From positions 882,368-946,367 of the forward strand of contig CAWJFT010000001.1 in the NCBI GenBank assembly GCA_963842235.1: DNA of 64,000 nt. Reading direction: 5' to 3'. This stretch comes from an uncultured Actinomycetes bacterium. Its GTDB lineage: Bacteria > Actinomycetota > Thermoleophilia > Gaiellales > Gaiellaceae. Positions within the stretch are counted from its first letter, which is position 1. Each line of letters opens with the position of its first letter. Positions 1-64,000 of the stretch are shown piece after piece. The notes beneath the pieces were generated by a model, which worked only from the letters and a program-made list of their open reading frames with translations, made no database searches and was not told where the DNA came from. Made by a program: the position numbers and the translations under genes.

Positions 1-464
1 TTGTTGTTCCAGTCGTTGAACGGATAGAAGATCCAGTACTGCAGGGCGAGCCGGTCCGGATACGCCGGCTCCGTTGCCACGTGGGCATAGACCGCCGGCT
101 GCTTGCCCTGGGTGATCCGTCGCGCCCACCGTTCGTAGTCGCAACCTGGGTTGAGCGCGTCGCCCGGAAAGTCGAGGTTGTACTCGAAGAGGCCTTTCCC
201 GAGGTCGGCCGCGGTCGGCGCGATCTTGACGAGGTCGTTCTCCGTCCAAGGCCCACGCAAGGAGACGGTGTCCTGGCCGAAGATCGCGTCGATGTCGATC
301 GGCTCGTACGGCTCGCCGGGCCCGCACTCCTCCTTCTGCTCGACCAGGCGAACGACAGGTGCATAGCGCTGGGCGAGCTCCTCCTCGGACTGCGCGTGCA
401 CAACGGCGGGGAGGCTCAACGCGCCGACGGCGACAAGCGCCGCGCTCGCGAGGCCGCGAAGCAT
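1..464 (-). CDS. hypothetical secreted protein, N-terminal part only (gene runs past the window start)
   Basis: Reverse-strand ATG at 464-462 gives MLRGLASAALVAVGALSLPAVVHA (signal-peptide-like) and stays open to position 1. It is absent from the ORF track because it is truncated. Confidence 0.5.
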   Translation of the reverse strand, partial: MLRGLASAALVAVGALSLPAVVHAQSEEELAQRYAPVVRLVEQKEECGPGEPYEPIDIDAIFGQDTVSLRGPWTENDLVKIAPTAADLGKGLFEYNLDFPGDALNPGCDYERWARRITQGKQPAVYAHVATEPAYPDRLALQYWIFYPFNDWNN

Positions 465-495
465 CCCGAGAGACTAAGCCTAGAATCGAAGCGAT

Positions 496-3013
496 ATGCG
501 CGCCACCGCCGAGCTTCGCGAAGGCTTCCTCCAGTTCTTCGAGTCGAAGGGCCATACCCGGCTGCCCTCGGCACCGCTGATTCCGCCGCCCGAGGACACT
601 TCGACGCTGCTGATCAGCGCGGGCATGCAGCCGCTGAAGCCCTATTTCCTCGGCCAGAAGGAGCCGCCCGCGACGCTCCTCACCACCCACCAGAAGTGCT
701 TCCGCACGACCGACATCGACGAGGTCGGCCTCGACGGCTACCACCTCTCCTTCTTCGAGATGATGGGCAACTTCTCGATCGGCGAGTACTTCAAGGACGG
801 CGCGGTCGAGCTCGCCTGGGAGTTCATGTTCGAGCACCTGAAGATCGATCGCGACCGCCTCTGGGTGAGCGTCTTCGCCGGGGATCCCGAGCTCGGCCTC
901 GGGAGAGGACGAGGTCGCGATTGCCGCCTGGGAGAAGGTCGGCCTCGAACGCGAGCGGATCGTCGGCCTGCCGCGGACGGAGAACTTCTGGCAGGCGGGG
1001 GAGACAGGGCCGTGCGGGCCGTGCTCGGAGATGTACTTCGACCGCGGCGAGGCGCTGTCGTGCGGCCGGCCGACGTGTGGGCCGGGTTGCCCCTGCGAGC
1101 GCTACCTCGAGTTCTGGAACCTCGTGTTCATGGAGTTCGACCTGGGGGCCGACGGCACCCTCACGCCGCTCCCGAAGCCGGTCATCGACACCGGGCTGGG
1201 GCTCGAACGTACTGCGGCGATCCAGCAGGACGTGATCTCCGTCTACGAGACCGACGGCTACCAGGCGATCATGGACTGGATCGAGGCCGAGAGCGGTGTC
1301 GGCTGGCAGAGCTCCGAGAAGGCGACGAAGGCGCACCGGATCATCGCCGACCACGGCCGGGGGATGACCTTCCTCGTCGCCGACGGCGTCCTGCCGTCGA
1401 ACGAGGGACGCGGCTACGTCCTGCGCCGGGTGATCCGGCGAGCCGTCCAGCAGGCACGAGTCATCGGGCTCGCCGACCTGTGGCGGAGCTCCGACGTCGT
1501 CGCCGACCAGATGTCCCGGTGGTACCCGGAGCTCGACGAGAACCGTGAACGGGTTCGGGAGACGCTGAAAGAGGAGGAGGAGCGGTTCTCCGAGACGCTC
1601 GAGCGGGGAATGCGCCTCTTCGAGGAGATCGCGGCGGGCGACCGCATCTCCGGCGACGACGCGTTCCGTCTCCACGACACCTACGGCTTCCCGCTCGAGC
1701 TGACCCGCGAGCTGGCGGAGGAGCGCAGCCTCGCCGTCGACGAGGAGGAGTTCACGCGCTTGATGGCCGAGCAGCGCGCCCGGTCCCGACGCGGCGTGGC
1801 CGCGGAGACGATTGCGATCCGGGTCGACGAGACGCGGCCCACGGAGTTCGTCGGCTACGAGCAGACGGAGGTCCTGACGGCGATCGTCGCCTACGCGGAG
1901 CTCGGCGACGGCACGTTCCAGGCCAAGCTCGAGCGCTCTCCGTTCTATCCAGAAGGCGGCGGCCAGGTCTCGGACGTCGGGTTCATCGAGCATGAGGAGA
2001 CAGGCGCGCGGGCCGAAGTGCTCCGCGCGATCCGCGTCGGCGACGACCAGGTCCTGCACTTCAACGGCGAGGGGTTCCGCGAGGGCGATCGCGTCCGCGC
2101 CGTCGTTCCGTGGTCCGTGCGTTTCCCGACGATGGCGAACCACACCGCCACGCATCTCCTCCACCAGGCGTTGAGGGACATCCTCGGCGACCACGTCAAG
2201 CAGGCCGGCTCGGCGGTCCGCCCGGACAAGCTGCGCTTCGACTTCACGCATCCGAAGGCGCTGACCGAGGAGGAGCGTGAGCGGGTCGAGCACGCCGTGA
2301 ACGAGAAGGTGTTCCAGAACCACCCGGTGCGGGCCTTCGTCACGCCGATCGAGGAGGCGCGGCGGCTCGGGGCGATGATGCTCTTCGGCGAGAAGTACGG
2401 CGACGAAGTCCGGGTCGTCGAGATCGACGACTACTCGCGCGAGCTCTGCGGGGGCACGCATGTCCGGTGGACGGCGGAGATCGGGCCGTTGGTGATCCTC
2501 TCCGAGAGCTCCGTCGGCTCCGGCGCGCGGCGCATCGAGGCGGTCACCGCCGGCGAGGCCTGGGCATTGCTGCACGCTCGGGCCGAAGAAGCGGAGGAGC
2601 TCCGCGGAGAGGTGTTGGAGCTGCGGCGCGGCGCGGCCAAGCCCACGGCGCGCGCCGCCGAGACCGAGGTCATCTACAGGGACGAGTCCAATGGGATCGT
2701 CGTCGCCGAGGTCACGGCGGTGAAGGGCTCGGCGCTCAAGGACCTGTCCGACCAGATCCGCCAGTCGAAGAAGGCGTCGGTTGTGCTGCTCGGGTCTGTG
2801 GACGACGGTCGTGCGTACCTCGTCGTGAACGTAGACCCAAGCCTCGTCGAGCGCGGCGTCGATGCTGTGTCAGTTGCACGGGAGGCGGCGAAGAAGATTG
2901 CGGGCGGCGGGGGCGGACGCCCGGACCTCGCCGAGGCCGGAGGCAAGAATCCGGAGGGTTTGAGCGAAGCCTTCGAGGTGGCGAAGAGCGAGATCGCATC
3001 GGCTCTGCGGTGA
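496..3013 (+). CDS. alaS: alanine--tRNA ligase, reading frame broken near 901-903
   Basis: FFESKGH, HQKCFRT and FFEMMGNFS lie in the frame of ORF 496..1548. The rest (NFWQAGETGPCGPCSE, WNLVFMEF, HTATHLLH, CGGTHV) lies in the frame of ORF 1031..3013, which is open back to about 902. Confidence 0.9.
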
Positions 3014-3396
3014 AGGTGCTGGCGCTCGACTACGGGGCCGCTCGAACCGGCGTCGCCGTCTCGGACCCGACCGGGACGCTCGCCCGCCCGCTGGGCGTCA
3101 TCGAGCGTGCCGGCAGCGAGGACGGCCTCCGCGAGCTTGCCGAGCTCGTGCGATCGGAGGCTGTCGACCGCGTGGTCGTCGGTTTGCCGCTCACGCTCCG
3201 CGGGGAACGAGGCGAGCAGGCCGAAGAGACGGAGCGGTTCGCCGAGGCGCTCGCGGCGGCACTCGAGGTGCCGGTCGACCGCTTCGACGAACGCTTTACT
3301 ACGACCCTTGCCGGGCCGGGCGCCGGAGAGGATGCCCGGGCGGCGGCACACCTGCTGACGAGCTACCTGGAATGGTCGAAGAGCCGACGACACTGA
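3010..3396 (+). CDS. ruvX: Holliday junction resolvase-like nuclease RuvX/YqgF
   Basis: GTG at 3010 overlaps the alaS stop (GTGA). VKVLALDYGAARTGVAVSD is the YqgF N-terminal motif. Confidence 0.85.
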   Translation: MKVLALDYGAARTGVAVSDPTGTLARPLGVIERAGSEDGLRELAELVRSEAVDRVVVGLPLTLRGERGEQAEETERFAEALAAALEVPVDRFDERFTTTLAGPGAGEDARAAAHLLTSYLEWSKSRRH

Positions 3397-4295
3397 CCCG
3401 GCCCCGGCGCCGATACCGGGCGAAGCCCTCGCGTCGGCGGCTGTTCGTCCGGCGCCTGGTTGCGCTGGGCTTCCTCCTCGCTCTGGTGGGCCTGCTCGCC
3501 GGATCCGCGTGGGCGCTCTGGGGCCGCGGCGAAGAGGCTGCCCCGCAGCCCACTGCGGCGCCTCCACCTCCGAAACCGTTGCGCATCATCTTCCCGGAAG
3601 GCTTTACGCGCACGGACATGGCGAAGAGGATCGGCGAGGTGAACCAGATCGCTCGGGAGAAGCGCAATGTCCGTCCTCGGCTCTCCCCGCAGCGCTACCT
3701 GGCGCTCACGGAGGCCTCCTCGAAGGTGCCGCCCGCCTTCCTGCGGCAGGGGCGACCGACGAACCTCGAGGGGTTCTTGTTTCCCGCGACATACGAGTTC
3801 ACGAAGCGCACGACGACGCGGCAGCTCGTCAATGACCAGCTGGCGGCGTTCAAGAAGAACTGGGCGCGCGTGAACATGCGCTACGCCCGAAGCAAGAACC
3901 TGACGCCGTACGACGTGCTGACCATCGCGTCGTTGATCGAGAAGGAGGTGGCGGTGGCCCGGGAGCGGCCGCTCGTCGCCGGGGTCATCTACAACCGGCT
4001 GAAGGCGGGCATGACGCTTGGGATCGACGCGACGATCCGGTACGGGCTCGGCGTCCCGGCGACGGAGTCGCTGCGCGAGTCGCAGCTCAATGACCCGACG
4101 CCGTACAACACTCGGATCCATGCGGGGCTGCCGCCGACGCCGATCGCCAACCCTGGCCTGGCGTCGATCCAGGCCGCTGCGCATCCGGCCAAGGTCGACT
4201 ACCTCTTCTTCGTCCGCAAGCCGGACAAGAAGCACCACTTCTTTACGGCGTCCCAGCGCGAGTTCGACAACTACAAGAACGCCCACGGGTACTGA
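3372..4295 (+). CDS. mltG: endolytic murein transglycosylase MltG (YceG family)
   Basis: N-terminal TM segment, then LEGFLFPATYEF, LIEKE, IYNRL, IDATIRYG, YNTR..GLPPTPIANPG. Confidence 0.9.
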   Translation: MVEEPTTLTRPRRRYRAKPSRRRLFVRRLVALGFLLALVGLLAGSAWALWGRGEEAAPQPTAAPPPPKPLRIIFPEGFTRTDMAKRIGEVNQIAREKRNVRPRLSPQRYLALTEASSKVPPAFLRQGRPTNLEGFLFPATYEFTKRTTTRQLVNDQLAAFKKNWARVNMRYARSKNLTPYDVLTIASLIEKEVAVARERPLVAGVIYNRLKAGMTLGIDATIRYGLGVPATESLRESQLNDPTPYNTRIHAGLPPTPIANPGLASIQAAAHPAKVDYLFFVRKPDKKHHFFTASQREFDNYKNAHGY

Positions 4296-4951
4296 TGCCG
4301 CGAGTCGTGCTGATCGGCTCGCCGGTCGCTCACTCGCTCTCGCCGCAGATGCAGAACGCGGCATTCGCGGCGCGCGGGCTGGACTGGACCTACGAGGCGC
4401 TCGATGTGGCGCCGGAGGACCTTGAAGGCGTCGTTCGCGGGCTCGAGACGGGCGCGAATATCACGGCGCCCTACAAGCTCGAGGTCGCCCGGTTGCTCGG
4501 CTCGGAGCATCCGTCGGTGAACACGCTCGTCGTGCGCCACGGCGAGGTCGAGGCCTACTCCACCGATGCGGCGATCGTGGAAGGGCTCGAGCTCGAGCGG
4601 CCCGCGATCATCGGCGACGGTGGGGCAGCGGCCGCCTTCAGGCAGGCGCTCCCCGGCGCGCGCGTCTTCTCGCGGCGGGGTGAGTGGCCTCCCGACGTGG
4701 CGGAATGTGACCTCGTGATCAACGCAACGCCGGTGCGGGACCAGGTGCTCGTCGAGCTTGGTGCAGGCCAGACGCTCGTCGACCTGCCCTATCCGGGCTC
4801 GGCCACGGCGGACGCCGCGCGGGCGGGCGGCGCGCGTGTCCTCGACGGGCTCGAGGTGCTCGTTGCCCAGGGTGCTGCCTCGTTCGAGCTCTGGACCGGC
4901 GTGCCCGCTCCGGTCGAGGTCATGCGGCGCGCCGTAGGCTTGCCCGCGTGA
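4295..4951 (+). CDS. aroE: shikimate dehydrogenase (compact form)
   Basis: GSPVAHSLSPQMQNAAF, NITAPYK and NTL..STD motifs. ATGA overlap with mltG. Confidence 0.8.
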   Translation: MPRVVLIGSPVAHSLSPQMQNAAFAARGLDWTYEALDVAPEDLEGVVRGLETGANITAPYKLEVARLLGSEHPSVNTLVVRHGEVEAYSTDAAIVEGLELERPAIIGDGGAAAAFRQALPGARVFSRRGEWPPDVAECDLVINATPVRDQVLVELGAGQTLVDLPYPGSATADAARAGGARVLDGLEVLVAQGAASFELWTGVPAPVEVMRRAVGLPA

Positions 4952-6003
4952 AGCTGACGACCGCAGGCGAATCTCACGGCCCGGCGCTCGTGGGGATCCT
5001 GACGGGGCTGCCCGCCGGCCTTGTCCTCGATCGCGACGCGATCGACGCCGACCTCGCTCGCCGTCAGCAGGGCTATGGGCGCAGCCCTCGCCAGCAGATC
5101 GAGCAGGACCGGGTGGACGTCCTGGCCGGGCTCCGGCATGGACGCACGCTCGGCACGCCGCTTGCCTTCGTTGTCCAGAACCGGGATCACAAGAACTGGA
5201 CGTGGGGGATGGACCCGTGGCCGCCCGAGGGCGAGCCCGAAGGCAAGGGCACGAAGCCGGTCACACTGCCGCGGCCGGGCCATGCCGACCTCGCCGGCAC
5301 GCTGAAGTACGGCCACGCCGATGTCAGGGACACGCTGGAACGGGCAAGCGCCCGCCAGACGGCCATCACGGTTGCGGCCGGCGCCGTCGCCAAGGCGCTC
5401 CTGGCCGAGATCGGCGTCGAAGTGGCGGGATCCGTCGTCGAGATGGGCGACGTCGACGAGGCCCGCGCCGAGCGGGACACCGTGGGCGGCGTCGTCGAGG
5501 TGCGGACACGTGGAGTCCCGCCCGGGCTCGGTTCGTATGCGACGAAGGAGCAGCGGCTCGACGCTCGGCTCGCTGCGGCGCTGATGGGGATCCAGGCCGT
5601 CAAGGGGGTTGAGATCGGCGAGGGCTTCTCGCTCGCGAACCTTCGCGGCTCGCAGGCGCACGACGAGATCCTTCCGGGGCTCCGACGCGAGACGAACCGT
5701 GCCGGCGGGATCGAGGGCGGCGTCTCGAACGGGGAGGAGATCGTCGCCCGCGCGGCGATGAAGCCCCTTCCGACGCTCATGCGGCCCCTTCGCTCGGTCG
5801 ACATCGAGAGCGGCGAGCCCGGGGAGGCGCTGGTCGAGCGCAGCGACACCGCCGCGGTCGAGGCGCTTTCCGTCGTCGCCGAGGCGTCAGTTGCCTTCGA
5901 GCTTGCCCGCGCCGCCCGGGAGAAGTTCGGCGGCGATTCCGTCGACGATTTCGTCGCCGCCCACCGCGCCTATCTCGAGCGCATCCCGTGGCAACCGCGG
6001 TAG
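4948..6003 (+). CDS. aroC: chorismate synthase
   Basis: TAGESHGPALVGIL, RPGHADL..KYG, ERASARQTA and GGISNG-like motifs. GTGA overlap with aroE. Confidence 0.92.
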   Translation: MKLTTAGESHGPALVGILTGLPAGLVLDRDAIDADLARRQQGYGRSPRQQIEQDRVDVLAGLRHGRTLGTPLAFVVQNRDHKNWTWGMDPWPPEGEPEGKGTKPVTLPRPGHADLAGTLKYGHADVRDTLERASARQTAITVAAGAVAKALLAEIGVEVAGSVVEMGDVDEARAERDTVGGVVEVRTRGVPPGLGSYATKEQRLDARLAAALMGIQAVKGVEIGEGFSLANLRGSQAHDEILPGLRRETNRAGGIEGGVSNGEEIVARAAMKPLPTLMRPLRSVDIESGEPGEALVERSDTAAVEALSVVAEASVAFELARAAREKFGGDSVDDFVAAHRAYLERIPWQPR

Positions 6004-7307
6004 ACCGTCACATCGCGCTCATCGGGTTCATGGGCGCGGGGAAGTCGACCGTCGGGAAGCAGGTCGCCGTGCTCACCGGCCGGCCGTTCATCGACCTCGA
6101 CGCGGAGATCGAGCGCCGCCACGGGCCGATCCCGAAGCTGTTCGAGCGGGGCGAGGAGGAGTTCCGGCGGCTGGAGACGGTCGTCGCCGCCGAGATGCTT
6201 GCTCGCTCGCCGTCGGTGATCGCGCTCGGCGGCGGAGCGTTCGAGGCGGCGCGATCCGATCGCGCGCTGACCGTCCTGCTCGACGTCGACGTCGAGACGG
6301 CGTGGGAGCGAAGCCGGGAGAGCGACCGACCGCTGGCCCAGGACGAACCGAGCTTCCGCGCGCTCTATGCCCAGCGCGACTATCGAGCCGTTGCGGATGC
6401 GGTCGCCGAGGATGCGGAGGGCGTCTTGCTCGCCGCGCTCGGGATCGAGTTCGCCGGGCGCCCTGAAGCCGATGCGCTAATCGCCGATCCCCGGGCACTG
6501 GAGCTCCATCCCATCCAGCTCGGCGACACCTACACCGCCGAGGGGAAGACCCTCGCGGAGGCCGCGCGGCTCTGGCGGGAGCTCAGGGTCGGCCGCGACG
6601 CGACGATCGCCGCCTACGGCGGTGGGACGACCACCGACGTCGTCGGCTTCGTGGCTGCGACCTACATGCGCGGCGTCCGTTGGATCGCGCTGCCGACGAC
6701 CCTCGTCGGCCAGGTCGACGCCGCGATCGGGGGCAAGACGGCGGTCGACCTGCCGGAGGGCAAGAACCTCGTCGGTGCGTTCCACTATCCGGATCGGGTG
6801 CTGATCGACCCGTCGCTGCTCGTGACGCTTCCCGAGGCCGAGCGCCGAAACGGGATGGCCGAGGTGATCAAGACCGGCCTGCTCGTCGGCCGACCGCTCT
6901 GGGAGCTGCCCGACGAGGAGATGATCCGGGCGTGCGCCGCCTTCAAGGCGGGCGTCTGCCTGATGGATCCCTTCGAGCAGAAGGGCCGTCGCGAGATCCT
7001 CAACCTCGGCCACACCTTCGGGCACGCGCTCGAGGCCGCCTCGGACTACCGCCTCGCGCACGGCGAGGCGGTCGCGTTGGGCTTGACCGCTGCTCTGCGG
7101 CTCTCGGGCCTGGAGATCCCCGAGGTCCTCGAAGTGCAGCCGGTCCGCGTCGACCGCGAGCGCGCGTGGGCCGCGCTCCAGCGCGACAAGAAGGCGCGCG
7201 AGGGCAGAATCCGGCTCGTGCTGCTCGAGGGGCTCGGCAAGCCGGTTGTTCGCGAGGCCGAGCCCGGCGAGGTTCGCGCCGCCCTCGACGAGCTGATCGT
7301 GGCCTGA
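5988..7307 (+). CDS. aroKB: bifunctional shikimate kinase / 3-dehydroquinate synthase
   Basis: N-terminal LIGFMGAGKSTVG P-loop (AroK). C-terminal GGGTTTDVVGF, AAIGGKTAVD, NLGHTFGHALE, HGEAVALG (AroB). Confidence 0.85.
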   Translation: MATAVDRHIALIGFMGAGKSTVGKQVAVLTGRPFIDLDAEIERRHGPIPKLFERGEEEFRRLETVVAAEMLARSPSVIALGGGAFEAARSDRALTVLLDVDVETAWERSRESDRPLAQDEPSFRALYAQRDYRAVADAVAEDAEGVLLAALGIEFAGRPEADALIADPRALELHPIQLGDTYTAEGKTLAEAARLWRELRVGRDATIAAYGGGTTTDVVGFVAATYMRGVRWIALPTTLVGQVDAAIGGKTAVDLPEGKNLVGAFHYPDRVLIDPSLLVTLPEAERRNGMAEVIKTGLLVGRPLWELPDEEMIRACAAFKAGVCLMDPFEQKGRREILNLGHTFGHALEAASDYRLAHGEAVALGLTAALRLSGLEIPEVLEVQPVRVDRERAWAALQRDKKAREGRIRLVLLEGLGKPVVREAEPGEVRAALDELIVA

Positions 7308-7732
7308 TGCTCGTCGGCGTGCTCAACGGCGTGAACCTCAACCTGCTGGAGCAGCGCGATCCGGCCCTGTACGGCGGTCTTTCGCTTCCGCAGCTCGAGG
7401 AGCAGATCCGCGCCTGGGGCCAGGAGCTGGGCTGCGACGTCGTGTGCCGGCAGACGAACAGCGAGGGAGAGTACGTGGACTGGTGCCAGGAGCTCGGCCA
7501 GTCGTCGGACGGGCTCGTGGTGAACCCGGGCGCCTGGACGCACTACAGCTATGCGATCCACGACGCTCTGGAGGTCGCGCGCGGGCCGATCGTCGAGGTG
7601 CATCTCTCCGACATCGAGTCGCGGGAGCAGTGGCGGCGGAACTCGGTGATCGCCGACCTCGCCGCGCACCGCGTGATCGGCAAGGGGCCGGAGGGTTACA
7701 AGGAGGCACTGGAATTCCTGGCTCGCGGATAG
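7307..7732 (+). CDS. aroQ: type II 3-dehydroquinate dehydratase
   Basis: ATG at 7307 overlaps the aroKB stop. VLNGVNLNLLEQRDPALYG, NSEGE, NPGAWTHYS and EVHLSDI motifs. Confidence 0.9.
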   Translation: MLVGVLNGVNLNLLEQRDPALYGGLSLPQLEEQIRAWGQELGCDVVCRQTNSEGEYVDWCQELGQSSDGLVVNPGAWTHYSYAIHDALEVARGPIVEVHLSDIESREQWRRNSVIADLAAHRVIGKGPEGYKEALEFLARG

Positions 7733-8754
7733 AACGGCTTCGTGAGCTCCTCGAGGAGCCGCTGCTCGTCAGCGCTCCGGTGAACGTCCGGTACCTGACC
7801 GGGTTCGAGAGCACAAATGCCGTCGTTCTGGTCGAGCCCGGGCGCGTGCGGGTCTTCACCGACTTCCGCTATGCGGAGCGGGCCCGGGAGCTCGAGGGTG
7901 TCGAGTTCGAGGAGACGAAGCGCTACATCTACTCGGATCTGGCCGAGCGACTCCCGGAGCCGATCGCGTTCGAAGCCGATGCGCTCACCTACGCGAACTG
8001 GGAGCTCCTTCGCGCTGGCGGCGTCGATCTCGTGCCGCGGCGGGGTCTCATCGAGTCCCTTCGAGCGGTCAAGGATGGGGAGGAGCTGGACTCGATCCGG
8101 CGCGCGACTGAGGTCACGAATCGGACGTACGAGCGGCTGGCCGAAGAGCCGTTCGCCGGGCGGACGGAGAAGGACCTCGCCTGGCGGATGGAGCAGCTCT
8201 TCCACGAGGAGGGAGCCGACGGGCTTGCGTTTCCGATCGACATCGCGTCGGGGCCGAACGCGGCGAGTCCGCATGCGGTGTCAGGCGATCGCGTGGTGCA
8301 AGAGGGCGATCTGGTGATCGTGGACGCGGGCGCCGTGGTCGACGGCTACTGCTCGGACTGCACGCGCACGTTTGCCGTCGGCGAGGTCTCGGACTCACTT
8401 CGGGAGACGTACGAGGTCGTCCTGCTGGGCCAGCAGGCGGGGCTCGACGCTGTCCGCGCCGGAGTGTCCGGCCGGGACGCCGACACTGAGGCGCGCGCCG
8501 TGATCGCGGACGCCGGCTACGGAGAGAACTTCGGGCACGGCCTGGGGCATGGGGTCGGCCTGCTCGTCCACGAAGCGCCGGTGCTGCGGCCGGAGTCCGA
8601 GGACGTCTTGGCCGCGGGCAACGTCGTCACGGTCGAGCCGGGGATCTACCTGAGCGGCGTCGCGGGGGTCCGGATCGAGGACCTCGTGGTGGTCACGGAC
8701 GACGGTTGCGACGTACTGACATCGTTTCCGAAAGACCTGATCTCCGTTCGCTAG
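7714..8754 (+). CDS. Xaa-Pro aminopeptidase (M24B family)
   Basis: NVRYLTGF N-domain, then VDAG..DGYCSDCTRT, GHGLGHGVG, EPGIY, VRIED. The start is uncertain: AGGAGG 7701-7706 precedes ATT 7714, and the nearest in-frame canonical start is GTG 7630, deep inside aroQ. Confidence 0.85.
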   Translation: MPGSRIERLRELLEEPLLVSAPVNVRYLTGFESTNAVVLVEPGRVRVFTDFRYAERARELEGVEFEETKRYIYSDLAERLPEPIAFEADALTYANWELLRAGGVDLVPRRGLIESLRAVKDGEELDSIRRATEVTNRTYERLAEEPFAGRTEKDLAWRMEQLFHEEGADGLAFPIDIASGPNAASPHAVSGDRVVQEGDLVIVDAGAVVDGYCSDCTRTFAVGEVSDSLRETYEVVLLGQQAGLDAVRAGVSGRDADTEARAVIADAGYGENFGHGLGHGVGLLVHEAPVLRPESEDVLAAGNVVTVEPGIYLSGVAGVRIEDLVVVTDDGCDVLTSFPKDLISVR

Positions 8755-8766
8755 ATTGGCGCCGCC

Positions 8767-9333
8767 GTGGCCGAGACCGTCAGTACCAACCAGTTCAAGA
8801 ACGGGATGCACATCGAGCTCGATAGCTCGGTCTGGCGCATCGTGGAGTTCCAGCACGTCAAGCCCGGAAAGGGCGGCGCCTTCGTCCGGACGAAGCTCAA
8901 GAACCTCGACTCTGGCGCCGTGGTCGACAAGACGTTCCGGGCCGGGGAGAAGTTCCCCCGCGTGCACACGGAGACGAAGAACGCTCAGTACCTCTACGAC
9001 TCGGGCGACGAGGTCGTCTTCATGGACGAGCAGAGCTACGAGCAGTTCAGCCTGTCCCGTGACTCCGTTTCCGACGCGCTCGACTATCTGGAGCCGTCGA
9101 GCACCGTGCAGATGCTGAACGTCGACGGCCGGCCGGCCGGAGTCCAGATGCCGGCGTCGGTCGAGCTGACGGTGGCCGAGACGGAGCCCGGCGTCCGAGG
9201 TGACACGGTCTCGAACGTGACGAAGCCGGCGAAGCTCGCGACGGGAGCCGTCGTCCAGGTGCCGCTCTTCGTCAACCAGGGCGACCGGATCAAGGTCGAT
9301 CCCCGCGAAGGCCGCTACATCTCTCGGGCCTGA
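8767..9333 (+). CDS. efp: elongation factor P
   Basis: Full-length EF-P: FKNGMHIELD, VKPGKGGAFVRTKLKNL, VETEPGVRGDT, KPAKLATGAVVQVPLF. Confidence 0.95.
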   Translation: MAETVSTNQFKNGMHIELDSSVWRIVEFQHVKPGKGGAFVRTKLKNLDSGAVVDKTFRAGEKFPRVHTETKNAQYLYDSGDEVVFMDEQSYEQFSLSRDSVSDALDYLEPSSTVQMLNVDGRPAGVQMPASVELTVAETEPGVRGDTVSNVTKPAKLATGAVVQVPLFVNQGDRIKVDPREGRYISRA

Positions 9334-9473
9334 CCCTTCCACCCGTTGTCCTTGTGCCTGGCACCGGGACCCGGCCCGAGCGGACGGTCTCGGGGTTCAG
9401 CGGCCCGGCTCGAGCGGACTTGCCCTCCGGAGCGGACGCGCCGTTGAGAGCTGACCGGGCTACGCTTTTTCCG

Positions 9474-10151
9474 ATGAGCGACCGCCGCGCATTTGCGCTC
9501 TTTTCGCTCGCTCTGGCGTCCGCGCTCTGCCTCGGAGCGCTGGTCGCGCGCTGGCTGTACACCGACTCGGCCGCCTACGGCTTCATGTCGTGGAACCTCT
9601 TTCTCGCCTGGATTCCGCTCATCGCCGCCGTGGCCGTCTATGACGCCCAGCGGCGCCGTGCCGGTCCCTGGACACTCCTGCCGCTCGCCGCGGTTTGGCT
9701 CGTCTTCCTGCCAAACGCGCCGTACCTGCTGACCGACTTCGTCCACCTGGGATCCCGCGACGACGCGCCCCTCTGGTTCGACATCGTCCTCTTCGGCTCG
9801 TTCGCCTGGACGGGGACGCTCCTCGGCTTCCTCTCGATCTTCGTCATGCAGGGAGTCGTGCGCCGCGCGGCCGGGTCGCTCTGGAGCTGGCTGCTCGTCG
9901 TGACGAGCCTCGCGGCGAGCTCCTTCGGGATCTACCTCGGACGCTCACTGGGCTGGAACAGCTGGGACGTCGTCGTCCAGCCGGGCGCGCTGCTCGAGGA
10001 CATCTGGGCGAGGTTGGCCGACCCGCTCGCGTACCCCCGCGGCGTGGGAATGACCCTCGCACTCACGGCCGTCCTTTCGACCGGATACCTGACGCTTTAC
10101 GCCTTCGCCCAGCTCGGCGCCGCCGAGCGGTTCGACACCTCGCGCCGTTAG
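9474..10151 (+). CDS. DUF1361-like integral membrane protein
   Basis: ATG at 9474. Multiple TM segments and WNLFLAWIPL..NAPYLLTDFVHL; the family name is recalled from memory. Confidence 0.6.
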   Translation: MSDRRAFALFSLALASALCLGALVARWLYTDSAAYGFMSWNLFLAWIPLIAAVAVYDAQRRRAGPWTLLPLAAVWLVFLPNAPYLLTDFVHLGSRDDAPLWFDIVLFGSFAWTGTLLGFLSIFVMQGVVRRAAGSLWSWLLVVTSLAASSFGIYLGRSLGWNSWDVVVQPGALLEDIWARLADPLAYPRGVGMTLALTAVLSTGYLTLYAFAQLGAAERFDTSRR

Positions 10152-10160
10152 GCTCGCTTC

Positions 10161-11973
10161 GTGCCCGCCCTGGTCGACACTACCGTCCGCCTGCTGAGCC
10201 AGGAACCGCTCGCCGGTCGGCTCTCGACGGCGGCGATCCTCGAGCTCGCCGAGGTGCTCGACGGAGCCGGATTCGCGGCGCTCGAGGTCTCCGGCGGAGG
10301 TGTCTTCGACAGCGCCGTCCGTCGCGGAGTCGAGTCGCCGTGGGAACGCATCCGCGCGATCCGTGCCCGCACGTCGACCCCACTGGGGATGGCCCTCCGC
10401 GGGCGCTTCCTCGTCGGGTCCCGGCCGGTTGGAGGCGACTTCGTCCGCCGGTTCGTGATGACGGCCGCCGAGAACGGGATCGACGTCTTCCGCCTCCACG
10501 ACCCGCTGAACGACGTGTCGAACCTCCGCGAGGCCGGCGAGGCGATCACCTCGGCCAACCGCGAGTTCGACGCGGGCCTCATCTACAGCCCGGGCCCCAC
10601 CGGCGAGACCGACACGCTCGTCGAGCAGGCGAAGAAGCTTCCCGACCTCGGCGCCGCGCGCATCCTCCTCCACGACCCCTCCGGGTCGCTCCAGCCGCAT
10701 CACTCGCACGAGCTGGTGGCCGCGCTCGCGGAGACCAGCGGGCTCCCCGTGGGGATCTACTGCCAGGGCTCGGGCGGAAGCGCTCTCGCGACAGCGCTCG
10801 AAGCCGCCCGCGCAGGCGCCGACCGGATCGCCTGCACCACCTATCCCGTCGCTCTGATCCTCCACCGGGTCGCCGGCGAAGGACTGGCCGACGCACTGCG
10901 TGGCCAGGGGCTCGATCCGGGGATCGACGTCTCGGCCGTCTGGCGAGCAGCGCAGCTTGTCGACGAGCACATCGGCGACGAGCCGGTCACGCCGCTTGCG
11001 ACCCGCGTCGCCGTCAGGGCTGCGGCCCACAACCTGCCGGCCGGGCTCGTCGCTGCGCTGGACGGGCACCTGCGGGCGCAGAGCGCAGGAGACCGGCTCG
11101 ACGAGGTGCTCGGCGAGCTCGAGCGCATCAGGGCCGAAGCCGGCTGGCCGCCGCTCGCCGCGCCCATCGGCCAGATCCTCGGCAGTCAGGCGCTGATCCA
11201 CGTCCTCTCGGCCAGTCGCTACCAGGTCGTCGTCGACGAGCTCCGGGAGCTCTATCGCGGAGACTTCGGCTCCCCGCCCGCGGAGCTCGACCCGACGGCT
11301 CAGCGCGCTATCGAGCTGATCTCGGACGGCGAGGTGGAGCAGCAGCCTGCGGCCGACCTCGACGAGATCAGGGACGAGGCCCGCGGGCTGGCCTCGAGCG
11401 ACGAGGAGCTTCTCCTGCTCGCGCTCTTCGGCGATGAGGCCGAGGCGCTGCTTCACGCCGTGCGCGGCCGAGCGAGCGGCGAGGAAGACCTCGTCGGCGG
11501 AGGAGTCGACCAGAGCCGCGCGGAGCGGATCCGCGAGCTGGTTCGGATCGTCCAGGAGAGCGGTGTCGCCGAGATCGCAGTCGAAGAAGCCGGGATGCGA
11601 GTCTCGATCCGCCGGCGCGAGGAGCCTGAGGCAGGGACCCCACCCGCACCTGCGCCAGCCGCGCCGACGCCGACGGATGTCGCTCCGCTGCAGCCGGCGG
11701 AGGAGGTGTCGACCGACGGGCTCGTCCGGGTCGAGGCGCCGATGGTCGGGACCTTTTACCGCGCGTCCTCTCCCGGCGCGCCGGCCTTCGTGGAAGAGGG
11801 CGCGCCGGTCGCCGCCGGCCAGACGCTCTGCATCCTCGAGGCGATGAAGCTGATGAACGAGATCAAGGCGGAGCTCGACGGCATCGTGCGGCACATCCAC
11901 GTCGCCAACGGCGACGCCGTCGAGTTCGGCCAGCTCCTGTTCGAGATCGAGCCGGCGCTCGGCCGGCCACTCG

Positions 11974-11984
<11 letters not shown>
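10161..11984 (+). CDS. biotin carboxyl carrier protein (AccB-type) with a long N-terminal OadA/PycB-like carboxyltransferase domain lacking the catalytic ligands
   Basis: Residues 1 to about 400 align by eye along OadA/5S carboxyltransferase. The C-terminus is AccB (IRELVRIVQESGVAEIAVEE, MVGTFYRASSPGAPAFVEEG, LCILEAMKLMNEI). Confidence 0.8.
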
Positions 11985-13334
<1,350 letters not shown>

Positions 13335-13338
<4 letters not shown>

Positions 13339-13721
13339 CCGCTATCAGTCGCCGAGAAGCACGGCGCGCAGCGCTCTTCATGCTCTTCCAGTGGGACGTG
13401 ACCGGCAAGCCGCTGGGGTCGACCTACGAGGGCGAGGTGGACGAGTTCGCGCACGAGACGGCGGAGGGCGTCGCCGAGCGTGCGGAGGAGCTCGACCGTC
13501 GAATCGACGAAGCGACCGTCGACTGGCCGGCGAACCGGCTCGGCGCGCTCGAGCGGAACGTGCTCCGCGTCGGCATCTACGAGCTCGACAAGGGCGAGGT
13601 TCCGCCGGAGGTGGCGATCGACGAAGCGGTGCGCCTCGCGAAGCGCTACGCCTCTGATGAAGCCGGCAAGCTCGTGAACGGGATCCTGGGACGGATCGCG
13701 CGGGAGACGGCGAAGCCGTGA
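13335..13721 (+). CDS. nusB: transcription antitermination factor NusB
   Basis: REARRAALFMLFQWDV, LERNVLRVGIYEL, AIDEAVRLAKRY, NGILGRIA. GTGA overlap with accC. Confidence 0.85.
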
Positions 13722-13906
13722 GCGCGGAGGAATCCCTCAGGCGGGCGGAAGAGCTGATGGAGCGGCTCGAGGCCACGCGGAGCCGGCTCGAGGCGACGAC
13801 CGACCCAGAAGCGGCGATCGAGATCCTGACCGAGCTCTCCAACATCGCCAAGGAGGTCGAGGCCGAGCTCTCGAAGGCCAAGCGCGAGGTCGATGCGGAC
13901 GCCTGA
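13718..13906 (+). CDS. xseB: small helical protein, possibly exodeoxyribonuclease VII small subunit
   Basis: 62 aa, coiled-coil-like. Its position between nusB and the polyprenyl synthase matches the xseB-ispA arrangement known from E. coli and Bacillus. Sequence resemblance is weak and no xseA is adjacent. Confidence 0.4.
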   Translation: MSAEESLRRAEELMERLEATRSRLEATTDPEAAIEILTELSNIAKEVEAELSKAKREVDADA

Positions 13907-14660
13907 CGCGCACCGCGAGGCGTTCGAGGAGTACCTCGAGGCGCTGCAGCTTCCCTCCGAGCTCGGCGGGCTCCAGGAAGCCGTGCGCTACGCGCTCGCG
14001 GGCGGGGGCAAGCGGATCCGGCCGGTGCTTTGTCTGGCGACGACCGAGGCGGCGGGTAGTGAGCCCGACGAGGCGCTGGACGCGGCCGCGGCGCTGGAGC
14101 TCGTTCACTCCTTCTCGCTCGTCCATGACGACCTCCCCGCCCTGGACGACGACGAGCAACGACGGGGCCGGCCGTCGGCGCATGTCCGCTTCGGCGAGGC
14201 CGAGGCGATCCTTGCCGGCGACGCCCTCCTCACCGAAGCCTTCGCCTTGGCGCTCCGCTGCCCGACCGCCGACGTCGCGCGCGAGCTCGTCCACGCCACC
14301 TCCGGGATGATCGCGGGCCAGTACCTCGACGTGAACGGAGCCCGTCGTGACCGGGCCGAGCTGAACCGGCTGAAGACGGGCCGGCTGTTCGAGGCCTCCG
14401 TCGGCTGCGGGCTCTGGATCGCAGGTGTCCCACCTGAGGAGCAGGATCCGTGGCGCGCCTTCGCGGCCGACTACGGCTTCCTCTATCAGGTCGTGGACGA
14501 CCTCCTGGACGACGACGGCCTCGTCCAGGAGCGCGGGGCGGAGGAGACCAGGACGCTGGCCGCGGAGACCGAACGATCGGCTCGGGCCCACCTGGCCGAG
14601 ATCGACCGGGACACCTCAGTGCTCGGTGAGCTCGTCGACGAGCTCACGGCGCGCATCTAG
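13893..14660 (+). CDS. polyprenyl diphosphate synthase (FPP/GGPP synthase family)
   Basis: GGKRIRP, first Asp-rich motif LVHDDLPALDDDEQRRG, second motif QVVDDLLDDDG. Confidence 0.85.
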   Translation: MRTPDAHREAFEEYLEALQLPSELGGLQEAVRYALAGGGKRIRPVLCLATTEAAGSEPDEALDAAAALELVHSFSLVHDDLPALDDDEQRRGRPSAHVRFGEAEAILAGDALLTEAFALALRCPTADVARELVHATSGMIAGQYLDVNGARRDRAELNRLKTGRLFEASVGCGLWIAGVPPEEQDPWRAFAADYGFLYQVVDDLLDDDGLVQERGAEETRTLAAETERSARAHLAEIDRDTSVLGELVDELTARI

Positions 14661-15466
14661 CACGTGCCGTAGCCGTATTCGCGGACCTTCTCGCAGAACT
14701 CCTGCTCGCTGGCCGTGAAGAAGTGGCGGACGCTGCCCGGCTTCCGCAGGTAGTAGAGGTAGTTCCGCGGCGCCGGCCGTGCGGCTGCCCGCATCGACGG
14801 CACGCCCGGATTCCCGATCGGCGTCGGCGGCAGTCCCTTGAACCGCCGCGTGTTGTACGGCGAGTTGCTCCGGAGCTGCCGCTTGGTCAGCGGCCGCGTG
14901 CCCGGGATCCCGAGGCCGTAGCGGATCGTCGCGTCGATCGCGAGCGGCATGTCCTTCTGGAGTCGGTTGTAGATGACCGCGGAGACGAGCCGGCGCTCGT
15001 CTGGCGCGACCGTCTCACGCTCGATCATCGAGGCGATGATGAGGACGTCGTACGGCGTCAGGTTCCCGGCCCGGGCGCGGCGAAGGTCGATCCCGCTCCA
15101 CACCTGCTCGAACGCGGCAAGCTGCTGCACGATCAGCTCCGGCGCACGCGTTTCCCGCGTGAACTCGTAGAGTGAGGGAAAGAGGAAGCCCTCGACGCTG
15201 CGCCGCTTCAGGTACGGCCTGAAGGCGCTCGGCGCCCTTGCGCGGGCGGCCGCGGCCTTGTAGGCGACGCCGGTGAGCCTCGGCGTGACGTGTCGCTTGT
15301 GGATCGCGATCTTCCGGACCTCGGACACCCGATCGGCCATCTGCCGAACGCTGAAGCCCTCGGGGAAGACGATCCTCAGGGTCGTGGGAGCAGTCGCCGC
15401 ACGCGCGTCGAGTGCGCCGAGCGCGAGAACAAGCGCAGCCAGCATGACGGCGAGACCCCGAGCCAT
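14657..15466 (-). CDS. mltG: second MltG/YceG-family endolytic transglycosylase
   Basis: C-terminal 270 aa of ORF 14657..16159: signal/TM MARGLAVMLAALVLALGAL, VEGFLFPSLYEF, MIERE, IYNRL, IDATIRYG, YNTR..GLPPTPIGNPG. An alternative ATG lies at 15487. Confidence 0.85.
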   Translation of the reverse strand: MARGLAVMLAALVLALGALDARAATAPTTLRIVFPEGFSVRQMADRVSEVRKIAIHKRHVTPRLTGVAYKAAAARARAPSAFRPYLKRRSVEGFLFPSLYEFTRETRAPELIVQQLAAFEQVWSGIDLRRARAGNLTPYDVLIIASMIERETVAPDERRLVSAVIYNRLQKDMPLAIDATIRYGLGIPGTRPLTKRQLRSNSPYNTRRFKGLPPTPIGNPGVPSMRAAARPAPRNYLYYLRKPGSVRHFFTASEQEFCEKVREYGYGTC

Positions 15467-15485
15467 CGCCTTTAGCCTACGTGCC

Positions 15486-16247
15486 ATGAAGAAGCGCCTC
15501 GACGTGCTGCTCGTCGAGCGCGGTCTCGCGGAGTCCCGCGCCCAGGCGCAGGCACTGGTGATGGCCGGCCGCGTCCCGGGCTTCGAAAAGGCCGGCCAGC
15601 AGGTCGACGAAGCCGCTGCGCTCGAGCTGACCGAGCGGCCGCGGTTCGTCTCCCGCGGCGGCGAGAAGCTCGACCACGCTCTCGAGGTCTTCGGGGTCGA
15701 TCCCGCCGGCCGCGACGCTCTCGACGTGGGCGCGTCGACCGGAGGGTTCACCGACGTCCTGCTCCAGCGCGGCGCGGCGCGGGTGATCGCACTCGACGTC
15801 GGGCGGGCGCAGCTGCACGAGCGGTTGCGCGAGGATCCACGGGTGATCGTCATGGACGGCGTCAACGCGCGGCACCTCGCCGAGCTCCCGTTCAGGCCGG
15901 AGCTCGTCACCTGCGACGTCTCGTTCATCAGCGTCCGGCAGGTGCTGCCCGCGGTGCTCCCGCTCGCCGAGCCCGGCTGGGAGGCGGTCGTCCTCGTCAA
16001 GCCCCAGTTCGAAGCGGGACGCGAGCAGGTGAAGGGCGGCGTCGTCAAGGATCCGGCGGTGCACGAGCGCGTGCTCCGCGAAGTGGCCGAGGCGGCGCTC
16101 GACTGGGACGCGGCGACCGTCGGCGTCACGGACTCCGGACTTCCCGGCCCGAAGGGCAACCGCGAGTTCTTCCTCCACCTCGTGCACCGGCCCGAGGCGG
16201 AGCTGCCGGCGGAGCTCGACGATTGGATCCGCGATGCCGTCGGTTGA
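15486..16247 (+). CDS. tlyA: TlyA-family rRNA 2'-O-methyltransferase
   Basis: MKKRLDVLLVERGLAESRAQAQALV (S4 domain), SRGGEKL, LDVGASTGGFTDVLL, DVSFIS, PQFE. Confidence 0.9.
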   Translation: MKKRLDVLLVERGLAESRAQAQALVMAGRVPGFEKAGQQVDEAAALELTERPRFVSRGGEKLDHALEVFGVDPAGRDALDVGASTGGFTDVLLQRGAARVIALDVGRAQLHERLREDPRVIVMDGVNARHLAELPFRPELVTCDVSFISVRQVLPAVLPLAEPGWEAVVLVKPQFEAGREQVKGGVVKDPAVHERVLREVAEAALDWDAATVGVTDSGLPGPKGNREFFLHLVHRPEAELPAELDDWIRDAVG

Positions 16248-17016
16248 GCGGGCCACCGTCGTCAGCCACGGCAAGCCCGAGCTCGTCGCCGAGGCAGTCG
16301 AGCGGGTCAAGCGGGTGGCCGAGGAAGCCGGCGTCGAGCTGGTCGACGGCGATGACGCCGATCTCGCTGTCGTCCTCGGCGGAGACGGGACGATGCTCCG
16401 GGCGCTCAAGCGCTTCCTCGGCACCGGCGTGCCGGTTCTCGGCGTCAACTTCGGACGGGTCGGCTTCCTGGCCGGCGTGCCGCAGGAGGAGCTCGAGATC
16501 GGGCTCGAACGTGCCTTCAGGGGCGAGTTCATGACCGTGGAGCTGCCTACGGTCGAGGCCGAGCTCGGGGGGAAACGGGAGCCCGCGGTGAACGACGTCG
16601 TCGCCTCCAGCGCCTCCATCGGGCGGATGGTCGAGCTCCGCTGGACGATCGGCGGCGAGGACCTCGGCTCGGTGCCGTGCGACGGGGTGATCTGCTCGAC
16701 GCCGTCGGGCTCGACTGCGTACAACCTGTCGAACGGCGGGCCCGTCCTCGTCTGGGGCCTCGACGCGATGGCGGTCACATTCGTCGCGCCGCACTCGCTC
16801 CACGCCCGGCCGCTGGTCGTTCCCCGCAGCCACGACCTCGAGGTCACGAACCTCACTCCCGACGTGAACGTGGCCGTCCTCGCGGACGGACACCACATCG
16901 GCGAGCTCGGCCGCGGGGACAGCGTCTCGGTGACGCTCGCCGAGGCCCGAAGCCTGCTGGCGCGGTTGCCGGAATCGACCTTCTTCCGTCGCTACCGCGA
17001 CACGTTCGCGTCCTAG
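16234..17016 (+). CDS. nadK: NAD kinase
   Basis: VVLGGDGTMLRA, GVNFGRVGFL, NDVV, DGVICSTPSGSTAYNLSNGGP. Confidence 0.9.
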   Translation: MPSVERATVVSHGKPELVAEAVERVKRVAEEAGVELVDGDDADLAVVLGGDGTMLRALKRFLGTGVPVLGVNFGRVGFLAGVPQEELEIGLERAFRGEFMTVELPTVEAELGGKREPAVNDVVASSASIGRMVELRWTIGGEDLGSVPCDGVICSTPSGSTAYNLSNGGPVLVWGLDAMAVTFVAPHSLHARPLVVPRSHDLEVTNLTPDVNVAVLADGHHIGELGRGDSVSVTLAEARSLLARLPESTFFRRYRDTFAS

Positions 17017-17037
17017 GCGCTGCGTAGCATCGGCCGT

Positions 17038-20431
<3,394 letters not shown>

Positions 20432-20450
20432 CGTCGCGTTTACGAAGTAG

Positions 20451-20475
20451 GCACGAAGCGGTTTCTCCTTCGTGC
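20451..20475 (+). terminator. hairpin downstream of pyrG (8-bp stem GCACGAAG/CTTCGTGC, 9-nt loop)
   Basis: Perfect inverted repeat read directly from the sequence. No U-tract follows, so the terminator function is tentative. Confidence 0.3.
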
Positions 20476-20488
20476 GGCCGTTGTCCAT

Positions 20489-21391
20489 ATGGTAAACGGC
20501 ATGAAGAAATCAAACCTCATAGTTCTGGGAGCGGCGTTGATGGCCCTGCTGGCGGTGCCCGCTTCGACTGCTGCCGGCGGCCCGGGCAAGGTGAACATCG
20601 TCCCCGCCGACTGCGGCGACAGGTACGACAATGACGACGACGGGAGGGTTGACTACCCAGCCGATCCGGGCTGCACAAGCTCTTCGGACGGCGACGAGTG
20701 GAATCCACCGCCGCCACCACCTCCGCCTCCTCCGCCACCGCCTCCTCCTCCACCGCCTCCAGCCTGCTCCGATGGGGCAGACAATGACGGCGACGGGTTC
20801 AACAACTACCCGAGCGATCCGGGCTGCTCATCTGCTTCGGACAACGACGAGTGGAACGACTGGGCCTCGCTGGCAGAAGTGGGGACGTTCACCTGGGGCG
20901 AAACGTCGTATGCCTGCGGGACGGCCGGTGCGGATGCGAACCAGTGGTACGCCCCGGGAGTCTTGGCGGACAGCATCCCGCCCGGCGACGGCCTCACGGG
21001 AACAGCGGTAGATACTTTCTGCCCGCTGTCCACGTCGCGGTGCAAGAAGCAGGTCTGGGAGACCGAGATGATCCAGAAGCTGACCCCGTGGGGCCCGAGC
21101 TACCGGGCGCTGACGTTCAAGGGCTTCTACAGCGTCTGCTACCGCTACAACGACGGCATCGTCACGGTGAAGGGGCGAGCGGCCGACTGTTACGCCCCGC
21201 AGGTGCCGTGGCAGTGCAACGGAATCGCTGAGGGATACCCGTGGCACTACCGTGCCGCGAAGTACGTCGAGTTTCACTACCGCATCAAGGCTTGCATCCA
21301 GGGCAGCGGTTGCACCGTCGGACGCCAGCCGTGGGTGACGATTACGTTCTTCGACAACAACACGCAAAACTTCACTCAGGGTCTGGCATGA
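20489..21391 (+). CDS. orphan secreted Cys-rich protein with two acidic DNDxDG modules and a poly-proline spacer
   Basis: Signal peptide MKKSNLIVLGAALMALLAVPASTAA (alternative ATG 20501). It has two 31-aa repeats, 19 consecutive Pro codons, and a 170-aa C-terminal domain with many Cys/Trp/Tyr. I recognise no family for the C-domain. Confidence 0.75.
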   Translation: MVNGMKKSNLIVLGAALMALLAVPASTAAGGPGKVNIVPADCGDRYDNDDDGRVDYPADPGCTSSSDGDEWNPPPPPPPPPPPPPPPPPPPACSDGADNDGDGFNNYPSDPGCSSASDNDEWNDWASLAEVGTFTWGETSYACGTAGADANQWYAPGVLADSIPPGDGLTGTAVDTFCPLSTSRCKKQVWETEMIQKLTPWGPSYRALTFKGFYSVCYRYNDGIVTVKGRAADCYAPQVPWQCNGIAEGYPWHYRAAKYVEFHYRIKACIQGSGCTVGRQPWVTITFFDNNTQNFTQGLA

Positions 21392-21474
21392 ACACCGTCA
21401 AGTGGATCCTCATCGGAGCGGTAGTCGTCTTCGGCGTGATGATCTATCTCTCGTACATGGTGACGATGGGCTAG
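21388..21474 (+). CDS. 28-aa single-TM micro-protein
   Basis: ATG overlaps the upstream stop (ATGA). MNTVKWILIGAVVVFGVMIYLSYMVTMG is one hydrophobic helix. A terminator-like hairpin follows. Confidence 0.45.
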   Translation: MNTVKWILIGAVVVFGVMIYLSYMVTMG

Positions 21475-21493
21475 TCCCGTCCGTCGTTTTCTT
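21462..21493 (+). terminator. intrinsic-terminator-like hairpin plus T-run
   Basis: GACGATGGG / CCCGTCCGTC stem (one bulge, one G:U), 5-nt loop containing the stop codon, then GTTTTCTT. Confidence 0.4.
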
Positions 21494-21706
21494 GCAGGCA
21501 GGCTGAGTGGCTCGGATCGTCGGCGCCTATCAACCGCCTCTAACAGAACGAAGCCTTGTGCCGCCCTGCTGCGCTGGGCGGCGCGAGGCTGCGTCCTCGG
21601 TCTCGCCCGTATCCCTATACGAACGAGACGCTGCGTCGTTCCCTCGCACCACCCATCGCACCCGGACGACGAAGCGTCATTCAGTTAGAGGCTTAGGATT
21701 CTGCGC

Positions 21707-22840
21707 ATGTCGCCAAGCTGGGCGCCGGACGTCGTTGCGCTCTTCACCGAGCTGGCCGCCATCCCGAGCCCACCTGGCTCGGAGCGTGCGGTCGCGGACC
21801 GCGTCGCCGCCTACCTCCAGGATCTGGGCCTCGCGGTGTCCGAGGACGACGCGGGCGCCCGAATCGGAGCGAGTGCGGGAAATCTGCTTGCCCGGCTCGA
21901 GCCTTCGAGCGCGAACGGCGGCACGCCGATCTTCCTCTGCGCTCACCTCGACACGGTTCAGCCGACTGGGCCGCTCGAGCCAGTGGTCGAAGACGGGATC
22001 GTCCGGAACGCGGGCGGAACGATCCTCGGCGCCGACAACAAGGCCGCGGTGGCCGCGATGCTCGAGGCCGTCCGCCTGATCCTGTCCGAGAACCGTCCGC
22101 ACGCCGGCATCGAGCTCCTGTTCACGCCGAAGGAGGAAGTCGGGCTCCAGGGCGCCAAGGCGTTCGACGCAGAGCGGCTGGAGGCCGGAGTGGGTTTCGT
22201 CTTCGACCACGCCGCTCCGATCGGGGAGGTCATGTTGGGGGCTCCTCACGCACGAGCGCTCGACGCGACGATGCGAGGGCGCGCGGCCCACGCAGGCATT
22301 GCGCCCGAGGAGGGCCGCTCGGCAATCGCCGCCGCGGCCCGCGCGATTACCGATTTCCGCCTCGGTCGCCTGGACGACGAGACCACGGCGAACGTCGGGC
22401 TGATCGAGGGTGGGACGGCCAAGAACATCGTTCCCGAGCGTTGCACCTTCAACATCGACGTCCGTTCGCACGACGAGCGAAAGCTCGCCGACCTCGTCCA
22501 GGAGATGCTCGAGACGATCACGTTCGCCGCGGCCCTCGAGCAGTGCGAGGCGGAGACGACGGTGGACGAGAGCTATCGCGGCTACCGCTTAGGCCGCGGT
22601 GATCTTCCTGTTCGGCTGGCTTGCGCCGCGCTCGAGCGGGAGGGGTTTCAGCCGCGGCTCGCTTTGGGCGGGGGCGGCGCGGACGCGAACATCTTCAACG
22701 AGCGCGGCCGGCCGTGTGTCAACCTCGCGAACGGGATGAGCGCGATCCACACGCCCGACGAGCACATCGCCGTCGCGGATCTCGAGCGGATGGTCGACGT
22801 CACGCTCGCCCTGGTCGACGTGGCGCGCGACGCGTCTTAG
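21707..22840 (+). CDS. M20-family metallopeptidase (peptidase T-like)
   Basis: CAHLDTV, GADNKAAVA, FTPKEEVGL, GGTAKNIVP, IHTPDEH. Confidence 0.85.
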   Translation: MSPSWAPDVVALFTELAAIPSPPGSERAVADRVAAYLQDLGLAVSEDDAGARIGASAGNLLARLEPSSANGGTPIFLCAHLDTVQPTGPLEPVVEDGIVRNAGGTILGADNKAAVAAMLEAVRLILSENRPHAGIELLFTPKEEVGLQGAKAFDAERLEAGVGFVFDHAAPIGEVMLGAPHARALDATMRGRAAHAGIAPEEGRSAIAAAARAITDFRLGRLDDETTANVGLIEGGTAKNIVPERCTFNIDVRSHDERKLADLVQEMLETITFAAALEQCEAETTVDESYRGYRLGRGDLPVRLACAALEREGFQPRLALGGGGADANIFNERGRPCVNLANGMSAIHTPDEHIAVADLERMVDVTLALVDVARDAS

Positions 22841-22847
22841 CCTGGCC

Positions 22848-23624
22848 GTGGAGGAGCGGCGCCTCGGGCCCGTCGTAGGGCTCGGCACATGGAACACGTT
22901 CGGCGGTGACGACGAGCTCGCGGGCGACGTGGTGCAAGCGGCCTGGGGCGCGGGCACGCGGGTCTTCGACTCCTCTCCGATGTATGGGCGCGCCGAGCGC
23001 TCGCTGGCCGCGGCGCTCGAGGGACGGCGCGAAGAGGCGGCGGTAGCGACGAAGATCTGGGCGCCCACCGTTGAGCAGGGGATGCACCAATTCGCGGAGC
23101 AACTCGACCTCTTCGGGCGCGTTGAGATCGAGCAGGTGCACAACCTCGTCAGCTGGCGCGAGCACCTGGGCTGGCTCGAGGAGGAGCGCACCGCCGGTCG
23201 CGCCGGGCTGCTCGGGGTCACGCACTACGCGCCGAGCGCGTTCGGCGAGCTTGGCCAGGCGCTCGAGACCCGGTCCTTCCAGACGGTGCAGGTGCCCTAC
23301 AACCCGTACGAGCGTGAAAGTGAGCGTCGGATCCTGCCGCTCGCGGCAGAGCTCGGCGTCGCCGTCATTGTCATGCGTCCGCTTGCCGAGGGGGAGCTGC
23401 TCGACCGGGTGCCGGAGCCGGAGGAGCTCGAGCCACTCAGGGAATTCGGGGTCGAGACCTGGGCGCAGGCGCTCCTCAAGTGGGCGCTCTCCGATCAGCG
23501 CGTAGACGTCGTGATCCCGGCGACACGCAACCCGCTTCACGCCGCAGAGAACGCATTCGCAGGCTCGCCGCCCTGGTTCGGCCCTGAGGAGCGCCGGCTG
23601 GTCGAGCGGCTGGCGCGCGCATAG
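22848..23624 (+). CDS. aldo/keto reductase
   Basis: GLGTW, FDSSPMYG.AE, ATKIW, VQVPYNP, VIVMRPLAEG, VIPATRNP. Confidence 0.85.
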   Translation: MEERRLGPVVGLGTWNTFGGDDELAGDVVQAAWGAGTRVFDSSPMYGRAERSLAAALEGRREEAAVATKIWAPTVEQGMHQFAEQLDLFGRVEIEQVHNLVSWREHLGWLEEERTAGRAGLLGVTHYAPSAFGELGQALETRSFQTVQVPYNPYERESERRILPLAAELGVAVIVMRPLAEGELLDRVPEPEELEPLREFGVETWAQALLKWALSDQRVDVVIPATRNPLHAAENAFAGSPPWFGPEERRLVERLARA

Positions 23625-23646
23625 ACGGATATCGTTCCGCCGCCCG

Positions 23647-24768
23647 ATGAACGTCGGCGTCCCCAAGGAGATCAAGCCGGACGAGTACCGCGTCGCGCTC
23701 ACGCCGGCAGGTGCGCTCGAGCTCACCCGCGACGGCCACTCGGTCGTGGTCGAGCAGGGAGCGGGGGAGGGCAGTGCCTTCAGGGACTCCGACTACAGCA
23801 GCGTCGGAGCGCGAATCGGCTCCGTCGCGGACGTTTGGGAGGCCGAGCTCATCCTCAAGGTCAAGGAGCCGCTGCCCGAGGAGTACACGAGGCTGCGCGA
23901 GGGTCAGGTGCTCTTCACCTACCTCCATCTCGCCGCGAGCGAGGATCTGACCCGGGCGCTGATGGAGAGCGGCGCGGCGTGCGTCGCATACGAGACCGTG
24001 GAGACGGACGACCGCGCGCTTCCGCTCCTCGCGCCGATGAGCGAGATCGCCGGCCGCCTTGCGGCGCAGGCCGGTGCGGCGTTCCTGGAGAAGCCGGTCG
24101 GTGGCCAAGGGCTCCTCCTCGGAGGCGTCCCGGGCGTGGCGCCGGGCGAAGCGGTGGTGATCGGTGGAGGGATGGTCGGCTACAACGCGGCCGTGATCGC
24201 GCTGGGGCTCGGCGCGCAGGTCACGATCCTCGAGCGCTCCATCGATCGGATGCGGCATCTGGAAGAGGTGCTCGGGTCGCGCGTCACGCTCCTGATGTCG
24301 TCCGGCCTCCAGATCCAGGAGTCGGTCGCGCATGCCGATGTCGTCATCGGCGCGGTGCTCATCCCCGGCGCGCTGGCGCCGAAGCTGATCACCCGCGAGA
24401 TGGTCGCCGGCATGAAAGACGGCTCAGTGATCGCCGACGTTGCGATCGACCAGGGCGGCTGTGTGGAGACGTCACGACCGACGACGCACTCTGAGCCGGT
24501 CTTCGTCGTCGACGGCGTCATCCACTACTGCGTCGCGAACATGCCCGGTGCCGTTCCGATCACCTCTACGAAGGCGTTGACGAACGCCACGCTGCCGTAT
24601 GTCGAGGGGATCGCGAACGAGGGTCTCCGCGAGGCGATCGCCCGTGATCGCGCGCTCGCGCGGGGTGTGAACGTGCTCGAAGGGAAGGTGACGTACGAAG
24701 CTGTGGCCGAAGCACACGGCCTCGACTTCACCCCGCTGGACGAGGTCCTCAGGTTCTCCCCGGTCTAG
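23647..24768 (+). CDS. ald: alanine dehydrogenase
   Basis: MNVGVPKEIK..EYRVALTP, VKEP, GGVPGV..VIGGGMVGYNAA, DVAIDQGG, HYCVANMPGAVP. Confidence 0.95.
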   Translation: MNVGVPKEIKPDEYRVALTPAGALELTRDGHSVVVEQGAGEGSAFRDSDYSSVGARIGSVADVWEAELILKVKEPLPEEYTRLREGQVLFTYLHLAASEDLTRALMESGAACVAYETVETDDRALPLLAPMSEIAGRLAAQAGAAFLEKPVGGQGLLLGGVPGVAPGEAVVIGGGMVGYNAAVIALGLGAQVTILERSIDRMRHLEEVLGSRVTLLMSSGLQIQESVAHADVVIGAVLIPGALAPKLITREMVAGMKDGSVIADVAIDQGGCVETSRPTTHSEPVFVVDGVIHYCVANMPGAVPITSTKALTNATLPYVEGIANEGLREAIARDRALARGVNVLEGKVTYEAVAEAHGLDFTPLDEVLRFSPV

Positions 24769-24992
24769 TGCCCCATCCAGCAATACATGCCGGCTTCTGG
24801 CCCGCGATCACGCGGCGCCAGAGCCCACCCTCCTCCTCACCAAGGTCTACAGACCTTGGCTCGTCGGAGTGCGAACTCTGGATTCGGACGGTCGTACCGG
24901 CGAAGCCGGCACGACCTCTGCTGGTCGGCGCCGACGAGTCGGCGCCTTGGGCTCGCGACCCAGAATTCCGGCGGCATTACCGGACGGGGCAC
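24768..24992. mobile_element. MITE copy A (225 bp, imperfect TIRs about 19 bp, TA target duplication)
   Basis: GTGCCCCATCCAGCAATAC at the left end matches the reverse complement of the right end (GTGCCCCGTCCGGTAATGC). It is flanked by TA/TA. The first 114 nt match copy B at 113 positions. Confidence 0.8.
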
Positions 24993-25138
24993 TAACCCTC
25001 TGCCGGCTCGGGCTCTTTCCGCTTCTTCCTGGGCGCGCTAGGCGTGATCTTGACGACCAGCCAGGTGACGCCCGCAGCGAGGCTGATCACCGCGGCGATG
25101 AAGATGACCATGCCGATGAGTCCCAGGACGGTCTCCAT
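24992..25138 (-). CDS. 48-aa single-TM protein
   Basis: Reverse ATG at 25138: METVLGLIGMVIFIAAVISLAAGVTWLVVKITPSAPRKKRKEPEPAEG. Its TAG stop is built from the MITE flank TA plus the terminal MITE base. It is below the ORF-track size cutoff. Confidence 0.45.
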   Translation of the reverse strand: METVLGLIGMVIFIAAVISLAAGVTWLVVKITPSAPRKKRKEPEPAEG

Positions 25139-25246
25139 GACCGCCGTAGAATAGCCCCCGTGAACCTCCGAGCTTCCTGCGGTGGCGCCTCGTGCTCGAG
25201 AGCACGGCGCCTGACGTCGTCCTTGGCCGCAACCTAGGAGGCATAC

Positions 25247-26413
25247 GTGCCGCGCGCGTGCGTCATCGTGCTCGACGCCGTGGGGGCGGGAGAGCTACCG
25301 GATGCGGCGGAATACGGCGACGAGGGCTCGGACACGCTCGGGAACGTCGCGAAGGCGGTCGGCGGGCTCGACCTTCCCAACCTCGAGGCGCTCGGGCTCG
25401 GCAACGTCGAGCCGCTCGAGGGCTGCCCACCCCAGCCGGGCGCTCCCGCCATCGCCGGGCGGCTGCTCGAGCGCTCGAAGGGCAAGGACACGACCACAGG
25501 CCACTGGGAGCTCATGGGGGTCGTCACGGAGCAGCCCTTCCCGACGTATCCGCACGGCTTTCCGTTCGAGGTCCTCGATCCATTCATGCACCGGACGGGA
25601 CGCGGCGTCCTGGGGAACAAGGCCGCCTCGGGGACGGAGATCATCGAGGAGCTCGGCGAGGAGCATCAGCGCACGGGCAAGTGGATCGTCTACACGTCCG
25701 CCGACTCGGTCTTCCAGATCGCCGCCCACGTCGACACGATCCCGCTGGATGAGCTCTACCAGGCTTCCGAGGTCGCCCGGGAGATCCTCACCGGCAAGCA
25801 CGCCGTCGGACGAGTCATCGCACGGCCTTTCGAAGGCGAGCCCGGCAACTACGTCCGGACGCCCGACCGGCACGATTGGTCCCTGAAACCCAGACAACCC
25901 AACTACCTGACCCTCGTGCGAGAGGCGGGCCACAAGGTGCATGCGGTCGGGAAGATTCGGGACATCTTCGCCGGCGTCGACATCGACGAATCGAACACGA
26001 CACGCTCGAACGTGGAGGGGATCACGCAGACCGAACGGCTGCTCCGGGAGCTCGACGACGGCCTCGTCTTCGTAAACCTGGTCGAGACCGACATGCTCTG
26101 GGGCCATCGCAACGATCCGGTCAACTTCCACCGGTGCCTTCAGGACTTCGACCGGCGGTTGCCCGACCTGCTTGCTGCGCTGCGCGATGGCGACATCCTC
26201 ATCCTGACGTCCGACCACGGGTGCGACCCCACGACACCTTCGACCGACCACTCCCGCGAGCATGCGCTGCTGCTTGCGTACGTGGAGGGGCGCAACGCAA
26301 GCGGCCACGTTCACCAGGGTGAGTTCGCCGACGTCGGATCGACGGTGAACGCCTGGCTCGGCGGAAAGGCTCCGAGGCGCGGGATCCCCGGCCAGCCGAT
26401 CGTCGAGTCTTGA
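25247..26413 (+). CDS. deoB: phosphopentomutase
   Basis: VIVLDAVGAGELPDA, DTTTGHWE, SADSVFQIAAH, ETDMLWGHRND, SDHGCDPT. AGGAGG lies 5 nt upstream of the GTG. Confidence 0.92.
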   Translation: MPRACVIVLDAVGAGELPDAAEYGDEGSDTLGNVAKAVGGLDLPNLEALGLGNVEPLEGCPPQPGAPAIAGRLLERSKGKDTTTGHWELMGVVTEQPFPTYPHGFPFEVLDPFMHRTGRGVLGNKAASGTEIIEELGEEHQRTGKWIVYTSADSVFQIAAHVDTIPLDELYQASEVAREILTGKHAVGRVIARPFEGEPGNYVRTPDRHDWSLKPRQPNYLTLVREAGHKVHAVGKIRDIFAGVDIDESNTTRSNVEGITQTERLLRELDDGLVFVNLVETDMLWGHRNDPVNFHRCLQDFDRRLPDLLAALRDGDILILTSDHGCDPTTPSTDHSREHALLLAYVEGRNASGHVHQGEFADVGSTVNAWLGGKAPRRGIPGQPIVES

Positions 26414-27114
26414 CGCTTCACGATCCGAGCTTGGTCCGCGAGCAGTACGTCGACGAGACCTGCTTGGCGACACGCAAGCGCGCTCACGAGCTCGGTGAGG
26501 GCCCCGACGCGCGTGAGATTGTGTTCTCGGCGATCAGGGACGCCCGGCCGGGCCGCATCCTCGAGGTCGGCTGCGGCGAAGGCGAGCTGGCCGAGCGCAT
26601 GTCGCGGGAGCTCGACGCGGCGGTCGTGGCCGTCGATCAGTCGGACCGCATGGTCGAGCTCGCGCGGGTGCGGGGAGTCGATGCACGTGTCGGCGATGCG
26701 CAGGCGCTCGAGTTCGAGGACGAGACCTTCGACTGCACGGTCGCAGCGTGGATGCTCTTCCATGTCCAGGACGTCGATCGTGCGCTCTCCGAGCTGGCGC
26801 GCGTCCTTCGGCCGGGTGGGCGCCTCGTCGCAGCGACGAACGGGCCGGACCATCTCTCCGAGCTCTACGAGCTCGTCGGTGCGGCTCCGTTGGAGTCGCG
26901 CTTCGGCTCCGCCAACGGCGCCGGTCTTCTCCAGCAGCACTTCGCATCGGTCGAGCGAATTGACGCCCAGGGCTGGCTCGTCTTTCCGGACCGGGACGCC
27001 GCGCAGGACTTCCTCGACTCGCTGATCCGGCTCTCGCGCTACCTGGTGCCGGACGTCGACGGTCCGATCCGGGCCCGCCGGACGCCGACGGTCTTCGTTG
27101 CGGAGAAGGCGTGA
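26410..27114 (+). CDS. class I SAM-dependent methyltransferase
   Basis: ILEVGCGEGELA motif I, followed by D..F.D..FD and LRPGGRLV. Confidence 0.75.
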   Translation: MTLHDPSLVREQYVDETCLATRKRAHELGEGPDAREIVFSAIRDARPGRILEVGCGEGELAERMSRELDAAVVAVDQSDRMVELARVRGVDARVGDAQALEFEDETFDCTVAAWMLFHVQDVDRALSELARVLRPGGRLVAATNGPDHLSELYELVGAAPLESRFGSANGAGLLQQHFASVERIDAQGWLVFPDRDAAQDFLDSLIRLSRYLVPDVDGPIRARRTPTVFVAEKA

Positions 27115-28406
27115 TCCGTCCCGCCGAGCTGATCCAGCGCAAGCGCGACGGCGGGGAGCTCTCCGACGAGGAGCTCTCCGAGCTCATCCTCGGCTACACC
27201 CGCGGCGAGATCCCTGACTACCAGCTGGCGGCGTTCTGCATGGCCGTCTACTTCCGCGGGCTATCAGCACGGGAGACATACGCGCTTACCGACGCCATGG
27301 TGCGGAGCGGGGAGACGATCGACCTGCAGGCCGAGATCGGACGCCCCGTGGCAGACAAGCACTCGACTGGCGGCGTCGGGGACAAGGCATCGCTCGTGGT
27401 CGGGCCGCTGGTCGCCGCCTGCGGGGTCCCCTTCGGAAAGATGAGCGGCCGCGGCCTCGGCCACACCGGCGGGACGCTCGACAAGCTCGAATCGATTCCC
27501 GGCTACCGCGTCGAGCTTTCGCGGGATGAATTCGTACTCCAGGTGCGCGACGTCGGCCTCGCCGTCATCGGCCAGACGGCCGAGCTCGTCCCCGCCGACA
27601 AGCAGCTCTATGGGCTTCGAGACGTGACCGCCACTGTCGAGAACGTCTCTCTGATCGCGGCCAGCATCATGTCGAAGAAGATCGCAGCGGGGGCGAACGC
27701 GATCGTCCTGGACGTCAAGGTCGGCGACGGGGCGTTCATGAAGTCGCTCGACGACGCACGGGCACTCGCGGGGGCCATGCTCGAGCTAGGCCGGCGCGCC
27801 GACCGTAGGGTCGTCTGCGAGCTGACCGACATGGATCAGCCGTTGGGGCGAGCGGTCGGCAACGCGCTCGAGATCCGCGAGGCGCTCGCAACCCTCAGCG
27901 GCGACGGGCCGCCGGATCTGACGGAGCTCGCGATCGATGCAAGCGCCCACCTCGTCGAGCTCTGTGATGGCCTAGATGCCACCGAAGCACGGTCTCGAGT
28001 CGAATCGGTCCTCCACGACGGGACGGCCCTCGACGCCTACGAGCGCTGGATCCGCGCGCAGGGCGGCGACCCGGCGGAGGACGCCCTGCCGCGAGCCTCG
28101 GTGACGAAGTCGGTCACGGCTGACGGCGACGGCTACGTCGGCCGCCTGGGCGCGCTCGCGATCGGGACGGCCGCGATGCGGCTCGGCGCGGGCCGAACCA
28201 CGAAGGACGAGACGATCGACCATGCCGTCGGCATCGTCTGCCTCCGCAAGCGAGGCGACCGCGCCGAGGCCGGCGAAGCGCTGGCCGAGATCCATGCCCG
28301 TGACGAGTCAGCCGCCGAGGCGGTCGTCGATGAGGTTCGCGGAGCGTACGAGCTCGTCGACACGGCGCCCCCAGACCGCGGCGTCGTTCTCGAGACGCTC
28401 AGCTAG
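27111..28406 (+). CDS. deoA: thymidine / pyrimidine-nucleoside phosphorylase
   Basis: IQRKRDG..LSDEE, DKHSTGGVGDK, MSGRGLGHTGGTLDKLESIPG, SIMSKK. Confidence 0.92.
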   Translation: MIRPAELIQRKRDGGELSDEELSELILGYTRGEIPDYQLAAFCMAVYFRGLSARETYALTDAMVRSGETIDLQAEIGRPVADKHSTGGVGDKASLVVGPLVAACGVPFGKMSGRGLGHTGGTLDKLESIPGYRVELSRDEFVLQVRDVGLAVIGQTAELVPADKQLYGLRDVTATVENVSLIAASIMSKKIAAGANAIVLDVKVGDGAFMKSLDDARALAGAMLELGRRADRRVVCELTDMDQPLGRAVGNALEIREALATLSGDGPPDLTELAIDASAHLVELCDGLDATEARSRVESVLHDGTALDAYERWIRAQGGDPAEDALPRASVTKSVTADGDGYVGRLGALAIGTAAMRLGAGRTTKDETIDHAVGIVCLRKRGDRAEAGEALAEIHARDESAAEAVVDEVRGAYELVDTAPPDRGVVLETLS

Positions 28407-28450
28407 CGGGCGGCCGATGTCCAGGCCCGCCTCACGGCTACGCTAGCCAC

Positions 28451-29281
28451 GTGCCGGAGCTGCCCGAGGTCGAGACGGTTCGCGCAAGCCTCGAGCCGGC
28501 GCTCGTCGGGCGGAGGTTCGAGCGAGTGGAGATCCGCGACGCGAGGCTTACGCGGCCGCTCGATCCCGATGAGGTCGCCGCCGAGCTACAAGGCGAGGTC
28601 GTCGAGGCGCTGGAGCGGCGCGGCAAGTATTTGGTTTTTCGGTTTCGAAGCGGTCGAGTACTCCTGGTTCACCTCCGGATGACGGGCTCGTTTCGGCGCG
28701 GGCGAAACGGAACGGACGACGATCCGTACCGCCGTGCTGTTGTCAGGTTAGACGACGGGTCGGACATCAGCTATCGAGACGTCCGGCGCTTCGGTACATG
28801 GGTCCTGCTCGAGCCGGGTGAGGAAGCCCCGTACCTCGCGACGCGCCTCGGCGAGGAGCCGCTGACGACGAGCTTCAAGGCCGCGACACTCGCCGCGCGC
28901 CTCCACGGCCGAAGAGCTCCCGTCAAGGCGGCTCTGCTCGACCAGCGGGCGGCGGCGGGGATGGGAAACATCTACGCGGACGAGGCGCTCTGGCGCGCAA
29001 AGATCCACCCGTTGCGGCCTGCCGGCGATCTGAGCCCGGCCGAGATCCGCCGGCTCCATCGTGGGATCAACGACGCAATCCGCGCGGGGATCGCCCGGCA
29101 GGGGACGACGCTACGCGACTACCGGACGCCCGACGGCGCGAGCGGGTCGATGCAGGACGAGCTCCGCGTCTACGGGCGTGAGGGAGAACCGTGTCCTCGG
29201 TGCGGCACGGCGATTGCCAAGACGAGGGCGGGCGGGCGCGGCACCTGGTACTGCCCGAGCTGCCAGCGGAGCCCGATCTAG
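28451..29281 (+). CDS. mutM: formamidopyrimidine-DNA glycosylase
   Basis: MPELPEVETV, RRGKYL, LRMTG, GMGNIYADEALW, zinf finger CPRCG..WYCPSCQ. Confidence 0.92.
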   Translation: MPELPEVETVRASLEPALVGRRFERVEIRDARLTRPLDPDEVAAELQGEVVEALERRGKYLVFRFRSGRVLLVHLRMTGSFRRGRNGTDDDPYRRAVVRLDDGSDISYRDVRRFGTWVLLEPGEEAPYLATRLGEEPLTTSFKAATLAARLHGRRAPVKAALLDQRAAAGMGNIYADEALWRAKIHPLRPAGDLSPAEIRRLHRGINDAIRAGIARQGTTLRDYRTPDGASGSMQDELRVYGREGEPCPRCGTAIAKTRAGGRGTWYCPSCQRSPI

Positions 29282-30205
29282 GTGCGGGTCGTGGTCACAG
29301 GCGGCGCCGGCTTCATCGGCTCACACGTCGCAGACGCTTTCATCGAGCGCGGCGACGAGGTGCTCGTGGTCGACGACCTGTCGTCCGGGAGGCGCGACCG
29401 GGTCCCGGAAGGAGCCGACTTCGCCGAACTGGACGTCGCCGACGACGGGCATCTGCGCAGCCGGCTCGACGACTTCGCTGCGGAGTTGATCTGCCACCTC
29501 GCCGCCCAGTCCAGTGTCACCGTCTCCGTCGACAAACCGGACCTGGACTTTGCCTCCAACGTGCGAGGGACGTTCAACGTCTGCCAAACGGCTGCCGGAC
29601 TCGGCGCCCGGGTCGTCTTTGCCTCCACGGGCGGCGCCCTGTACGGCAACGAGGCGCCGCTCCCGACGCCGGAAACCTTCGTCGCGCAACCGCTCTCGCC
29701 GTACGGCGCCTCCAAGCTCGCCGGGGAGGCGTTCGTCGCGACCGAGGCGCGGTTTCGGGACCTGCTGCACGTCGTCCTGCGCCTCGGCAACGTCTACGGG
29801 CCGCGGCAGAACCCCCACGGGGAGGCGGGCGTCGTCGCGATCTTCAGCCAGCGCCTGCTCGACGACCAACCACCGGTCGTCTACGGCGACGGCAAGCCGA
29901 CCCGTGACTACGTGCACGTGGCGGACGTCGTCCGTGCGTTCACGCAGGCCGCGGACCGAGAGCTCGCTGGGACCTACAACGTCGGCCGCGGGAAGGAAGT
30001 CTCCGTCCTCGAGCTCCTGGAGATCCTCCAGCGCGCCGCGGAAACCGACGTCGAGCCGCGGCTGGAACCGCTTCGCCCTGGAGAGCTCCAACGGAGCGCG
30101 CTCGACTCGCGCGCGATCGCCGAGAACCTCGAGTGGCGGCCGCAGATCGATCCTGAGAACGGAATTGCCGAGACCTTCCACTGGTACGCCGAGGAGCACG
30201 GCTGA
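29282..30205 (+). CDS. NAD-dependent epimerase/dehydratase (GalE-like)
   Basis: VTGGAGFIGSH, SPYGASKLAGE (YxxxK), NVYGPRQ. Confidence 0.85.
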   Translation: MRVVVTGGAGFIGSHVADAFIERGDEVLVVDDLSSGRRDRVPEGADFAELDVADDGHLRSRLDDFAAELICHLAAQSSVTVSVDKPDLDFASNVRGTFNVCQTAAGLGARVVFASTGGALYGNEAPLPTPETFVAQPLSPYGASKLAGEAFVATEARFRDLLHVVLRLGNVYGPRQNPHGEAGVVAIFSQRLLDDQPPVVYGDGKPTRDYVHVADVVRAFTQAADRELAGTYNVGRGKEVSVLELLEILQRAAETDVEPRLEPLRPGELQRSALDSRAIAENLEWRPQIDPENGIAETFHWYAEEHG

Positions 30206-31224
30206 TGCTGCTGAACCGGTGGGCCATAGCGTTCGCATTCCTCGGCTGTGCCGCCGTGGTGCCCGGGGCAGCGCCGGCGAGTGAAGGCGTGTCCTGGCAC
30301 GGACGGACGCCGGAGCAGGGATCCGCCTTCGTCGCCGGCATCGGCCGGGAGCTGCGGATCCGGCTCGAAGCGTCAGGGGCCCTCACCGGGTCGGTCCGGA
30401 TCCGGGTCAGGAGATTGCCGCGCGGGGCCAGGCTCGTCTACCCCCTGGATTCGCAAGCGAGGGCTGTCTTCCGCTGGCGGCCCTCGGTGAAGCAGCTGGG
30501 CGAGTGGCGGCTCGTCTTTACCGCGCGCGACGGCGCGGCCACCGCCCGGCCGCTCAAGCTCCGCGTCCACGTCGGCCGACGCGCGGCGCGGACGTTTCGC
30601 CTCTCGTCGAGCCGCTGGATCTCCCGGAGCGCGACGCTGCGGCACTCCGTCAACGCGCTGGCGCGCCCCGTCCCGGGCTCGCGCATCCTCGTGCGGCTTC
30701 GCGCTGTGACGCCGGAGCACGTCCCACATGTCGTCTACCTCGTCGGCGGAGCGATCGACCGCCGCGACCGGTACTGGCTTCGGGTGCGGCTTCCCCTGCT
30801 CCCGAACGGCACCACCGGCTGGATCCCTCGCGACGCGGTAACGACCTTCCGCGAAGTCGACACACATCTCGTCATCGACCGCGGCAGCCTGCGCGCGAGC
30901 CTCTATCGCCGCGGGAGACTGGTCTTCCGCGCGATCGTCGGTGTCGGACAGCCGCAGTGGCCGACGCCGCCGGGCCGCTTCTACGTCCGCGAGCGGCTCA
31001 CGGGCTTCACCGATCCGATCTACGGCTCGCTGGCGTTCGGCACGAACGCGCGCTCGGCGGTGCTCACCGACTGGCCGGGCGGTGGCTTCATAGGCGTTCA
31101 CGGGACGAACCAGCCGGAGATCCTTCCCGGGCGCGTCTCGCATGGATGCATCCGGCTGCGGAACGCCGACATCCTCCGCCTCGCGAGGCTGATGCCGGTC
31201 GGGACGCCGCTCACGGTCTCCTGA
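30205..31224 (+). CDS. L,D-transpeptidase (YkuD domain)
   Basis: Signal peptide. C-terminal IGVHGT..PGRVSHGCIRLRNADI catalytic motif. Confidence 0.85.
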   Translation: MLLNRWAIAFAFLGCAAVVPGAAPASEGVSWHGRTPEQGSAFVAGIGRELRIRLEASGALTGSVRIRVRRLPRGARLVYPLDSQARAVFRWRPSVKQLGEWRLVFTARDGAATARPLKLRVHVGRRAARTFRLSSSRWISRSATLRHSVNALARPVPGSRILVRLRAVTPEHVPHVVYLVGGAIDRRDRYWLRVRLPLLPNGTTGWIPRDAVTTFREVDTHLVIDRGSLRASLYRRGRLVFRAIVGVGQPQWPTPPGRFYVRERLTGFTDPIYGSLAFGTNARSAVLTDWPGGGFIGVHGTNQPEILPGRVSHGCIRLRNADILRLARLMPVGTPLTVS

Positions 31225-31253
31225 TCAGCGGGCGGCCTTTCTACACTTCAACC

Positions 31254-31997
31254 GTGGCTGGCCGCACCTACAAGACGGAGGCGGTCGTCCTACGCTCGCT
31301 TCGGTTCGGCGAGGCCGACCGGGTGCTTCACCTCTACACGCTGGATCGCGGTCGCGTCGGGGCGCTGGCCAAGGGCATCCGCCGGACGACATCCCGCTTC
31401 GGCGGCCGCCTCGAGCCATTGAGCCACGTGGAGCTCGTTCTCCACCAGGGAAGCGGCGAGCTGCAGACGGTCACGGGGGTCGAGCTGATCCGCCCACACC
31501 GGGCGGCGCGCGAGGAGCCGTATCGTTTGAGCGTCGGGTTTGTCGGGCTCGAGGCAATGCTCCGGCTCTTCCCCGAGCAGGAGGCGAACTCGCGCGCCTT
31601 CGAGGCGCTGACCCGCTTCCTCGACCTGCTCGACGAGGCCGAGCCGCGAGCCGGTGACCGCGCGGGGACCGACCCGCTCGTCCTGAGCTTCCAGCTGAAG
31701 CTTCTCTGGCTCTCCGGGTACCTCCCGCATCTGACGAGCTGCGCCGAGTGCGGTGCCGAGGCAGGCCTCGTCGGCTACTCGCCGAACGCCGGTGGCGCGG
31801 TTTGTGTGAACTGTCGAGCCGACGCAATCTCGCTCTCACCCGCGGGCCTCGCGGGGATCGAGGCGCTGCTGCGGAGCCCGCTCGCGGAAGCGGCCGGTCT
31901 CGGCCTCGGCGGGCGCGCCTCGCGGGACGCACTCGCAGTGATCAGCTCATCGTACGAGTACCACGGCGGATTCCGACTCAAGACGCTTTCGGCGTAA
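31254..31997 (+). CDS. recO: DNA repair protein RecO
   Basis: GTG 31254: [24 protein letters not shown], zinc-finger-like CAECG..CVNC. Confidence 0.85.
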
Positions 31998-32008
31998 GCT
32001 CGGCTCCT

Positions 32009-32890
32009 GTGGCGCTGAACTACCAGGACATGATCGGCGCGCTGCAGGCCTACTGGGCCGAGCGCGACTGCATCGTCATGCAGCCGTACCACACCGAGCT
32101 CGGGGCGGGCACGTTCAATCCGGCGACCTTCCTGCGCTGCCTGGGGCCGAATCCATGGCGCACCGTCTACGTCGAGCCGTCGATCCGACCGAGCGACGGG
32201 CGTTACGGCGAGAACCCCTACCGCTTCCAGCACTACTACCAGCTGCAGGTCATCCTCAAGCCGGCGCCGGAGGACATCCTCGATCAGTACTTCGGGTCGC
32301 TCGAGGCCGTCGGCATCGACACGCGAAAGCACGACGTCCGTCTCGTCGAGGACGACTGGGAAGGGCCGACGCTCGGCGCCTGGGGGCTCGGCTGGGAGGT
32401 GTGGGTCGACGGGATGGAGGTCACGCAGTTCACCTACTTCCAGCAGCTCGGCGGCCTCGACGTCGAGGTCGTCTCTGGCGAGATCACCTACGGGCTCGAG
32501 CGGCTCGCGATGTTCCTGCAGGGCAAGCAGAGCGCTCTCGACATCGAGTGGGCGACGGGCATCACCTGGGGCGACATCTTCCGGGAGAGCGAGCGGCAGT
32601 GGTCGATCTACAACTTCGAGGAGGCGCCGGTCGACATCCTCATGCGCCGGTTCGAGGAGCACGAGGCCGAGTGTGCGCACCTGCTGGCGAAGAACCTGCC
32701 GCTTCCGGCGTACGACCAGGTGCTCAAGGCCTCGCATACCTTCAACCTGCTCGATGCCCGCGGGGCGATCTCTGCGACCGAGCGGGCCTCCTACATCGGC
32801 CGGGTTCGGGACCTGGCGCGGCGCGTGGCCGAGGAGTACCTCGAGCTTGCGCGCGCGAACGAGGAGGAGCCGGCTGAAGCTGCTGTTTGA
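32009..32890 (+). CDS. glyQ: glycine--tRNA ligase alpha subunit
   Basis: GTG 32009: [29 protein letters not shown]-like, [27 protein letters not shown]. Confidence 0.95.
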
Positions 32891-34730
32891 GATCGGGTGC
32901 GAGGAGCTCCCGGCCGGCTCCGTCTACGAGGCCGAGGCACAGCTGCCGGCGCTCGCCGAACGCCAACTTGGCGCGTCCCCGGAGCGGGTGTTCGTGGGGC
33001 CACGCCGCCTTGCCATCCTCGTGGACGGGCTCGAGGAGCAGACCGGAGAGCAGTGGGTGAAGGGCCCGCCGGTCGCCCTGCGCGACAAGGCGGCCGCGGG
33101 ATTCGCGAAGCGGCACGGGGTGTCCGTCGAAGACCTCGTGGAACGCGACGGCTTTCTCGGGATCACCGTCCAGGCACCGTCCCTGGACAGTGCCTTGCCG
33201 GGACAGCTGGATGCGATCGTTCGCGACCTTCGCTTCGCCAAGACGATGCGCTGGAACGGCTCGGGCCTGCGCTTTCCGCGCCCCGTTCGCTGGACCTGCG
33301 CCCGGCTGGACTCCTCGCCCGTGAGCGGCCACGGCACGACGACGTGGGGCCACCGCTTCACCCACGGCGAGCTCGAGCTGCCGTCCGCCGCCGCCTATGC
33401 GGAGACCTTGCGCGCCGCCGACGTCGAGCCCGAGGCCGCCGAGCGTGAGCGGCTGATCCGTGAGGGGCTCGACGCGCTCGGCGAGTGGAGCGACCCGCTC
33501 GGCAAGCTCCGCGAGGTCGTCCACCTCGTCGAGAAGGTGATCGTGCTCGAGGGCTCGTTCGACGAGCGCTTCCTCTCCCTGCCGAGACGCGTGATCGAAA
33601 CGGCGATGCAGTCGCACCAGCGGTACTTCCCGTTGACGGCGAACCGCTTCGGGTTCGTGGCGAACGGAGGGGATCCGGAAACCGTGCGGGCGGGCAACGA
33701 GACGGTGCTCGAGGGCCGGCTCGACGACGCGACGTTCACCTTCGAGCGTGACGTCTCCGCGGGGATCGAGGAGCTCGCGGACCGCCTCGGGTCGATTGTC
33801 TACTTCGCGGGTGCAGGGACCTTCGCCGACAAGACGGAGCGGCTCCGGAAGCTCGTCGAGCGGCTGGGCGGCGGCGAGGCGTCGCTCGAGGCCGCTCGGC
33901 TCGCCAAGGCCGATCAGGCGGCGGAGCTCGTCCGTGAGTTCCCCGAGCTCGAGGGCTACATCGGGGCCGAGTACGCGCGGCTTGCCGGCTATCCGGAGGC
34001 GGTCTGTGCCGCGATCGCCGAGCAGTACCTGCCCGATTCGGCGCGGGGACCGCTTCCCGATACCGAACCGGGCCGTGTCCTCGCCGCTGCGGACAAGGTC
34101 GATGTCCTCGAAGTCTCGTTCGAGTTGGGGCACAAACCGACCGGCTCTCGGGATCCATACGGGCTGCGGCGCGCGGCGATCGGGCTGTGCCGGCTCGCGA
34201 CGGAGGGCGGCTTGAGCATTCCCCGCGAGCTGCTTCGGGACGACGTCGGCGAGTTCGTCGAGGAGCGCTTCGAGGGTCTCCTGGACGTTCCGGTCGAGTT
34301 CGTCCGCGCCGCCCGGGCTGCAACGGTGCGCGACCTGGGGTCGGTCGCTCGTCTGGCGCAGGCGCTGGCGGCGCTCCCCGACGAGCGGCTCGAGCCGATC
34401 CACACCGCGTACATCCGGGCGAGCAGGCTGGGGGAGAAGGAGAAGGCGGCCGAGACGCTGGATCGGAAGCTCTTGCGCGAGCCTGCCGAACAGGAGGTCG
34501 CCAGCGCCCTGGAGCGGGTCGAGCCAGAGATCGCTTCCGCGCTCGAGACCGGCGACTTCGAGGCGGCCGTCGAAGCCGGCGCCCGGCTCGGGCCGGTGCT
34601 GCACGGGTTCTTCGAGGAGGTGCTCGTGATGGCGGAGGACCCGGCGATTCGCGAAAACCGGCTGCGGCTGCTGCTCGACGTCCGGGATACCCTTCGTGCG
34701 CTCGGCGATCTCGGCCAGATCCCCCGTTAA
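32874..34730 (+). CDS. glyS: glycine--tRNA ligase beta subunit
   Basis: [13 protein letters not shown] is the expected N-terminus, then [17 protein letters not shown]. The only start at that point is CTG 32874, behind GAGGAGGAG; the nearest canonical start is TTG 32847. Confidence 0.9.
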
Positions 34731-34822
34731 CGGGCATTAACGAAGGCTCAACGTCGTTCTCAGACGGCTCTTAGGTGGGTGGTGTTGCATGTGGCCACTC
34801 CAATGAAAGGAAACGGAACTCG

Positions 34823-35851
34823 ATGAGCAAGCAAGTGGCAACCATCGTCCTCGCGCTGTTGCTGGCGGCGGGTGTCGGAGGCGCGGTCGGTGCGGCGGTC
34901 GCCCTCTCGACCGACGACCAGCCGGCGGCGCAGACGGCGAGTGCTACACCCGGTGAGTCGGTCTCCCAGAGCGAGTCCTTCGCCGCCGCGATCTACAAGC
35001 GCGCGAAGGATGCGGTCGTCGAGATCCAAACGACGACCGACCAGGGCTCGGCGACCGGCAGCGGCTTCGTGATCGACAAGCAAGGTCACATCGTCACGAA
35101 CGAGCACGTCGTCGAGGGAGCAACGAAGGTCGCCGTCCAGTTCGCCGATCAGAGCGAGGCCCAGGCGACGATCGTCGGCACCGATCCCTCCACCGACATC
35201 GCCGTGCTGAAGGTCGACCGCCCGGCTTCCCGGCTCACGCCCTTGAGCTTCGCGGCGGCGGGCTCCCTCGAGGTCGGCGATCCGGTCGTTGCGATCGGCA
35301 GCCCGTTCGGTCTCGAAGGCACATTGACGACCGGCGTCGTCAGCGGCCTCGGCCGTGAGATCGAGGCGCCGAACGGCTTCACGATCGAGAACGCTGTCCA
35401 GACCGATGCGGCGCTGAACCACGGCAACTCCGGCGGCCCCTTGCTCGACATGCAAGGGCGCGTGGTCGGTGTCGCCGCCCAGATTCGCAGCGACTCCGGC
35501 GGCAACGTCGGCATCGGCTACGCGGTTCCCGGCGATACCGCCCAGCGCGTGGCCCGCCAGCTGATCAGTGACGGCAGCGTCGAGCACGCGTACCTCGGAG
35601 TCAGCCTCCCCAATTCGGGCGCCGCGACGATCGAGCAGGTCGTGAACAACGGCCCCGCCGACAGCGCGGGCATCCAGGCTGGAGATGAGGTCACCGCCGT
35701 CGACGGCAAGACGATTGAATCGGGCGACGCCCTGCGCGAGGCGATCGACGCCAAGAAGCCCGGAGACAAGATCACCCTCACGATCAAGCGGAACGGCAAC
35801 GAGCGCACCGTGCAGGTAACGCTCGGCCAGCGCCCGGCCACCGCTCAATAG
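34823..35851 (+). CDS. HtrA/DegP-family serine protease with a PDZ domain
   Basis: TM anchor, GSGFVID..GHIVTNEHVV, DIAVLKV, GNSGGPLLD, C-terminal PDZ (GIQAGDEVTAVDG). Confidence 0.9.
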   Translation: MSKQVATIVLALLLAAGVGGAVGAAVALSTDDQPAAQTASATPGESVSQSESFAAAIYKRAKDAVVEIQTTTDQGSATGSGFVIDKQGHIVTNEHVVEGATKVAVQFADQSEAQATIVGTDPSTDIAVLKVDRPASRLTPLSFAAAGSLEVGDPVVAIGSPFGLEGTLTTGVVSGLGREIEAPNGFTIENAVQTDAALNHGNSGGPLLDMQGRVVGVAAQIRSDSGGNVGIGYAVPGDTAQRVARQLISDGSVEHAYLGVSLPNSGAATIEQVVNNGPADSAGIQAGDEVTAVDGKTIESGDALREAIDAKKPGDKITLTIKRNGNERTVQVTLGQRPATAQ

Positions 35852-35869
35852 TCCCCTCCTCAGGCAGAA

Positions 35870-35898
35870 CCATGTCCGGTGCGAGACGCCGGACATGG
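35870..35898 (+). terminator. hairpin after htrA (10-bp stem CCATGTCCGG/CCGGACATGG)
   Basis: Perfect inverted repeat with a 9-nt loop, followed by CTCTGCTCGGGTTTGGG. Confidence 0.45.
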
Positions 35899-35931
35899 CT
35901 CTGCTCGGGTTTGGGCGCTACGCTCGGCGCC

Positions 35932-36762
35932 GTGACCGTCGTCGAGCTGCACATGATCTCGGACGCCACCGGCGCGACGGCGAAACGCCTCGTTCAGGCG
36001 CTGGAGGCGCAGTTTCCGGAGCAGGAGTTCGAGGACATCGTGCATCCGATGGTCGAGACGGTGGACGACCTGCGGCTCGCCGTCGACCGCGCGAAGGGAC
36101 GCCCGGCGGTGATCGTCTACACGATCGTGCACCCGGAGCTCCGCGATGCGATGCACGAGCTCTGCCGGCGCGCAAAGGTCCACTACTGCGACATCCTGCG
36201 ACAGCCGATCGATTCGGTTGTGAAGGTCTCGGGGCAGGCGGCGAAGATGGCCCCGGGCGCGCGGCCGCCGCTCGATTCCAACTACTTCCGGCGGATGGCG
36301 GCCATCGAGTTCGCGGTCAAGTACGACGACGGCGTCGGGGGAGGGCTGGACGACGCGGACATCGTCCTCGTTGGCGTGTCGCGGACGTCGAAGACGCCGC
36401 TTTCGATCTATCTCGGCTACCTCGGGTACAAGACGGCGAACGTCCCGGTCGTGAAAGGGATCGAACCGCCCGAGAAGCTGTTCGAGATCGAGCAGTCGAA
36501 GATCATCGGGCTGACGATCCGTGCCGAGCGGCTCGCCGAGGTTCGAGCCGACCGCGCCAAGCGTCTCGGGGGCAACAACCGGCGCTACGCGGAGCTGGTC
36601 GAGATCTACGACGAGTTGGAGGAGGCGGAAGCGCTCCACCGCCGTCTCGGCTGCCCGGTGATCGAGATCTCCGAGCTCTCGATCGAAGAGACGGCGGCGC
36701 GGGTCATCGCCATGGTCGAGCGACGGCGCGAGCGGGGGTCAGACCCCGTCGCCAATGCGTGA
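35932..36762 (+). CDS. pyruvate, phosphate dikinase regulatory protein (DUF299 kinase/pyrophosphorylase)
   Basis: HMISDATGATA, VLVGVSRTSKTPLS P-loop, GYK.ANVP. I chose GTG 35932 (TACGCT sits 7 nt upstream) because ATG 35872 lies inside the htrA terminator hairpin. Confidence 0.85.
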   Translation: MTVVELHMISDATGATAKRLVQALEAQFPEQEFEDIVHPMVETVDDLRLAVDRAKGRPAVIVYTIVHPELRDAMHELCRRAKVHYCDILRQPIDSVVKVSGQAAKMAPGARPPLDSNYFRRMAAIEFAVKYDDGVGGGLDDADIVLVGVSRTSKTPLSIYLGYLGYKTANVPVVKGIEPPEKLFEIEQSKIIGLTIRAERLAEVRADRAKRLGGNNRRYAELVEIYDELEEAEALHRRLGCPVIEISELSIEETAARVIAMVERRRERGSDPVANA

Positions 36763-36791
36763 CAAGTTCCGCGCGCGTTTGCTCGGGTCCC

Positions 36792-37004
36792 GTGACGGGG
36801 TCTGACCCCACCACAGCGGCCGTCGGAGACCGCGCCGCTGCGGAGGCTCGCGCCAAGCCGGTGCCGCTGTGGCGCTGGGCGATCTGGTGGGTGCTGCTGC
36901 TCGTCGCCGGGCTGCTTTTCTACTTCCTGCTGGCCCCGATCTGGCTCGGGCTCCGGGCAGCAGCCTGGATCGCCGAGTTCAGGGCCCGTCGGAGGCGTTC
37001 CTAG
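36792..37004 (+). CDS. small membrane protein (70 aa)
   Basis: GTG 36792. WRWAIWWVLLLVAGLLFYFLLAPIWLGLRAAAWI is hydrophobic, with a basic tail. No family is recognised. Confidence 0.4.
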   Translation: MTGSDPTTAAVGDRAAAEARAKPVPLWRWAIWWVLLLVAGLLFYFLLAPIWLGLRAAAWIAEFRARRRRS

Positions 37005-37488
37005 ACAACTCGAACACGTACTCGAGACCGTCGACCTCGTCCATCTGCTCGCCCGTCCTGACGAAGCCGAGCTTCCGGACGATCGCCAGCGAGGGCTCGT
37101 TGTGCGGCCCGACCGAAAGGACGAAGTGACGGATCGCCGCCCGCTTCTCCGCCATGTCCATGAGCATGCTTGCCGCCTGGGTCGCGTACCCGTGGCCCCG
37201 ATAGGCGGGGAAGATCCGGTAGCCGAACTCCACGGCGTCTGGGTGCTGCTTCGCGTTGATCCCAGGCGGGCCGTGGTAGCCCGCGTGCCCGATCATCCGG
37301 CCGTCGAGCACCACGGCATGCGGGCACCAGGTCCGAAACCGAATGTCCTCGCGCATCTGCCGCAGCCGCAAGGCAAGGAACGCCTTCTCGCCCTCGGAAG
37401 GAAACTCGTCGGGGAGCTCGATCGCGAGCGCGGTGGCAGCCGCATCCCGCCGTCCGTCCAGGATGGCCTCGACAAACGCGACCGTCAT
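36979..37488 (-). CDS. GNAT-family N-acetyltransferase
   Basis: C-terminal 169 aa of ORF 36979..37983. EFGYRIFPAYRGHGYATQAA is the acetyl-CoA binding motif. Confidence 0.8.
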   Translation of the reverse strand: MTVAFVEAILDGRRDAAATALAIELPDEFPSEGEKAFLALRLRQMREDIRFRTWCPHAVVLDGRMIGHAGYHGPPGINAKQHPDAVEFGYRIFPAYRGHGYATQAASMLMDMAEKRAAIRHFVLSVGPHNEPSLAIVRKLGFVRTGEQMDEVDGLEYVFELSRNASDGP

Positions 37489-37502
37489 CGGGCGGAGCTC
37501 GA

Positions 37503-38180
37503 TCACGCCACTGGGCGAGCCTCGATCGGAGTCTCGACCACCTCGCCGTCCTGGAGCTCTACCCGGTAGGCCTTCGAGCCCTCCTCGCACGCGACGACCT
37601 CGCGAAGCTCGCCGTCGACGAAGTGGAGGCCAACGCCCGCGTCGGCGGCATATCCGGGCGCCAGCCCTGCGCGCACCAGCTCGTGATAGCGCGGCCGCCG
37701 TAGCTCCTCGTCGTCGTAGTGGGGACAGAAGCTCCCCGGAAGGAACCCGAGGCAGTCCATCTGCTCGAGCTGCGGCCCGAACGAGTCGGTTACGCCGGCT
37801 TCGAACCAGCAGATGCCGCCAGCGCTCGAGCCGGCAAGCAGCACACTGGAATCGAGCGCCTCCCGCAGCAGCTCGTCCACGCCGTGCAGGCGCCAGATCG
37901 CGAGCATGTTGCCGCTGTTCCCGCCGCCGACAACGATCAGGTCGGCGTCGAGCACGACCGACCGCAAATCTTCCGGTGGCCACGGAAAGAACTCGAGCCG
38001 CGAGACCTCCGCCATCCCGCCGAACTGGTCGTACACGCGGAGCGCCGCACTCGAATCCTCCGCCGAGGCCGTCCCGATGTAAAGGACCCTAGGTCGCTCA
38101 CGGCCGGTCAGCTCCACGAGGAACCTCGCCATTCCGGCGCAGAGCTTCCCTCCGCCGATGGGGACGATCGTCCTGGACAC
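37503..38180 (-). CDS. S51-family peptidase (dipeptidase E-like)
   Basis: VLYIGTASAED, VGGGNSGNMLA, LAGSSAGGICW (nucleophile Ser), PHYD. Confidence 0.85.
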   Translation of the reverse strand: MSRTIVPIGGGKLCAGMARFLVELTGRERPRVLYIGTASAEDSSAALRVYDQFGGMAEVSRLEFFPWPPEDLRSVVLDADLIVVGGGNSGNMLAIWRLHGVDELLREALDSSVLLAGSSAGGICWFEAGVTDSFGPQLEQMDCLGFLPGSFCPHYDDEELRRPRYHELVRAGLAPGYAADAGVGLHFVDGELREVVACEEGSKAYRVELQDGEVVETPIEARPVA

Positions 38181-38252
38181 CCGCCAAGGCTAACGACGGC
38201 GCCACGCCGCGCCGTAGGGAGATTTCCACCGCTGTGGGAAAATCCCCTTCCC

Positions 38253-40814
38253 ATGCCTCGCTACGTCTACGACTTCGACGAGCCCGCCGACGGCGGCCGG
38301 GACCTGCTCGGAGGCAAGGGAATCGGCCTCGCCGAGATGACGCAGCTCGGCGTTCCGGTCCCGGCCGGGTTCACGATCACGACGGATGCCTGCCGCGCGT
38401 ACATGGCCTCCGGCGGCCAGCTCCCTGAGGGCCTCGAGGTGGAGATCGACGAACACCTCGCGCGCCTGGAGCAGACCTCGGGAAAGCGCGTCGGCGACCC
38501 CGAAGACCCGCTCCTCGTCTCCGTGAGATCGGGCGCCGCGGCCTCGATGCCGGGGATGATGGACACGATCCTCAACGTCGGGCTGAACGACGCAGCCGTG
38601 GACGGGCTTGCGCGCCGCACCGGCAACGAGCGCTTCGCGCACGACTCCTACCGGCGGCTGATCCAGATGTACGGCGAGATCGTCGACCACATCGATCCGC
38701 ATCGCTTCTCCGACGCGCTCGCGAGGCAGGAGGACGACCTTCCGGGCCTGATCGAGACCTTCAAAGGGATCTACGAGGACGAGACCGGGCAGCCCTTCCC
38801 GCAGGACGCCAAGGAGCAGCTAGGTCGCGCCGTCCGAGCGGTCTTCGAGTCCTGGGACACACCGCGCGCGAAGGCCTACCGCCGCCATCACCACATCCCG
38901 GACGACCTCGGGACGGCGGTCAACGTCGTCCAGATGGTCTTCGGCAACAAGGGCGATGAGTCGGGCACCGGCGTCGCCTTTACGCGCGACCCGTCCACGG
39001 GCGAGCAGGGCCTCTACGGCGAGTTCCTCGCCGACGCCCAGGGGGAGGACGTCGTCGCCGGGATCCGGACGCCGCAGCCCATCGCGGAGATGAAGGGGCA
39101 GCTACCCGGGGCCTTCGACGAGCTCGTCGAGACGATGCGACGCCTCGAGGGGCACTACAAAGACATGCAGGACATCGAGTTCACCGTCGAGGACGGCAAG
39201 CTCTACCTCCTCCAGACGCGGAGCGCGAAGCGGACTGCCGCCGCGGCCCTGAAGGCTGCTGTGGAAATGGTCGACGAGGGCCTGATCACGCGCGAGGAAG
39301 CGGTGTCGCGGATCGACTCCGGCCAGCTGGACCAGCTCCTGCACCCGCGAATCGACCCTGACGCGACGTATGACGTCGTCGCGCGCGGCCTCAACGCGTC
39401 GCCCGGCGCCGCCTCCGGCGGGATCGTCTTCGATGCCGACACCGCGGAGGAGCGCGGGAAAAACGGGGACGCGGTGATCCTCGTCCGCTGGGAGACGACC
39501 CCGGACGACATCCACGGCATGATCGCCGCGCAAGGGATCCTCACCGCCCACGGGGGCATGACATCCCACGCGGCCGTTGTCGCCCGCGGGATGGGCAAGC
39601 CGTGTGTGGCCGGCTGCGAGGCGCTGTCGGTCGACGCGCAGGCCAAGCGGGCGTCGCTGAACGGCCACAAGTTCGGCGAGGGCGACGTGATCACGATCGA
39701 CGGCGGCACCGGCGAGGTGATCGTCGGGGAAGTCACGCTGATCCCGCCGGAGATCAACGAGGACTTCGAGACCGTCCTCGGCTGGGCGGACGACGTGCGC
39801 CGACTGAAGGTGCGGGCGAACGCCGACACGCCCGAGGACGCTGTCAAGGCGCGCGAATTCGGCGCACAGGGCATCGGCCTCTGCCGGACCGAGCATATGT
39901 TCATGGCCGAGGACCGGCTGCCGGTCGTCCGCGAGATGATCATGGCGGCGGACGAGGACGAGCGACGCGCGGCGCTCGACAAGCTGCTGCCGCACCAGCA
40001 GGACGACTTCGAGGGGATCTTCGAGGCCATGGCCGGCCTGCCCGTGACGATCCGCCTTCTCGATCCTCCGCTGCACGAGTTCCTGCCGCCGCTCGAGGAG
40101 GCGCGCGACGACCGCATGCGGTCACGGATCCGCGCGCTCCAGGAGGCGAATCCCATGCTCGGGACGCGCGGTTGCCGGCTCGGGCTTCAGTTTCCGGAGA
40201 TTTACGAGATGCAGGTGCGGGCGATCATCCGCGCAGCGATCGCGGTGCGTGAGCGGACAGGAGATGCGCCGCTCGTCGAGATCATGCATCCGCTCGTCGG
40301 CTTCCAGGAGGAGCTCCGCCGGCTACGCGAGCTCACGATCGACACGGCTTCGGCTGAGGGAGAGGTCGAGTACCTCGTGGGGACGATGATCGAGCTCCCG
40401 CGGGCCTGTGTTCGCGCAGATGAGATCGCAGAGGAGGCTGACTTCTTCTCCTTCGGGACGAACGACTTGACGCAGACGGCGCTCGGGTTCTCCCGTGACG
40501 ATGCCGAGGGGAAGTTCCTGACGTACTACCTGCAGGAGGGCGTGCTCGAGCGGAATCCGTTCGAGACGCTCGACCAGAGCGGGGTCGGCGACCTGATGCG
40601 GATCGCTGTCGAGCGCGGGCGAGCTGTGAAGCCGGAGCTCAAGCTCGGGATCTGCGGGGAGCATGGCGGCGAGGCCGACTCGGTCGCGTTCTGCCACCGG
40701 CTCGGGCTGGACTACGTGTCGTGCTCGCCGTACCGCGTCCCGCTGGCGAGGCTGGCGGCGGCGCAGGCGGTCCTCAGCGAGGCCGGCATCGAGGCCGTCT
40801 CCGTCGGCGGCTAG
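38253..40814 (+). CDS. ppdK: pyruvate, phosphate dikinase
   Basis: ATG 38253: GGKGIGLAEM, SVRSGAAASMPGMMDTILN, GGMTSHAAVVARGMG (catalytic His), GICRTEHMF, FFSFGTNDLTQ, CGEHGG. Confidence 0.95.
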   Translation: MPRYVYDFDEPADGGRDLLGGKGIGLAEMTQLGVPVPAGFTITTDACRAYMASGGQLPEGLEVEIDEHLARLEQTSGKRVGDPEDPLLVSVRSGAAASMPGMMDTILNVGLNDAAVDGLARRTGNERFAHDSYRRLIQMYGEIVDHIDPHRFSDALARQEDDLPGLIETFKGIYEDETGQPFPQDAKEQLGRAVRAVFESWDTPRAKAYRRHHHIPDDLGTAVNVVQMVFGNKGDESGTGVAFTRDPSTGEQGLYGEFLADAQGEDVVAGIRTPQPIAEMKGQLPGAFDELVETMRRLEGHYKDMQDIEFTVEDGKLYLLQTRSAKRTAAAALKAAVEMVDEGLITREEAVSRIDSGQLDQLLHPRIDPDATYDVVARGLNASPGAASGGIVFDADTAEERGKNGDAVILVRWETTPDDIHGMIAAQGILTAHGGMTSHAAVVARGMGKPCVAGCEALSVDAQAKRASLNGHKFGEGDVITIDGGTGEVIVGEVTLIPPEINEDFETVLGWADDVRRLKVRANADTPEDAVKAREFGAQGIGLCRTEHMFMAEDRLPVVREMIMAADEDERRAALDKLLPHQQDDFEGIFEAMAGLPVTIRLLDPPLHEFLPPLEEARDDRMRSRIRALQEANPMLGTRGCRLGLQFPEIYEMQVRAIIRAAIAVRERTGDAPLVEIMHPLVGFQEELRRLRELTIDTASAEGEVEYLVGTMIELPRACVRADEIAEEADFFSFGTNDLTQTALGFSRDDAEGKFLTYYLQEGVLERNPFETLDQSGVGDLMRIAVERGRAVKPELKLGICGEHGGEADSVAFCHRLGLDYVSCSPYRVPLARLAAAQAVLSEAGIEAVSVGG

Positions 40815-40819
40815 CCCTG

Positions 40820-41659
40820 CTAGACGGCGTATCCCTGGACGCGCCAGTAGGAGATCGCGATGCTGAGCGCGCCGATCGCCAGCACGCCGACGACGCCGAC
40901 GAAGCCGGGACGGCCATAGACGGCGTGGGTGCGCCCGAAGCGTGAGAGCGCGAGCATCCCGAGCGCGCCGCCCGCGAGGCCGCCGAGGTGTCCGCCGATC
41001 GAGATTCCCGGCACGGCGAACGTGAACACCAGGTTCAGCGCGATGATCCCGAGCGCGCCGCCGCCGAACACGTGCGTCCCCTGTTGCTCCAGGACGAGGG
41101 CGGCTCCGAGGATGCCGAACAGCGCGCCTGAGGCTCCGACGGTGACGCTGTCGGGAGAGAAAAGGAGCGCGCCGGCGGAGCCTGCGAGCCCGGAGACGAG
41201 GTAGAGCAGGAGGTAGCGGCCGCGCCCGAGCACCGTCTCCACGGCCGAGCCGAACCACCACAGCGCGAGCATGTTCAAGCCGAGGTGAAGCGGGCCGTAG
41301 TGGAGGAACGGCGCCGTGAACAGCCGCCACCAGTCACCGGCGGCGACTGCGGGGCCGAACAGAGCCCCTTCGGTGAAGATCCGATTTCCGGTGCCGTTGA
41401 TGTCTCCACCGGCCGCGAGCTCGAGCAGGTAGACGCCGACGTTGACCGCGATGAGGATCTTGGTGACGACGGCTCCGGTTCCCTCGTAGCCGGCGCGGCG
41501 GATCCCGCGGGTGACGCGTGCGCTTCCCTGCGGCTTGCCCGCGTGCTCCGGGCAGCGGATCCCGACAGGTGCGAACACCATGCAGTCCGGGCAGATCGGG
41601 CGCCCGCATTCCGAGCAGGAGACCATCGTCTCCCGGTCGGGATGGCGGTAGCAATACAT
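40820..41659 (-). CDS. rhomboid-family intramembrane serine protease with an N-terminal zinc ribbon
   Basis: MYCYRHPD..CSECGRPICPDC, WWRLFTAPFLHYGPLHLGLNM, GASGALFG, GGHLGG. Confidence 0.88.
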   Translation of the reverse strand: MYCYRHPDRETMVSCSECGRPICPDCMVFAPVGIRCPEHAGKPQGSARVTRGIRRAGYEGTGAVVTKILIAVNVGVYLLELAAGGDINGTGNRIFTEGALFGPAVAAGDWWRLFTAPFLHYGPLHLGLNMLALWWFGSAVETVLGRGRYLLLYLVSGLAGSAGALLFSPDSVTVGASGALFGILGAALVLEQQGTHVFGGGALGIIALNLVFTFAVPGISIGGHLGGLAGGALGMLALSRFGRTHAVYGRPGFVGVVGVLAIGALSIAISYWRVQGYAV

Positions 41660-41695
41660 CGGCTCGGTCACGGGCCTGGGTAGCGTAGTTCTGCG

Positions 41696-42367
41696 ATGCG
41701 GGCCCATGTGGCGTTCACGCCGGACCAGGTGCTGGAAGCGCGGGTCGCGGTCGTCGTCGACGTGCTGCGTGCGACGTCGACGATCGCCCAGGCGCTTGCC
41801 AGCGGCTACAAGCGTGTCTATTGCTGCCGCGAGGTGGAGGATGCCCTCGCCCTGCGCGAGCGGCTGGGGAAGGGGCTTCTGGGCGGCGAGCGGAACGCCG
41901 TCAAGATCGACGGCTTCGACATCGGCGCTTCACCGCGTGAGGTGCTCGAGCCCCAAGGCGAGACGCTGATCTACTCGACGACGAACGGGACCCGTGCGGT
42001 GCTGGCAGCAGCGTCGAGGTGCCGGGAGGTGCTGCTCGGGAGTCTCTTGAACCTCGAGGCCGTGGTCGGGGCGGTTCGGGACGACTGCGTCGTCGTCTGC
42101 GCCGGCTTCCAGGGGCACTTCGCGTTGGACGACGCGTACTGCGCGGGACGAATCGTGGAGCTGCTCGGCGCGGAGGTGACGGATGCGGCGAAGGCGTCGG
42201 TGGTCTTGGCGCGGTCGTATCCGACCGCGTGGGACGGCCTGATGGCCCGAACCTACGGCCCGCCCGGGCTCGAGGACGACATCCGGTTCTGCGCCCAGGA
42301 AAGCGTGCTCGACGTCGTGCCGCGGCTGAGCCGCATGGTCGACTCGGCCGCCGAGGTCACGCTCTAG
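41696..42367 (+). CDS. comB: 2-phosphosulfolactate phosphatase family protein (ComB-like)
   Basis: VVVDVLRATSTI, GGERN, STTNGTRA, CAGF.G.FALDD. Confidence 0.8.
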   Translation: MRAHVAFTPDQVLEARVAVVVDVLRATSTIAQALASGYKRVYCCREVEDALALRERLGKGLLGGERNAVKIDGFDIGASPREVLEPQGETLIYSTTNGTRAVLAAASRCREVLLGSLLNLEAVVGAVRDDCVVVCAGFQGHFALDDAYCAGRIVELLGAEVTDAAKASVVLARSYPTAWDGLMARTYGPPGLEDDIRFCAQESVLDVVPRLSRMVDSAAEVTL

Positions 42368-42780
42368 CGCAGGCGACCGGGAAGGACCGGCTCGGGCGGG
42401 TCGCGGAACGCCTCGATCGTGAGCCGGCACGCCATTCCGAACGACATCAGGATCATTGCGATGACGCCGCCGATGAGCATCAGTCCCGCGTCAGTCAAGG
42501 GCGAGATCTCAGGCTCGATCGGTTTCGAAATCGGGAGCGAGACGACGAAGGAGACGAACGGCAGTGCGAATGCCCAGAGCCGCGGGACGAGAAATCCAGT
42601 GAGCGGCTGGATCAGCATGCCGACGCCGAAGTAGGTCCAACCGAGTGCTTCGTCGTCGAGTGCCGTGTTCTTGTAGGTGAAGACGAAGACGACGGCCAGA
42701 AGCGCGTACACGACGGCAGTCACCCGCTGAACGGTCACGTCGGCACTGTTCCACAGCGTCTCGTCCTTGACACCGAACAT
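42364..42780 (-). CDS. hypothetical membrane protein
   Basis: Four hydrophobic segments and no family recognised. The start is ambiguous: ATG 42780 (MFGVKD...) or ATG 42810. The extra 10 codons of the longer form are simply the two SOS boxes read as EHVF/EHMF. Confidence 0.55.
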   Translation of the reverse strand: MFGVKDETLWNSADVTVQRVTAVVYALLAVVFVFTYKNTALDDEALGWTYFGVGMLIQPLTGFLVPRLWAFALPFVSFVVSLPISKPIEPEISPLTDAGLMLIGGVIAMILMSFGMACRLTIEAFRDPPEPVLPGRLR

Positions 42781-42787
42781 ATGTTCG
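42774..42787. promoter_or_regulatory. LexA (SOS) box CGAACATATGTTCG
   Basis: Perfect 14-bp palindrome matching the Gram-positive/actinobacterial CGAAC-N4-GTTCG consensus, 22 nt upstream of the imuB ATG. Confidence 0.7.
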
Positions 42788-42791
42788 TGAT

Positions 42792-42805
42792 AGAACACGT
42801 GTTCG
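42792..42805. promoter_or_regulatory. second LexA (SOS) box AGAACACGTGTTCG
   Basis: GAAC-N4-GTTC palindrome ending 4 nt upstream of the imuB ATG. Confidence 0.65.
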
Positions 42806-42808
42806 GTC

Positions 42809-43993
42809 ATGATTGCCTGCCTTGCCATCCCCGGATTCGAGCTTCGCGCCGCGCTTCGCAAGCGGCCTAGCCTCGTGCTTCAGCCCGCCGCGCTCGCGCC
42901 TCCCGAGGGTGCCGAGCCGCTGATCGGGCCCATCACCGCCGCGGCCGACCAGGCCGGCGTCAGGCCCGGCATGCGCATGGGGGAGGCGCTCGCGACCTGT
43001 CCGAAGCTTGTTCTCGTCGAGCCCGACCCTGCCTCGGCCGAGCGTGACTGGGAGGAGATCGTCCGCAGCCTGGAGGATTCCGGTTTCGCCGTCGAGTCGA
43101 TCGCGCTCGGCACCGCCTATTTCGACACGCGCGGGGTGGAGCGCCTCTACGGCGGCCTCGAAGCGGCGCTCAAGCGCGCCCTCGCCGCGGTCGGCTCACA
43201 CTGGGACGCGCGCGTTGGTGCGGCCACCCGCCGCTTTGCCGCACTCGCGGCTGCCAACGTCGCGCGCCCAGGCCAGGCGCTGATCGTCTCGGACGAGCAC
43301 ACGAAGGATTTCCTCGCACCGCTCCCGCTCCGCCTGCTCGGACTGGACGAGCGCCGCCGTGAGGAGTTGGAAGCGCTGGGCGTGAAACGTGTTGGACAGC
43401 TTGCCGGGCTCCCGGGCGCTGCTGTGGCCGAACGACTGGGACCGGACGGTCGCAGCGCCTGGGGCCAGGCGAGAGGGGGGAAGCGCGGTCGCATCTGGGG
43501 ACGACGCCCGCCGGCCGAGATCTTCGAGGTGCTCGAGTTCCCCGAGGCGGTCGGCAACGAGCTCACGCTGCGCCGGGCGCTCGCCACCCTCGTCGACCGG
43601 GCGCTCAGCCGCCAGGAACGCGCCGATCGTTTCGTCCGAAAAGTTGCACTTTCGGCACGACTCGTCGGCGGAGCGTCCTGGCGCCGAACGTTGACGTTCC
43701 GGGAACCGGCTGGAGAGCCCGACCGCCTCCGCATCGCGCTCGGGCCGAAGCTGAACGATCTGCCCGCGCCGGTGCTGGCGCTCCGGCTCGAGCTCACGGA
43801 GCTCACGGAGTCGCGCGGACAGCAACTCGAGCTCGTGAAGCCGGAAGGCGCCGAGCTCCAGACGAAGCTGAAGGAGGGGTTGCGTCAGGTGAAGGCCAGT
43901 ACAGGCGGTGGAGCCGTCGCCAGTGTGGTCGAAGTCGCGCCGTGGTCGCGAATTCCGGAAGCACGAGCGCTGTTCGTGCCGCGGGACGACTAG
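42809..43993 (+). CDS. imuB: ImuB, Y-family-polymerase-like subunit of the SOS mutasome
   Basis: MIACLAIPGFELRAAL, GVRPGMRMGEALATCP, YFDTRG, LGVKRVGQLAGLP. It sits behind SOS boxes with dnaE2 downstream. Confidence 0.85.
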   Translation: MIACLAIPGFELRAALRKRPSLVLQPAALAPPEGAEPLIGPITAAADQAGVRPGMRMGEALATCPKLVLVEPDPASAERDWEEIVRSLEDSGFAVESIALGTAYFDTRGVERLYGGLEAALKRALAAVGSHWDARVGAATRRFAALAAANVARPGQALIVSDEHTKDFLAPLPLRLLGLDERRREELEALGVKRVGQLAGLPGAAVAERLGPDGRSAWGQARGGKRGRIWGRRPPAEIFEVLEFPEAVGNELTLRRALATLVDRALSRQERADRFVRKVALSARLVGGASWRRTLTFREPAGEPDRLRIALGPKLNDLPAPVLALRLELTELTESRGQQLELVKPEGAELQTKLKEGLRQVKASTGGGAVASVVEVAPWSRIPEARALFVPRDD

Positions 43994-44016
43994 GAGAGGC
44001 TCCAGCACGATGAGCC

Positions 44017-44286
44017 TTGTGCCGCCGGGCCGCGAAGCTCACCATGCTGAAGCCTCTTCTTGAACCGCGAGCCGCCCTCGTCGAGCCACGAGCAGACGGG
44101 GCGCCGCGTCTCGTCAATCGTCTGGCGGTCGAGGTGATCCGGGAGGAATGGCGTGTCGTCGACCGCTGGTGGACGGAGGAACCGGTCAACCGCCGCTACT
44201 TCGACGTCGTGCTGGAGAGCGGCCAGAACGTTGTCGTCTTCCATGACGACGAGCATGGCCGCTGGTTCAGTCAGCGCGGGGCATAG
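44017..44286 (+). CDS. small conserved protein associated with imuB (DUF6504-like)
   Basis: EEWRVVDRWWTEEPVNRRYFDVVLESGQNVVVFHDDEHGRWF matches a pattern I recall next to or fused with imuB. The family name is from memory and unverified. An alternative ATG lies at 44044. Confidence 0.55.
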   Translation: MCRRAAKLTMLKPLLEPRAALVEPRADGAPRLVNRLAVEVIREEWRVVDRWWTEEPVNRRYFDVVLESGQNVVVFHDDEHGRWFSQRGA

Positions 44287-44295
44287 AGTTGCCCC

Positions 44296-44442
44296 GTGAC
44301 GCTGATCTGGTTCGTCGTCTGGCTGATCTGGGACCTCGTCGGCGACAGGGAGCCGCTGACCACGGATCCCGTGAACTTCTGGGCGGGCTCGCTGATCCTC
44401 GCGATTGCGATCGACCTCGGCGGCGTCCACGCTCGCCGCTGA
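44296..44442 (+). CDS. possible 48-aa two-TM protein
   Basis: GTG 44296: MTLIWFVVWLIWDLVGDREPLTTDPVNFWAGSLILAIAIDLGGVHARR. Below the ORF-track cutoff; the only support is hydrophobicity and tight spacing. Confidence 0.35.
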   Translation: MTLIWFVVWLIWDLVGDREPLTTDPVNFWAGSLILAIAIDLGGVHARR

Positions 44443-44456
44443 GGCGATCGGCGTCT

Positions 44457-45227
44457 CTATCGGCCGCGGGCGCGCGCGGCGAAGCCGCCGTCGGGCGCGT
44501 GGAGGTTGAAGACGCGGGCAGGCGCGATCGGGCGGAAACCGTGCGTGAAGTGGGGCGGGGCGGCCACGTATGTCCCGGAACCGGCTCGGACCGTCTCGTC
44601 TCCGAGGAGAAAGTCGACCTCGCCGTCGAGGACGAAGAAGGAATCGACGTGGTCGTCGTGGTGGTGGGGGTCGACACCTTCCCAACGCTCGTCGAAGACC
44701 ATCTCATGGAGCGAGAGCTGCGGCGTCTCGGCCCTGATCGTGTTCTCGAGCAGCCGGCGCTTCAGCGGCTCTCCGCCGTCGGGGCCAGCCACGATCGCCT
44801 CGGCCGGGCCGTACGGCTCGTCGACGTCGTAGCTGTCCCAGTCGACCCTGACGCCGTCACGGGTCAGCCGGCGGATGTACTCGATGAAGCCGCCGTCGGG
44901 GGCATGGATGTTGAGGTAGTGCGCTCCGCCTGGCCCGGGGTTCGTGAAGCCGTGGACGATGTTCGGCGGGATCGCAACCGACGTGCCGGCACCGGCCAGG
45001 AGGGTCTCGGTCCCGTTCGTGAACTCGAGCTGTCCTTCGAGGACGTAGAACGCGTCGACGTGCTCCTTGTGGAAATGCGGGCCGGGGCCCTCGAAGTCCG
45101 GCCCCACGGTGACCTCATTGACCGAGATCTCGGGCCGCTCGATCTTCACGACGATCCGCTCGTTCAGCCGCTCGCCCTCGCCGGGGCCTAGGAAGACGCC
45201 TTGGGCTACATCGAGCTCCATGCGCAC
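44457..45227 (-). CDS. bicupin protein (two cupin barrels)
   Basis: Two copies of the G.HFH/HHH..E..YVLEG/FVLDG cupin motif with downstream P.HGF. Confidence 0.8.
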   Translation of the reverse strand: MRMELDVAQGVFLGPGEGERLNERIVVKIERPEISVNEVTVGPDFEGPGPHFHKEHVDAFYVLEGQLEFTNGTETLLAGAGTSVAIPPNIVHGFTNPGPGGAHYLNIHAPDGGFIEYIRRLTRDGVRVDWDSYDVDEPYGPAEAIVAGPDGGEPLKRRLLENTIRAETPQLSLHEMVFDERWEGVDPHHHDDHVDSFFVLDGEVDFLLGDETVRAGSGTYVAAPPHFTHGFRPIAPARVFNLHAPDGGFAARARGR

Positions 45228-48200
45228 TCAGCCTATTCGTTCCTCGACGGCGCCTCGCTGCCCGAGGAGCTGGCGGTGCGGGCAGCAGAGCTCGGCTACG
45301 AGGCGCTTGCGCTCACCGACCACGAGGGCGTCTACGGCTCGCTCGAGTTCGCACACGCGGCGAAGGCGTTCGGCGTCCGGCCGATCACGGGCGCCGAGGT
45401 CGCGCTCGCCGACGGCTCGCACGTCACGCTGCTGGTCGAGGGCCAGCGCGGTTACGCGAACCTCTGTCGCCTCTTGACGGCGGCGCACGCACACACCCGT
45501 CCGAAGGAGGGCGAGCGTGCAGTCGACCCGGCGCTCGATCAGGCGCTGCTCGAGGAGCTGAACGACGGCCTCGTCTGCCTCTCCGGCTGCTCGCGCTCGG
45601 GGCTCGCCGTCCGAAACCCGAACGCCGCTGCGCGACTGGCCCGAGCGTTCGGCGCCGAGCGCTTCTTCGTCGAGCTCCAACGGCCGTTCGAACGCGGAGA
45701 CGAGCGGCGGAACGCGCGGCTCCGTGACCTCGCCGAGGCGCTCCGGGTGGAGGCCGTCGTCACCGGCGACGTTCACGCCCACGATGCGGCTCGCGTGCGG
45801 CTCCAGGACACGCTCGTCGCGATTCGCCACCGCACCTCGCTCGAGGGCTCGGAGCCGGAGCGCCGCGGGAACCACGAGGCGATCCTGCGCGCGCCCGGGG
45901 AGATCGCCGACCGCTTTCCACTCGACCATGAGGCAGTCGAGCGGAGCGCACGCATCGCCGAGCGCTGCGAGTTCGACCTGACCCAGGAGCTCGGCTACCG
46001 CTATCCGGACTTTTCGGACCAGGCCGAGCCGGCCATCGGGCAGCTCGCCGGCGTCTGCAACCACGCCTTCGAGGCGCGCTACGGAGCTAGTTACAACTTG
46101 TTACTAGCTCGGGCTCGCGCCCGCCTCGAAGAGGAGCTGAAGCTGATCGACGAGCTCGGGCTCGCCGGCTTCTTCCTGCTGCACCACGAGGTGCTCGAGC
46201 TCGCCCGCGACGTCGCGAACGAGGTCCGGGGCCGCGACTCCCCGCGCAATTCACTCCCACCCGGCCGGGGCCGCGGCAGCTCCGTCGGCTCGATCGTCTG
46301 CTACCTGACCGGGCTCTCGCATGTCGATCCCGTTCAGGCCGACCTGTCTCTCGGGCGCTTCATCAACCGTGAGCTCGACGCCGTCCCCGACATCGACCTC
46401 GACTTTCCGCGCGACATTCGCGAGAAGCTGATCGTCGCGGTCACCGAGCGCTACGGCCGCGAGCATGCGGCGCTCGTCGCCAGCTTCTCGACCTACCGCT
46501 CGCGAGGAGCGATCCGCGACGTTGGCAAGGCGCTGGGGCTCCCGTTCGGCGAGCTCGAGCGGCTCGCGCGGGTCTCGGACGGCTGGAACGCGAAGCGCGT
46601 CGCCGAGGAGCTCCGCCTCGTCCCCGGCTTCGAGGACAAGGCGGACTCGCCGCGCTGGCGTGCCTTCGCCGAGCTCACCCACGAGATCGCGGGCCTCCCG
46701 CGCCACATCTCGCAGCACCCGGGCGGGATGGTGATCTCGTCGCGGCCGCTCGTCGAGCTCGTCCCGGTGCAGCCGGCGGCCATGGTCGGCCGCCAGCTTT
46801 GCCAGTGGGACAAGGACTCCTGCGACGACGCCGGCTTCCTCAAGATCGACCTCCTCGGGCTGGGGATGCTCTCCGCCGTCGAGGAGTGCGTCGATCAGAT
46901 CGCACGGCTCCGCGGTGAGCCGATCGACCTCTCGCGCATCCCGTTCGACGACAAGGAGGTCTACGTGCAGATCCAGGCGGCGGACACCGTCGGCGCCTTC
47001 CAGATCGAGAGTCGCGCGCAGATGCAGAGCATCCTCCGCACCCGGCCGGAGACGCTCGAGGACATCATGGTGCAGGTCGCGCTCGTCCGCCCCGGGCCGA
47101 TCCAGGGCAAGGCCGTGCATCCGTACATCGCGCACCGCCAGCGGCTGCGGGAGGATCCGAGCTTCGTCCCGCCCGTCGATCACCCGCTCCTCGCCGAGCC
47201 GCTGAAGGAGACGCTCGGCGTCGTCGTCTTCCAGGACCAGGTGCTGGAGGTCGCGATGGCGCTGTCGGGGTTCAGCGTCGGCGAGGCGGAAGGGCTGCGC
47301 CGCGCAATGAGCCGCAAACGGAGCGAGGCGGCGCTCGAGGCGTACCGGAAGCGGTTCGTGGAGGGAGCGGCGGCGAACGGGGTCGAGGAGCGGCTGGCGA
47401 ACGAGATCTACGACAAGCTCGTCGGCTTCTCCGGCTTCGGGTTCCCGAAGTCTCATGCGGCGGCCTTCGGGCTGCTGGCCTACCAGTCGCAGTGGCTGCG
47501 CTGCCACTATCCGGCTGAGTTCCTGGCCGCGCTGTTGAACGCGCAGCCGATGGGCTTCTATCCGCCGGCGACGCTCGTGCGGGACGCACAGCGGCGCGGG
47601 GTGGAGGTGCTCCCTCCGGACGTCAACCTCAGCGAGGCGAAGTGCACCGTCCAGGACGGGAAGGTGCGGATCGGGATCGAGTACGTGACGTCGATCGGTG
47701 AGGACGATGCGAAGGCGCTGGTCGACGAGCGCGGGCGCGGCGGGCCGTTCCGGTCGGTGCGTGACCTGGCGCAGCGGGCGCCGCTCCGCCGCGAGGGGCT
47801 CGAGGCGCTGATCTCGAGCGGCGCGTGCGCCGAGTTCGGCGACGAGCCGCGGCCGCTGCTCTGGGAGGCCGGGCTTGCGCCGCGGTCGACGTCGGTTCCG
47901 GGGTCGGGAGGAGAGGAGCGCCAGCTGGCCCTGTCTCTGGATCCCACGGTCGAGACGCCGGAGCTCCCGGAGCCGACCGACTGGGAGCGCATGCTGACGG
48001 ACTACCGGACGACGAGCCTCACCGTCGGCGTCCATCCGTTGAAGCTGCTCCGGCCGCATCTACCCGAGCAGGTCCTTTCGAGCCACGACCTGGGACAATC
48101 CCTAGACCGGGCGCAAGTGGCCGTGGCGGGAATGGCGATCGCGCGCCAGCGGCCGGCGACCGCGAACGGTGTCGTCTTCATGCTGCTCGAGGACGAGTTC

Positions 48201-48425
48201 GGGCAGATGAACCTGATCGTTCCGCCGACGGTGTACGACCGCCATCGCGCGATCGTCCGCGGCGAGCCGCTGATCCTCGCGCGAGGGCGCTTCGAACGGC
48301 AGGGCCGGAACCAGAACGTGCTCGTGCGAGAGCTGGAGACGCTGGGCCCGCTCGCACGACAGGTCGCCGACGTGCCGGAGCTTGCCTCCTCGCTCCCGCC
48401 GGCCCATCACTTCGGCCACCGCTAG
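45201..48425 (+). CDS. dnaE2: error-prone DNA polymerase III alpha-like subunit DnaE2 (ImuC)
   Basis: TTG 45201: YIELHAHSAYSFLDGAS (PHP domain), GRGSSVGSIVCYL, PDIDLDF, HPGGMVIS, FQIESRAQM, 1074 aa. It lies downstream of imuB. Confidence 0.9.
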   Translation: MGYIELHAHSAYSFLDGASLPEELAVRAAELGYEALALTDHEGVYGSLEFAHAAKAFGVRPITGAEVALADGSHVTLLVEGQRGYANLCRLLTAAHAHTRPKEGERAVDPALDQALLEELNDGLVCLSGCSRSGLAVRNPNAAARLARAFGAERFFVELQRPFERGDERRNARLRDLAEALRVEAVVTGDVHAHDAARVRLQDTLVAIRHRTSLEGSEPERRGNHEAILRAPGEIADRFPLDHEAVERSARIAERCEFDLTQELGYRYPDFSDQAEPAIGQLAGVCNHAFEARYGASYNLLLARARARLEEELKLIDELGLAGFFLLHHEVLELARDVANEVRGRDSPRNSLPPGRGRGSSVGSIVCYLTGLSHVDPVQADLSLGRFINRELDAVPDIDLDFPRDIREKLIVAVTERYGREHAALVASFSTYRSRGAIRDVGKALGLPFGELERLARVSDGWNAKRVAEELRLVPGFEDKADSPRWRAFAELTHEIAGLPRHISQHPGGMVISSRPLVELVPVQPAAMVGRQLCQWDKDSCDDAGFLKIDLLGLGMLSAVEECVDQIARLRGEPIDLSRIPFDDKEVYVQIQAADTVGAFQIESRAQMQSILRTRPETLEDIMVQVALVRPGPIQGKAVHPYIAHRQRLREDPSFVPPVDHPLLAEPLKETLGVVVFQDQVLEVAMALSGFSVGEAEGLRRAMSRKRSEAALEAYRKRFVEGAAANGVEERLANEIYDKLVGFSGFGFPKSHAAAFGLLAYQSQWLRCHYPAEFLAALLNAQPMGFYPPATLVRDAQRRGVEVLPPDVNLSEAKCTVQDGKVRIGIEYVTSIGEDDAKALVDERGRGGPFRSVRDLAQRAPLRREGLEALISSGACAEFGDEPRPLLWEAGLAPRSTSVPGSGGEERQLALSLDPTVETPELPEPTDWERMLTDYRTTSLTVGVHPLKLLRPHLPEQVLSSHDLGQSLDRAQVAVAGMAIARQRPATANGVVFMLLEDEFGQMNLIVPPTVYDRHRAIVRGEPLILARGRFERQGRNQNVLVRELETLGPLARQVADVPELASSLPPAHHFGHR
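46089..46105. repeat. 17-nt near-palindrome AGTTACAACTTGTTACT, copy 1 (inside dnaE2)
   Basis: Identical string at 51350-51366 and 51417-51433, read directly. Confidence 0.9.
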
Positions 48426-48433
48426 CGAAAGAG

Positions 48434-48739
48434 CTAGAGCTCGTCGATCTCGAGCGCGAAGCGGGGCAGTCGCTCGTGTACCGCCTCGTTGAACGCGGCG
48501 GCGTACTCCTCGACTGCGTCGGCATCGAGCGTGGCCGCGTAGCGGTCGCGCATCTCGGCGAGCGTCTCCGTTCCGAACTCGACGAGCTCCTGAAAGCGGC
48601 CGAAGACCTCCTCGGCCTCCTCGCGGTCCGCACGGTCATAGGCTCGCTCGGCCTCGTCCACGCGGGCCAGGAACTCGGCATCCTCCTGCTCGAAGAGGTC
48701 GAGCTGGCGGTCGATCAGCTCCGCGAACCGGCCCGGCAC
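48434..48739 (-). CDS. hypothetical acidic protein
   Basis: ORF 48434..48787. GTG 48739 is the likelier start because it avoids overlapping the divergent gene. No motif recognised. Confidence 0.5.
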   Translation of the reverse strand: MPGRFAELIDRQLDLFEQEDAEFLARVDEAERAYDRADREEAEEVFGRFQELVEFGTETLAEMRDRYAATLDADAVEEYAAAFNEAVHERLPRFALEIDEL

Positions 48740-48757
48740 GCGCCCTAGAGTAGTTCC

Positions 48758-49531
48758 GTGGTCGTCCGGACCTGGAACATCTTCCACGGCAACACGTTTC
48801 CGCCGGGACGCAGGCGCTATGTGGAGGAGATGGTGCGGATGGTGACCGAAGGAGATCCTGACGCGGTGTGCCTGCAGGAGGTGCCGCCGTGGTCGCTAGA
48901 CCGGCTCGGCGAGTGGAGCGGGATGCATGTCTTCGGAAAGGTGGCCGCCCGTCCGTCCATCGGGCCGCTGCCGTCGAGCTCGGAGATCGGTCGGCACCTC
49001 ACGGATCTCAACCCCGGCTTTTTTCGCTCCGGCTTCGAAGGGCAGGCGAATGCGATCCTCGTGCGTCGTCCCATCGTCGCCCGCCATGCGCTCACGCTGA
49101 ACCCGTTCCGTTTTCGCCTCGAGGTTGCTCGCCGCCTCGGCCTGCCGCTGATCCGGCAGCTCGCGTGGGCGAAGGAGCGCCGTCAGGCGATCGCGGTCCG
49201 CCTCGACGACGGCACGCTGCTCGTCAACCTCCACGCGACCCACGCGCGCGACGTGCGGATCCCCGAGGCGGAGGTGGAGCGCACCGTGCACTGGGCCGGC
49301 CTGCTGGCAGGCGACGATCTCTGCGTCCTGGCCGGCGATCTCAACGTCGACACCCACCGCTCGGAGGTCTTCGGGCGGCTCGACGGCTTCTCGGCCGCGG
49401 GCCCAGGCGTCGACCACGTGCTCGTGCGAGGCGCGAAGGTGAGCGAGTACGACCGGTGGGGCATCGACCGACGCACTCTCGGCGACCTCGTCCTGTCCGA
49501 TCATGCCGCGGTCGAGGTGGAGATCGAGTGA
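48758..49531 (+). CDS. endonuclease/exonuclease/phosphatase (EEP) family protein
   Basis: TWNIFHG, VCLQEV, VNLHATH, LAGDLN, SDHAAVEVE. Confidence 0.8.
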   Translation: MVVRTWNIFHGNTFPPGRRRYVEEMVRMVTEGDPDAVCLQEVPPWSLDRLGEWSGMHVFGKVAARPSIGPLPSSSEIGRHLTDLNPGFFRSGFEGQANAILVRRPIVARHALTLNPFRFRLEVARRLGLPLIRQLAWAKERRQAIAVRLDDGTLLVNLHATHARDVRIPEAEVERTVHWAGLLAGDDLCVLAGDLNVDTHRSEVFGRLDGFSAAGPGVDHVLVRGAKVSEYDRWGIDRRTLGDLVLSDHAAVEVEIE

Positions 49532-50610
49532 CCTTCGAGGAAGCGCGGGCCGCGTTTCCGGTCCTGGCGCGGTACGCATACCTGAACGCCGGCTCGGTCG
49601 GGCCGATGGCGCAGTCGACGTACGACGCCGTCGTAGAAGCGGAACGGGACGAGTTGGGCCCGCGTGGAAGCCACCCGGCCTTCGAGCGGATCATCGAGGA
49701 GCGGGAGCGGCTTCGCGGAGTCGTTGCGGCTGAGATCGGGGTCGATGCGGAGCGCATGTCGCTGACGACGTCCACGTCCGAAGGGTGCCGCGTCGTGCTC
49801 GGGGGCCTCGACCTGCGCCCGGACGACGAGATCGTCACGACCGACGCGGAGCACTTTGGCCTCCTCGGCCCGGTTCACGCTTCGGGCGCGCGGGTCCGGG
49901 TTGCGAAGGTGCGGGACCGCCCAGCCGACGAAGCGCTTGACGCCATCATCGGCGAGGTCGGCCCCCGGACGCGCCTCGTCGCACTCTCGCACGTCCTATG
50001 GATCACCGGTCACGTTGTCCCGATCGGGGCGCTGAAGGAGGCCGTCTCCGCACCGCTGCTCGTCGACGGCGCGCAGTCGGTCGGCGCGATCCCCGTGAAC
50101 GCCGAACCGTTCGACTTCTACACCGTCTCGGGGCAGAAGTGGCTGTGCGGGCCGTCGCCGACCGGCGGGCTCTACGTCCGTGATCCCGAGCGCCTGCATG
50201 TGGCGGCGCCGAGCTACTTCTCGCAGCGCTCTTATGAGCCGGACGGCTCGTTCGTCCCCAGCGAGGGCGCTCGTCGCTTCGACCAGAACTGGATCCCCGC
50301 GGCCTACATCGCCGGGCTCGAGGCCGCAATTGCGGCAGCGCCAGAGTGGCGCTTCGAGCGTTCCCGCGAGATCACCGAACGCTGCCGCGAGCGGCTCGTC
50401 GACGCAGGCCACGACGTCGTCACCGAGCCGGGACACTCGACGCTGGTCTCCTGGCGCTGGGAAGGTGACACGAAGGAGGTCGTGAAGCGGCTCTACGAGG
50501 AGGGTGTCGTCGTCCGCGATCTGCCTGGGACCGGCCTCCTCCGCGCGTCCTGCGGCTACTGGACGAGCGAAGAGGACATCGACCGGCTGATCCGCATACT
50601 TCCGGCATGA
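49528..50610 (+). CDS. class V aminotransferase / cysteine desulfurase-like PLP enzyme
   Basis: GTG 49528 (GTGA overlap). YLNAGSVGP, VDGAQSVGAIP, DFYTVSGQKWLCGP (PLP Lys). Confidence 0.85.
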   Translation: MTFEEARAAFPVLARYAYLNAGSVGPMAQSTYDAVVEAERDELGPRGSHPAFERIIEERERLRGVVAAEIGVDAERMSLTTSTSEGCRVVLGGLDLRPDDEIVTTDAEHFGLLGPVHASGARVRVAKVRDRPADEALDAIIGEVGPRTRLVALSHVLWITGHVVPIGALKEAVSAPLLVDGAQSVGAIPVNAEPFDFYTVSGQKWLCGPSPTGGLYVRDPERLHVAAPSYFSQRSYEPDGSFVPSEGARRFDQNWIPAAYIAGLEAAIAAAPEWRFERSREITERCRERLVDAGHDVVTEPGHSTLVSWRWEGDTKEVVKRLYEEGVVVRDLPGTGLLRASCGYWTSEEDIDRLIRILPA

Positions 50611-50641
50611 GGGACTCCGACTCTGTAGCGCCGGGCATTTG

Positions 50642-51280
50642 ATGGCGACGGTCACGGTCCGCGGCATCGGGAACGCGAGCACGAGTCCGGACGAGGCGTC
50701 CGTCACGCTCGTGATCGAAGCCTTCGAGCAGACGGCTGCCGCCGCCCTCGCCAAGGTCGCCGAGCAGACGCAGGCAGCGATCGAGCTTTGCGACTCGCTC
50801 GGAATCAAGCCCGCAGCCCGCGTGACGACAGGAGCCAGCGTGGCCGAGCACGGCGAGCACGACCGGGATGGAAGATGGCAGCACCGCGGGTATCGCGCGT
50901 GGAACCAGGTCGTCGTGCGGGTTGGCGAGGCCCCGGTCGTCGGCGAGCTGATCGCCGGCGCCGTGGACCGAGGCGCTCAGGTCAACGGCCCAGCCTGGAA
51001 CATCGCCCCGGACAATCCAGCCCACGCTGTGGCCTGCCGGGAGGCGGCACTCGACGCCCGGCGGCGTGCCGAGGCCTACGCCGATGCGCTCGGCGCCCGT
51101 GTAGGCGCGCTCGTCGCCGTTCGCGACCCAGGAACGGGCCCCGTGCCGCCGCCTCCGCGCCCGATGCGGATGGCGGCGATGGACGCAGGCGCTGTGGAAG
51201 CCCTCCCAGTGGAGGTCGGCGAGCAGATCGTCACGGGGGTCGTCGAGGTGGAGTTCCAGCTCGAACAGGGAAGCGCGTGA
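50642..51280 (+). CDS. SIMPL/DUF541-family protein
   Basis: VTVRGIGNASTSPDEASVTL..A.A..KVAEQT... pattern and overall length. The family is recalled from memory. Confidence 0.7.
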   Translation: MATVTVRGIGNASTSPDEASVTLVIEAFEQTAAAALAKVAEQTQAAIELCDSLGIKPAARVTTGASVAEHGEHDRDGRWQHRGYRAWNQVVVRVGEAPVVGELIAGAVDRGAQVNGPAWNIAPDNPAHAVACREAALDARRRAEAYADALGARVGALVAVRDPGTGPVPPPPRPMRMAAMDAGAVEALPVEVGEQIVTGVVEVEFQLEQGSA

Positions 51281-51349
51281 CGCTCCGCTTGGTCCTTGCG
51301 CTCTCGCACTACAGATCCGCGACGAGGTCCAATCGAAACGTAGCCCGCT

Positions 51350-51366
51350 AGTTACAACTTGTTACT
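51350..51366. repeat. 17-nt near-palindrome, copy 2
   Basis: AGTTACAACTTGTTACT in the 3'-3' intergenic gap. Confidence 0.9.
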
Positions 51367-51416
51367 TGGGTTGGACCGCCGCGAATCAGCGCATGCCACA
51401 GGCGTTTCGGCCGGCA

Positions 51417-51433
51417 AGTTACAACTTGTTACT
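51417..51433. repeat. 17-nt near-palindrome, copy 3
   Basis: AGTTACAACTTGTTACT, here extended to the 21-nt palindrome CAAGTTACAACTTGTTACTTG. Confidence 0.9.
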
Positions 51434-51476
51434 TGCCCAGTCGGCGAAGCACCCCGAGCGCCTCGAACGGCGAGCT

Positions 51477-52052
51477 TCAGGCGGCGTCTGCGGCGGTCCT
51501 CAGTCCGAGCTCGCCGGCGATCGGCTTCATCGCGTCCGTGACGGTCTGAATGTGCTCGTCCAGCTCGACGCCGAGGAGCTCCGCGCCGGCGTAGACCTCG
51601 TCCCGGTGGACGCCTGCAGCGAATGACGGCTGCTTGAGCTTCTTCTTCACGGACTTCGGAGTCAGCGTCTCGATGCCGTCGGGCCGTACGAGCCCGCAGG
51701 CGTGAATGAACCCGGCCAGCTCGTCGCACGCGAAGAGCGCACGCTTCAGATCGGTATCCCGCGGCATCTCCAGATGCTCCGCGTGCGAGAGCACTGACTC
51801 GATCAGCTCCTCCGGATAGCCCTCCTCGCGCAGGATCGCCGCGCCGTCCTGGGGGTGTTGGTCGAGCGTCGGATGGATCTCGTAGTCAAAGTCGTGCAGC
51901 AGCGCCGTGGCGGCCCAGAACTCCTCGTCGCCGCCGAATTTCCGCGCATAGGCGCGGGTGGCGGCCTCCACCGCCAGCGCATGACGCAGGAGTGCCTGGC
52001 TCTTCGTATAACGATTGAGGGTCTCCCAAGCCAGGTCCCTAGTGACCTCCAT
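51477..52052 (-). CDS. HD-domain phosphohydrolase
   Basis: C-terminal 191 aa of ORF 51477..53180: [24 protein letters not shown]. Confidence 0.8.
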
Positions 52053-52076
52053 AACACTGAGTACGATAGTCCGCTC

Positions 52077-53390
52077 GTGTCCACGACTCTCGTCGCAGAC
52101 GCACTGATGGAGAGCTTCGTCATCGAGGGGGGCATCCCCCTCGGCGGCCGCGTCTCCGCTGCCGGAAACAAGAACGGCGCGCTGCCGATCCTGGCCGCGA
52201 CGCTGCTCGCGACCGAGCCTGTGGTGCTGAGCAACGTCCCGCGGATCCGGGACGTCGAGACGATGCTCGCTCTGCTCGCCGATGTCGGAGCCGACGTCGA
52301 CTGGCTCGGGCGGAACGAGGTCCGGATCGACTCCGCCAATGCGAGCAAGTTCGAGCTCGACCCCGAGCTCTGCAGCCGCATCCGCGCATCCTTTCTCCTG
52401 GCCGGCCCACTGCTTGCCCGTTTCGGGCGGGCGAGCGTGCCGCCGCCGGGCGGCGACGTGATCGGAAGGCGCCGGCTCGACCCGCACATCCATGCACTCG
52501 CCGAGCTCGGCGTCGAGATCGAGCTCAACGGCCGCTTCGACATGCAAACGTCGGGCCTTCAGGGGCGGCGGATCTTCCTCGACGAGGCGAGTGTCATGGC
52601 GACCGAGAACGCGATCATGGCCGCTGCGGTGGCGCGCGGCGAGACGGTGATCGGGAACGCCGCCTGCGAGCCGCACGTCCAGGATCTCTGCCGGTTCCTC
52701 TGTTCGCTTGGGGCGAGCATCGAGGGGATTGGCTCGAACGTCTTGCGGATCCGCGGCGTTCAACAGCTCTCGGGCGGCGAGTGGCGGATCGCTCCGGAGC
52801 ACATCGAGGTCGCGAGCTTCATCGGGCTCGCGGCGGTCACGGGCGGCGACGTGACCGTCGAGAACGTCGACATCGACGACCTGGTATCGATCCTCCCCGT
52901 CTTCGCCCGGCTCGGCGTGCACGTCGAGCTCGGAGAGTCGAGCGTGCGCGTCCCGCCCGGCCAGGAGCTGAAGATCGAGGACGACCTCGGCGACCAGATC
53001 CCGAAGATCGAGGACGGCCCGTGGCCGGCGTTCCCCGCCGACCTGACCTCGATCGCTCTCGCCGTGGCAACGCAAGCGGAGGGCACGGTGCTGATCTTCG
53101 AGAAGATGTTCGAGAACCGGCTGTTCTTCGTGGACAAGCTGGTCAGCATGGGCGCGAGGATCATCCTCTGCGACCCGCACCGCGCCGTCGTCACCGGCCC
53201 CGCGAAGCTGTACGGACAGCGCATGGCCAGTCCGGACATCCGCGCCGGGATGGCGATGTTGATCGCCGGTCTCTGCGCCGAGGGGGTCTCGACGATCGGA
53301 AACGTGGGCGAGATCGACCGCGGCTACGAGCGAATCGACGAACGGCTGCGCGCGCTCGGTGCGCGTATCGAACGCGTGGAGAACGCCTAG
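52077..53390 (+). CDS. murA: UDP-N-acetylglucosamine 1-carboxyvinyltransferase
   Basis: [60 protein letters not shown]. The start is GTG 52077 or ATG 52107. Confidence 0.93.
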
Positions 53391-53551
53391 TGCCCCATCC
53401 AGTAATACATGCCGGCTTCTGGCCCGCGATCACGCGGCGCCAGAGCCCACCCTCCTCCTCACCAAGGTCTACAGACCTTGGCTCGTCGGAGTGCGAACTC
53501 TGGCTTGGTGCTCGCGACCCAGAATTCCGGCGGCATTACTGGAAGGGGCAC
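53390..53551. mobile_element. MITE copy B (162 bp)
   Basis: GTGCCCCATCCAGTAATAC ... GCATTACTGGAAGGGGCAC, flanked by TA/TA. It lacks the 64-nt internal module of copy A. Confidence 0.8.
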
Positions 53552-53568
53552 TAGCGCCGCGTTTCGCG

Positions 53569-54093
53569 ATGCCGGCGGGGGAGGAGGCCACGACGCTTCA
53601 GGCACGCGTGTCGCTCGGCGGGAACGGGCGCACCGAGGTCTCCACGGGCCTGCCGGTGCTCGACCATCTGCTGGAGCTGTTGGCGGAGCGCGCCGGACTG
53701 GATCTGCAGCTGGAAGTGGCCCCTGGAGGGCCCGACGCGGCTACGGCCGCCGCCGGGCGTGCCCTCGGAGAGGCGCTCCGCGAGCTCCTGTTCGCCGGAG
53801 AAGCCAAAGGCTATGGCTCGGCGATCGCCCCCGCAGACGAGGCACTGGCGAACGTCGCGCTCGAGGCGTCGAACCGGCCGCTGCTGGTCTCGAACGTCGA
53901 TCTGTCCGACGCACACGTCGCGGGTCTCGACCGCGATCTCGTCTCGGGGTTCCTGAGCGAACTTTCCGAAGCCGCGGGGCTGACGCTCCATGTGCGGCTC
54001 CTTCACGGAGAGGACGCGCGGCACGTGCTCGAGGCGATCTTCAAGGCCCTCGGAGGAGCGCTGGCTGCGGCCGGAGCTCAGCGAAAGGAGTGA
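53569..54093 (+). CDS. imidazoleglycerol-phosphate dehydratase-like protein, divergent
   Basis: TGLPVLDHLLELL, PADEAL and TLHVRLLHGEDARHVLEAIFKALGGAL follow the IGPD fold pattern, but the HHxxED motif is missing. Confidence 0.7.
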   Translation: MPAGEEATTLQARVSLGGNGRTEVSTGLPVLDHLLELLAERAGLDLQLEVAPGGPDAATAAAGRALGEALRELLFAGEAKGYGSAIAPADEALANVALEASNRPLLVSNVDLSDAHVAGLDRDLVSGFLSELSEAAGLTLHVRLLHGEDARHVLEAIFKALGGALAAAGAQRKE

Positions 54094-54095
54094 CG

Positions 54096-54485
54096 ATGGG
54101 AGAAAAGGAGGTCGTGCGCACCGAGCGAGCGCCGGCGCCGTTCCAGGGCGCGCCGTACTCGCAGGCCATCCGCGCAAACGGATTTGTCTTCGTTTCCGGC
54201 CAACTGGCGCTCGACCCGGATCACGCGGAGATCGTCGGGGAGTCGATCCAGGAGCAGACGGAGAAGATCTTCGACAATCTCCAGGCGATCCTCGAGGAGG
54301 CCGGCTCGGGGCTCGATCGCATCGTCAAGACGACGGTCTTTCTGCTCGATCTGAACGACTTCCCGGGCATGAACGAGGTCTATGCGCGCCGCGTCGGGGA
54401 GCCTCCGCCGGCCCGCGCGACGGTCGAGATCTCGAACCTTCCCTCCGGCGCCAAGATCGAGATCGAGGCGATAGCGCTCGCTTGA
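54096..54485 (+). CDS. ridA: RidA/YjgF-family reactive intermediate deaminase
   Basis: APAPFQGAPYSQAI..NGFVFVSGQL, KTTVFL.DLNDF, NEVY, PARATVE, IEIEAIA. Confidence 0.9.
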   Translation: MGEKEVVRTERAPAPFQGAPYSQAIRANGFVFVSGQLALDPDHAEIVGESIQEQTEKIFDNLQAILEEAGSGLDRIVKTTVFLLDLNDFPGMNEVYARRVGEPPPARATVEISNLPSGAKIEIEAIALA

Positions 54486-54508
54486 GAGCGTTCGCTCACG
54501 GGCTGGTA

Positions 54509-54925
54509 CTAATGGCCGATCTCCCAGATGTGACCTCCCGGATCGCGGAAGCTGGCAGTGCGGATCCCCCAGGGACGATCCATCGGCCCGTTCAGCAGTT
54601 CGACTCCGCGGCGCTTCAGTTCGTCGACCATCGCATCCACGTCGTCTACACCGAGCGTGAATTGGAACCTGACACCCGCGTCGGGAGTCGCGACCTTCGC
54701 AGGCGCGATGAGCCCGGGCGCTTCGCTCGCCTCCAGCAGGTTGACGAGAGTGTCACCGAACTTGAAGACGGTCGAGTTGTCGTCTTCGAAGAAGACCGGG
54801 AGCTGAAAGACGTCGCTGTAGAAACGCTTCGCGACCGCCAAGTCCTCCACGAATAACGTGATCGCAGCGATCCCTCCGGGCCACGCCGCCTGGTTGTTTT
54901 CGTCCCTACGAGTCGGCTCGCTCAT
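54509..54925 (-). CDS. VOC (glyoxalase/bleomycin-resistance) family protein
   Basis: ITLFVEDLAVAKRFY, RTASFRDPGGHIWEI. Confidence 0.85.
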   Translation of the reverse strand: MSEPTRRDENNQAAWPGGIAAITLFVEDLAVAKRFYSDVFQLPVFFEDDNSTVFKFGDTLVNLLEASEAPGLIAPAKVATPDAGVRFQFTLGVDDVDAMVDELKRRGVELLNGPMDRPWGIRTASFRDPGGHIWEIGH

Positions 54926-54946
54926 GCATCCAAATCGGCGCGTCAG

Positions 54947-55486
54947 CTATGCCCAGGGGAGGCGGTCCCAGTACGACGGCCGCCCCGGCTTTGCCCGCTC
55001 GAATCGCGCGTACGCCTGCCTCGGGTCGGACGTCTCTTCCTCCGCGCTCGCGCCGTAGCGCGCCGCGAGCTCCGACAGCGGGTAGAACAGTTGCTCGTCC
55101 TCGGATCGCGCACCGACCATCAGGATCGAGCAGGGCCCGTCTCCGGCGCCGACGAAGACATGCTCGGTTCCGGCGGGGCAGTGGAAGAAATCCCACGGAC
55201 GGAGGGGCCGCTCCTCACCGTCGACGAGCAGCCTGCATTCCCCGGAGAGCACGAGGAACCCCTCCTGCTGCGACTCGGAGTGGTAGAGGCAGTTCGGCTC
55301 GCCAGGCTCCAGGACGCTGAGGTTGATGCCGAGCTGCTGGAACTCGGACTGCTGGCTCTCGAACCCGCACCCTGAGCCGAACGTCTCCGACGTCACCCAC
55401 TCGGCATCCCGCACGTTCACGACGAACCAGCCGTCGCTGCCGGGCGTGAGGCCTGAGCCGGAGTCATCGAGCCGCGCCTCGGGCAT
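54947..55486 (-). CDS. cupin-domain protein
   Basis: YHSESQQEGFLVLSGEC.LLV.GEE..L..WDFFHCPAGTEHVF is a single cupin barrel. Confidence 0.8.
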   Translation of the reverse strand: MPEARLDDSGSGLTPGSDGWFVVNVRDAEWVTSETFGSGCGFESQQSEFQQLGINLSVLEPGEPNCLYHSESQQEGFLVLSGECRLLVDGEERPLRPWDFFHCPAGTEHVFVGAGDGPCSILMVGARSEDEQLFYPLSELAARYGASAEEETSDPRQAYARFERAKPGRPSYWDRLPWA

Positions 55487-55514
55487 GCCGCGAGTCTAAG
55501 ACACAATCTCGGGT

Positions 55515-58074
55515 GTGAAGGCACCCGAGGTCATTGCGACTCACACGAACACCGACTTCGACGCGTTCGCGGCGATGTTCGCCGCGCGCCGGCTCTACCC
55601 GGATGCGGTCGTCTGCGTGTCCGCCGCGCTCAACCGGAACGTGCGCGAGTTCTACCGCCTGCACGCGGACGAGCTCGACGCGGTCGAGGTCTCCCGAATC
55701 GAGCCCGAGGCGATCAGGCGCCTGATCGTCGTCGAGACCATGAGTGCGTCGCGCCTCGGGGAGCTGGAGCAGGTCGCGCTCGATCCGGATGTTGAGAAGG
55801 TCATCTTCGACCACCATCACGGCGGCGACCTGCCCGAGTGGGTCAAGCAGGAAAACGCGGTCGTCTCGCAGGACGGCGCGCTGACGACGACGCTCGTCGG
55901 CATCATCGCCGAGCGAGAGCTCTCGGTCACAGCCCTCGAGGCAACCGCCTTTGCGCTCGCGATCCACGAGGACACCGGCTCGCTGACCTACCCGACGGCG
56001 ACCCAGCGTGACGCCGACGCCCTGGCCTGGTGCATGCGCCACGGGGCGAGACAGGAGCTCATCGCCGGGTTCCTGCACACGCCGCTCACCGACGAGGAGC
56101 GTGAGCTGCTCGGCGCGCTCATGGGCTCGATTGAAACCGAGCGCGTCGCAGGAGTCGAGGTGCTCATCACCGCCGCCTCCTGGCCCCGTCACGTCGACGG
56201 CGTCTCCAACCTCGCCCACAAGATCGTCGACCTGACCGACGCGAAGGCGCTCGTCCTGCTGGTCGAGATGGACGACCGCGTGTTCTGCGTGGCCCGAAGC
56301 AGGACGCCGGAGATCGACGCGGCGGCGATCGCGCGAGGCCTGGGCGGCGGCGGTCACCGTGAGGCCGCGTCGGCGATGTTCCGAGGAACGCTCGAGGGGG
56401 CCCGCGCGACGCTCAGCGAGGCGCTCGCCTCGGCGGCCGAGGAGCCGATCCGGGCGGAGCAGGTCATGTCGCGTCCTGCCCGCTGGGTTCCGCCCGAAGA
56501 GTCGGTCAGCCGCGCGATGGTCGCATGCCAGCGCTACGCGCAGAGCGGGATCCTCGTCGTCGAGGAAGGCCGCCTCGTTGGGGCCGTCTCCCGGGAGGAT
56601 CTCGACAAGGCGATCGCCCACGGGCTGTCGCATGCGCCGGTGAAGGGAATCATGAGTTCGCGCGTGGCCACCGTTGAGGCCGCCGCCCCGCTTGCCGAGG
56701 TCCAGGAGGCGCTCGCCGGCTCCCCGGACGGCCGGGTCGCGGTGCTCGACGACGGAGACCTGGTCGGCGTCGTCACCCGCAGCGACCTCCTGCGGGCCCT
56801 GGGCCAGCGCCCCAAGGCGGAGCCCGAGGCAGAGGCCAGTCTCGCCGGCGAGCTCTCGCGGCTCGAGGAGCTTCGGCCCGCCTTCGAGGCGATCGCGGCC
56901 GCAAGCGAGCCGTTCGACGGCGTCTACCTCGTCGGCGGGACCGTTCGCGACATCCTCCTCGGCGAGCCCAACTTCGACGTCGACATCGCGGTCGAAGGTG
57001 ACGCGATCGCGCTGGCGCGCAGCGTGGCGGACGCGCTCGGCGGCCGGGTGCGGGCGCACCAGAAGTTCGGCACCGCCGTCGTGCTCTACGGCGACGACCA
57101 GCGGATCGATGTCGTCACGGCGCGGACGGAGTTCTACGACGCTCCGGCCGCTCTGCCGAGCGTCGAGCACGCGACGATCCGGGAGGACCTCTTCCGGCGC
57201 GACTTCACGATCAACGCTATGGCCGTGTCCCTGAAAGGAGACGACTTCGGCCGCCTCGTCGATCCCTTCCAGGGGCGCCGCGATCTCGAGGCGAAGACGA
57301 TCCGCGTCCTTCACAACCTGTCGTTCATCGACGACCCCACCCGCATCTTTCGCGCGATCCGCTACGAGAGCCGCTACGGCTTCCGGATGGACGAGCACAC
57401 GCAGCGGCTCGCCCGCGGGACGATCGAGATGGGCCTCGTCGGGGACCTTTCCTCCGCCCGGCTCCGCGACGAGCTCATCGCACTCCTGGAGGAGGGTGAC
57501 GCAGGTGCCTCGATCCTCCGGCTGTCCGAGCTCGGCGCCGGCGCCGCGATTCACCCGCATCTGGCGGCGGACGACGAGGCTGTCGAGCTGCTCGAGCGGC
57601 TCATGGAGCTGAACGAGCGCTACGAGGCGGGGATCCCGGCCTGGCGGCTCGCGCTCGCCGCCCTGGCGCGCCGCCTGCCGCCGGACGAGATCTACGACTG
57701 GCTCCGCCGGCTGAAGGTGCAGCGCCGCGACGCCGAGCGGATCGCCTGGGCGGTCACGGTCGGGCCGCGGCTCGTCGAGCGCCTGCGCGGCGATGTTCCC
57801 GAGCCGGCGGAGATCGTCGCGCTCGCCGAGCCGTACGCGCCCGACGCGCCGCTCTTCGCGCTTGCTCTGGCGGATCCGGCGCCGCTCCACCGGTACTTCG
57901 AGGAGCTCCGTGACGTGCGGCTCGAGGTGAGCGGCGCCGATCTCGCCGAGCTCGGCGTGGGGGAGTCTCCGCGCGTCGGGGAGATCCTTGCCGAGCTCCG
58001 CCGCCGGAAGCTGAACGGCCAGCTGGACGGCCGGGAGTCGGAGCTCGCAGGCCGCTCGCGAGCTGATCTCGTGA
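55515..58074 (+). CDS. DHH/DHHA1 - tandem CBS - CCA-adding/poly(A) polymerase-family fusion protein, 3' end frame-shifted
   Basis: THTNTDFDAFAA, FDHHH and GGGGH (DHH/DHHA1). Two CBS motifs. LVGGTVRDILLG..DVDIA and RRDFTINAMA (nucleotidyltransferase). The natural-looking end ELAAARELIS-stop at 58074 is reached only by skipping one G at 58050-58051. Confidence 0.85.
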
Positions 58075-58791
58075 TTCGCTGGGAGACCCCGAGGGCCGTA
58101 CACGGTCGCCTTCTCGACACGGGTCGGCGGCGTCAGCGAAGGGCCGTACGAGTCGCTGAACCTCGGCATCTTCACCGGCGACGACCCCGACTGCGTGGTC
58201 GAGAACCGGCGGCGTCTGGCGGGCAATGCCGGCATCGACCCCGTGCGGACGCGGATGGCGTGGCAGCGCCACGGCCCCGTGGTCAGGCGTGCGTCGCCGG
58301 AGGGAATCCTGACTCCAGGGACGCAGCATGATCCCTGTGACGGGTGGTGGAGTGACGAGCCCGGCCAGGGGATGATGCTCGTCACCGCCGATTGCCTGCC
58401 CGTCGCGATCGCCAGGATGAACGGCGAGCGCCCTGCCCTGGCGATCCTGCATGTCGGCTGGCGCGGCCTCCTCGCGGGGATCGTGCAGAACGGCGTCGAG
58501 GCGCTCGGGGAGCGCCGGCTGGCGGCAGCCATCGGCCCCGGGATCGGGCCCTGCTGCTTCGAGGTCGGCAGCGACGTGGCAGAGCCGTTCGAAGCCGCAT
58601 TCGGGGCCGAGGTGCTCATCGACGGCCGGCTCGATCTCTGGCGGGCGACCGAGCTCGCGCTCAACCGTTCGGGAGTGAGCGATGTCGAGCGCACCGACCT
58701 GTGCTCGTTCTGCCACCCGGAGCTCTTCTTCTCGCACCGCCGTGATCGCGGGACGACCGGCCGCCAGGGCGTGATCGCAGCTGTCGCCTGA
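58071..58791 (+). CDS. pgeF: PgeF/YfiH-family (laccase-domain) protein, 5' end frame-shifted
   Basis: AFSTRVGGVSEGPYESLNLG..GDDP..V.ENRRRL, TADCLPV, LHVGWRG, GPCCFEV, CSFC..FFSHRRD. The conserved N-terminus has no in-frame start unless one C of the run 58087-58090 is skipped to join GTG 58071. Confidence 0.8.
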
Positions 58792-59386
58792 GGAAGTCCG
58801 CGAGCGTTACGAGCGCGTGCGCGCCGAGGTCGGGCCAGACGTGACCGTGGTAGCGGCCACGAAGTACGTGTCTCCGGAGGAGATGTCGGTTCTGGCCGAG
58901 GCCGGGATCGAGGTCGTGGGCGAGAACCGGGCCCAGGATCTCGAGGCGAAGCATGCCGCGCACGGGGACGCATTCCGCTGGCACTTCATCGGCCATCTGC
59001 AGAGCCGCAAGGCGAAGGCGGTGAACGCGATCTGCGAGCTCGTGCACTCGCTGGACTCCGAGTCGGCGGCCCGGCGGCTAGAGGTTCCGGCGCTCGTCCA
59101 GGTCAATCTGGCCGGCGAGGCGTCGAAATCCGGGATCGCCCCGGATGAGCTGGAGGCCTTCCTGGAACGGGCACCGGTCGAGATTCGAGGCCTCTCGACG
59201 ATGCCGCCGCTCGCCTCCGATCCCGAGGAGTCGAGACCCTATTTCCGGCGGCTGCGCGAGCTGGCGGAACGCCTCGGGCTCGAGGAGCTCTCGATGGGCA
59301 CGAGCCAGGATTACCGCGTGGCCGCCGAGGAAGGCGCGACCCTCGTCCGCGTCGGCAGCACCTTGTACGGCCGCGATCCTGGTTAA
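58781..59386 (+). CDS. yggS: YggS-family pyridoxal-phosphate homeostasis protein
   Basis: VVAATKYV, GENRAQD, WHFIGHLQSRK, LSMGTSQDY, VRVGSTLYG. The family-like N-terminus needs CTG 58781; the first canonical start is GTG 58817. Confidence 0.85.
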   Translation: MSPEEVRERYERVRAEVGPDVTVVAATKYVSPEEMSVLAEAGIEVVGENRAQDLEAKHAAHGDAFRWHFIGHLQSRKAKAVNAICELVHSLDSESAARRLEVPALVQVNLAGEASKSGIAPDELEAFLERAPVEIRGLSTMPPLASDPEESRPYFRRLRELAERLGLEELSMGTSQDYRVAAEEGATLVRVGSTLYGRDPG

Positions 59387-59398
59387 CATCCCTGCTCA

Positions 59399-59953
59399 AT
59401 GGGATTTTCAGACGTTTGGAACCGCACCCTCGTCTACTTCGGGATCGCCGAGGAGGACGAGGAAGAGTGGGACGAGGACGGCTACGTCACGAACGAGGAG
59501 CTCGAGCGCACGTACGCCGAGCGCCCCAACGTCCGTCGTCTCTCCACCCGCCGCCGGCAGAGCCGCGAGTTCGACGACTGGACCGATCCGGAGCCGGCGC
59601 CGAGCCGTGCGGCGGCGGCGTCACGTCAGCGGCGCCCCGAGCTCCAGCCGGTGCCTTCGCAGACGAACGCGTCGGTTCGCGTCCATCTCGTCGTTCCGCG
59701 CAGCTTCAACGACGCGCAGACGATCGCCGACCGCTTCAAGGACTACACGCCGGTGATCCTCAACCTCCAGGGCATCGACTCGGAGCTCTCCAAGCGCCTG
59801 ATCGACTTCGCGAGCGGCCTCACGTACGCACTCGACGGCGGCATGCAGCGGATCGCGGACAAGGTGTTCCTCCTGACGCCCGCGAACGTCGAGGTCTCGG
59901 CCGAGCAGCGCGCTCAGCTCCTCGAGCGCGGCGGCTTCTTCAACCAAGCCTGA
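59399..59953 (+). CDS. sepF: cell division protein SepF
   Basis: MGFSDVWNRTLVYFGI, acidic linker, then PRSFNDAQTIADRFKDYTPVILNLQG..RLIDFASGLTYALDG. Confidence 0.9.
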   Translation: MGFSDVWNRTLVYFGIAEEDEEEWDEDGYVTNEELERTYAERPNVRRLSTRRRQSREFDDWTDPEPAPSRAAAASRQRRPELQPVPSQTNASVRVHLVVPRSFNDAQTIADRFKDYTPVILNLQGIDSELSKRLIDFASGLTYALDGGMQRIADKVFLLTPANVEVSAEQRAQLLERGGFFNQA

Positions 59954-59960
59954 CTGATTT

Positions 59961-59986
59961 CGCTGAAAGTCTCACGACTTTCAGCG
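59961..59986 (+). terminator. hairpin after sepF (11-bp stem CGCTGAAAGTC/GACTTTCAGCG, 4-nt loop)
   Basis: Perfect inverted repeat 8 nt after the stop, with no U-tract. Confidence 0.4.
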
Positions 59987-60064
59987 ACTGATATGAAGCC
60001 GGGCGCCGCATCGCTCGCGCGGCCTAGCTGCCGGGTGTCTCTTCCTTCACTCTCGGCCAACCCG

Positions 60065-60089
60065 GCGAAACGGGCGCAGCCCGTTTCGC
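60065..60089 (-). terminator. hairpin after khtT-like gene (11-bp stem GCGAAACGGGC/GCCCGTTTCGC)
   Basis: Perfect inverted repeat with a 3-nt loop, 10 nt beyond the reverse-strand stop. Confidence 0.4.
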
Positions 60090-60098
60090 GGCATAGGC

Positions 60099-60602
60099 CT
60101 ATTCCCCGCTGTCTCCCTGTTCCAGGAGGCGATGGAACGCTGCGTACTGGCCGGCTTTTCCGACCGTGACGAGCGTGTCGCCCTGCTGGATGACGTCGTT
60201 CGGTTGGGCGCCTGACACCGGCTCGGGCTCGCGGAGGATGGCGATGATCGTGATCCCCGTCTTCGCGCGCAGCGCAGCCTCGGCGAGGGTCTTCCCGATC
60301 AGCGGGCTGGAGTCCGGGACCTTGACCCACTCGATCGACAGCTCCCCGAGGGCCATCTCGAGGTCCTCCACGATCTTGGGCCGCTGATAGGCGCCTCCGA
60401 GCAGGGCTCCGAGCTGGCGAGCCTCGTCGTCGTCGAGGGTGATCACGGCGCTCGGCTCCTCGTCGTCGGCGCGCCGGAACCAGTACAGCTCGCGCTTTCC
60501 GTCGTTGTGAAGGATGAGCGAGATCCGGCCGCCAGCGTCGAGGCGGAAGCCGTACTTGACGCCTACACCGGGGAGACGGGCTTCTCGGACATCGATCGGC
60601 AT
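60099..60602 (-). CDS. khtT: cation:proton antiporter regulatory subunit (KhtT-like, RCK_C/TrkA-C domain)
   Basis: ATG 60602, 167 aa. LPGVGVKYGF..., C-terminal GKTLAE..LR..TG..I.AI.R plus GD.L...G. Directly downstream of the CPA2 antiporter. Confidence 0.75.
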   Translation of the reverse strand: MPIDVREARLPGVGVKYGFRLDAGGRISLILHNDGKRELYWFRRADDEEPSAVITLDDDEARQLGALLGGAYQRPKIVEDLEMALGELSIEWVKVPDSSPLIGKTLAEAALRAKTGITIIAILREPEPVSGAQPNDVIQQGDTLVTVGKAGQYAAFHRLLEQGDSGE

Positions 60603-60610
60603 TCGTTCCT

Positions 60611-61792
60611 CTACCTCCCTTCGGCGAGTGTAGGTGCTGCGAACAAGCGACGGCCGAGCAGCTTGGATTCCTTCATGAGCACGAGCCCCAGCGTCGCCGT
60701 GATCAGGACATACAGACCGGCGAAGGCCACGAGCTCGGCCTGCCTCGCCGCGGAGATGGCGGCGTTCTCCGTCGCGAGCTGGGCGAGGATGACGGTGAAC
60801 TCGCCGTGGGCGATCAGCGCGACGCCGGCGTTGAAGCTCTGCCGCCGGGTGAAGCCGCCGGCTCGGCCGGCGAGCATCGTGCTGCCGATCTTGCCGATCA
60901 CCGTGACGACGACGGCTGCGGCGAGGATCCAACCGACGTCGTCGATCGCAGCGACGTCGATCGAGAGGCCGAAGACGAAGAAGAAGAGCGCGGCGAAGAC
61001 ATCTCTGAAGCTGAAGAAACGCTCCTCGATCTCCTCTCGAACGGAGGTCTCGGAGAGCACCACCCCGGCCATCAGGGCGCCGATCGCCTCCGAGAGACCG
61101 AGCTCCTGGGCGGTCGCGCTCATCCCCACGAGGAACGCGACGACGGCCAGCAGGAAGAACTCGCGCGGGAGCCAGTCGAGGAAACGGTCGATCGCGCTCG
61201 TGAGCCAGTTCGACGCGGCCAGCGCGACGGCGATGAAGCCGACCGCTTTCGCGACGATCGCAAGCGTCTCGCCGAGCTCGCCGCCGCCGCCCGATGCGAA
61301 CCCAAGGACGAGCGCGATCACGAGGTCCTCGGCGACGAGAATGGCCAGGATGAGGTCGGTCTCGTCGTCCGCAAGCCGTCGGAAGTCGATCAGCCCCTTC
61401 ACGGTGATCGCGCTCGACGAGACGTAGATCGCCGCGGCCAGAATTAGCGCGGCGAAATCGAATCCGAACGCCGCCACTCCGACCACGAGGCCGAGGCCGG
61501 CGTTCACAGCGAAGTCGATCGCGCCCCCTAGCAGCGCGTGCCTGCGCGTCCGGACTACTCGGCCGATCGTGAACTCGAGGCCGAGGAAGAAGAGCAGGAA
61601 GACGATGCCAAGCTCGGCCACGAAGTGGGTGACGTCGGACGGCTCGACCAGAGCGAGCTGCGTCGGCTCGTTCGGGCCCAGCAACAGGCCGGCAAGGAGG
61701 TAGGCAGGGATCGCAGAGAGCCCGAAACGGCTCGCCACGAGCCCGAGACCTCCGAGCAGGGCGATCGTCACGGCGAGCTCGGCGAGTGTCAT
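60611..61792 (-). CDS. CPA2-family cation:proton antiporter (KefB/KhtU-like)
   Basis: About 12 TM segments. IPAYLLAGLLLGP, ELGIVFLLFFLGLEF. Confidence 0.9.
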   Translation of the reverse strand: MTLAELAVTIALLGGLGLVASRFGLSAIPAYLLAGLLLGPNEPTQLALVEPSDVTHFVAELGIVFLLFFLGLEFTIGRVVRTRRHALLGGAIDFAVNAGLGLVVGVAAFGFDFAALILAAAIYVSSSAITVKGLIDFRRLADDETDLILAILVAEDLVIALVLGFASGGGGELGETLAIVAKAVGFIAVALAASNWLTSAIDRFLDWLPREFFLLAVVAFLVGMSATAQELGLSEAIGALMAGVVLSETSVREEIEERFFSFRDVFAALFFFVFGLSIDVAAIDDVGWILAAAVVVTVIGKIGSTMLAGRAGGFTRRQSFNAGVALIAHGEFTVILAQLATENAAISAARQAELVAFAGLYVLITATLGLVLMKESKLLGRRLFAAPTLAEGR

Positions 61793-61861
61793 CGGCGGGC
61801 CAGACCGAGTCTAAGAGGGTTCAACCGCAGGGGAACCGCCTGGAAAGCAGAAAATGCAGCA

Positions 61862-62176
61862 GTGGGTGCGGTAGGCGCAGCTTCGATCCTGCTCGCGGAC
61901 TGGGTCTCGTCGGTCCAGAACTTCGTGCAGGTCTTCGTCTGGGTCTACGTGCTCCTGATCTTCGCCTACGTCCTGATGTCGTGGATCCGCTTGCCGTACT
62001 CGATCTGGCTGAGCCGGATCCAGCGCTTTCTCTACGACGTCTGCGAGCCCTACCTGCGGCTCTTCCGCCGCATCCTTCCGCCGCTCGGACCGCTGGACCT
62101 CTCCCCGATGGTCGCCGTGATCGTCCTGTTCATCGCCGGGCGCGTCGCGATCGAGCTGCTCGATCGACTCCAGTGA
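61862..62176 (+). CDS. yggT: YggT-family membrane protein
   Basis: GTG 61862. YVLLIFAYVLMSWI...., CEPYLRLFRRILPPLGPLDLSPMVA. Confidence 0.8.
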   Translation: MGAVGAASILLADWVSSVQNFVQVFVWVYVLLIFAYVLMSWIRLPYSIWLSRIQRFLYDVCEPYLRLFRRILPPLGPLDLSPMVAVIVLFIAGRVAIELLDRLQ

Positions 62177-62188
62177 GGGAGGTGAAGC

Positions 62189-62623
62189 ATGGGATTGACG
62201 CCTGTTGAGATTCGCCATGTGCCCATCGGCCGCGGCGTCTGGGGCTATCGCCGCGAAGCGGTCGAGCGTCTGCTCGACCAGGTCGCGGAGAGCTACGAGG
62301 AGGTGTGGCGGGAGCGCGCCGATCTTGCCGACCGCGTCGAGGGCCTGGAGGAGGATCTCCAGCGGCACCGCGAGCTCGAGTCGCTCCTGCGCAAGACGCT
62401 CGTCTCCGCCGAAGCTGCCGCCCAGGAGCAGCGCGAAGGCGCGCGCCGCGACGCGGAGCGGATCGTGGAGGAAGCGTATGCCGAGGCACGGCGGATCACC
62501 TTCGCGGCGACCGCCGAGCGGGAACGCCTCATGGGAGACGTCCGGCGCCTGCGAGAGCTCCTACAGGGCGCTCTGGCAGCGGTCAACGAGGTGCCGGACG
62601 CTGAGCCGGCCGCCGCCGCCTAG
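62189..62623 (+). CDS. divIVA: DivIVA-domain protein
   Basis: MGLTPVEIRHV.F....GYRREAVE.LLD followed by a coiled coil. GGGAGG SD upstream. Confidence 0.85.
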   Translation: MGLTPVEIRHVPIGRGVWGYRREAVERLLDQVAESYEEVWRERADLADRVEGLEEDLQRHRELESLLRKTLVSAEAAAQEQREGARRDAERIVEEAYAEARRITFAATAERERLMGDVRRLRELLQGALAAVNEVPDAEPAAAA

Positions 62624-62632
62624 AATCCGAGC

Positions 62633-62911
62633 GTGGGAGGGCCTTCGACTCGACTGCGTCTGCGCGTCGTTCCCAGCTCGGGGACGTCCGGTGTCGTCGG
62701 CCGGTACGGCGAGGCGTGGAAGCTCCGCGTCGCTGCCCCTCCCGAGCGCGGCAAGGCGAACGAGGCAGCACTCGACCTCCTCGCCCGAACCCTCGATGTC
62801 GCGCCCGGGAGTGTTCGCCTCGTGACCGGCCGTGGAGCACGGGACAAGACCGTGGAGATCTCGGGCCTGACCGCCGAGGAGGCCGAGCGGAGGCTGGCGC
62901 TCTCACCATGA
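62633..62911 (+). CDS. yggU: DUF167/YggU-family protein
   Basis: LRLRVVPSSG, PPERGKANEAAL..LA, V.LV.G..ARDK. Confidence 0.8.
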   Translation: MGGPSTRLRLRVVPSSGTSGVVGRYGEAWKLRVAAPPERGKANEAALDLLARTLDVAPGSVRLVTGRGARDKTVEISGLTAEEAERRLALSP

Positions 62912-63282
62912 GCACTGTCGAGACCGAACAGTTCCGCGAGCTTCTGCTCGACAAGCGCCGTGGGGTCCTCGAGGCCATCGAGTACCTCCACAAGGAGAAT
63001 CGGGGCACGCTCGTCGAGGAAACCGGAGAGCTGGTCTCCGGCAGCGCGGACCAGCACATGGCCGATACGGCGACAGAGACGGTCGACCGGGAGATCGACT
63101 ACACGCTGGAGGAGCACGACGAGCGTCTGCTCGAGTCCATCGACGCCGCGCTCGCTCGGATCGACGCGGGCACGTACGGCACCTGTGTCAACTGTGGGCG
63201 AGCTATCGCCCCGGAGCGGCTCGAGGCGATGCCTTGGGCGACCCTGTGTATCGATTGCAAACGGGAAGAGGAACGGGGCTAG
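62908..63282 (+). CDS. DksA/TraR-family C4 zinc-finger protein
   Basis: ATGA overlap. YGTCVNCGRAIAPERLEAMPWATLCIDC. Confidence 0.8.
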   Translation: MSTVETEQFRELLLDKRRGVLEAIEYLHKENRGTLVEETGELVSGSADQHMADTATETVDREIDYTLEEHDERLLESIDAALARIDAGTYGTCVNCGRAIAPERLEAMPWATLCIDCKREEERG

Positions 63283-63308
63283 AGCAACCGCGCGGGTCCG
63301 GCACCGAG

Positions 63309-63866
63309 ATGCGGGTCGGATCGGCGACGAACGGGGTCGTGCCCCAGTGGGCCGCCGGTCGCTCGCCCGCGGCCGGCTGGCGACAATGGGTCGGGCTCAT
63401 GGCCGTCGCGGTGGCGGCAGTGGTCGCGGACCAGGTGACGAAGGCCGTCGTCGCAGCCGAGCTCTCACTCGGCGAGTCGGTTGACGTCATCGGGCCGCTT
63501 TCGATTCACCACGTGCAGAACTCCGGGATCGCCTTCGGGTTGTTCCCGACGGCGACGGCGTTCGTCATCTTCCTGACCGGCGTGGCCGTCGCGTGGATGC
63601 TCGTCTTCTTCGCCCGCTCCGGAGCGCGGCATCCGATCCTGCCGGTCGCGCTCGGGCTCCTCCTCGGCGGCAGCCTCTCGAACCTGATCGACCGGGTACG
63701 CCTCGGCCATGTCACCGACTTCCTCGACTTCCGCTTCTGGCCGGCCTTCAATCTCGCGGACGCCTTCATCGTCGGCGGCGTCGCGGTGCTGATCGGCGCG
63801 CTTCTGCTCGCCGATCGCGAGCCTCGCCGTGCCCGAACCGTCAAGGTTCCGAGTCAAGGTTCCTAG
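63309..63866 (+). CDS. lspA: lipoprotein signal peptidase
   Basis: DQVTK, NSGIAFG, GGSLSNLIDR, VTDFLDF, FNLADAFI. Confidence 0.88.
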   Translation: MRVGSATNGVVPQWAAGRSPAAGWRQWVGLMAVAVAAVVADQVTKAVVAAELSLGESVDVIGPLSIHHVQNSGIAFGLFPTATAFVIFLTGVAVAWMLVFFARSGARHPILPVALGLLLGGSLSNLIDRVRLGHVTDFLDFRFWPAFNLADAFIVGGVAVLIGALLLADREPRRARTVKVPSQGS

Positions 63867-64000
63867 CGAGGCGGCCGGGCTCCGGCTCGACCGCTTTCTC
63901 GCGGGTCTTCCCGAGGTCGGCTCTCGAGCGGCGGCCGAGCGGCTGCTGGAGGGGAGCTCCGTGCTCGTGGACGGTGCCGCGGCACGCAAGAGCGTGCGTC
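63829..64000 (+). CDS. rluD: RluA/RluD-family pseudouridine synthase, N-terminal S4 domain only (continues past the window end)
   Basis: GTG 63829. AAGLRLDRFLAG....SRAAAERLLEGSSVLVDG...RKS. Confidence 0.7.
   Translation, partial: MPEPSRFRVKVPSEAAGLRLDRFLAGLPEVGSRAAAERLLEGSSVLVDGAAARKSVR

Follow-up and report, generated by a model that had tools for sequence, protein, structure and literature searches.

In the 64,000-nt stretch of Gaiellaceae DNA analyzed here (hereafter, the window), the gene upstream of accC encodes an AccB-type biotin carrier joined to a complete carboxyltransferase (CT) domain in which the metal ligands and the catalytic Thr have been replaced. This dead CT domain is probably a non-catalytic assembly module of acetyl-CoA carboxylase (ACC), a legacy of an ancestral carrier with a second role in the carboxylation of pyruvate. 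Textbooks describe the heteromeric ACC of bacteria, a target of antibiotics, as an enzyme of four proteins; in this large and abundant soil group of Actinomycetota, its apparent carrier is four times the usual size and holds a dead enzyme of another pathway.

An AccB-type carrier fused to a carboxyltransferase domain

The fusion gene is a single frame of 607 codons with no internal stops, and its GTG start lies 10 nt past the stop of an upstream DUF1361 gene. Residues 1–440 form an OadA/PycB/5S-type CT and residues 441–607 the AccB part, close to the split of about 430 and 170 aa proposed in the initial annotation. A disordered linker (aa 439–453) precedes the AccB N-terminal domain. The features of the locus are as follows:

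8767..9333 (+): efp, upstream anchor of the pepP-efp-[accB]-accC-nusB string
10161..11984 (+): whole gene, dead CT domain plus AccB (607 aa plus stop, GTG start)
10167..10961 (+): TIM-barrel (HMGL-like) part of the CT (aa 3–267; pLDDT mostly >90)
11028..11465 (+): PYC_OADA (conserved carboxylase) helical part of the CT (aa 290–435)
11526..11630 (+): AccB N-terminal domain, ERIRELVRIVQESGVAEIAVEEAGMRVSIRR (aa 456–490; placed by the AccB model and the 4hr7_B alignment)
11631..11729 (+): Pro/Ala-rich flexible AccB linker (aa 491–523; pLDDT <50)
11730..11951 (+): biotinyl domain (aa 524–597; Lys563 in EAMKLMNE)
11847–11849 (+): codon of the biotin-attachment Lys563, within EAMKLMNE
11974..13338 (+): accC (biotin carboxylase, 454 aa), whose start overlaps the last 11 nt of the fusion gene
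13335..13721 (+): nusB, downstream anchor of the same gene string

Profile searches covered the whole protein. The Pfam models HMGL-like (residues 3–267; 45.3 bits, cut-off 29) and PYC_OADA (residues 290–435; 65.3 bits, cut-off 27) were both passed, and Biotin_lipoyl (Pfam) matched residues 524–596 with 75.9 bits. The NCBIfam model PRK09282 (pyruvate carboxylase subunit B) matched from end to end (398.1 bits, E 6e-119), which is 4 bits short of its cut-off of 402 and therefore not a pass, and the scores for TIGR01108 (oadA; 336, cut-off 756.5) and PRK14041 (pycB; 247, cut-off 734) failed at under half of the required value. The proposal that the N-terminal part aligns along the full length of the CT fold is thus borne out by the end-to-end PRK09282 match and by both Pfam domains.

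The C-terminal part passed the AccB equivalog model TIGR00531 (residues 456–597, model positions 5–155 of 156; 128.1 bits, cut-off 115.2), and in a genome-wide profile search with this model the fusion (131.6 bits) was the only match over the cut-off. Using phmmer, the AccB part aligned with 4hr7_B over 23–175 (E 2e-22), and Lys563 in EAMKLMNE was invariant among 35 aligned sequences. The segment FYRASSPGAPAFVE, a candidate for the ‘thumb’ insertion typical of ACC-type carriers, aligned with the E. coli BCCP domain. Together with the 11-nt overlap of accC, these results agree with the earlier description of a normal AccB-type carrier followed by accC. Compared to E. coli-type AccB/BCCP (4HR7 chain B, 1BDO), the protein shares the N-terminal domain, the Pro/Ala linker, and a biotinyl domain with EAMK(L/M)MNE, as well as the efp...accB-accC...nusB slot, a translationally coupled accC, and the status of sole carrier alongside accA and accD. 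It differs in the 440 additional N-terminal residues that make up a complete CT fold and place it, at 607 aa, outside the size of a small stand-alone AccB, which usually has about 150–170 aa.

No stand-alone accB or biotinyl protein was found in the 2.6-Mb genome assembly (roughly 7% of the genome is unassembled). A hidden canonical accB was rejected as a candidate, given that the remaining Biotin_lipoyl matches in the genome are three E2 lipoyl proteins, a GcvH-like protein, and two BC-BCCP alpha subunits of acyl-CoA carboxylases. The initial annotation had posed the question of a separate canonical accB, and the genome provides accD-accA and no such gene. In a survey of 121 genomes of the class, all members of the seven fusion-bearing families had AccA; it was missing from two of the three fusion-less families and, in the third (f7), from the majority of genomes. 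From these sequence comparisons, the fusion protein is best explained as the biotin carrier of the organism’s heteromeric ACC, acting with AccA, AccD, and AccC.

Replaced catalytic residues in a conserved fold

Catalytic positions were read from phmmer alignments to 5ks8_C (PycB), 2nx9 (OadA), and 1rqb (5S), and the alignments to these three solved structures were concordant at every catalytic position:

10191..10193 (+): Leu11 at the metal-ligand Asp (LRD); Leu in all Gaiellales sequences examined
10671..10673 (+): His171 at the carbamylated Lys (xKDM); H/N/L/S within the order
10758..10766 (+): Tyr200-Cys201-Gln202 at HxH; Tyr200 varies (Y/F/H/S), Gln202 is fixed
11160..11162 (+): Ala334 at the catalytic Thr of VTP(T/S)SQ; A/S/P/Q/G within the order

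The motifs DTTVRLLSQE, LHDPSG, GIYCQGS, and EAMKLMNEI were each found exactly as first quoted. All four metal ligands have been replaced, as had been claimed from the sequence by eye (Asp by Leu11, carbamyl-Lys by His171, and the two His by Tyr200 and Gln202), and no alignment placed Asp, Lys, His, and His at the catalytic positions. The Tyr of the LVGY motif is Ser87 in the fusion protein. Loss of the catalytic Thr (Ala334) goes beyond the replacements listed in the initial annotation; this Thr corresponds to T882 in Rhizobium etli PC and T908 in Staphylococcus aureus PC, and the Foldseek listing includes the entries 3tw6 ‘T882A’ and 3hbl ‘T908A’.

The CT domain is predicted to retain the TIM-barrel plus helical CT fold. 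In the AF2 model of the fusion protein (mean pLDDT 83.8), the barrel and helical part (residues 1–430) is mostly above 90, and a Foldseek search with this model returned 5ks8 PycB as the top match (E 5e-43), with further matches to 2nx9 OadA (TM 0.83–0.86, rmsd 3.2–3.5 Å) and 1rqb 5S (TM 0.84). The dead domain is under strong purifying selection, with dN/dS values as low as or lower than those of accC. When the fusion gene was compared to three relatives (97, 93, and 87% identical), dN/dS was 0.05–0.10 in the CT part, 0.10–0.22 in the AccB part, and 0.08–0.18 in accC, with the lowest values in the fusion gene found in the TIM-barrel part (0.04–0.10). Purifying selection at the codon level continues across the CT/AccB junction.

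Three of the five replaced catalytic positions (171, 200, and 334) are variable within Gaiellales, which argues against a new ligand set. At the same time, the old pocket is not simply decaying: Gaiellales show no variation at Leu11, Phe83, Pro173, or Gln202 and retain Arg10, Gln14, Arg80, Asp114, and Asp172, which is not obviously a requirement of a pure scaffold. Furthermore, 41 positions are conserved in dead and intact clades alike, but as different residues. These 41 positions, the strongly selected barrel, the still attached carrier, and the translationally coupled accC would be expected if the CT had been recruited to a new, metal-independent chemistry, acting on another substrate with carboxybiotin from its own carrier. 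However, every residue known to perform chemistry in this fold has been lost (metal tetrad, catalytic Thr, and LVGY Tyr), the replaced sites provide no new invariant nucleophile or acid-base candidate, and the three dead lineages described below carry three unrelated replacement sets. Because the replacements are also partly variable within the order (three of five positions), we consider a different chemistry improbable.

Distribution of the fusion and repeated inactivation

The 600-aa fused frame recurs in at least 120 protein clusters (79–97% identity) deriving from more than 100 independent JGI, ENA, and NCBI assemblies. Of the 19 Gaiellaceae genomes sampled, 18 contain it. An assembly or frameshift artefact that joins two genes, which had been raised as a way to overturn the fusion, is ruled out by these counts, the unbroken frame, and the selection across the junction, and we give it practically no credence. 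With a dead site, a real fusion, no second accB, and strong purifying selection, the earlier reading of a pseudo-enzyme domain is supported. Database names for these genes disagree: JGI gives ‘oxaloacetate decarboxylase (Na+ extruding) subunit alpha’ and another pipeline ‘AccB’. Metabolic reconstructions of Gaiellales MAGs go wrong when they rely on the former name.

The survey of phylogenetic distribution suggested with the initial annotation revealed that the fusion is class-wide in Thermoleophilia and also present in Bacillota and Eggerthellales. The aroKB-pepP-efp-[fusion]-accC-nusB string is kept in six of the seven fusion-bearing families of the class, the exception being family f5, in which accC is not adjacent to the fusion. 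Intact motifs (DTTLRD(A/G)HQS, CIKDMAALL, LHCHY, and LVTPMSQ) were found in families f5, f8, and part of f6, and the Bacillota and Eggerthellales likewise contain a CT-AccB fusion with intact motifs, followed by accC. The CT-AccB fusion is ancient; what sets Gaiellales and a few other lineages apart is the inactivation alone.

The intact fusions (sister Thermoleophilia, Peptococcaceae/Desulfosporosinus/Syntrophomonas, and Eggerthellales) have an orthologous architecture, including the AccB N-terminal domain and the accC that follows, and several of them are also flanked by efp upstream and nusB downstream. They are 33–42% identical to the window’s protein and are annotated as PycB or OadA; one example is encoded on contig NZ_SPQQ01000004.1 of Desulfosporosinus fructosivorans. 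Unlike the window’s protein, they keep DTTLRDxHQS, IKDMAG, H-x-H, and VTP(T/M)SQ, and are thus presumably active pyruvate carboxyltransferases. Carrier domains have repeatedly been fused to and split from pyruvate-type carboxyltransferase (PCT) domains (PMC3199775, citing earlier work). In the literature searched, we found no report of a CT-AccB fusion as ACC carrier, nor of a dead PycB-type domain.

Within the class, three different replacement sets occur: in Gaiellales, in family f4, and in part of f6. In a tree of pepP, efp, and nusB, the dead f6 group has an intact f6 genome as its sister (100), and Gaiellales pairs with f4 (96), a topology that implies at least two inactivation events inside the class. 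The fusion-protein tree, in which all three dead groups of the class come together (99), conflicts with this marker tree; we attribute the clustering to a putative long-branch effect and, because of the conflict, did not use the fusion-protein tree for the in-class count. More dead clusters lie among intact Bacillota-like sequences, as revealed by a library of 50%-identity representatives that consists mostly of fragments. By these sequence comparisons, inactivation of the CT appears to have occurred at least twice in the class, with additional cases in other metagenomic lineages, and the domain was never deleted. Repeated inactivation without deletion provides a natural experiment on the persistence of pseudo-enzyme domains.

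These lineages also bear on the idea that the dead CT is a ligand-sensing or regulator-docking domain that tunes ACC to the central carbon state, with the old pocket binding pyruvate, oxaloacetate, or a related carboxylate, or parking the biotinyl domain. In Gaiellales, the substrate-contacting Arg10, Gln14, and Arg80 (which correspond to R548, Q552, and R621 of Rhizobium etli PC) are invariant, Leu11, Phe83, Pro173, and Gln202 have become fixed as new residues, and the TIM-barrel has the lowest dN/dS of the gene, all of which fits a sensor. However, the pocket-lining positions 171, 200, and 334 drift, and both f4 and the dead part of f6 have lost Gln14 and Arg80 and still have the domain. Because of these losses, ligand binding is not the general cause of retention, and we regard a sensor role as unlikely.

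Role of the retained domain

The loss of all catalytic residues in a domain that is nonetheless conserved like an essential protein suggests that it is probably a structural relic of a dual-carboxylase carrier. CT domains of the PycB/OadA family form dimers and are the core of two-subunit pyruvate carboxylase. We infer a structural role for the CT and a bifunctional ancestor. This ancestor would have been a CT-AccB protein that was still catalytically competent, whose carrier, with one biotin carboxylase, may have served both pyruvate carboxylation (by its own CT) and acetyl-CoA carboxylation (by AccA/AccD). Dismantling of the pyruvate-carboxylating site would have followed in the Gaiellales lineage, with the CT retained as the oligomerization and assembly core on which the carrier and AccC complex had come to depend.

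More tentatively, and with somewhat less than even confidence, we propose that CT-AccB fusions constitute an undescribed class of carboxylase ‘hub’ with an intact, dual-function form and a dead form that is the obligatory core of ACC. If this is true, the intact fusions of sister Thermoleophilia, Peptococcaceae and relatives, and Eggerthellales would let one BC and one carrier feed two carboxyltransferases. Such an enzyme would act as the cell’s pyruvate carboxylase and acetyl-CoA carboxylase at once and could, in principle, move CO2 between malonyl-CoA and pyruvate without ATP. Sharing of a single BC and BCCP by the intact relatives would place anaplerosis and lipid synthesis within a single complex. 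In Gaiellales and the other lineages with a dead CT, evolutionary history itself would have made the complex irreversible.

The C3–C4 inventory was compared between the two forms. Lineages with an intact fusion lack PEPC and any other PC-type CT, and those with a dead fusion often contain PEPC, a single-chain PC, or a second CT cluster. In the genome of the window, we found no PEPC, GTP-PEPCK, malic enzyme, or other PC-type CT, leaving ATP-PEPCK as the only C3–C4 link. A second PC-type CT was rejected as a candidate, since the sole further HMGL-like match in this genome is a 317-aa frame (C1:1541362-1542168). Judged by genome content alone, the CT domain may have a residual carboxylating role. 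This gene inventory and the PRK09282 score just 4 bits below the cut-off are what would be expected of a still-working pyruvate carboxylase subunit B or oxaloacetate decarboxylase alpha, as the JGI name implies, with an unconventional active site. However, neither the metal tetrad nor the catalytic Thr survives, the oadA and pycB scores are each below half of the cut-off, the gene occupies the accB slot with no oadB/oadG context, and ATP-PEPCK is available as a C3–C4 link. We consider a working enzyme of this type highly improbable, and a non-catalytic assembly module remains our preferred reading.

Comparisons with known systems place the protein closest, in both sequence and fold, to PycB of Methylobacillus flagellatus (5KS8), with which it shares the order CT, PYC_OADA, and carrier, and an adjacent BC gene. 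It differs from this PycB in the replaced metal ligands and catalytic Thr, and in having the AccB N-terminal domain, rather than BT-like beta-sheets, between the CT and the biotinyl domain. In 5KS8, these beta-sheets surround the alpha subunit’s C-terminal helix to build the BT-like domain; the alpha subunit has about 471 aa, with residues 454–472 as this helix (PMC5059739), whereas AccC of the window has 454 aa. OadA (Vibrio cholerae 2NX9) and transcarboxylase 5S (1RQB) share the CT fold (TM 0.83–0.86) at 28–30% identity, but the active site here is dead and neither the membrane-pump genes oadB/oadG nor 12S/1.3S partners are encoded nearby. Plant BADC proteins are BCCP look-alikes that cannot be biotinylated and regulate heteromeric ACC (PMC12706156). 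In both BADC and the fusion, an ACC system has kept a catalytically inactive homologue of a carboxylase component; however, BADC is a separate dead carrier, whereas here a live carrier is fused to the dead CT of another carboxylase.

Architecture and fold of the fusion

The 607-aa fusion joins an OadA/PycB/5S-type carboxyltransferase (CT) domain (residues 1–440) to an AccB carrier (456–597). Its gene begins 10 nt after the stop of a DUF1361 gene, and accC starts at 11974, within the final 11 nt of the fusion frame.

10161–11984, + strand: fusion gene, open over 607 codons, GTG start
Residues 3–267: HMGL-like (Pfam, above gathering score)
Residues 290–435: PYC_OADA (Pfam, above gathering score)
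Residues 524–596: Biotin_lipoyl (Pfam, above gathering score)

NCBIfam gave two readings for this one protein: PRK09282 (pyruvate carboxylase subunit B) spans residues 4–597 (398 bits, missing its cut-off by 4 bits), and TIGR00531 (AccB equivalog) covers residues 456–597, almost the full model length, above cut-off. Scores against the oadA and pycB equivalog models were less than half of the respective cut-offs. The same three-domain architecture was found in at least 120 protein clusters (79–97% identity) from JGI, ENA, and NCBI assemblies, which rules out the joining of two genes by a sequencing error, a concern raised in the initial annotation. NCBI names these clusters 'acetyl-CoA carboxylase biotin carboxyl carrier protein [Gaiellaceae bacterium]', and JGI 'oxaloacetate decarboxylase alpha'. 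In an AF2 model (35 input sequences; mean pLDDT 83.8), pLDDT was mostly >90 in the barrel and helical part of the CT domain, with disorder limited to linkers 439–453 and 486–518 and the extreme C-terminus (601–607). The top Foldseek match was 5ks8, and superposition of the CT part on 2nx9 and 1rqb gave TM values of 0.83–0.86 (rmsd ~3 Å).

Catalytic residues and selection on the CT domain

Residues were assigned using phmmer alignments to 5ks8_C (PycB, Methylobacillus flagellatus), 2nx9 (OadA, Vibrio cholerae), and 1rqb (5S transcarboxylase subunit), which were concordant column by column; coordinates of the replaced residues were checked.

Leu11: replaces Asp of LRD
His171: replaces the carbamylated Lys of xKDM
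Tyr200 and Gln202: replace the two His of HxH
Ala334: replaces Thr of VTP(T/S)SQ
Gly337: replaces Ser two residues past Pro of the catalytic-Thr motif
Ser87: replaces Tyr of LVGY

The initial proposal that all metal ligands are replaced was therefore confirmed by these alignments (the first four residues listed). Arg10, Gln14, Arg80, Asp114, and Asp172 were kept. Within the window's order, three of the five replaced positions are variable, evidence against the site having become a new catalytic centre. The new residues that are fixed, together with the retained Arg and Gln, would be compatible with docking of a ligand or carrier in the old pocket. Compared with three relatives (97, 93, and 87% protein identity; dS 0.16–0.77; Nei-Gojobori), dN/dS was 0.05–0.10 for the CT part, 0.04–0.10 for the TIM barrel alone, 0.10–0.22 for the AccB part, and 0.08–0.18 for accC. 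The dead CT domain (catalytic residues replaced) is strongly constrained. The evidence as a whole supports a live AccB joined to a CT domain that is predicted to be dead, folded, and constrained.

The only AccB and its distribution

The window's own assembly (2.6 Mb, three contigs, 93% complete) contains seven Biotin_lipoyl matches: the fusion, two acyl-CoA carboxylase alpha subunits of BC-BCCP type, three lipoylated E2 proteins, and one weak match resembling GcvH. No stand-alone canonical accB is present among them, leaving the fusion as the only AccB and as the predicted acetyl-CoA carboxylase carrier of the organism; accD and accA adjoin on contig 3. Among 121 genomes of class Thermoleophilia, the AccB model was above cut-off in 88, almost always inside ~600-aa frames. 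AccA occurs in all genomes of the fusion-bearing families (f1–f6 and f8) and is absent in families without the fusion (f9, f10, and most of f7). As a separate observation, the alpha subunit of the second acyl-CoA carboxylase (locus L005, contig 1, 1199541–1201244) is split over two reading frames, with a frame shift near 1015–1150: the BC part turns to nonsense past ...GIRVDAGVEEGDEVG, and the remainder (...YDPMIAKLIAHG... up to the biotinyl domain, VLEAMKMET) lies in the other frame. Either a frameshift has turned the gene into a pseudogene or the assembly contains an error here.

The gene string aroK/B-pepP-efp-[fusion]-accC-nusB is kept in f1, f2, f3, f4, f6, and f8; in f5, accC is located elsewhere. 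The state of the CT motifs differs among families:

f5, f8, and one f6 genome: intact, DTTLRD(A/G)HQS, CIKDMAALL, LHCHY, LVTPMSQ
f1–f3 (window's order, Gaiellales): dead, Leu / His-Asn-Leu-Ser / Tyr-Phe-His-Ser / Gln; record titles Gaiellaceae, Gaiellales, Thermoleophilia
f4: Asp retained; HQS, Lys, both His, and Thr lost
Part of f6: Asp lost, Lys retained, Asp-x-Asp replacing His-x-His

Outside the class, the same intact fusion with downstream accC occurs in Peptococcaceae, Desulfosporosinus, Desulfitobacterium, Thermincola, Syntrophomonas (with pepP-efp upstream), other Clostridia, and Eggerthellales. Further fusions among 50%-identity representatives show other site damage (Lys to Met/Asn/Thr/Leu, or His lost). 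The CT-AccB fusion is old, and its inactivation is specific to lineages. In a pepP+efp+nusB marker tree (674 columns), the intact f6 genome is sister to the dead f6 group (SH-aLRT 100) and f4 is sister to Gaiellales (support 96), a topology that implies at least two inactivations within the class. The fusion-protein tree conflicts with it, clustering the three dead groups of the class together (support 99) and giving four changes overall when metagenomic clusters are included; because dead domains sit on long branches, we gave more weight to the marker tree.

Several local variations were also observed. Non-adjacent accC is confined to f5, and accC adjoins the fusion in every other family; at f5 loci L052 (G056), L061 (G002), L072, and L073, nusB directly follows the intact CT-AccB gene. 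In the window, aroK and aroB form a single 439-aa frame (5988–7307); they match as two separate stretches in several sister families. In close relatives (loci L144–L147, about 2400–3250; fusion protein 87–93% identical), efp is separated from the DUF1361 gene by a 183-aa gene for Y1_Tnp, an IS200/REP-type tyrosine transposase; the gap is only ~20 nt in the window (9333–9354), where the DUF1361 frame reads ~40 codons longer (265 vs 222–225 aa).

Metabolic context and proposed role

PEPC was found in 22 of the 121 genomes, restricted to f1 (10/19), f4, and f7, and absent from every f5, f6, and f8 genome. Additional single-chain frames of pyruvate carboxylase (PC) size (~1150 aa) are present in f4, and six Gaiellaceae genomes encode a second CT with intact motifs beside a small carrier. 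Thus, where the fusion is intact, no other pyruvate or PEP carboxylase was detected, and dead fusions are often accompanied by one. The genome containing the window departs from this pattern, combining a dead fusion with no alternative: PEPC, GTP-PEPCK, malic enzyme, and other PC-type CT were not detected, and ATP-PEPCK alone was found (PEPCK_ATP, contig 1, 1762849–1764237), such that its C3-C4 node looks minimal. This exception keeps residual or novel activity of the dead CT in play, albeit with a small probability.

That the domain persisted although its active site was lost several times independently points to a CT role for which catalysis was never required. The BC dimers of two-subunit PC are mounted on a CT-domain core (PMC5059739). 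That enzyme has a BT-like connector, whose place is taken in the fusion by the AccB N-terminal domain, and its BC partner has an extra C-terminal helix, whereas AccC here lacks that helix. As a best guess, the CT part would hold several carriers together and would organise an AccC-AccB sub-complex. In the literature searched, structural studies of two-subunit PC and overviews of carboxylase architectures were found, and no description of a CT-AccB fusion as carrier of acetyl-CoA carboxylase or of an inactivated PycB-type domain.

A second CT-type gene of a different kind (DTTTRDGNQS, YLKDPGG, LHSHCT), absent from the window's own genome, belongs to an uncharacterised three-gene carboxylase cluster. 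It adjoins a small AccB-like carrier at L063 (G045, a Gaiellaceae genome); at L059 (G017), an accC-like gene sits between this CT and the carrier. Two similar loci have record titles naming Solirubrobacterales (L108) and Thermoleophilaceae (L110).

Follow-up and report, generated by a model that had tools for sequence, protein, structure and literature searches.

Organization of the locus

The analyzed window is a 64,000-nt stretch of contig CAWJFT010000001.1 (GCA_963842235.1, positions 882,368-946,367) from an uncultured member of a soil genus of the Gaiellaceae. Between pyrG, whose protein product is 85-99% identical (amino acids) across the genus, and a gene for a PepT-like peptidase lies a slot with the following content (window coordinates, strand in brackets):

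18779-20431 (+): pyrG, coding for CTP synthase and bordering the slot on the left (Pfam GATase and CTP_synth_N, the latter with 2e-125)
20488-20493 (+): TATGGT, a -10-like hexamer of the form TAnnnT, 7 nt before the ATG at 20501 and inside a palindrome at 20477-20500
20501-21391 (+): gene of a secreted protein with 296 aa when read from the conserved ATG (open reading frame from 20489, 300 aa)
20501-20566 (+): resident leader with Sec-type signal peptide MKKSNLIVLGAALMALLAVPAS, delimited by blastn breakpoints; n, h, and c regions assigned by eye
20568-21526 (+): recently exchanged cassette of mature protein, micro-ORF, and terminator, delimited by comparison with lineage L004
20612-20704 and 20765-20857 (+): two acidic double-disulfide repeats of the DxDxDG type, found as direct repeats D2/D4 with 153-nt spacing
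20705-20761 (+): 19 proline codons between the acidic repeats, read from the codon list
20861-21388 (+): type-A C-terminal domain, 176 aa, defined by alignment, AlphaFold2 model, and profile search
21388-21474 (+): coupled micro-protein of 28 aa with a single transmembrane (TM) helix (MNTVKWILIGAVVVFGVMIYLSYMVTMG), with an ATGA overlap with the upstream stop
21465-21491 (+): terminator-like hairpin (21465-21481) and T-run at the cassette end, found by consensus scan and conserved in L004
21535-21692 (no strand): MITE-like dispersed repeat, 158 nt, with GCCTCTAAC/GTTAGAGGC as terminal inverted repeats, inserted some 15 nt ahead of the M20 start codon
21707-22840 (+): gene of the PepT-like M20 peptidase, bordering the slot on the right (TIGR01883, 332 bits, cutoff 274; Pfam M20/M20_dimer)

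An initial annotation of the segment had described one 300-aa gene, and the corresponding reading frame (20489-21391) was indeed found. The upstream ATG at 20489 occurs only here and in one relative, however, whereas the ATG at 20501 is the start conserved in relatives. The encoded protein consists, in this order, of a signal peptide, an acidic repeat, a run of 19 prolines, a second acidic repeat, and the type-A domain, so that the two acidic modules, the poly-Pro spacer, and the Cys/Trp/Tyr-rich C-terminal domain of that annotation were all recovered. Its proposal of a secreted or surface factor likewise agrees with the leader, in which MKK is followed by a 16-residue hydrophobic core and PAS/TAA, a layout conserved with relatives (judged by eye, as is the signal peptide itself). 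Compared to a relative with 97% identity, the gene shows a dN/dS of 0.13.

The imperfect palindrome reported around the start region exists (20477-20500; 15-nt arms, 87% complementary), but relatives do not preserve it as such. In contrast, a TAnnnT hexamer occupies the same position in every sequence of an 11-member alignment of relatives with the gene in (+) orientation. An operator was therefore discarded as the main reading of the palindrome, and the hexamer at 20488-20493 probably serves a leaderless mRNA starting at the ATG at 20501.

The coupled micro-ORF and the terminator-like hairpin, both noted before, could be confirmed. Among the 46 genes of the window this is the only coupled TM micro-ORF, with a 17-residue Kyte-Doolittle score of 2.39 (next highest, 0.78), and its product is 100% identical in the metagenomic lineage L004. 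Of 18 loci with a type-A gene, some of them away from pyrG, 17 have a TM micro-ORF of 27-41 aa behind it, and the pairing also exists in unrelated genomic contexts. Fusion of the micro-ORF to the main protein by programmed frameshifting or readthrough was rejected because the relative frame varies by locus (offsets -21 to +11). Positions 20501-21474 very probably represent a real two-gene operon whose 28-aa micro-protein would adopt an N-in/C-out topology and be coupled stoichiometrically to the secreted protein. The micro-proteins of 27-58 aa are well supported as genuine, and in the loci examined gene callers mostly missed them.

Protein modules and the type-A domain family

Each acidic repeat is 31 aa long and bounded by Cys. 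The repeats matched NF033662 (NCBIfam) in two stretches with 22.2 bits (E = 8.5e-5), which is below the whole-protein cutoff of 41 bits, and they resemble this family and other TSP_3-like Ca-binding repeats in their C-x-D-x-x-D-N-D-x-D-G-...-D-P-G-C modules, which occur in many extracellular proteins. Unlike members of NF033662, the window protein has two copies only. The window protein had no match to Pfam TSP_3 (E ≤ 1), but longer type-A relatives do match it. A homology search yielded 196 matches, most of them covering only the part with the acidic repeats and prolines (20612-20857).

The conserved core of the type-A domain extends from an RCKxQ motif to an FxDNNT motif (about 21038-21388). 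A region-restricted word search for the domain found only the 97% relative, whereas an exhaustive profile search in 1.84 billion proteins revealed a family of 86 cluster representatives; the gene is thus not the orphan it had been taken for. The statement that the domain cannot be assigned to a family holds for the curated libraries: searches of Pfam, NCBIfam, PADLOC, and PHROGs with the full protein, the C-terminal domains of all three types described below, and the micro-proteins returned only the sub-threshold acidic repeat. In all 86 representatives the domain is C-terminal, behind variable stalks of acidic repeats, TSP_3, fn3, Ig, or poly-Pro, and all genome matches belong to Gaiellaceae or soil Actinomycetes MAGs. 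Cys, aromatic amino acids, Pro, and Gly make up the conserved alignment positions together with the RCKxQ and DNNT motifs, and no conserved catalytic-type residues were evident.

AlphaFold2 predicted an all-beta fold (pLDDT 86.8, pTM 0.82), and four disulfides are predicted for the domain. With this model Foldseek detected no significant neighbor in the PDB (best E = 0.31, TM at most 0.26), a structure search of BFVD found none either, and a PDB sequence search with the domain found nothing; matches to latexin, cystatin-like, and pore-forming proteins were not significant and were set aside. The type-A domain defines a small uncharacterized protein family with a confident all-beta model.

Base composition and the repeat preceding the peptidase gene

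The segment downstream of pyrG had been perceived as AT-rich, and windowed GC content bears this out: positions 20440-21706 have 62.9% G + C compared to 69.2% on average for the window (sd 1.7, 1267-nt windows), the lowest value of all sliding windows. The composition does not, however, argue for a foreign origin. The synonymous codon-usage score of the secreted-protein gene is no outlier (z = -1.3), and codon usage of the C-terminal domain is typical of the host. The low GC stems mainly from amino-acid composition (GC1 of the gene is the lowest of the 46 genes in the window), from CCA/CCT proline codons, and from intergenic DNA including the 158-nt repeat. A compositionally foreign genomic island was rejected, since GC deviates but synonymous codon usage does not. 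A low-GC islet can thus arise from amino-acid composition alone, and a real exchange becomes visible only through discordant sequence identities (see below).

About 210 nt upstream of the peptidase gene had been annotated as non-coding; the stretch is real, but most of it (21535-21692) is the 158-nt dispersed repeat. The genome contains four copies of the repeat with 87-88% identity and unrelated flanks, and its ends carry a 9-nt perfect terminal inverted repeat within 24-nt imperfect arms. At this site it is present in genomes G043 and G006, and the site is empty in G022 and G023. The element accordingly shows the features of a MITE (short, non-coding, terminal inverted repeats, dispersed copies, presence/absence polymorphism), although no clean target-site duplication could be read from the comparison of filled and empty sites. 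Its predicted RNA fold is very stable (-83.4 kcal/mol, z = -6.5). Rfam searches of positions 20300-21900 gave only chance matches to miRNA models below threshold, a result that led to rejection of a riboswitch or leader RNA upstream of the peptidase gene; the structured 158 nt are the dispersed repeat. No kinship with a 225-bp MITE at 24766 was found.

Diversity of the slot within the genus

The slot between pyrG and the peptidase gene is occupied in all 34 genomes of the genus in which it was completely readable (670-1610 nt), and an identifiable signal-peptide gene belonging to the same class of modules was found in 33 of them (none was callable in G051). Within the genus the locus is universal and occurs in one copy per genome. 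In 20 other genera of the family the module is missing, and pyrG either lies directly next to the peptidase gene or is separated from it by other genes. Most of the slot loci also contain the coupled TM micro-ORF, and their secreted-protein genes usually differ from that of the window in C-terminal domain type or orientation.

At least three domain types are used. A distant relationship links types A and C (88% probability, E = 3e-6), whereas hhalign detected none between A and B. The latter two nevertheless share the same predicted order of eight strands and a "hydrophobic-C-aromatic...G-x-I-T/V" motif. Foldseek found no significant PDB neighbor for the type-B model (E = 0.086, TM 0.42 to a hypothetical protein). 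The types represent two or three novel domain families whose folds are predicted confidently but have no match. Micro-ORF class follows domain type, with type-B micro-ORFs having 46-58 aa and a GGxxPxDGRGDTIEQ tail.

On a tree of the M20 peptidase from 33 genomes, at least eight type switches and at least three orientation changes were counted. Sister taxa can differ in type (the window locus has A, G022 has B), and sister species at 92% ANI carry sequence-unrelated types. Phase-variable inversion was dismissed, as orientation follows phylogeny (about three changes) and neither flanking inverted repeats nor an invertase were seen. The slot is therefore a fixed hypervariable locus with allele replacement. 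The position of the "islet" between core genes was described correctly, but synteny in 34 of 34 genomes shows that it is not a one-off insertion.

Cassette exchange

Breakpoints were determined by blastn against G022, G043, G006, G023, and L004. Similarity to the type-B relatives stops at the leader end (20566) and resumes past the micro-ORF and terminator. Compared to L004, the cassette has 96.7% nucleotide identity over 960 nt (dS 0.11), whereas the flanks have about 86% (12 kb, range 77-92%; dS 0.49-0.65). This discordance indicates a recent exchange between lineages and, together with the sharp breakpoints, replacement rather than gradual divergence. Horizontal acquisition as suggested in the initial annotation is thus supported, but by identity discordance and not by the composition offered as evidence for it.

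Remnants of earlier alleles were found at several loci. In P0001/L004, half of a type-B domain (the N-terminal one) has been kept in frame; G042 has, downstream of a new cassette, a 52-aa C-terminal piece of its former type-A domain and the former micro-ORF; and G009 and G046 contain extra micro-ORFs; the window locus itself shows no such remnant. Within types, dN/dS values of 0.07-0.13 indicate purifying selection and lend no support to a point-mutational arms race. Taken together, we are highly confident that a two-gene architecture occupies a genus-wide slot at which cassettes are swapped between species. Promoter and leader stay resident, while everything from the mature part to the micro-ORF is exchanged as one unit by interspecies recombination, at times leaving remnants of the prior allele in frame or downstream.

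Possible functions

By analogy to known systems, the operon may tentatively be interpreted as encoding a Sec-secreted polymorphic effector and its cognate membrane micro-immunity protein. Once released, or displayed on the cell exterior, the beta-domain would target the envelope or membrane of related bacteria; the acidic repeats are of a putative Ca-binding type, and the 19 prolines form a presumably rigid spacer. Protection of the producer would fall to the co-inherited TM micro-protein, and frequency-dependent selection could keep several incompatible types in circulation. Several points count against an effector. No similarity of the type-A domain to a known toxin, bacteriocin, or defense family was found; its conserved residues would suit a binding domain equally well; and 28 aa is unusually small for an immunity protein.

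The main alternative, which we regard as rather doubtful, is a variable surface-display or binding module, in which a lectin- or adhesin-like head would sit on a stalk of poly-Pro and acidic repeats and the micro-protein would be a partner or tether, possibly with its short extracellular tail (S-x-T-L/V-like) adding a strand to the domain; pressure by phages or predators on an exposed structure would then drive cassette replacement. Toxin loci are usually patchy, whereas this one is universal and single-copy, which fits the surface module better than an effector. So do the aromatic, Pro, and Cys-rich conserved residues without a catalytic signature and the stalks (poly-Pro of up to about 45 residues, TSP_3, fn3, Ig), which are also typical of adhesins and other wall-spanning surface proteins. 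Purifying selection within types and a micro-protein that co-varies with domain type, and that translational coupling would supply at 1:1, are in line with it as well. However, the N-terminus resembles a cleavable signal peptide lacking a lipobox or sortase motif (by eye), leaving the stalk with no evident anchor, and if the end with the C-terminal domain were tethered, minimal proteins of leader, poly-Pro, and domain would have no other functional part. The orphan micro-ORFs in G042, G009, and G046 are also more readily explained by immunity, although they may be plain remnants.

It is improbable that the locus encodes a fast-evolving extracytoplasmic housekeeping pair, for example for envelope maintenance or metal/Ca handling, with the micro-protein as small membrane assembly or regulatory factor and the types as very divergent orthologs. 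The presence of the locus in the readable genomes of the genus, the distant homology of types A and C, and the strand order and motif common to A and B would be expected for such a pair, but sequence-unrelated types in sister species at 92% ANI, the sharp breakpoints with identities of 96.7% vs. 86%, and the absence of the module from 20 other genera of the family contradict it. Even less credible, and in our view very improbable, is the literal reading of the initial annotation, a one-off foreign islet carrying an orphan gene from a distant donor. The lowest GC in the window and the lack of a family in curated libraries agree with this reading; the host-like codon usage with low GC driven by amino-acid composition, the occupation of the slot across the genus, and a family of 86 representatives with genome matches confined to Gaiellaceae and soil Actinomycetes MAGs do not.

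Comparison to known systems

Zhang et al. (2012; PMC3482391) defined the polymorphic toxin systems, whose C-terminal toxin/immunity cassettes include the CDI (CdiA-CT/CdiI), Rhs, and Sec-dependent types. As in these systems, an N-terminal export leader and linker are conserved in the Gaiellaceae locus, one leader precedes type A in the window but the unrelated type B in G022 and G043, a small gene directly downstream co-varies with the C-terminal domain, and alleles are replaced by recombination, with displaced remnants or orphans (G042, L004, G009, G046) and exchange between lineages. In contrast to them, no known toxin family or fold is matched by types A, B, or C, a single-TM micro-protein of 27-58 aa takes the place of a soluble immunity protein, the locus occurs once per genome at a fixed, genus-wide position with a housekeeping gene on either side, and the cassette can be inverted; a toxic and an immunity function are putative here.

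Bacteriocin operons also contain small hydrophobic immunity proteins, such as the immunity peptides of circular bacteriocins (about 50-60 aa), and, like the Gaiellaceae locus, they encode a protein exported via Sec or a leader and, downstream and coupled to it, a type-specific membrane protein of very small size. The exported Gaiellaceae protein differs in being a multi-module, disulfide-rich beta protein of 12-30 kDa with a poly-Pro stalk, dedicated transporter or modification genes are absent from the locus, and there is no sequence similarity. A third parallel are replacement-type flexible genomic islands (the concept of Rodriguez-Valera), which encode exposed cell-surface structures. Like these, the cassette has a fixed chromosomal position, alternative non-homologous gene sets, and recombination via conserved flanks; unlike them, it is tiny (about 1 kb, two genes), has no glycosyltransferase-type content, and replaces a gene only in its mature region, leaving the leader in place.

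On balance, we slightly favor the view that the locus represents a new class of Sec-exported, disulfide-rich beta-domain effectors (A/C and B, with no PDB neighbor) traded genus-wide as a unit with type-specific TM micro-proteins of 27-58 aa. A toxin and its immunity protein would constitute a new lineage of polymorphic toxins with the smallest immunity proteins known, whereas a micro-protein acting as tether would be a new "split membrane anchor" for surface-protein display in Actinobacteria. Gaiellales are abundant soil Actinobacteria that are rarely cultured, and to our knowledge almost nothing is known of their cell-surface or competitive biology. The pyrG slot offers a compact testable handle (about 1 kb, two genes), and its conserved address can be genotyped in metagenomes to track strain-level conflict or phage pressure.

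Layout and composition of the segment

The interval between pyrG (18779-20431, + strand) and a PepT-like M20 peptidase gene (21707-22840, + strand; TIGR01883) in genome G000 (2.6 Mb, 69% GC; window at G000:C1:882368-946367), which its relatives place among the uncultured soil Gaiellaceae (Gaiellales, Actinomycetota), is here called the slot. It is one allele of a hypervariable cassette locus not described before, which brings domain families that are new, together with a conserved micro-protein, and is kin to polymorphic C-terminal-domain cassette systems. The following features were recognized in the slot and, for the repeat, elsewhere in the genome:

20489-21391, + strand: ORF of the secreted-protein gene (ORF call)
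21388-21474, + strand: micro-ORF of 28 codons, its ATG overlapping the TGA of the upstream gene
21465-21491, + strand: weak hairpin with T-run (terminator scan)
21535-21692, strand not given: 158-nt element with terminal inverted repeats GCCTCTAAC...GTTAGAGGC (repeat search)
G000:C3:238949-239109, C3:467624-467787 and C3:72551-72709: further copies of the 158-nt element

About 230 nt separate the micro-ORF from the peptidase gene. The initial annotation described segment and protein accurately: ORF, micro-ORF and hairpin are present, and no 1267-nt window of the 64 kb has a G + C content below that of 20440-21706 (62.9%; mean 69.2%, sd 1.7). A compositionally foreign islet, as then proposed, was not borne out by codon usage. 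GC3 is 0.79 for the ORF vs 0.86 ± 0.04 for 46 window genes, the synonymous-codon score of the whole gene deviates by z = -1.3 from the window genes, and the C-terminal domain alone has a GC3 of 0.84 and a synonymous-codon score above the window mean. It is GC1 that deviates, being at 0.58 the lowest among the 46 genes (mean 0.73), and CCA and CCT codons are frequent in the poly-proline run. The low G + C content is thus due to amino-acid composition, proline codons and intergenic DNA, with no sign of a compositionally foreign donor.

Among 11 relatives with the slot in the same orientation, the second ATG (20501, MKKS...) is the conserved start, and the first ATG (20489) is restricted to the window and G043, a close relative. 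A TAnnnT hexamer (TATGGT, 20488-20493, in the window) precedes ATG 20501 by 7-8 nt in 11/11 sequences and would fit the -10 box of a leaderless mRNA. Conservation of the palindrome CCATATGG was not found across the 11 relatives, and it is read as largely incidental.

The secreted protein and its C-terminal domain

The encoded protein consists of a predicted Sec-type leader, an acidic repeat, 19 prolines, another acidic repeat, and a 176-aa C-terminal region rich in Cys, Trp and Tyr. The Cys-bounded acidic repeats (31 aa each; NCBIfam NF033662 at 22 bits, under the cutoff of 41) are a widespread extracellular module, and most of the 196 first-pass matches cover them only; the few extending to the C-domain have 42-55% identity. 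A C-domain profile built from 13 sequences, searched against 1.84 billion cluster representatives, retrieved 86 proteins (70 with E < 1e-10), and the gene is therefore not the orphan it had been taken for. In nearly all 86 the domain ends at the protein C-terminus, and in the longer members examined it is preceded by a signal peptide and variable stalks (acidic repeats, TSP_3, fn3, Ig-like, poly-Pro). The earlier failure to assign the domain to a family was upheld by searches of Pfam, NCBIfam, PADLOC and PHROGs and by an HMM search of PDB sequences, all of which returned nothing. The AlphaFold2 model is confident and all-beta (pLDDT 86.8, pTM 0.82), with no significant structural neighbor in PDB (best E 0.31, TM ≤0.26) or BFVD.

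A hypervariable slot downstream of pyrG

When the DNA downstream of pyrG was extracted for 35 further genomes in the genus, the slot was complete in the window and 33 others. Comparison of synteny showed it to be filled genus-wide, by differing types: the pyrG-peptidase interval measures 670-1610 nt in all 34 complete slots, 33 of which contain an identifiable signal-peptide gene (none was callable in G051), in most cases with a coupled TM micro-ORF behind it. At least three types of C-terminal domain occur, namely A (the window), B, which is commonest, and C. Distant homology links type A to type C (hhalign 88%, E 3e-6), and no profile similarity was detected between A and B. Type B comprises ~100 clusters, every one annotated "hypothetical"; its model is likewise all-beta and confident (pLDDT 88.6), with the same eight-strand order as type A and no neighbor in PDB.

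The whole module is found in both orientations relative to pyrG, and a flanking-peptidase tree of 33 genomes requires at least eight changes of domain type and three of orientation. Sister taxa can differ in type, as do the window (A+) and G022 (B+), G049 (C+) and G021 (B+), and G007 (A-) and G012 (B-). Among 20 other genera of the family, the peptidase follows pyrG after 30-100 nt in 11, and the rest have other insertions, including a vapBC-like PIN toxin/antitoxin pair, TrmB-like regulators and a small lipoprotein (L096/G057, L087/G161, L086/G172, L080/G162). This distribution marks the pyrG-pepT junction as a hot spot of insertion across the family, with the secreted-protein/micro-ORF module specific to the genus.

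Replacement and exchange of the cassette

Homology of the window to its closest relatives, G022 (92% nucleotide identity), G043, G006 and G023, stops at 20566, the end of the leader, and resumes at 21535 or 21691, beyond micro-ORF and terminator; mature domain and micro-ORF are thereby seen, at the sequence level, to be replaced as one unit. The metagenomic contig L004 is syntenic with the window over 12 kb, with flanks 77-92% identical (mean 86%) and dS 0.49-0.65, whereas 20568-21526 is 96.7% identical with dS 0.11. This discordance places the exchange after the lineage split and indicates that the cassette moved between species-level lineages long after their divergence. To that extent the horizontal acquisition proposed initially is supported, although the segment is no orphan and its composition is not foreign.

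Several slots bear visible traces of earlier alleles. The slot protein of L004, P0001 (L004:6067-6307), is a natural in-frame chimera in which the leader is followed by the N-terminal half of a type-B domain and then by acidic repeats and a type-A domain; it is present on five metagenomic contigs and thus apparently tolerated. In G042 (L025, oriented 151-590), a new type-A cassette has an orphan remnant downstream, consisting of the 52 C-terminal residues of an older type-A domain (75% identity to G016) and its own 40-aa TM micro-ORF, and extra micro-ORFs occur in the slots of G009 and G046. Sequences of one type evolve under purifying selection (dN/dS 0.07-0.13). Immediately beside the replacement breakpoint, divergence from G022 is raised, with 81.5% identity over 20279-20566 (last 150 nt of pyrG, spacer and leader) vs the flank average of 92%.

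The coupled membrane micro-ORF

In 17 of 18 type-A loci examined, a single-TM ORF of 27-41 aa overlaps or abuts the stop codon. Some of these loci lie outside the pyrG context (L070, beside a rhomboid gene; L071, beside an integrase and ABC transporter; L072, L051 and L052), and a distant relative, P0078 (L054), likewise has such an ORF. Among 46 window genes, the slot gene only is followed by a coupled TM ORF (hydrophobicity score 2.39; next best 0.78), and comparison of the window with its 97% relative gives one synonymous and no replacement change in the micro-ORF. Its class follows the domain type: type-A genes have the short form, type-B genes one of 46-58 aa bearing a conserved acidic tail. 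These patterns identify it as what is evidently a real, conserved partner of the type-A gene. Since its frame relative to the main gene differs among loci, frameshifting is ruled out as a route to its translation, which would proceed separately, by coupling.

Possible functions

The comparisons show two genes in an operon, one for an exported protein of several modules and the other for a membrane micro-protein, at a fixed-address replacement locus with exchange between species. In polymorphic toxin systems (PMC3482391) a conserved leader is joined to C-terminal domains that vary, a cognate gene lies downstream, and orphan remnants occur; the locus shares all four features with these or with bacteriocin/immunity systems. 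By this analogy a toxin/immunity or bacteriocin/immunity function is tentatively the most likely, in which the exported variable C-domain would act as toxin or bacteriocin and the downstream micro-protein as cognate immunity partner; the C-domains, however, match no known toxin family. The main rival, which we consider somewhat less likely, is a variable surface-binding head with the micro-protein as membrane partner or tether. In its favor are a module that is universal and single-copy, conservation of aromatic and Cys residues without catalytic ones, and stalks of adhesin type.

Slot variants and the 158-nt repeat

Many alleles in L028-L048 (e.g., G052, G016, G044) have a conserved C-x-C-(Y/W)-D-P right after the leader and then 25-45 consecutive prolines, irrespective of C-domain type; such runs should be strongly EF-P-dependent. 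In L027 (G009), P0128, P0129 and P0156, an extra domain of ~110 aa without Pfam match, with the motif GW(L/F)D.V...G...GW.CDP(D/N)....L.(V/I)HFY.DG, lies between poly-Pro stretches upstream of the type-A or type-B domain. The cassette gene is apparently frameshifted or truncated in three long-read MAGs (L037/G010, L046/G015, L045/G051), as a possible result of genuine decay or of homopolymer errors within the CCN-rich proline tract.

The 210 nt initially described as apparently non-coding are real, but most of them belong to the dispersed 158-nt repeat. Its four genome copies are 87-88% identical with unrelated flanks, and it folds very stably (z = -6.5), has no Rfam match and behaves like a MITE. 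The 225-bp MITE at 24766 belongs to another family, and no relation between the two was found. The 158-nt repeat lies ~15 nt ahead of the peptidase start codon and is polymorphic between species: G043 and G006 carry it at this position, G022 and G023 lack it.

Follow-up and report, generated by a model that had tools for sequence, protein, structure and literature searches.

The alanine dehydrogenase locus

The window, meaning the whole 64,000-nucleotide stretch of DNA that was analyzed, comes from an uncultured Gaiellaceae actinomycete. At the locus considered here, the alanine dehydrogenase gene ald faces a convergent gene for a small membrane-type protein, and a 225-bp element, hereafter copy A, stands between them (Table 1). 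The small ORF is a lasting neighbor, as tblastn places a homologue adjoining ald in 72 of the 80 orthologous loci. An exact database look-up of the Ald protein of the window returned no record.

As put forward in a preliminary description of this DNA, the element is bounded by imperfect terminal inverted repeats and by a TA on either side, and direct reading bears out both points. The two termini, GTGCCCCATCCAGCAATAC and GTGCCCCGTCCGGTAATGC, agree at 15 of their 19 positions, the other four differing by transitions only. A degenerate terminal-repeat pattern is found four times in the window for 0.11 occurrences expected, and folding of copy A against shuffled sequences gives a z of -7.1 for the + strand and of -11.4 for the - strand. 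Together, this excess of terminal repeats and a fold far above that of shuffles place copy A beyond chance. In the orientation adopted for the family described below, its sense strand is the + strand of the window. A scan of positions 24500-25300 for terminators and promoters found none.

Because the element starts with G and ends with C, each TA reads as TAG toward its own gene. Thus, the stop codon of ald (24766-24768) is made of the left TA and the first G of the element, whereas that of the 48-aa ORF is made of the right TA and the terminal base on its side. It follows directly from the sequence that both ORFs keep their length after the insertion, as had been claimed.

Table 1. Features of the ald locus and second copy of the element in the window.
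Feature	Positions	Strand	Basis or detail
Alanine dehydrogenase gene ald	23647..24768	+	ORF list; Pfam AlaDh_PNT_N (E = 4e-47) and AlaDh_PNT_C (E = 2e-84)
Left copy of target TA	24766..24767		Sequence; single TA in the empty site of L128
MITE copy A	24768..24992	+	225 bp; direct sequence reading; missing in L128 and L011 at the orthologous site
Left terminal inverted repeat	24768..24786	+	GTGCCCCATCCAGCAATAC
Stop-free frame with GTG start	24768..24995	+	75 codons; ends with TAA (24993-24995), made of the right TA and the next A
Two-hairpin module	24888..24949	+	About 63 nt (21 codons); alignment with copy B
Right terminal inverted repeat	24974..24992	-	GTGCCCCGTCCGGTAATGC; end of the + strand is SD-like GGACGGGGCAC
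Conserved small ORF (48 aa, membrane-type), convergent with ald	24992..25138	-	ORF list; tblastn homologues beside ald
Right copy of target TA	24993..24994		Sequence; single TA in the empty site of L128
MITE copy B	53390..53551	+	Canonical 162-bp form; flanking TA at 53388-53389 and 53552-53553

Empty sites and duplication of the target

The preliminary description had restored an uninterrupted site by removing the element and one TA, so that the ald TAA and the TAG of the 48-aa gene fell on the same TA, and had proposed that relatives be compared. The metagenome contig L128 carries exactly this site, ccggtc-TA-accctc, with both stop codons on its only TA, against two TA in the window. Its flanks are identical to those of the window at 72/78 and 80/84 positions by the junction and at about 97-99% over 0.9-1.5 kb. 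The ald junction is also empty in L011, the copy A segment is missing from all 80 orthologous ald loci, and the overlapping layout of the two stops is found in 34 of 72 orthologous loci.

Reciprocal pairs of filled and empty sites were found for L011 and the window, for L020 and the window, and for L035/L030 and L012. The empty site of L012, filled in L035, reads GAC-TAG, i.e., a CTAG target with one TA. In both L128 versus the window and L012 versus L035, one TA in the empty site corresponds to two in the filled one, which is a duplication of the target. Two further configurations were observed, namely two tandem copies having one TA between them in common (L001) and a same TA filled in both orientations in different lineages. 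That copy A is a MITE inserted into stop codons with duplication of the TA can be held with high confidence.

A dispersed family of elements

A second copy, copy B, is present in the window. Its left TA and following G form the TAG stop of a MurA-like gene (murA, ending at 53390), and an IGPD (hisB-like) gene begins some 17 nt downstream of it. Elsewhere, a terminal-repeat scan took in at least 119 loci, from MAGs of Gaiellaceae/Thermoleophilia, and paired-end copies shorter than 400 bp were retained for analysis, orientation being settable in 84 of them. Among the matches listed, there are at least 95 such copies, 69 of them being 162 bp long; lengths range from 162 to 231 bp, the terminal inverted repeats recur in conserved form in over 90 copies, and the 84 oriented copies occupy 70 distinct contexts. 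Carriers of the family include the complete Gaiellales chromosomes OY969109.1 and CAVSKK010000001.1. Copies are more alike within a genome (median identity 95%) than between genomes (83%), which indicates lineage-specific amplification.

Small size, lack of an internal transposase, dispersed copies, and presence/absence polymorphism are the features of a MITE. The identification as a MITE given in the preliminary description holds, with copy B in the window and, for the copy count in relatives that it had called for, over 90 copies spread across some 70 unrelated contexts among the matches listed. Copy A is a member of a previously undescribed MITE family of Gaiellales/Thermoleophilia soil Actinobacteria, and it is the canonical 162-bp form plus an extra 63-nt module. 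This module of two hairpins separates the 225-bp copies from the 162-bp ones, and its offset differs in other copies.

Target preference and stop codons

The flank is TA on the left in 61 of the 84 oriented copies, on the right in 45, and on both sides in 30. At position -3, C (32 copies) is ahead of T (14), G (11), and A (4); at position +3 after the right TA, the counts are 28 for G, 12 for A, 4 for C, and 1 for T, TAG being the commonest right-flank triplet. The target is thus palindromic, C-TA-G or T-TA-A like. Elements of the IS630 family have palindromic NTAN targets and prefer CTAG.

The idea that TA is scarce in this genome and concentrated in stop codons was half right. TA is indeed depleted in the window (617 observed versus 1521 expected), but only 25 of the 617 (about 4%) lie within stop codons, and the concentration is true of CTAG only (14/40, 35%). 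Since the target is CTAG-like and a third of the CTAG of the window lie in stop codons, a sizeable fraction of the surviving copies lies precisely on stop codons. A tabulation of insertion sites relative to stops, as suggested earlier, shows an upstream sense gene ending exactly at TA plus G in 30 of 84 copies and a downstream antisense gene ending at C plus TA in 10 of 84; the flanking-gene calls behind these counts, like those behind the orientation counts given below, come from a GC3 heuristic and are rough.

An open frame between co-directional genes

The element was initially considered to be without coding capacity. This stands as far as a transposase is concerned, but a 75-codon ORF spans copy A, and its frame is conserved throughout the family. 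Indeed, 78 of 84 copies have an open frame +1, versus 56, 55, 32, 6, and 3 for the other five frames. Among 66 canonical copies, a stop interrupts frame 1 in 3, versus 22 for frame 2 and 22 for frame 3. In copy A, the GTG start of the frame overlaps the ald stop (TAGTG).

The flanks follow the same frame. For 61 of 84 copies, the right flank supplies an in-frame stop. In this flank, TGA and TAA are found in a ratio of 21:12 versus 1:28 for TGG and TAG (p = 5e-7 by Fisher's test; p = 3e-5 when each site contributes a single copy). This contrast indicates that selection retains a stop codon in the right flank. A start codon occupies positions +3..+5 in 40 of 84 copies, versus 6 of 84 for the mirrored position, and in 28 of these 40 it is in frame with the called downstream gene. 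Between co-directional genes, 28 copies are in sense and 5 in antisense orientation (p = 7e-5), a bias that persists with one copy per site (23 versus 5, p = 9e-4), subject to the rough gene calls already mentioned. Finally, the duplex between the right end of the element and the anti-SD has a mean energy of -8.2 kcal/mol.

A conserved real protein was considered as an explanation of the frame and rejected. Codon-position periodicity is absent (0.126, 0.132, and 0.128), the frame-1 peptides of copies A and B have no match in Pfam, and the element peptide has only 3 matches among 5.8 billion database proteins. The lack of periodicity and the scarcity of protein matches indicate that the amino-acid sequence is not what counts.

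A mechanism may be proposed in which translation itself matters. At ald, the element entered the single TA of GGTC-TA-ACCC and duplicated it, neither protein being altered in length. The sense strand of the family offers a stop-free frame with a length that is a multiple of three, whose terminal GTG overlaps the upstream stop as UAGUG and which ends at the stop of the right flank, often overlapping the start of the next gene (UGAUG, UAAUG, or UAGUG), with an SD-like GGAAGGGG placed 5 nt upstream of this downstream start. Ribosomes arriving from the upstream gene would re-start on the GTG, traverse and unfold the hairpin, and pass to the downstream gene. Such a relay would avoid polarity, with no need for the peptide sequence itself to be conserved. 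A translational relay of this kind within operons has a little under an even chance of being correct. A similar or slightly lower chance applies to the fuller version, in which a ribosome-relay cassette, seated at operon stop/start junctions and translated as a mini-cistron of no meaning in itself, would combine with opposite selection on the two strands, the sense fold being kept weak and the antisense fold strong.

Several observations weigh against a relay. The founder consensus is open in four frames, so part of the openness of frame 1 is inherited. Of the high-frequency variants that could create a stop, none of the 16 for frame 1 is seen, versus 6 of the 33 for frames 2 and 3, a marginal difference (p ~0.04), and length variants show only a weak bias, about nine lengths being multiples of three and about five not. 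Moreover, the stronger fold of the antisense strand is accounted for by a relay only indirectly. The ald site is a poor test of the proposal, as copy A lies there between convergent genes and a relay function would be irrelevant.

The element could also be a MITE that is not translated at all. In that case, antisense insertions would be purged because the stabler antisense RNA hairpin would end or destabilize operon transcripts, and the stop/start pattern of the flanks would be inherited from the TAATG/TAGTG overlap junctions that supply TA targets. The fold energies agree with such purging, as the antisense strand has the stabler fold in every one of 70 copies (mean -117 versus -94.5 kcal/mol) and also in the consensus (-82 versus -43 kcal/mol). 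Stop/start overlaps bearing a TA are natural targets, so the TAG or TAA on the right may be the original stop, and the absence of amino-acid constraint is in line with a lack of translation. However, this explanation leaves without account the frequent change of TAA to TGA when that of TAG to TGG is near-absent (the 21:12 versus 1:28 given above), the scarcity of TAC and TAT on the right compared with the mirror position on the left, and the rarity of stops in frame 1 while those of frames 2 and 3 spread. It is rather unlikely. The overall best explanation remains a TA-duplicating MITE on a shared stop TA, from a family shaped for tolerance within operons, with a probability of roughly 0.8.

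The putative mobilizing enzyme

The family is probably mobilized by a DDE transposase acting in trans, of the IS630/Tc1-mariner type or possibly of the IS427-group IS5 type. The case for IS630, a type already named in the preliminary description, consists of the duplicated TA, the inverted repeats, and the preference for CTAG. These three features are upheld, but an autonomous partner with matching ends or a transposase was found neither in the window nor in 199 loci. Similar footprints are possible for IS427-group IS5 elements. Inverted ends 0.6-3.5 kb apart, searched for in the window and the first 119 loci, belonged in every case to a pair of distinct MITEs enclosing housekeeping genes, such as the tsf-pyrH-frr-uppS cluster in L113, whereas solo ends are truncated copies, e.g., beside a PIN-like ORF in L010. 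In the stretches of the window without called genes, a peptidase, GlyQ, and an aminotransferase are encoded but no transposase, and a search of plasmids returned no related sequence.

A Y1 transposase, REPIN/RAYT-like or IS200/IS605-like, would act instead through single-stranded hairpin DNA, so that the strand structure and the orientation bias would be mechanistic. Beyond the biased orientation and the DDE partner missing from the window, the 199 loci, and the plasmids, this would suit an element forming one long hairpin with compensatory changes (28 two-sided pairs versus 11 +/- 1.8 in shuffles). It would also suit the strand asymmetry of mismatches, counted over pair columns in which most copies keep a Watson-Crick pair, where antisense G.U (141 cells in 25 columns) exceeds A.C (28 cells in 5 columns; p = 3e-4) under a symmetric mutational input. 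A mutational strand bias behind this wobble asymmetry was itself rejected, unique transitions being symmetric (C>T 19 versus G>A 19; A>G 12 versus T>C 14). Y1 elements, however, make no target duplication and insert beside an asymmetric tetra- or pentanucleotide. Here, comparison of filled with empty sites reveals a genuine duplication of TA, the target is palindromic (C-TA-G or T-TA-A), the inverted repeats at the ends are symmetric, tandem copies have one TA in common, and one TA can be filled in both orientations across lineages. A Y1 origin is thus very improbable.

Still more improbable is a conserved gene for a structured non-coding RNA with coincidental TA flanks, which the preliminary description had named as a refuting outcome: a strong fold (notably on the - strand) and helices backed by covariation would fit it, but copies in about 70 unrelated contexts, TA flanks recurring family-wide, and the absence of the segment from the orthologous site of L128, despite near-identical flanks, and from 80/80 ald loci rule it out as primary identity, as does the lack of any Rfam family at E<1 for the locus or at the gathering threshold for the whole window. 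A sub-threshold Twister-P5 match (20.6 bits versus a cut-off of 37.6) was treated as a chance hit.

Relation to known repeats

Together with Correia/NEMIS and ERIC, the RUP element of S. pneumoniae, thought to be mobilized by IS630-Spn1, is among the bacterial MITEs that duplicate a TA (PMC2229807). The Gaiellales family resembles them in its size range (100-230 bp), terminal inverted repeats, TA duplication, multiple and mostly intergenic copies, and transcripts folding end to end into a stem-loop. A contiguous ORF is also carried by ERIC and by the 107-bp form of Correia (PMC2229807), whereas RUP, unlike the Gaiellales family, has stops in all six frames. The family differs from all three by its host clade, by the absence of sequence similarity to them and of an identified parent IS, by termini (TA|GTG...CAC|TA) that rebuild TAG on both sides, by a frame overlapping the stop and start of neighboring genes, and by a strong bias toward the sense orientation. 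RPE of Rickettsia and YPAL of Yersinia are also palindromic mobile repeats with a stop-free frame, a multiple of three long, that can be translated harmlessly (PMC2229807). RPE and YPAL are fused in frame inside host genes, whereas the Gaiellales family lies between genes and its peptide is found in just the 3 database proteins mentioned above.

The closest parallel in layout is offered by the mycobacterial MIRUs, which were reportedly described originally by Supply et al. in 1997. According to PMC12548453, MIRUs are located, like the Gaiellales family, at cistron junctions, oriented with the genes, and carry a short ORF overlapping the stop and start of the neighbors, a layout thought to permit insertion with minimal effect on expression. 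The sense placement between co-directional genes and the overlaps of the Gaiellales frame with the neighboring stop and start suggest, by analogy, an operon-compatible design similar to that of MIRUs. However, MIRUs are direct repeats of 40-100 bp, often in tandem arrays, with a -4 nt overlap and without inverted repeats or TA duplication, whereas the Gaiellales element is a hairpin-forming MITE occurring as single copies, with inverted repeats, TA duplication, and an overlap of the -1 type (UAGUG, UGAUG). It would, therefore, be MIRU-like in its working but is not a member of the MIRU family.

Copy A provides a clean natural example of a transposon lodged in the last safe nucleotides of a compact GC-rich genome, as it inserts at the TA of stop codons and supplies, with its own terminal bases, a new stop for each strand. 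Should the relay prove true, this parasitic DNA would escape operon polarity by being translated and not by avoiding genes, and the proposal made for MIRUs would extend to a classical cut-and-paste MITE. On a practical side, the family is common in Gaiellales MAGs and can thus break assemblies, and its open frame is seldom called by gene callers, as reflected by the three database proteins. The filled and empty sites could be of use as a strain-level marker.

Insertion at a stop-codon TA shared by two genes

The preliminary description had placed a 225-bp inverted-repeat MITE, referred to here as copy A, on a TA common to the stop codons of the convergent ald gene and a 48-aa ORF. Direct reading of the sequence confirmed its TA-flanked terminal inverted repeats, which match at 15 of 19 positions with four mismatches that are all transitions, as well as the TAG formed on each side by a TA and a terminal base of the element. 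Searching metagenomes for the Ald protein identified 80 orthologous loci, and the element is absent from all 80. In contig L128 (Ga0184624_10002614), the 0.9-1.5 kb to either side of the junction are approximately 97-99% identical to the window; the junction itself is gccggtc-TA-accctcg, compared with ccggtc-TA-[225 bp]-TA-accctct in the window. In this relative, the ald stop TAA and the TAG stop of the convergent small gene share a single TA, matching base for base the empty site that had been reconstructed by removing the element, and the comparison with relatives that had been called for thus yields an exact single-TA site. Because of L128, insertion at ald is proven, and the core interpretation of the preliminary description is supported, verified as it is by this exact empty site. 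Stops overlapping in this manner (CTAG or CTAA) are seen at 34 of the 72 orthologous loci, so that this is the ancestral arrangement.

Other sites are also found both filled and empty. The more distant genome L011, likewise empty at the ald junction, carries a copy at an aldo/keto reductase gene's stop codon, where the window (~23622) is empty. Locus L020 is filled at a position corresponding to an empty one in the window (~11980), and L035 and L030 are filled at a site that is empty in L012, which reads GAC-TAG with one TA.

Features of the element and its surroundings in the window
Feature	Coordinates	Strand	Description
ald ORF	23647-24768	+	alanine dehydrogenase by Pfam; stop TAG = left TA + first G of element
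Element (copy A)	24768-24992		GTGCCCCATCCAGCAATAC...GCATTACCGGACGGGGCAC; TA on both sides
63-nt module	24888-24949		two hairpins: GGTCGTaCCGGC-GAAG-GCCGGcACGACC and GGCGCCGAC-GAG-TCGGCGCC
48-aa ORF	24992-25138	-	stop TAG = right TA + element's last base
Second copy	53390-53551		162 bp; TA/TA flanks (53388-53553)

The 48-aa ORF is hydrophobic, convergent with ald and adjacent to it in 72 of the 80 orthologous loci. It matched no Pfam family but probably encodes a genuine small membrane protein, since it is conserved beside ald across many relatives. In one clade of relatives (L151, L155 at ~3622-3770, L174, L177, L180, L182 and L186), a different conserved insert of ~140 nt, beginning ...GCACCCCCGCCCTTAATTGGGTGGGGTGTCACCCTCCGCCCACGA and lacking any Rfam match, separates ald (TGA) from the small membrane gene.

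A family of repeated copies

The terminal-repeat pattern occurs four times in the window, where 0.11 occurrences would be expected, and the two outside copy A are the ends of a second copy. This copy is 98% identical to copy A across the first 117-120 nt, is devoid of the 63-nt internal piece and is inserted precisely at the TAG stop codon of a MurA-like gene, with an IGPD gene downstream. A family scan with a degenerate end pattern and one genome per species gave at least 119 loci; among the matches listed, the true ones are nearly all MAGs labelled Gaiellaceae, Gaiellales, Thermoleophilia or "Actinomycetes". At least 95 paired-end copies below 400 bp were recovered, 69 of those 95 being exactly 162 bp long, and 84 copies among the matches listed could be oriented, in 70 distinct genomic contexts by flanking sequence. 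Median copy-copy identity in the same set is 95% within one genome and 83% between genomes, which points to amplification within lineages. Copy A folds far better than shuffled sequences (z = -7.1 on the + strand, -11.4 on the - strand), and Rfam searches of the locus and of the whole window gave no match. With its 70 contexts, a second copy in the window and no Rfam match, the segment is indeed a MITE rather than a structured RNA gene.

Locus L001 holds a tandem pair (6682-6843 and 6846-7007) with one TA in common. Derivatives of 42-48 bp consisting of just the two terminal repeats are found in L004, L078 and L089, and in L113 (3300-5650) fragments or variants occupy several consecutive gene boundaries in a housekeeping cluster (tsf, pyrH, frr, uppS, cdsA).

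Target choice and family assignment

Among the matches listed, read in element orientation, TA stands on the left of 61 of 84 copies, preceded by C (32), T (14), G (11) or A (4), and on the right of 45 of 84, followed by G (28), A (12), C (4) or T (1). The target preference is therefore palindromic, C-TA-G or T-TA-A. IS630 elements are known for such CTAG/TTAA-like targets, and IS427-group IS5 elements can look similar. No autonomous partner or transposase was found in the window, the 199 loci fetched from other genomes and metagenomes, or plasmids, so that the footprint is the sole basis of the proposed IS630/Tc1-mariner assignment.

TA was said to be scarce and concentrated in stop codons. 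With 617 TA in the window where 1521 are expected, it is depleted, but only 25 of the 617 lie in stop codons and the concentration does not hold for TA; of CTAG sites, 14 of 40 lie there (rough gene calls). Among the matches listed, TA+G forms the exact end of an upstream sense gene in 30 of 84 copies, and C+TA that of a downstream antisense gene in 10 of 84. At 69% GC, TGA is expected to dominate as stop codon; TAG is the commonest in the window (24 of 47 called genes, rough calls), and this high usage provides more CTAG stop-codon targets. Copies 94% identical to each other lie in opposite orientations on the murA stop TA of the window and of L111 (1529-1690, after ...ARIERVEN(A/I)*, at the same TA), which implies either independent hits on one TA or inversion in place.

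Strand asymmetry and a coupled open frame

Both strands fold end-to-end, with helices kept through compensatory changes. On the antisense strand (opposite to the window + strand for copy A), both partners have changed in 28 pairs, compared with 11 +/- 1.8 for shuffled and 7-15 for slid controls, with similar figures for the sense strand. Such covarying helices are expected of a palindromic transposon and do not by themselves indicate an RNA function. Unexpectedly, the strands differ: among the matches listed, the antisense RNA folds better in 70 of 70 canonical 162-bp copies (mean -117 versus -94.5 kcal/mol). In pair columns holding a Watson-Crick pair in most copies, antisense helix mismatches are G.U in 141 cells (25 columns) versus A.C in 28 cells (5 columns; p = 3e-4). 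Biased mutation input was rejected as the cause, transition input being symmetric. Pairing is thus either favoured on the antisense strand or disfavoured on the sense strand, and the latter would fit a translated sense strand.

The element had been described as having no coding capacity, a claim contradicted by a conserved full-length frame. Frame 1, read in sense from the terminal GTG, is open in 78 of 84 copies among the matches listed, versus 56, 55, 32, 6 and 3 for the remaining frames; stops occur in 3 of 66 copies in frame 1, and frames 2 and 3 each have them in 22 of 66. Element lengths are mostly 3n, which is weak evidence after allowing for shared ancestry. The triplet directly after the element is a frame-1 stop in 61 of 84 copies among the matches listed (TAG 28, TGA 21, TAA 12). 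A TAG or TAA there could be the original stop codon with its duplicated TA, an origin excluded for TGA beside a left-hand TA. In this set, TGA:TAA is 21:12 versus 1:28 for TGG:TAG (Fisher p = 5e-7; 3e-5 with one copy per site), a skew absent from the left-hand mirror position across the 84 copies. A stop codon is therefore kept to the right of the element.

A start codon follows at +3..+5 (TGATG, TAATG, TAGTG) in 40 of 84 copies versus 6 of 84 at the mirror position, among the matches listed, and is in frame with the called downstream gene in 28 of these 40; most other sense downstream genes there have an in-frame start within ~10 nt of the right end. On the right the element ends in the SD-like GGAAGGGGCAC, 5 nt upstream of the +3 start. 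Between co-directional genes, 28 listed copies are sense and 5 antisense (p = 7e-5). The peptide sequence is not under selection, because frame-1 codon positions lack periodicity and the peptide has no Pfam match and only three matching proteins among 5.8 billion.

The best reading is that the element would be an operon-compatible insert tolerated through its coupled frame 1: the upstream stop would overlap its GTG, ribosomes would read through frame 1, and the frame-1 stop would overlap the next gene's start. MIRUs, whose internal frame is likewise coupled to the neighbours' stop and start, are thought to be tolerated by the same arrangement (PMC12548453). The element belongs to the TA-duplicating MITEs, a well-known bacterial class (PMC2229807), among which it is unusual in that a stop codon is restored at each end, a coupled mini-ORF crosses it and its copies are biased to the sense orientation. 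The family is new and comes from a poorly studied clade; no report of MITEs in Gaiellales was found among the papers searched.

The 63-nt module of copy A also occurs in L086 (3118-3147) and in the 144-bp copies of L017 and L057. It behaves like a nested insert, lying at offset 120, at offset 22 or in place of the centre depending on the copy, and the 3n length is always preserved in the copies that bear it.

Follow-up and report, generated by a model that had tools for sequence, protein, structure and literature searches.

The window, the whole 64,000-nucleotide stretch of DNA that was analysed, carries the error-prone polymerase gene dnaE2 and a convergent pair of genes encoding SIMPL/DUF541 and HD-domain proteins. 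One short palindrome occurs three times: once inside dnaE2 and twice in the 196-nt gap between the convergent genes, where the HD stop lies at 51477. The features are as follows.

42774..42805, no strand assigned: two canonical LexA (Cheo-type) boxes, CGAACATATGTTCG and AGAACACGTGTTCG (starts 42774 and 42792), upstream of the imuB-like gene
42809..43993: imuB-like gene (Pfam IMS)
45201..48425, + strand: dnaE2, error-prone Pol III alpha, host gene of the first site (Pfam PHP, DNA_pol3_alpha, finger and HHH_6; homologues are annotated error-prone DNA polymerase)
46084..46110, no strand assigned: solo palindromic site in dnaE2; core 46089-46105, extended 13-1-13 palindrome GAGCTAGTTACAA-C-TTGTTACTAGCTC
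50639..51280, + strand: SIMPL/DUF541 gene, 3' end toward the pair (Pfam PF04402, E 4e-41)
51348..51368, no strand assigned: intergenic site 2, first of a phased pair; core 51350-51366, 69 nt past the SIMPL/DUF541 stop codon
51367..51416, no strand assigned: spacer between sites 2 and 3, 50 nt, GC-rich
51415..51435, no strand assigned: intergenic site 3, second of the pair; core 51417-51433, 42 nt past the stop codon of the - strand HD gene
51477..52100, - strand: HD-domain gene, 3' end toward the pair (Pfam PF01966); start coordinate approximate

The 17-mer AGTTACAACTTGTTACT is found exactly at 46089-46105, 51350-51366 and 51417-51433, on the + strand each time. Dinucleotide shuffles give a chance expectation of 0, and a search of the 64 kb for GTWAC-N5-GTWAC with one mismatch returned no additional matches. 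The three identical copies reported by an earlier, sequence-only reading of this DNA are thus confirmed. That reading had said that a frequency at the level predicted by composition would count against it; this is not the case, and the element is real. Inspection also agrees with its description of an 8-1-8 palindrome with a single T:T mismatch and, at the dnaE2 copy, of symmetry reaching GAGCTAGT...ACTAGCTC (46084-46110) and of flanking AGCT. Sites 2 and 3 are 67 bp apart centre to centre, or ~6 helical turns. The half-site arrangement GTWAC-N5-GTWAC differs from that of a LexA operator (CGAAC-N4-GTTCG), and since canonical LexA boxes lie just upstream of imuB, the 17-mer is not the SOS box of this organism.

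The copy within dnaE2 is embedded in a gene with a GC3 of 90%. It starts on a codon boundary, as had been claimed, and is read in frame as S297-Y-N-L-L-L302. Its codons, earlier judged by eye to be rare, prove to be so when counted over 9,440 codons in 20 window genes: TTA is used for 1 of 953 Leu, CTA for 1.5% and TTG for 3.5% of Leu, AGT for 3.3% of Ser, and GCT for 6.5% of Ala. For the dnaE2 copy, the probability of these codons given these amino acids is ~6e-11. No partner site was found within ±200 nt of this copy, the best matches there being at background level.

DnaE2 orthologues (n = 120) are 1072-1075 aa long, the same as the query, and all 120 have a loop of 9-10 residues at the position of the site. 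The site falls in a variable linker, 5-10 residues before a conserved helix (PDB alignment: E. coli Pol III alpha residue 323); the variability of the linker includes a 21-aa insertion in some orthologues. The motif AGTAACA-N3-TGTTACT lies at the same codon position in nine other dnaE2 loci, so that it occupies identical codons in 10 loci spanning 97% nucleotide identity to 79% amino acid identity (orthologues at 96, 94, 89, 85 and 79% identity). All 10 use AGT/AAC/TTA/CTW codons, and orthologues with S-N-x-x-L-L always encode these residues as AGT AAC ... TTA CT. Motif-free orthologues (L006) have other residues, G-G-A-N-G-H-K-R-N, in GC-rich codons; the same residues in GC-rich codons, which would have spoken against the sequence-only reading, were not seen. 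Positions 8 and 10 are symmetric in all variants of the dnaE2 site (A/T, C/G, G/C), including the variant with an ACACwGTGT centre in L002, L164 and L163.

Because the motif is held at the same codons down to 79% identity in proteins of equal length, it is an old, conserved feature of the loop and not a 21-nt addition. The earlier interpretation, which offered either an in-frame insertion or footprint or a protein-binding site inside the gene, is therefore divided: the insertion fails on the equal lengths of the 120 orthologues and the shared codons, and a protein-binding site is supported by conservation of the DNA itself in AT-rich codons. An insertion, MITE or excision footprint also conflicts with the difference of 0-1 residue between orthologues with and without the motif. 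Nor is AGCT a target-site duplication, as it belongs to the palindrome and is missing at the other copies. As judged from codon choice across orthologues, the constraint within dnaE2 acts on the DNA, and by its sequence the dnaE2 site belongs to a wider family of palindromes.

The consensus of this family is a ~23-bp palindrome, sCw-AGTWACAA-S-TTGTWACT-wGs, of which the 17-mer is the core; the 23-mer form is CCAAGTTACAACTTGTTACTTGG. It occurs in at least 94 distinct contexts (context clusters), almost exclusively in GC-rich Gaiellaceae DNA. GC-rich Gaiellaceae or Thermoleophilia MAG contigs make up 18 of the 36 stretches recovered in a genome scan, for which we estimate the base-composition expectation at ~1e-4, and 114 of the 120 loci from a metagenome scan have 65-75% GC. 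The family is thus restricted to the Gaiellaceae lineage. Site density is 49 in 363 kb, versus 0.2 expected. Exact matches number 1-5 per MAG, and ~155 kb of flanks ascertained through a linked protein (below) held no sites beyond those already ascertained; as a rough estimate, a genome carries some tens of sites. No paper found in the literature linked Gaiellales to palindromic repeats.

The majority of copies are intergenic, with a median distance of 25 nt to the nearest stop codon, and convergent contexts outnumber divergent ones by 27 to 7 among the 94 context clusters. Sites are therefore biased to gene 3' ends, and the preference for these over promoters argues against a classical regulon. 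Each site folds as a hairpin of -9.6 to -15 kcal/mol. Positions 4/14 are complementary in 76% of sites versus 48% expected, and flanks at ±11/12 co-vary modestly, a hint that the arms pair as a hairpin or cruciform, or that one arm converts the other.

Several known element types were considered for the family and set aside. A phage origin does not fit, as IMG/VR matches to AGTAACA-N3-TGTTACT are nearly all AT-rich chance matches and those in two contigs of 68% GC do not exceed chance. A CRISPR mini-array is inconsistent with at most two sites per locus in GC-rich contigs and spacers that step by 11 bp; CRISPR-like arrays are present only in unrelated contigs of ~50% GC. The direct-repeat box of OmpR/PhoB (GTTACA-N4-GTTACA) is matched as a direct repeat in the window variant only, 76% of sites being true palindromes; the flanking CCAAGT...ACTTGG, too, forms an inverted repeat, unlike the tandem half-sites of OmpR/PhoB. 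An OmpR box with the same 15-mer in A. caldus is a coincidence.

About half of the sites are paired. Centre-to-centre distances in 35 independent pairs cluster at 55, 66, 77, 88, 99, ~112 and 135 bp, giving a Rayleigh R of 0.70 at 11.1 bp with a phase near 0; the largest R in 5,000 simulations of the null was 0.56. Pairs are thus helically phased with a period of ~11.1 bp. Looping periodicities reported for AraC and LacI in vivo are ~11.0-11.3 bp. Orthologous loci can differ by 11 bp in pair spacing (55 versus 66). The spacers, 38 to 118 nt long, share no common sequence and show no excess of folding (mean z +0.16). At the convergent gap of the window, site 2 is kept in L001 (97% nucleotide identity), L134 (92%) and L003 (86%) as the spacer diverges; orthologues of the HD gene in L002, L004 and L005 encode 189-196 aa. 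Here the length of the spacer 51367..51416 alone appears to be constrained, its sequence being unconserved between loci and free of excess structure. Phasing at ~11.1 bp across unconserved, unstructured spacers points to cooperative binding of protein on one face of the DNA.

The sites are linked to a gene encoding a ~98-aa protein, which is absent from the 64-kb window. This gene adjoins sites in 12 motif-ascertained loci: 10 are flanked by sites on both sides, at 360-394 bp from one another, and in two a contig end truncates the locus. When ascertainment was instead through the protein (L286, L287, L288/289), sites lay less than 100 nt from the gene in 3/3. Most loci have one site ~52-57 nt upstream of the start codon, and the downstream site, where measurable, is 12-14 nt after the stop; at L288/L289 the sites are paired on the upstream side and the downstream side has none. 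Sigma-54-like TGGCAC motifs, which lie between the gene and its upstream site, are wrongly spaced (by eye). Clustering at 50% identity divides the family into 418 clusters, and those members that are named belong to Gaiellaceae. A Pfam search gave no match, with only sub-threshold hints of HTH_Tnp_1, MarR_2 and Cdc6_C in distant members. AF2 predicts a bundle of helices, with pLDDT ~90 for helices 1-3. The best Foldseek matches of this model, which are weak (best E-value 0.8, none at E <= 0.001), are the HTH DNA-binding domains of TnsB, MuA I-gamma, Tc3, Orc1 wH and Myb. Profile comparison with PDB returned only designed helical repeats and Beclin coiled coils and was uninformative.

Residue 48, in the putative recognition helix, varies with the site centre. 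All 14 loci that have flanking sites with an ACAAsTTGT centre and cover this residue encode E48 (RPSYER), and the single gene flanked by an ACACwGTGT centre encodes Q48 (RPSYQR); Q48 is present in 10 of 33 family members. This is a correlation between sequences, with one Q48 locus and E48 loci that are phylogenetically non-independent. Given its linkage to the sites, the ~98-aa protein is the most likely candidate for their binder.

Taken together, these data favour, with a probability of roughly 55%, a reading in which the 17-mer is the core of a ~23-bp site for a sequence-specific dimeric DNA-binding protein confined to Gaiellaceae (Thermoleophilia), the probable binder being the ~98-aa HTH-like protein. 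This protein would bind palindromes, including those beside its own gene. Paired sites lie 5 to 12 turns of ~11.1 bp apart, and the integral helical turns between them would place two bound dimers on the same side of the DNA, able to cooperate or to loop it. At gene ends, bound sites may then work as roadblocks, as insulators or as anchors for loops. The dnaE2 copy is a solo member of the family, held in a permissive loop of the polymerase through AT-rich codon choice, where it could limit full-length dnaE2 transcription until the protein is released. Our best guess for the role of the sites is accordingly a roadblock, insulator or loop at gene ends and a roadblock within dnaE2. Counting against this reading are the weak fold assignment, the absence of the ~98-aa gene from the window, the preference of sites for gene 3' ends over promoters, and the co-variation of positions 4/14 and the flanks, which independent recognition of half-sites would not give.

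A rival reading is that of REP/REPIN-like hairpin repeats, which a transposase-like enzyme (RAYT-type or other) would spread or maintain, with the dnaE2 copy a tolerated in-frame occupant comparable to Rickettsia palindromic elements. Such repeats are extragenic imperfect palindromes at 3' ends and in convergent gaps, as found here: sites follow stop codons, favour convergent over divergent gaps (27 to 7), occur as singles and pairs, fold at -9.6 to -15 kcal/mol and stand in 94 clusters of unrelated contexts with the arms kept complementary at 4/14 and the outer flanks. DNA-binding domains of transposases are, moreover, what the small linked protein matches best in fold. We nevertheless consider this origin unlikely. 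Only ~23 bp are common to pairs, whose spacers and flanks are unrelated, so that pairs have not spread as units in the manner of REPINs; the doublet spacers are not homologous, and the shared sites by themselves account for the blast similarity between pairs, which removes a MITE or REPIN unit. Orthologous positions are kept across 79-97% divergence, including in a coding region, the apparent copy number is tens per genome rather than hundreds, and spacing quantised at 11.1 bp is not expected of transposed hairpins. No target-site duplication was noticed in the few flanks inspected by eye, no transposase is linked, and a 98-aa protein is too small for catalysis. The same hairpins could instead work in RNA, as a 3'-UTR structure that ends transcription or shields mRNA from 3' exonucleases and, in dnaE2, as an mRNA hairpin at which ribosomes pause or an RNase cuts. 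Stable folds with maintained arms at a median of 25 nt from the nearest stop codon would suit this, and since our scan of 45-52.5 kb turned up no canonical intrinsic terminator, that stretch may require a different device. The sites themselves are not Rho-independent terminators: none was called in 45000-52500, and the AT-rich stems are followed by no T-run. A role in RNA is improbable given this lack of a U-tract, the occurrence of both orientations relative to the upstream gene, and near-identical sequence at unrelated loci, which terminators do not need. Positions 8/10 cannot pair across a 1-nt loop and yet are symmetric in all dnaE2 variants, helical-repeat spacing with unstructured spacers has no rationale in RNA, and Rfam 15 covariance models gave 0 matches at gathering score in the window.

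Pairs might also be inversion or excision substrates of Xer-like tyrosine recombinases, with solo sites, about half of the total, as remnants of excision. The 23-bp palindrome can be read as 8-bp arms around a 7-bp centre, and in L150, L182, L205 and L255 the ~98-aa gene and its sites lie beside Xer-like recombinase genes (~50% identical); the gene stands between two of these in L150, L205 and L255, and one is visible in L182, where the contig ends. Recombination is very unlikely all the same, as the other ~98-aa subtype (L145, L197, L286, L287) is not beside recombinases, dozens of sites that recombine with one another would leave the chromosome scrambled, and separations of 55-135 bp are at or below the loop-size limits of tyrosine recombinases. 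Spacer orientation is the same in the orthologous loci (window, L001, L134, L003, L193/L248), and no flipped spacer of an invertible or excisable segment was seen in orthologous pairs, in blast output that is noisy. The operator of a BldD-like (Xre-type, c-di-GMP-dependent) regulator, which the sequence-only reading had suggested, is the least credible candidate. The 13-bp BldD box is 5'-TNAC(N)5GTNA-3', and BldD is present throughout sporulating actinomycetes, with homologues 77-99% identical (PMC4151990). The layout fits, with T3-W-A-C6 / N5 / G12-T-W-A15 in all intergenic and most dnaE2 variants, and an HD/HD-GYP gene adjoins sites in the window and in L127. The variant AGTAACACTGTGTTACT of L002, L164 and L163 also fits an older, longer BldD consensus, nTnACnC(A/T)GnGTnAn. 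Gaiellaceae, however, fall outside the sporulating actinomycetes, and tblastn with S. coelicolor BldD (sequence checked against PDB 4OAY/2EWT) found no homologue in ~1.3 Mb of DNA, less than a whole genome. The ~98-aa family shows no relationship to BldD (hhalign probability 0.25%), the sites are not placed at promoters (divergent in only 7 of 94 context clusters), and a motif of 17-23 bp has far greater specificity than a BldD box with its 8 defined bases. What stands of the suggestion is a resemblance in layout only.

The protein-bound palindrome may be part of a larger, undescribed Gaiellaceae system, which we put forward tentatively and with the odds against it. Here a ~98-aa HTH family with no Pfam or PDB relative would bind a 23-bp palindrome at gene ends and bridge phased pairs. 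In a genome of 70% GC, the complex would serve as a terminator built from protein, as an insulator or as a topological barrier; from the site within dnaE2, the same protein would gate the full-length polymerase independently of LexA. If so, a DNA-binding site would have been kept in an essential-type coding region through synonymous and loop-tolerant codons over deep divergence, and genome-wide operator pairs would have the in vivo helical repeat of ~11.1 bp as the sole constraint on their spacers. Comparative genomics would thereby report on DNA looping in a soil lineage that is uncultured, and an orphan family of small proteins would gain a candidate function. It also raises the idea that DnaE2 is controlled by an intragenic roadblock besides the LexA control of imuB.

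Among known systems, the REP/BIME and REPIN elements of E. coli and Pseudomonas are likewise short imperfect palindromes, extragenic and lineage-specific, found as singles and pairs; they are concentrated in convergent gaps and in the ~100 bp around gene 3' ends, and are bound by the host proteins IHF and gyrase. The present family differs in that the ~23-bp site alone is conserved, spacers are unrelated and step by ~11 bp, and RAYT is not linked; it apparently numbers tens rather than hundreds to thousands, with orthologous positions kept, one of them within a conserved coding region. The BldD box is the same kind of pseudo-palindrome for a dimer, but belongs to another taxon, whereas the motif here is longer and stricter and does not lie at promoters.

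Sites that organise chromosomes (parS/ParB, matS/MatP, SBS/SlmA, NBS/Noc, Ter/Tus, Ter/RTP) resemble the family in being specific, 13-23 bp long, AT-richer than the genome, few to tens per chromosome and tolerated in coding regions by codon choice. The binder gene may lie beside its own site (TerB-tus, Ter-rtp, parS in parB), as does the ~98-aa gene, and RTP, a small winged-helix dimer, shows cooperative binding to paired sites. Read on the opposite strand, the 17-mer includes GTTGTAACT (10 nt with the following A in copies 1 and 2), which matches the E. coli Ter core. The sites are symmetric, however, and so not polar like Ter; the domains of ParB, MatP, SlmA, Tus and RTP are absent from the linked protein (Pfam), and the 3'-end bias is foreign to those systems. 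The window also shows no switch in GC skew, which disfavours a terminus or fork trap.

Looping operator pairs (lambda CI, LacI O1-O3, AraC I1-O2, GalR, DeoR) likewise consist of palindromic dimer sites separated by integral turns, and the regulator's own gene carries sites, as with the ~98-aa gene; the period of ~11.1 bp also agrees with the helical repeat known from looping studies in vivo. Those operators are at promoters of defined operons, whereas most of the present pairs are at gene ends or in convergent gaps, in at least 94 unrelated contexts and with no evident promoter. Roadblock terminators offer a parallel for this placement: HTH or Myb-like proteins bound after or inside genes halt polymerase, as with Reb1/TTF-I at rDNA, mTERF and the bacterial LacI, CodY and CcpA. 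We know of no dedicated bacterial roadblock-terminator system of this kind. Purely by analogy, such a roadblock would explain both the 3'-end placement of the family and the intragenic site in dnaE2.

The sequence AGTTACAACTTGTTACT occurs three times on the + strand of the window, starting at 46089, 51350 and 51417, and is absent from shuffled sequence. The first copy of this AT-rich 17-mer starts on a codon boundary of dnaE2 and encodes S297-Y-N-L-L-L302. The window as a whole is 69% GC. The features concerned are:

42774-42787 and 42792-42805: canonical LexA/Cheo boxes, 4-35 nt upstream of an imuB-like gene (42809..43993)
45201..48425, + strand: dnaE2, host of copy 1; 1074 codons, Pol III alpha domain set
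51350 and 51417, + strand: copies 2 and 3, 67 bp apart, in a gap flanked by the 3' ends of a SIMPL/DUF541 gene (+) and an HD-domain gene (-)

The nearest homologues of the host ORF are named error-prone DNA polymerase and belong to Gaiellaceae. By a tally of 20 window genes (9,440 codons), the dnaE2 copy is written in extremely rare codons: TTA is used for 1 of 953 Leu, CTA and TTG for 1.5% and 3.5% of Leu, and AGT for 3.3% of Ser. The sequence-only reading had described three identical copies, a palindrome with a single T:T mismatch extended to GAGCTAGT...ACTAGCTC, an in-frame position on a codon boundary, and codon rarity judged by eye. Each of these descriptions is borne out, the last now by count, and the feature is real and unusual.

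That reading had also proposed an in-frame insertion or footprint, which is wrong. The best 120 DnaE2 homologues have, start-codon differences aside, the same length as the query (1072-1075 aa), and all carry a loop of 9-10 residues at the motif position. In most, the loop reads G-G-A-N-G-H-K-R-N; in 32 of 121 it is S-N-K-L-L-L, S-N-T-V-L-L, S-N-S-L-L-L, S-D-N-L-L-L or similar. For ten loci with such S-N-x-L-L-L-like loops the DNA was compared, and all ten read AGT AAC Ann nTG TTA CTn (AGTAACA-N3-TGTTACT) at identical codon positions, from the related locus L001 (97% nucleotide identity) down to L163 (79% amino acid identity). Motif-less L006 has different loop residues in GC-rich codons. In this alignment, which the earlier reading had suggested, the S-N-type residues are kept together with the AGT AAC...TTA CTn codons. 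Inside dnaE2, the site is conserved through codon choice. A neighbour-joining tree of the orthologues shows at least 10 changes of motif state, consistent with an old site that has repeatedly decayed. The loop lies 5-10 residues ahead of the first helix alignable to E. coli Pol III alpha (residue 323), and some orthologues tolerate a 21-residue insertion in it; it is therefore a permissive place for holding a DNA signal. No partner site for the dnaE2 copy lies within 200 nt. Immediately past dnaE2 lies a conserved ORF of ~101 aa on the other strand (48434-48787), which lacks a Pfam match and has orthologues in L001-L006, L164 and L165 among the related loci that extend past dnaE2.

An SOS operator is rejected as the identity of the 17-mer, because the canonical LexA boxes at 42774 and 42792 stand directly upstream of the imuB-like gene. 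No LexA/SOS box precedes dnaE2; between it and imuB lie small ORFs and a cupin gene on the opposite strand (44457..45227), which overlaps the dnaE2 start. Neither a sigma-70-like promoter nor an intrinsic terminator was found in 45-52.5 kb, nor a GC-skew switch in the window.

The 17-mer is the core of a lineage-specific palindromic site family that exists at the DNA level. When one genome per GTDB species was scanned with the pattern W-17mer-W, 36 stretches matched. Half of these (18) are contigs of 66-72% GC from Gaiellaceae, Thermoleophilia or 'Actinomycetes' MAGs; the remainder are chance matches in AT-rich genomes. In JGI metagenomes, CWAGTWACAASTTGTWACTWG matches at least 120 loci, and GC content is 65-75% in 114 of the 120 matches listed. 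With the relaxed pattern, 363 kb of GC-rich loci hold 49 sites, against 0.2 expected. The full motif is sCw-AGTWACAA-S-TTGTWACT-wGs. Two perfect palindromes, AGTTACAA-S-TTGTAACT and AGTAACAA-S-TTGTTACT, are both commoner than the window form, which has T at positions 4 and 14 alike and is a hybrid between them.

Contexts were dereplicated by flanking sequence for a census of placement.

Placement of site clusters (94 distinct contexts, 136 sites)
Between tandem genes: 34 of 94
Between convergent genes: 27 of 94
Between divergent genes: 7 of 94
Inside an ORF: 13 of 94
Contig edge: 13 of 94

Among the 13 in-ORF clusters only dnaE2 holds its site deep within the gene; the others lie at ORF edges. 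Sites are biased towards gene 3' ends, with a median distance of 25 nt to the nearest stop codon versus 56 nt to the nearest start. Given this stop-proximal placement, and neighbouring genes that share no common function, the family is not a promoter regulon.

About half of the intergenic loci carry two sites, and these are paired in helical phase. Centre-to-centre distances in 35 independent pairs are 54-56, 65-67, 76-78, 88, 99, 109-114 and 135 bp, 94 and 104 being the sole exceptions to the register (Rayleigh statistic 0.70 at a period of 11.1 bp and a phase of ~0; null maximum 0.56 in 5,000 sets). Between orthologous loci the distance may shift by exactly one step (55 vs 66). Spacer sequences match the genome in GC content, show no relationship from locus to locus, and fold no more strongly than shuffles (mean z +0.16); thus length, in in vivo helical repeats, is the only visible constraint. 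Such spacing is the signature of two protein dimers on one DNA face.

A candidate binder is an uncharacterised Gaiellaceae protein of ~98 aa, whose gene is tightly linked to the sites. The ORF adjoins sites in 12 motif-ascertained loci; in ten, one site lies on each side, 360-394 bp apart, and in two a contig end interrupts the locus. When loci were instead ascertained by the protein, sites adjoined the gene in 3/3 independent cases: L286 (on a 769-kb contig), L287 and L288/289, the last with a 54-bp pair upstream of the gene in a GTGAC variant. The arrangement is constant where measured: the upstream site falls ~52-57 nt before the start codon in four of six loci (measured by eye), and the downstream site, where measured, 12-14 nt past the stop. 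In L176, L217, L286 and L287, the stretch from the upstream site to the gene start contains repeated (T)GGCAC motifs at intervals of 11-13 nt, 5-40 nt downstream of the palindrome (by eye). They may be a promoter or second operator; a sigma-54 reading is rejected on spacing, also by eye. One subtype of the gene adjoins Xer-like tyrosine recombinase genes, sitting between two in three loci; the other adjoins an SDR gene or other genes. Paralogous recombinase genes (~50% identical) flank the gene and its two sites in L150 (5902-7952), L182 (2-1217, where only one is visible), L205 and L255. Adjacent xerC/xerD-like genes are unusual in Actinobacteria.

The family falls into 418 clusters at 50% identity and matches nothing in Pfam or, by sequence, in PDB. 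Its source names are all 'hypothetical' bar three spurious-looking JGI labels, and every member named at NCBI comes from Gaiellaceae. AlphaFold predicts five helices, with pLDDT ~90 for helices 1-3; the best Foldseek matches of this model are weak (E >= 0.8) and mostly HTH DNA-binding domains (TnsB, MuA I-gamma, Tc3, Orc1, Myb, homeodomain). Helix 3 opens with the segment G-x-x-R-P-S-Y-x-R-x-R, where the invariant residues are concentrated. The variable position is E (RPSYER) in 14/14 loci that combine ACAAsTTGT-centre flanking sites with residue coverage, and Q (RPSYQR) in the single gene flanked by ACACAGTGT; Q occurs in 10/33 members. The ACACWGTGT centre of ACACAGTGT is also the dnaE2-site variant in L002, L164 and L163. 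This suggests that the sites, the dnaE2 one included, track the specificity of the protein, in a small and phylogenetically non-independent sample.

Complementarity between positions 4 and 14 holds in 76% of sites versus 48% expected from base frequencies, and it is also somewhat above expectation in the unconserved flanks at +-11/12. This is not predicted by an independent half-site reading. One possibility would be occasional hairpin or cruciform formation with arm-to-arm conversion; it may instead reflect two paralogous homodimers that differ in preference at position 4, or a structural requirement of the complex. Because of this excess, REP-like elements and RNA hairpins are kept as rival identities of the sites, each at low probability. 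The phased spacing is unexpected for RNA hairpins, transposed units or CRISPR-like repeats. Rfam gives no match in the window.

Tandem arrays of 132-nt period on metagenome contigs of 47-52% GC (L240, L270, L273, L180) combine a ~97-nt conserved repeat containing CCAAGTAACAACTTGTTACTTGG with a ~35-nt variable spacer, a CRISPR-like layout with an unusually long repeat in an unrelated organism; the shared 23-mer is probably coincidence. IMG/VR viral contigs (1-9.5 kb, 32-41% GC) carry AGTAACAA(A/T)(T/C)TGTTACT 30-80 nt from the contig end within conserved flanks (atcagt...caagtc), in L013, L028-L030, L042, L043, L049, L078 and L120 and in reverse in L052, L055, L069, L075, L077, L085, L122 and L123, probably the conserved terminal hairpin of one virus family. 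In Zhenpiania hominis BX12 (L133, L146, L148, L149, L153-L155), the 19-mer recurs at position 51-69 from many contig ends. There it marks the end of a repeated, assembly-breaking element, probably an IS, with no relation to the Gaiellaceae motif. In L127, a site pair 3' of an HD-GYP gene is followed directly by a homing-endonuclease-associated repeat protein (PF18780; 652-1425). The window also holds a non-coding repeat (24765-24884 and 53387-53506, 98% identical over 120 nt) directly 3' of two stop codons, those of an alanine-dehydrogenase-like ORF and EPSP synthase. Its sequence includes CCAAGGTCTACAGACCTTGG, a palindrome, and forms three hairpins on folding (MFE -52 kcal/mol, z -4.1). The second copy, whose insertion spans ~53391-53550, is missing at the orthologous spot in 97%-identical L001, and a related MAG carries the repeat at another place (L139 5020-5189, 96%). 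The repeat resembles a small mobile element of MITE-like or sRNA type.

Taken together, the DNA-level signal and protein binding proposed by the sequence-only reading are supported, and now have a motif definition, a pattern across the genome and a candidate protein. The 98-aa protein would bind the palindrome as a dimer and bridge phased pairs. Since the sites lie shortly downstream of genes and between convergent ones, the bound complexes would most plausibly obstruct or insulate transcription, or else serve as anchors for small loops or topological barriers. On this view, the solo site at ~890 nt in dnaE2 would be a putative intragenic roadblock on the error-prone polymerase gene.

Of the weak link to BldD proposed earlier, a likeness in operator layout stands, the motif formally fitting the BldD box TNAC(N)5GTNA (PMC4151990). 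No BldD was found in the ~1.3 Mb of DNA searched, and the 98-aa family is unrelated to it.
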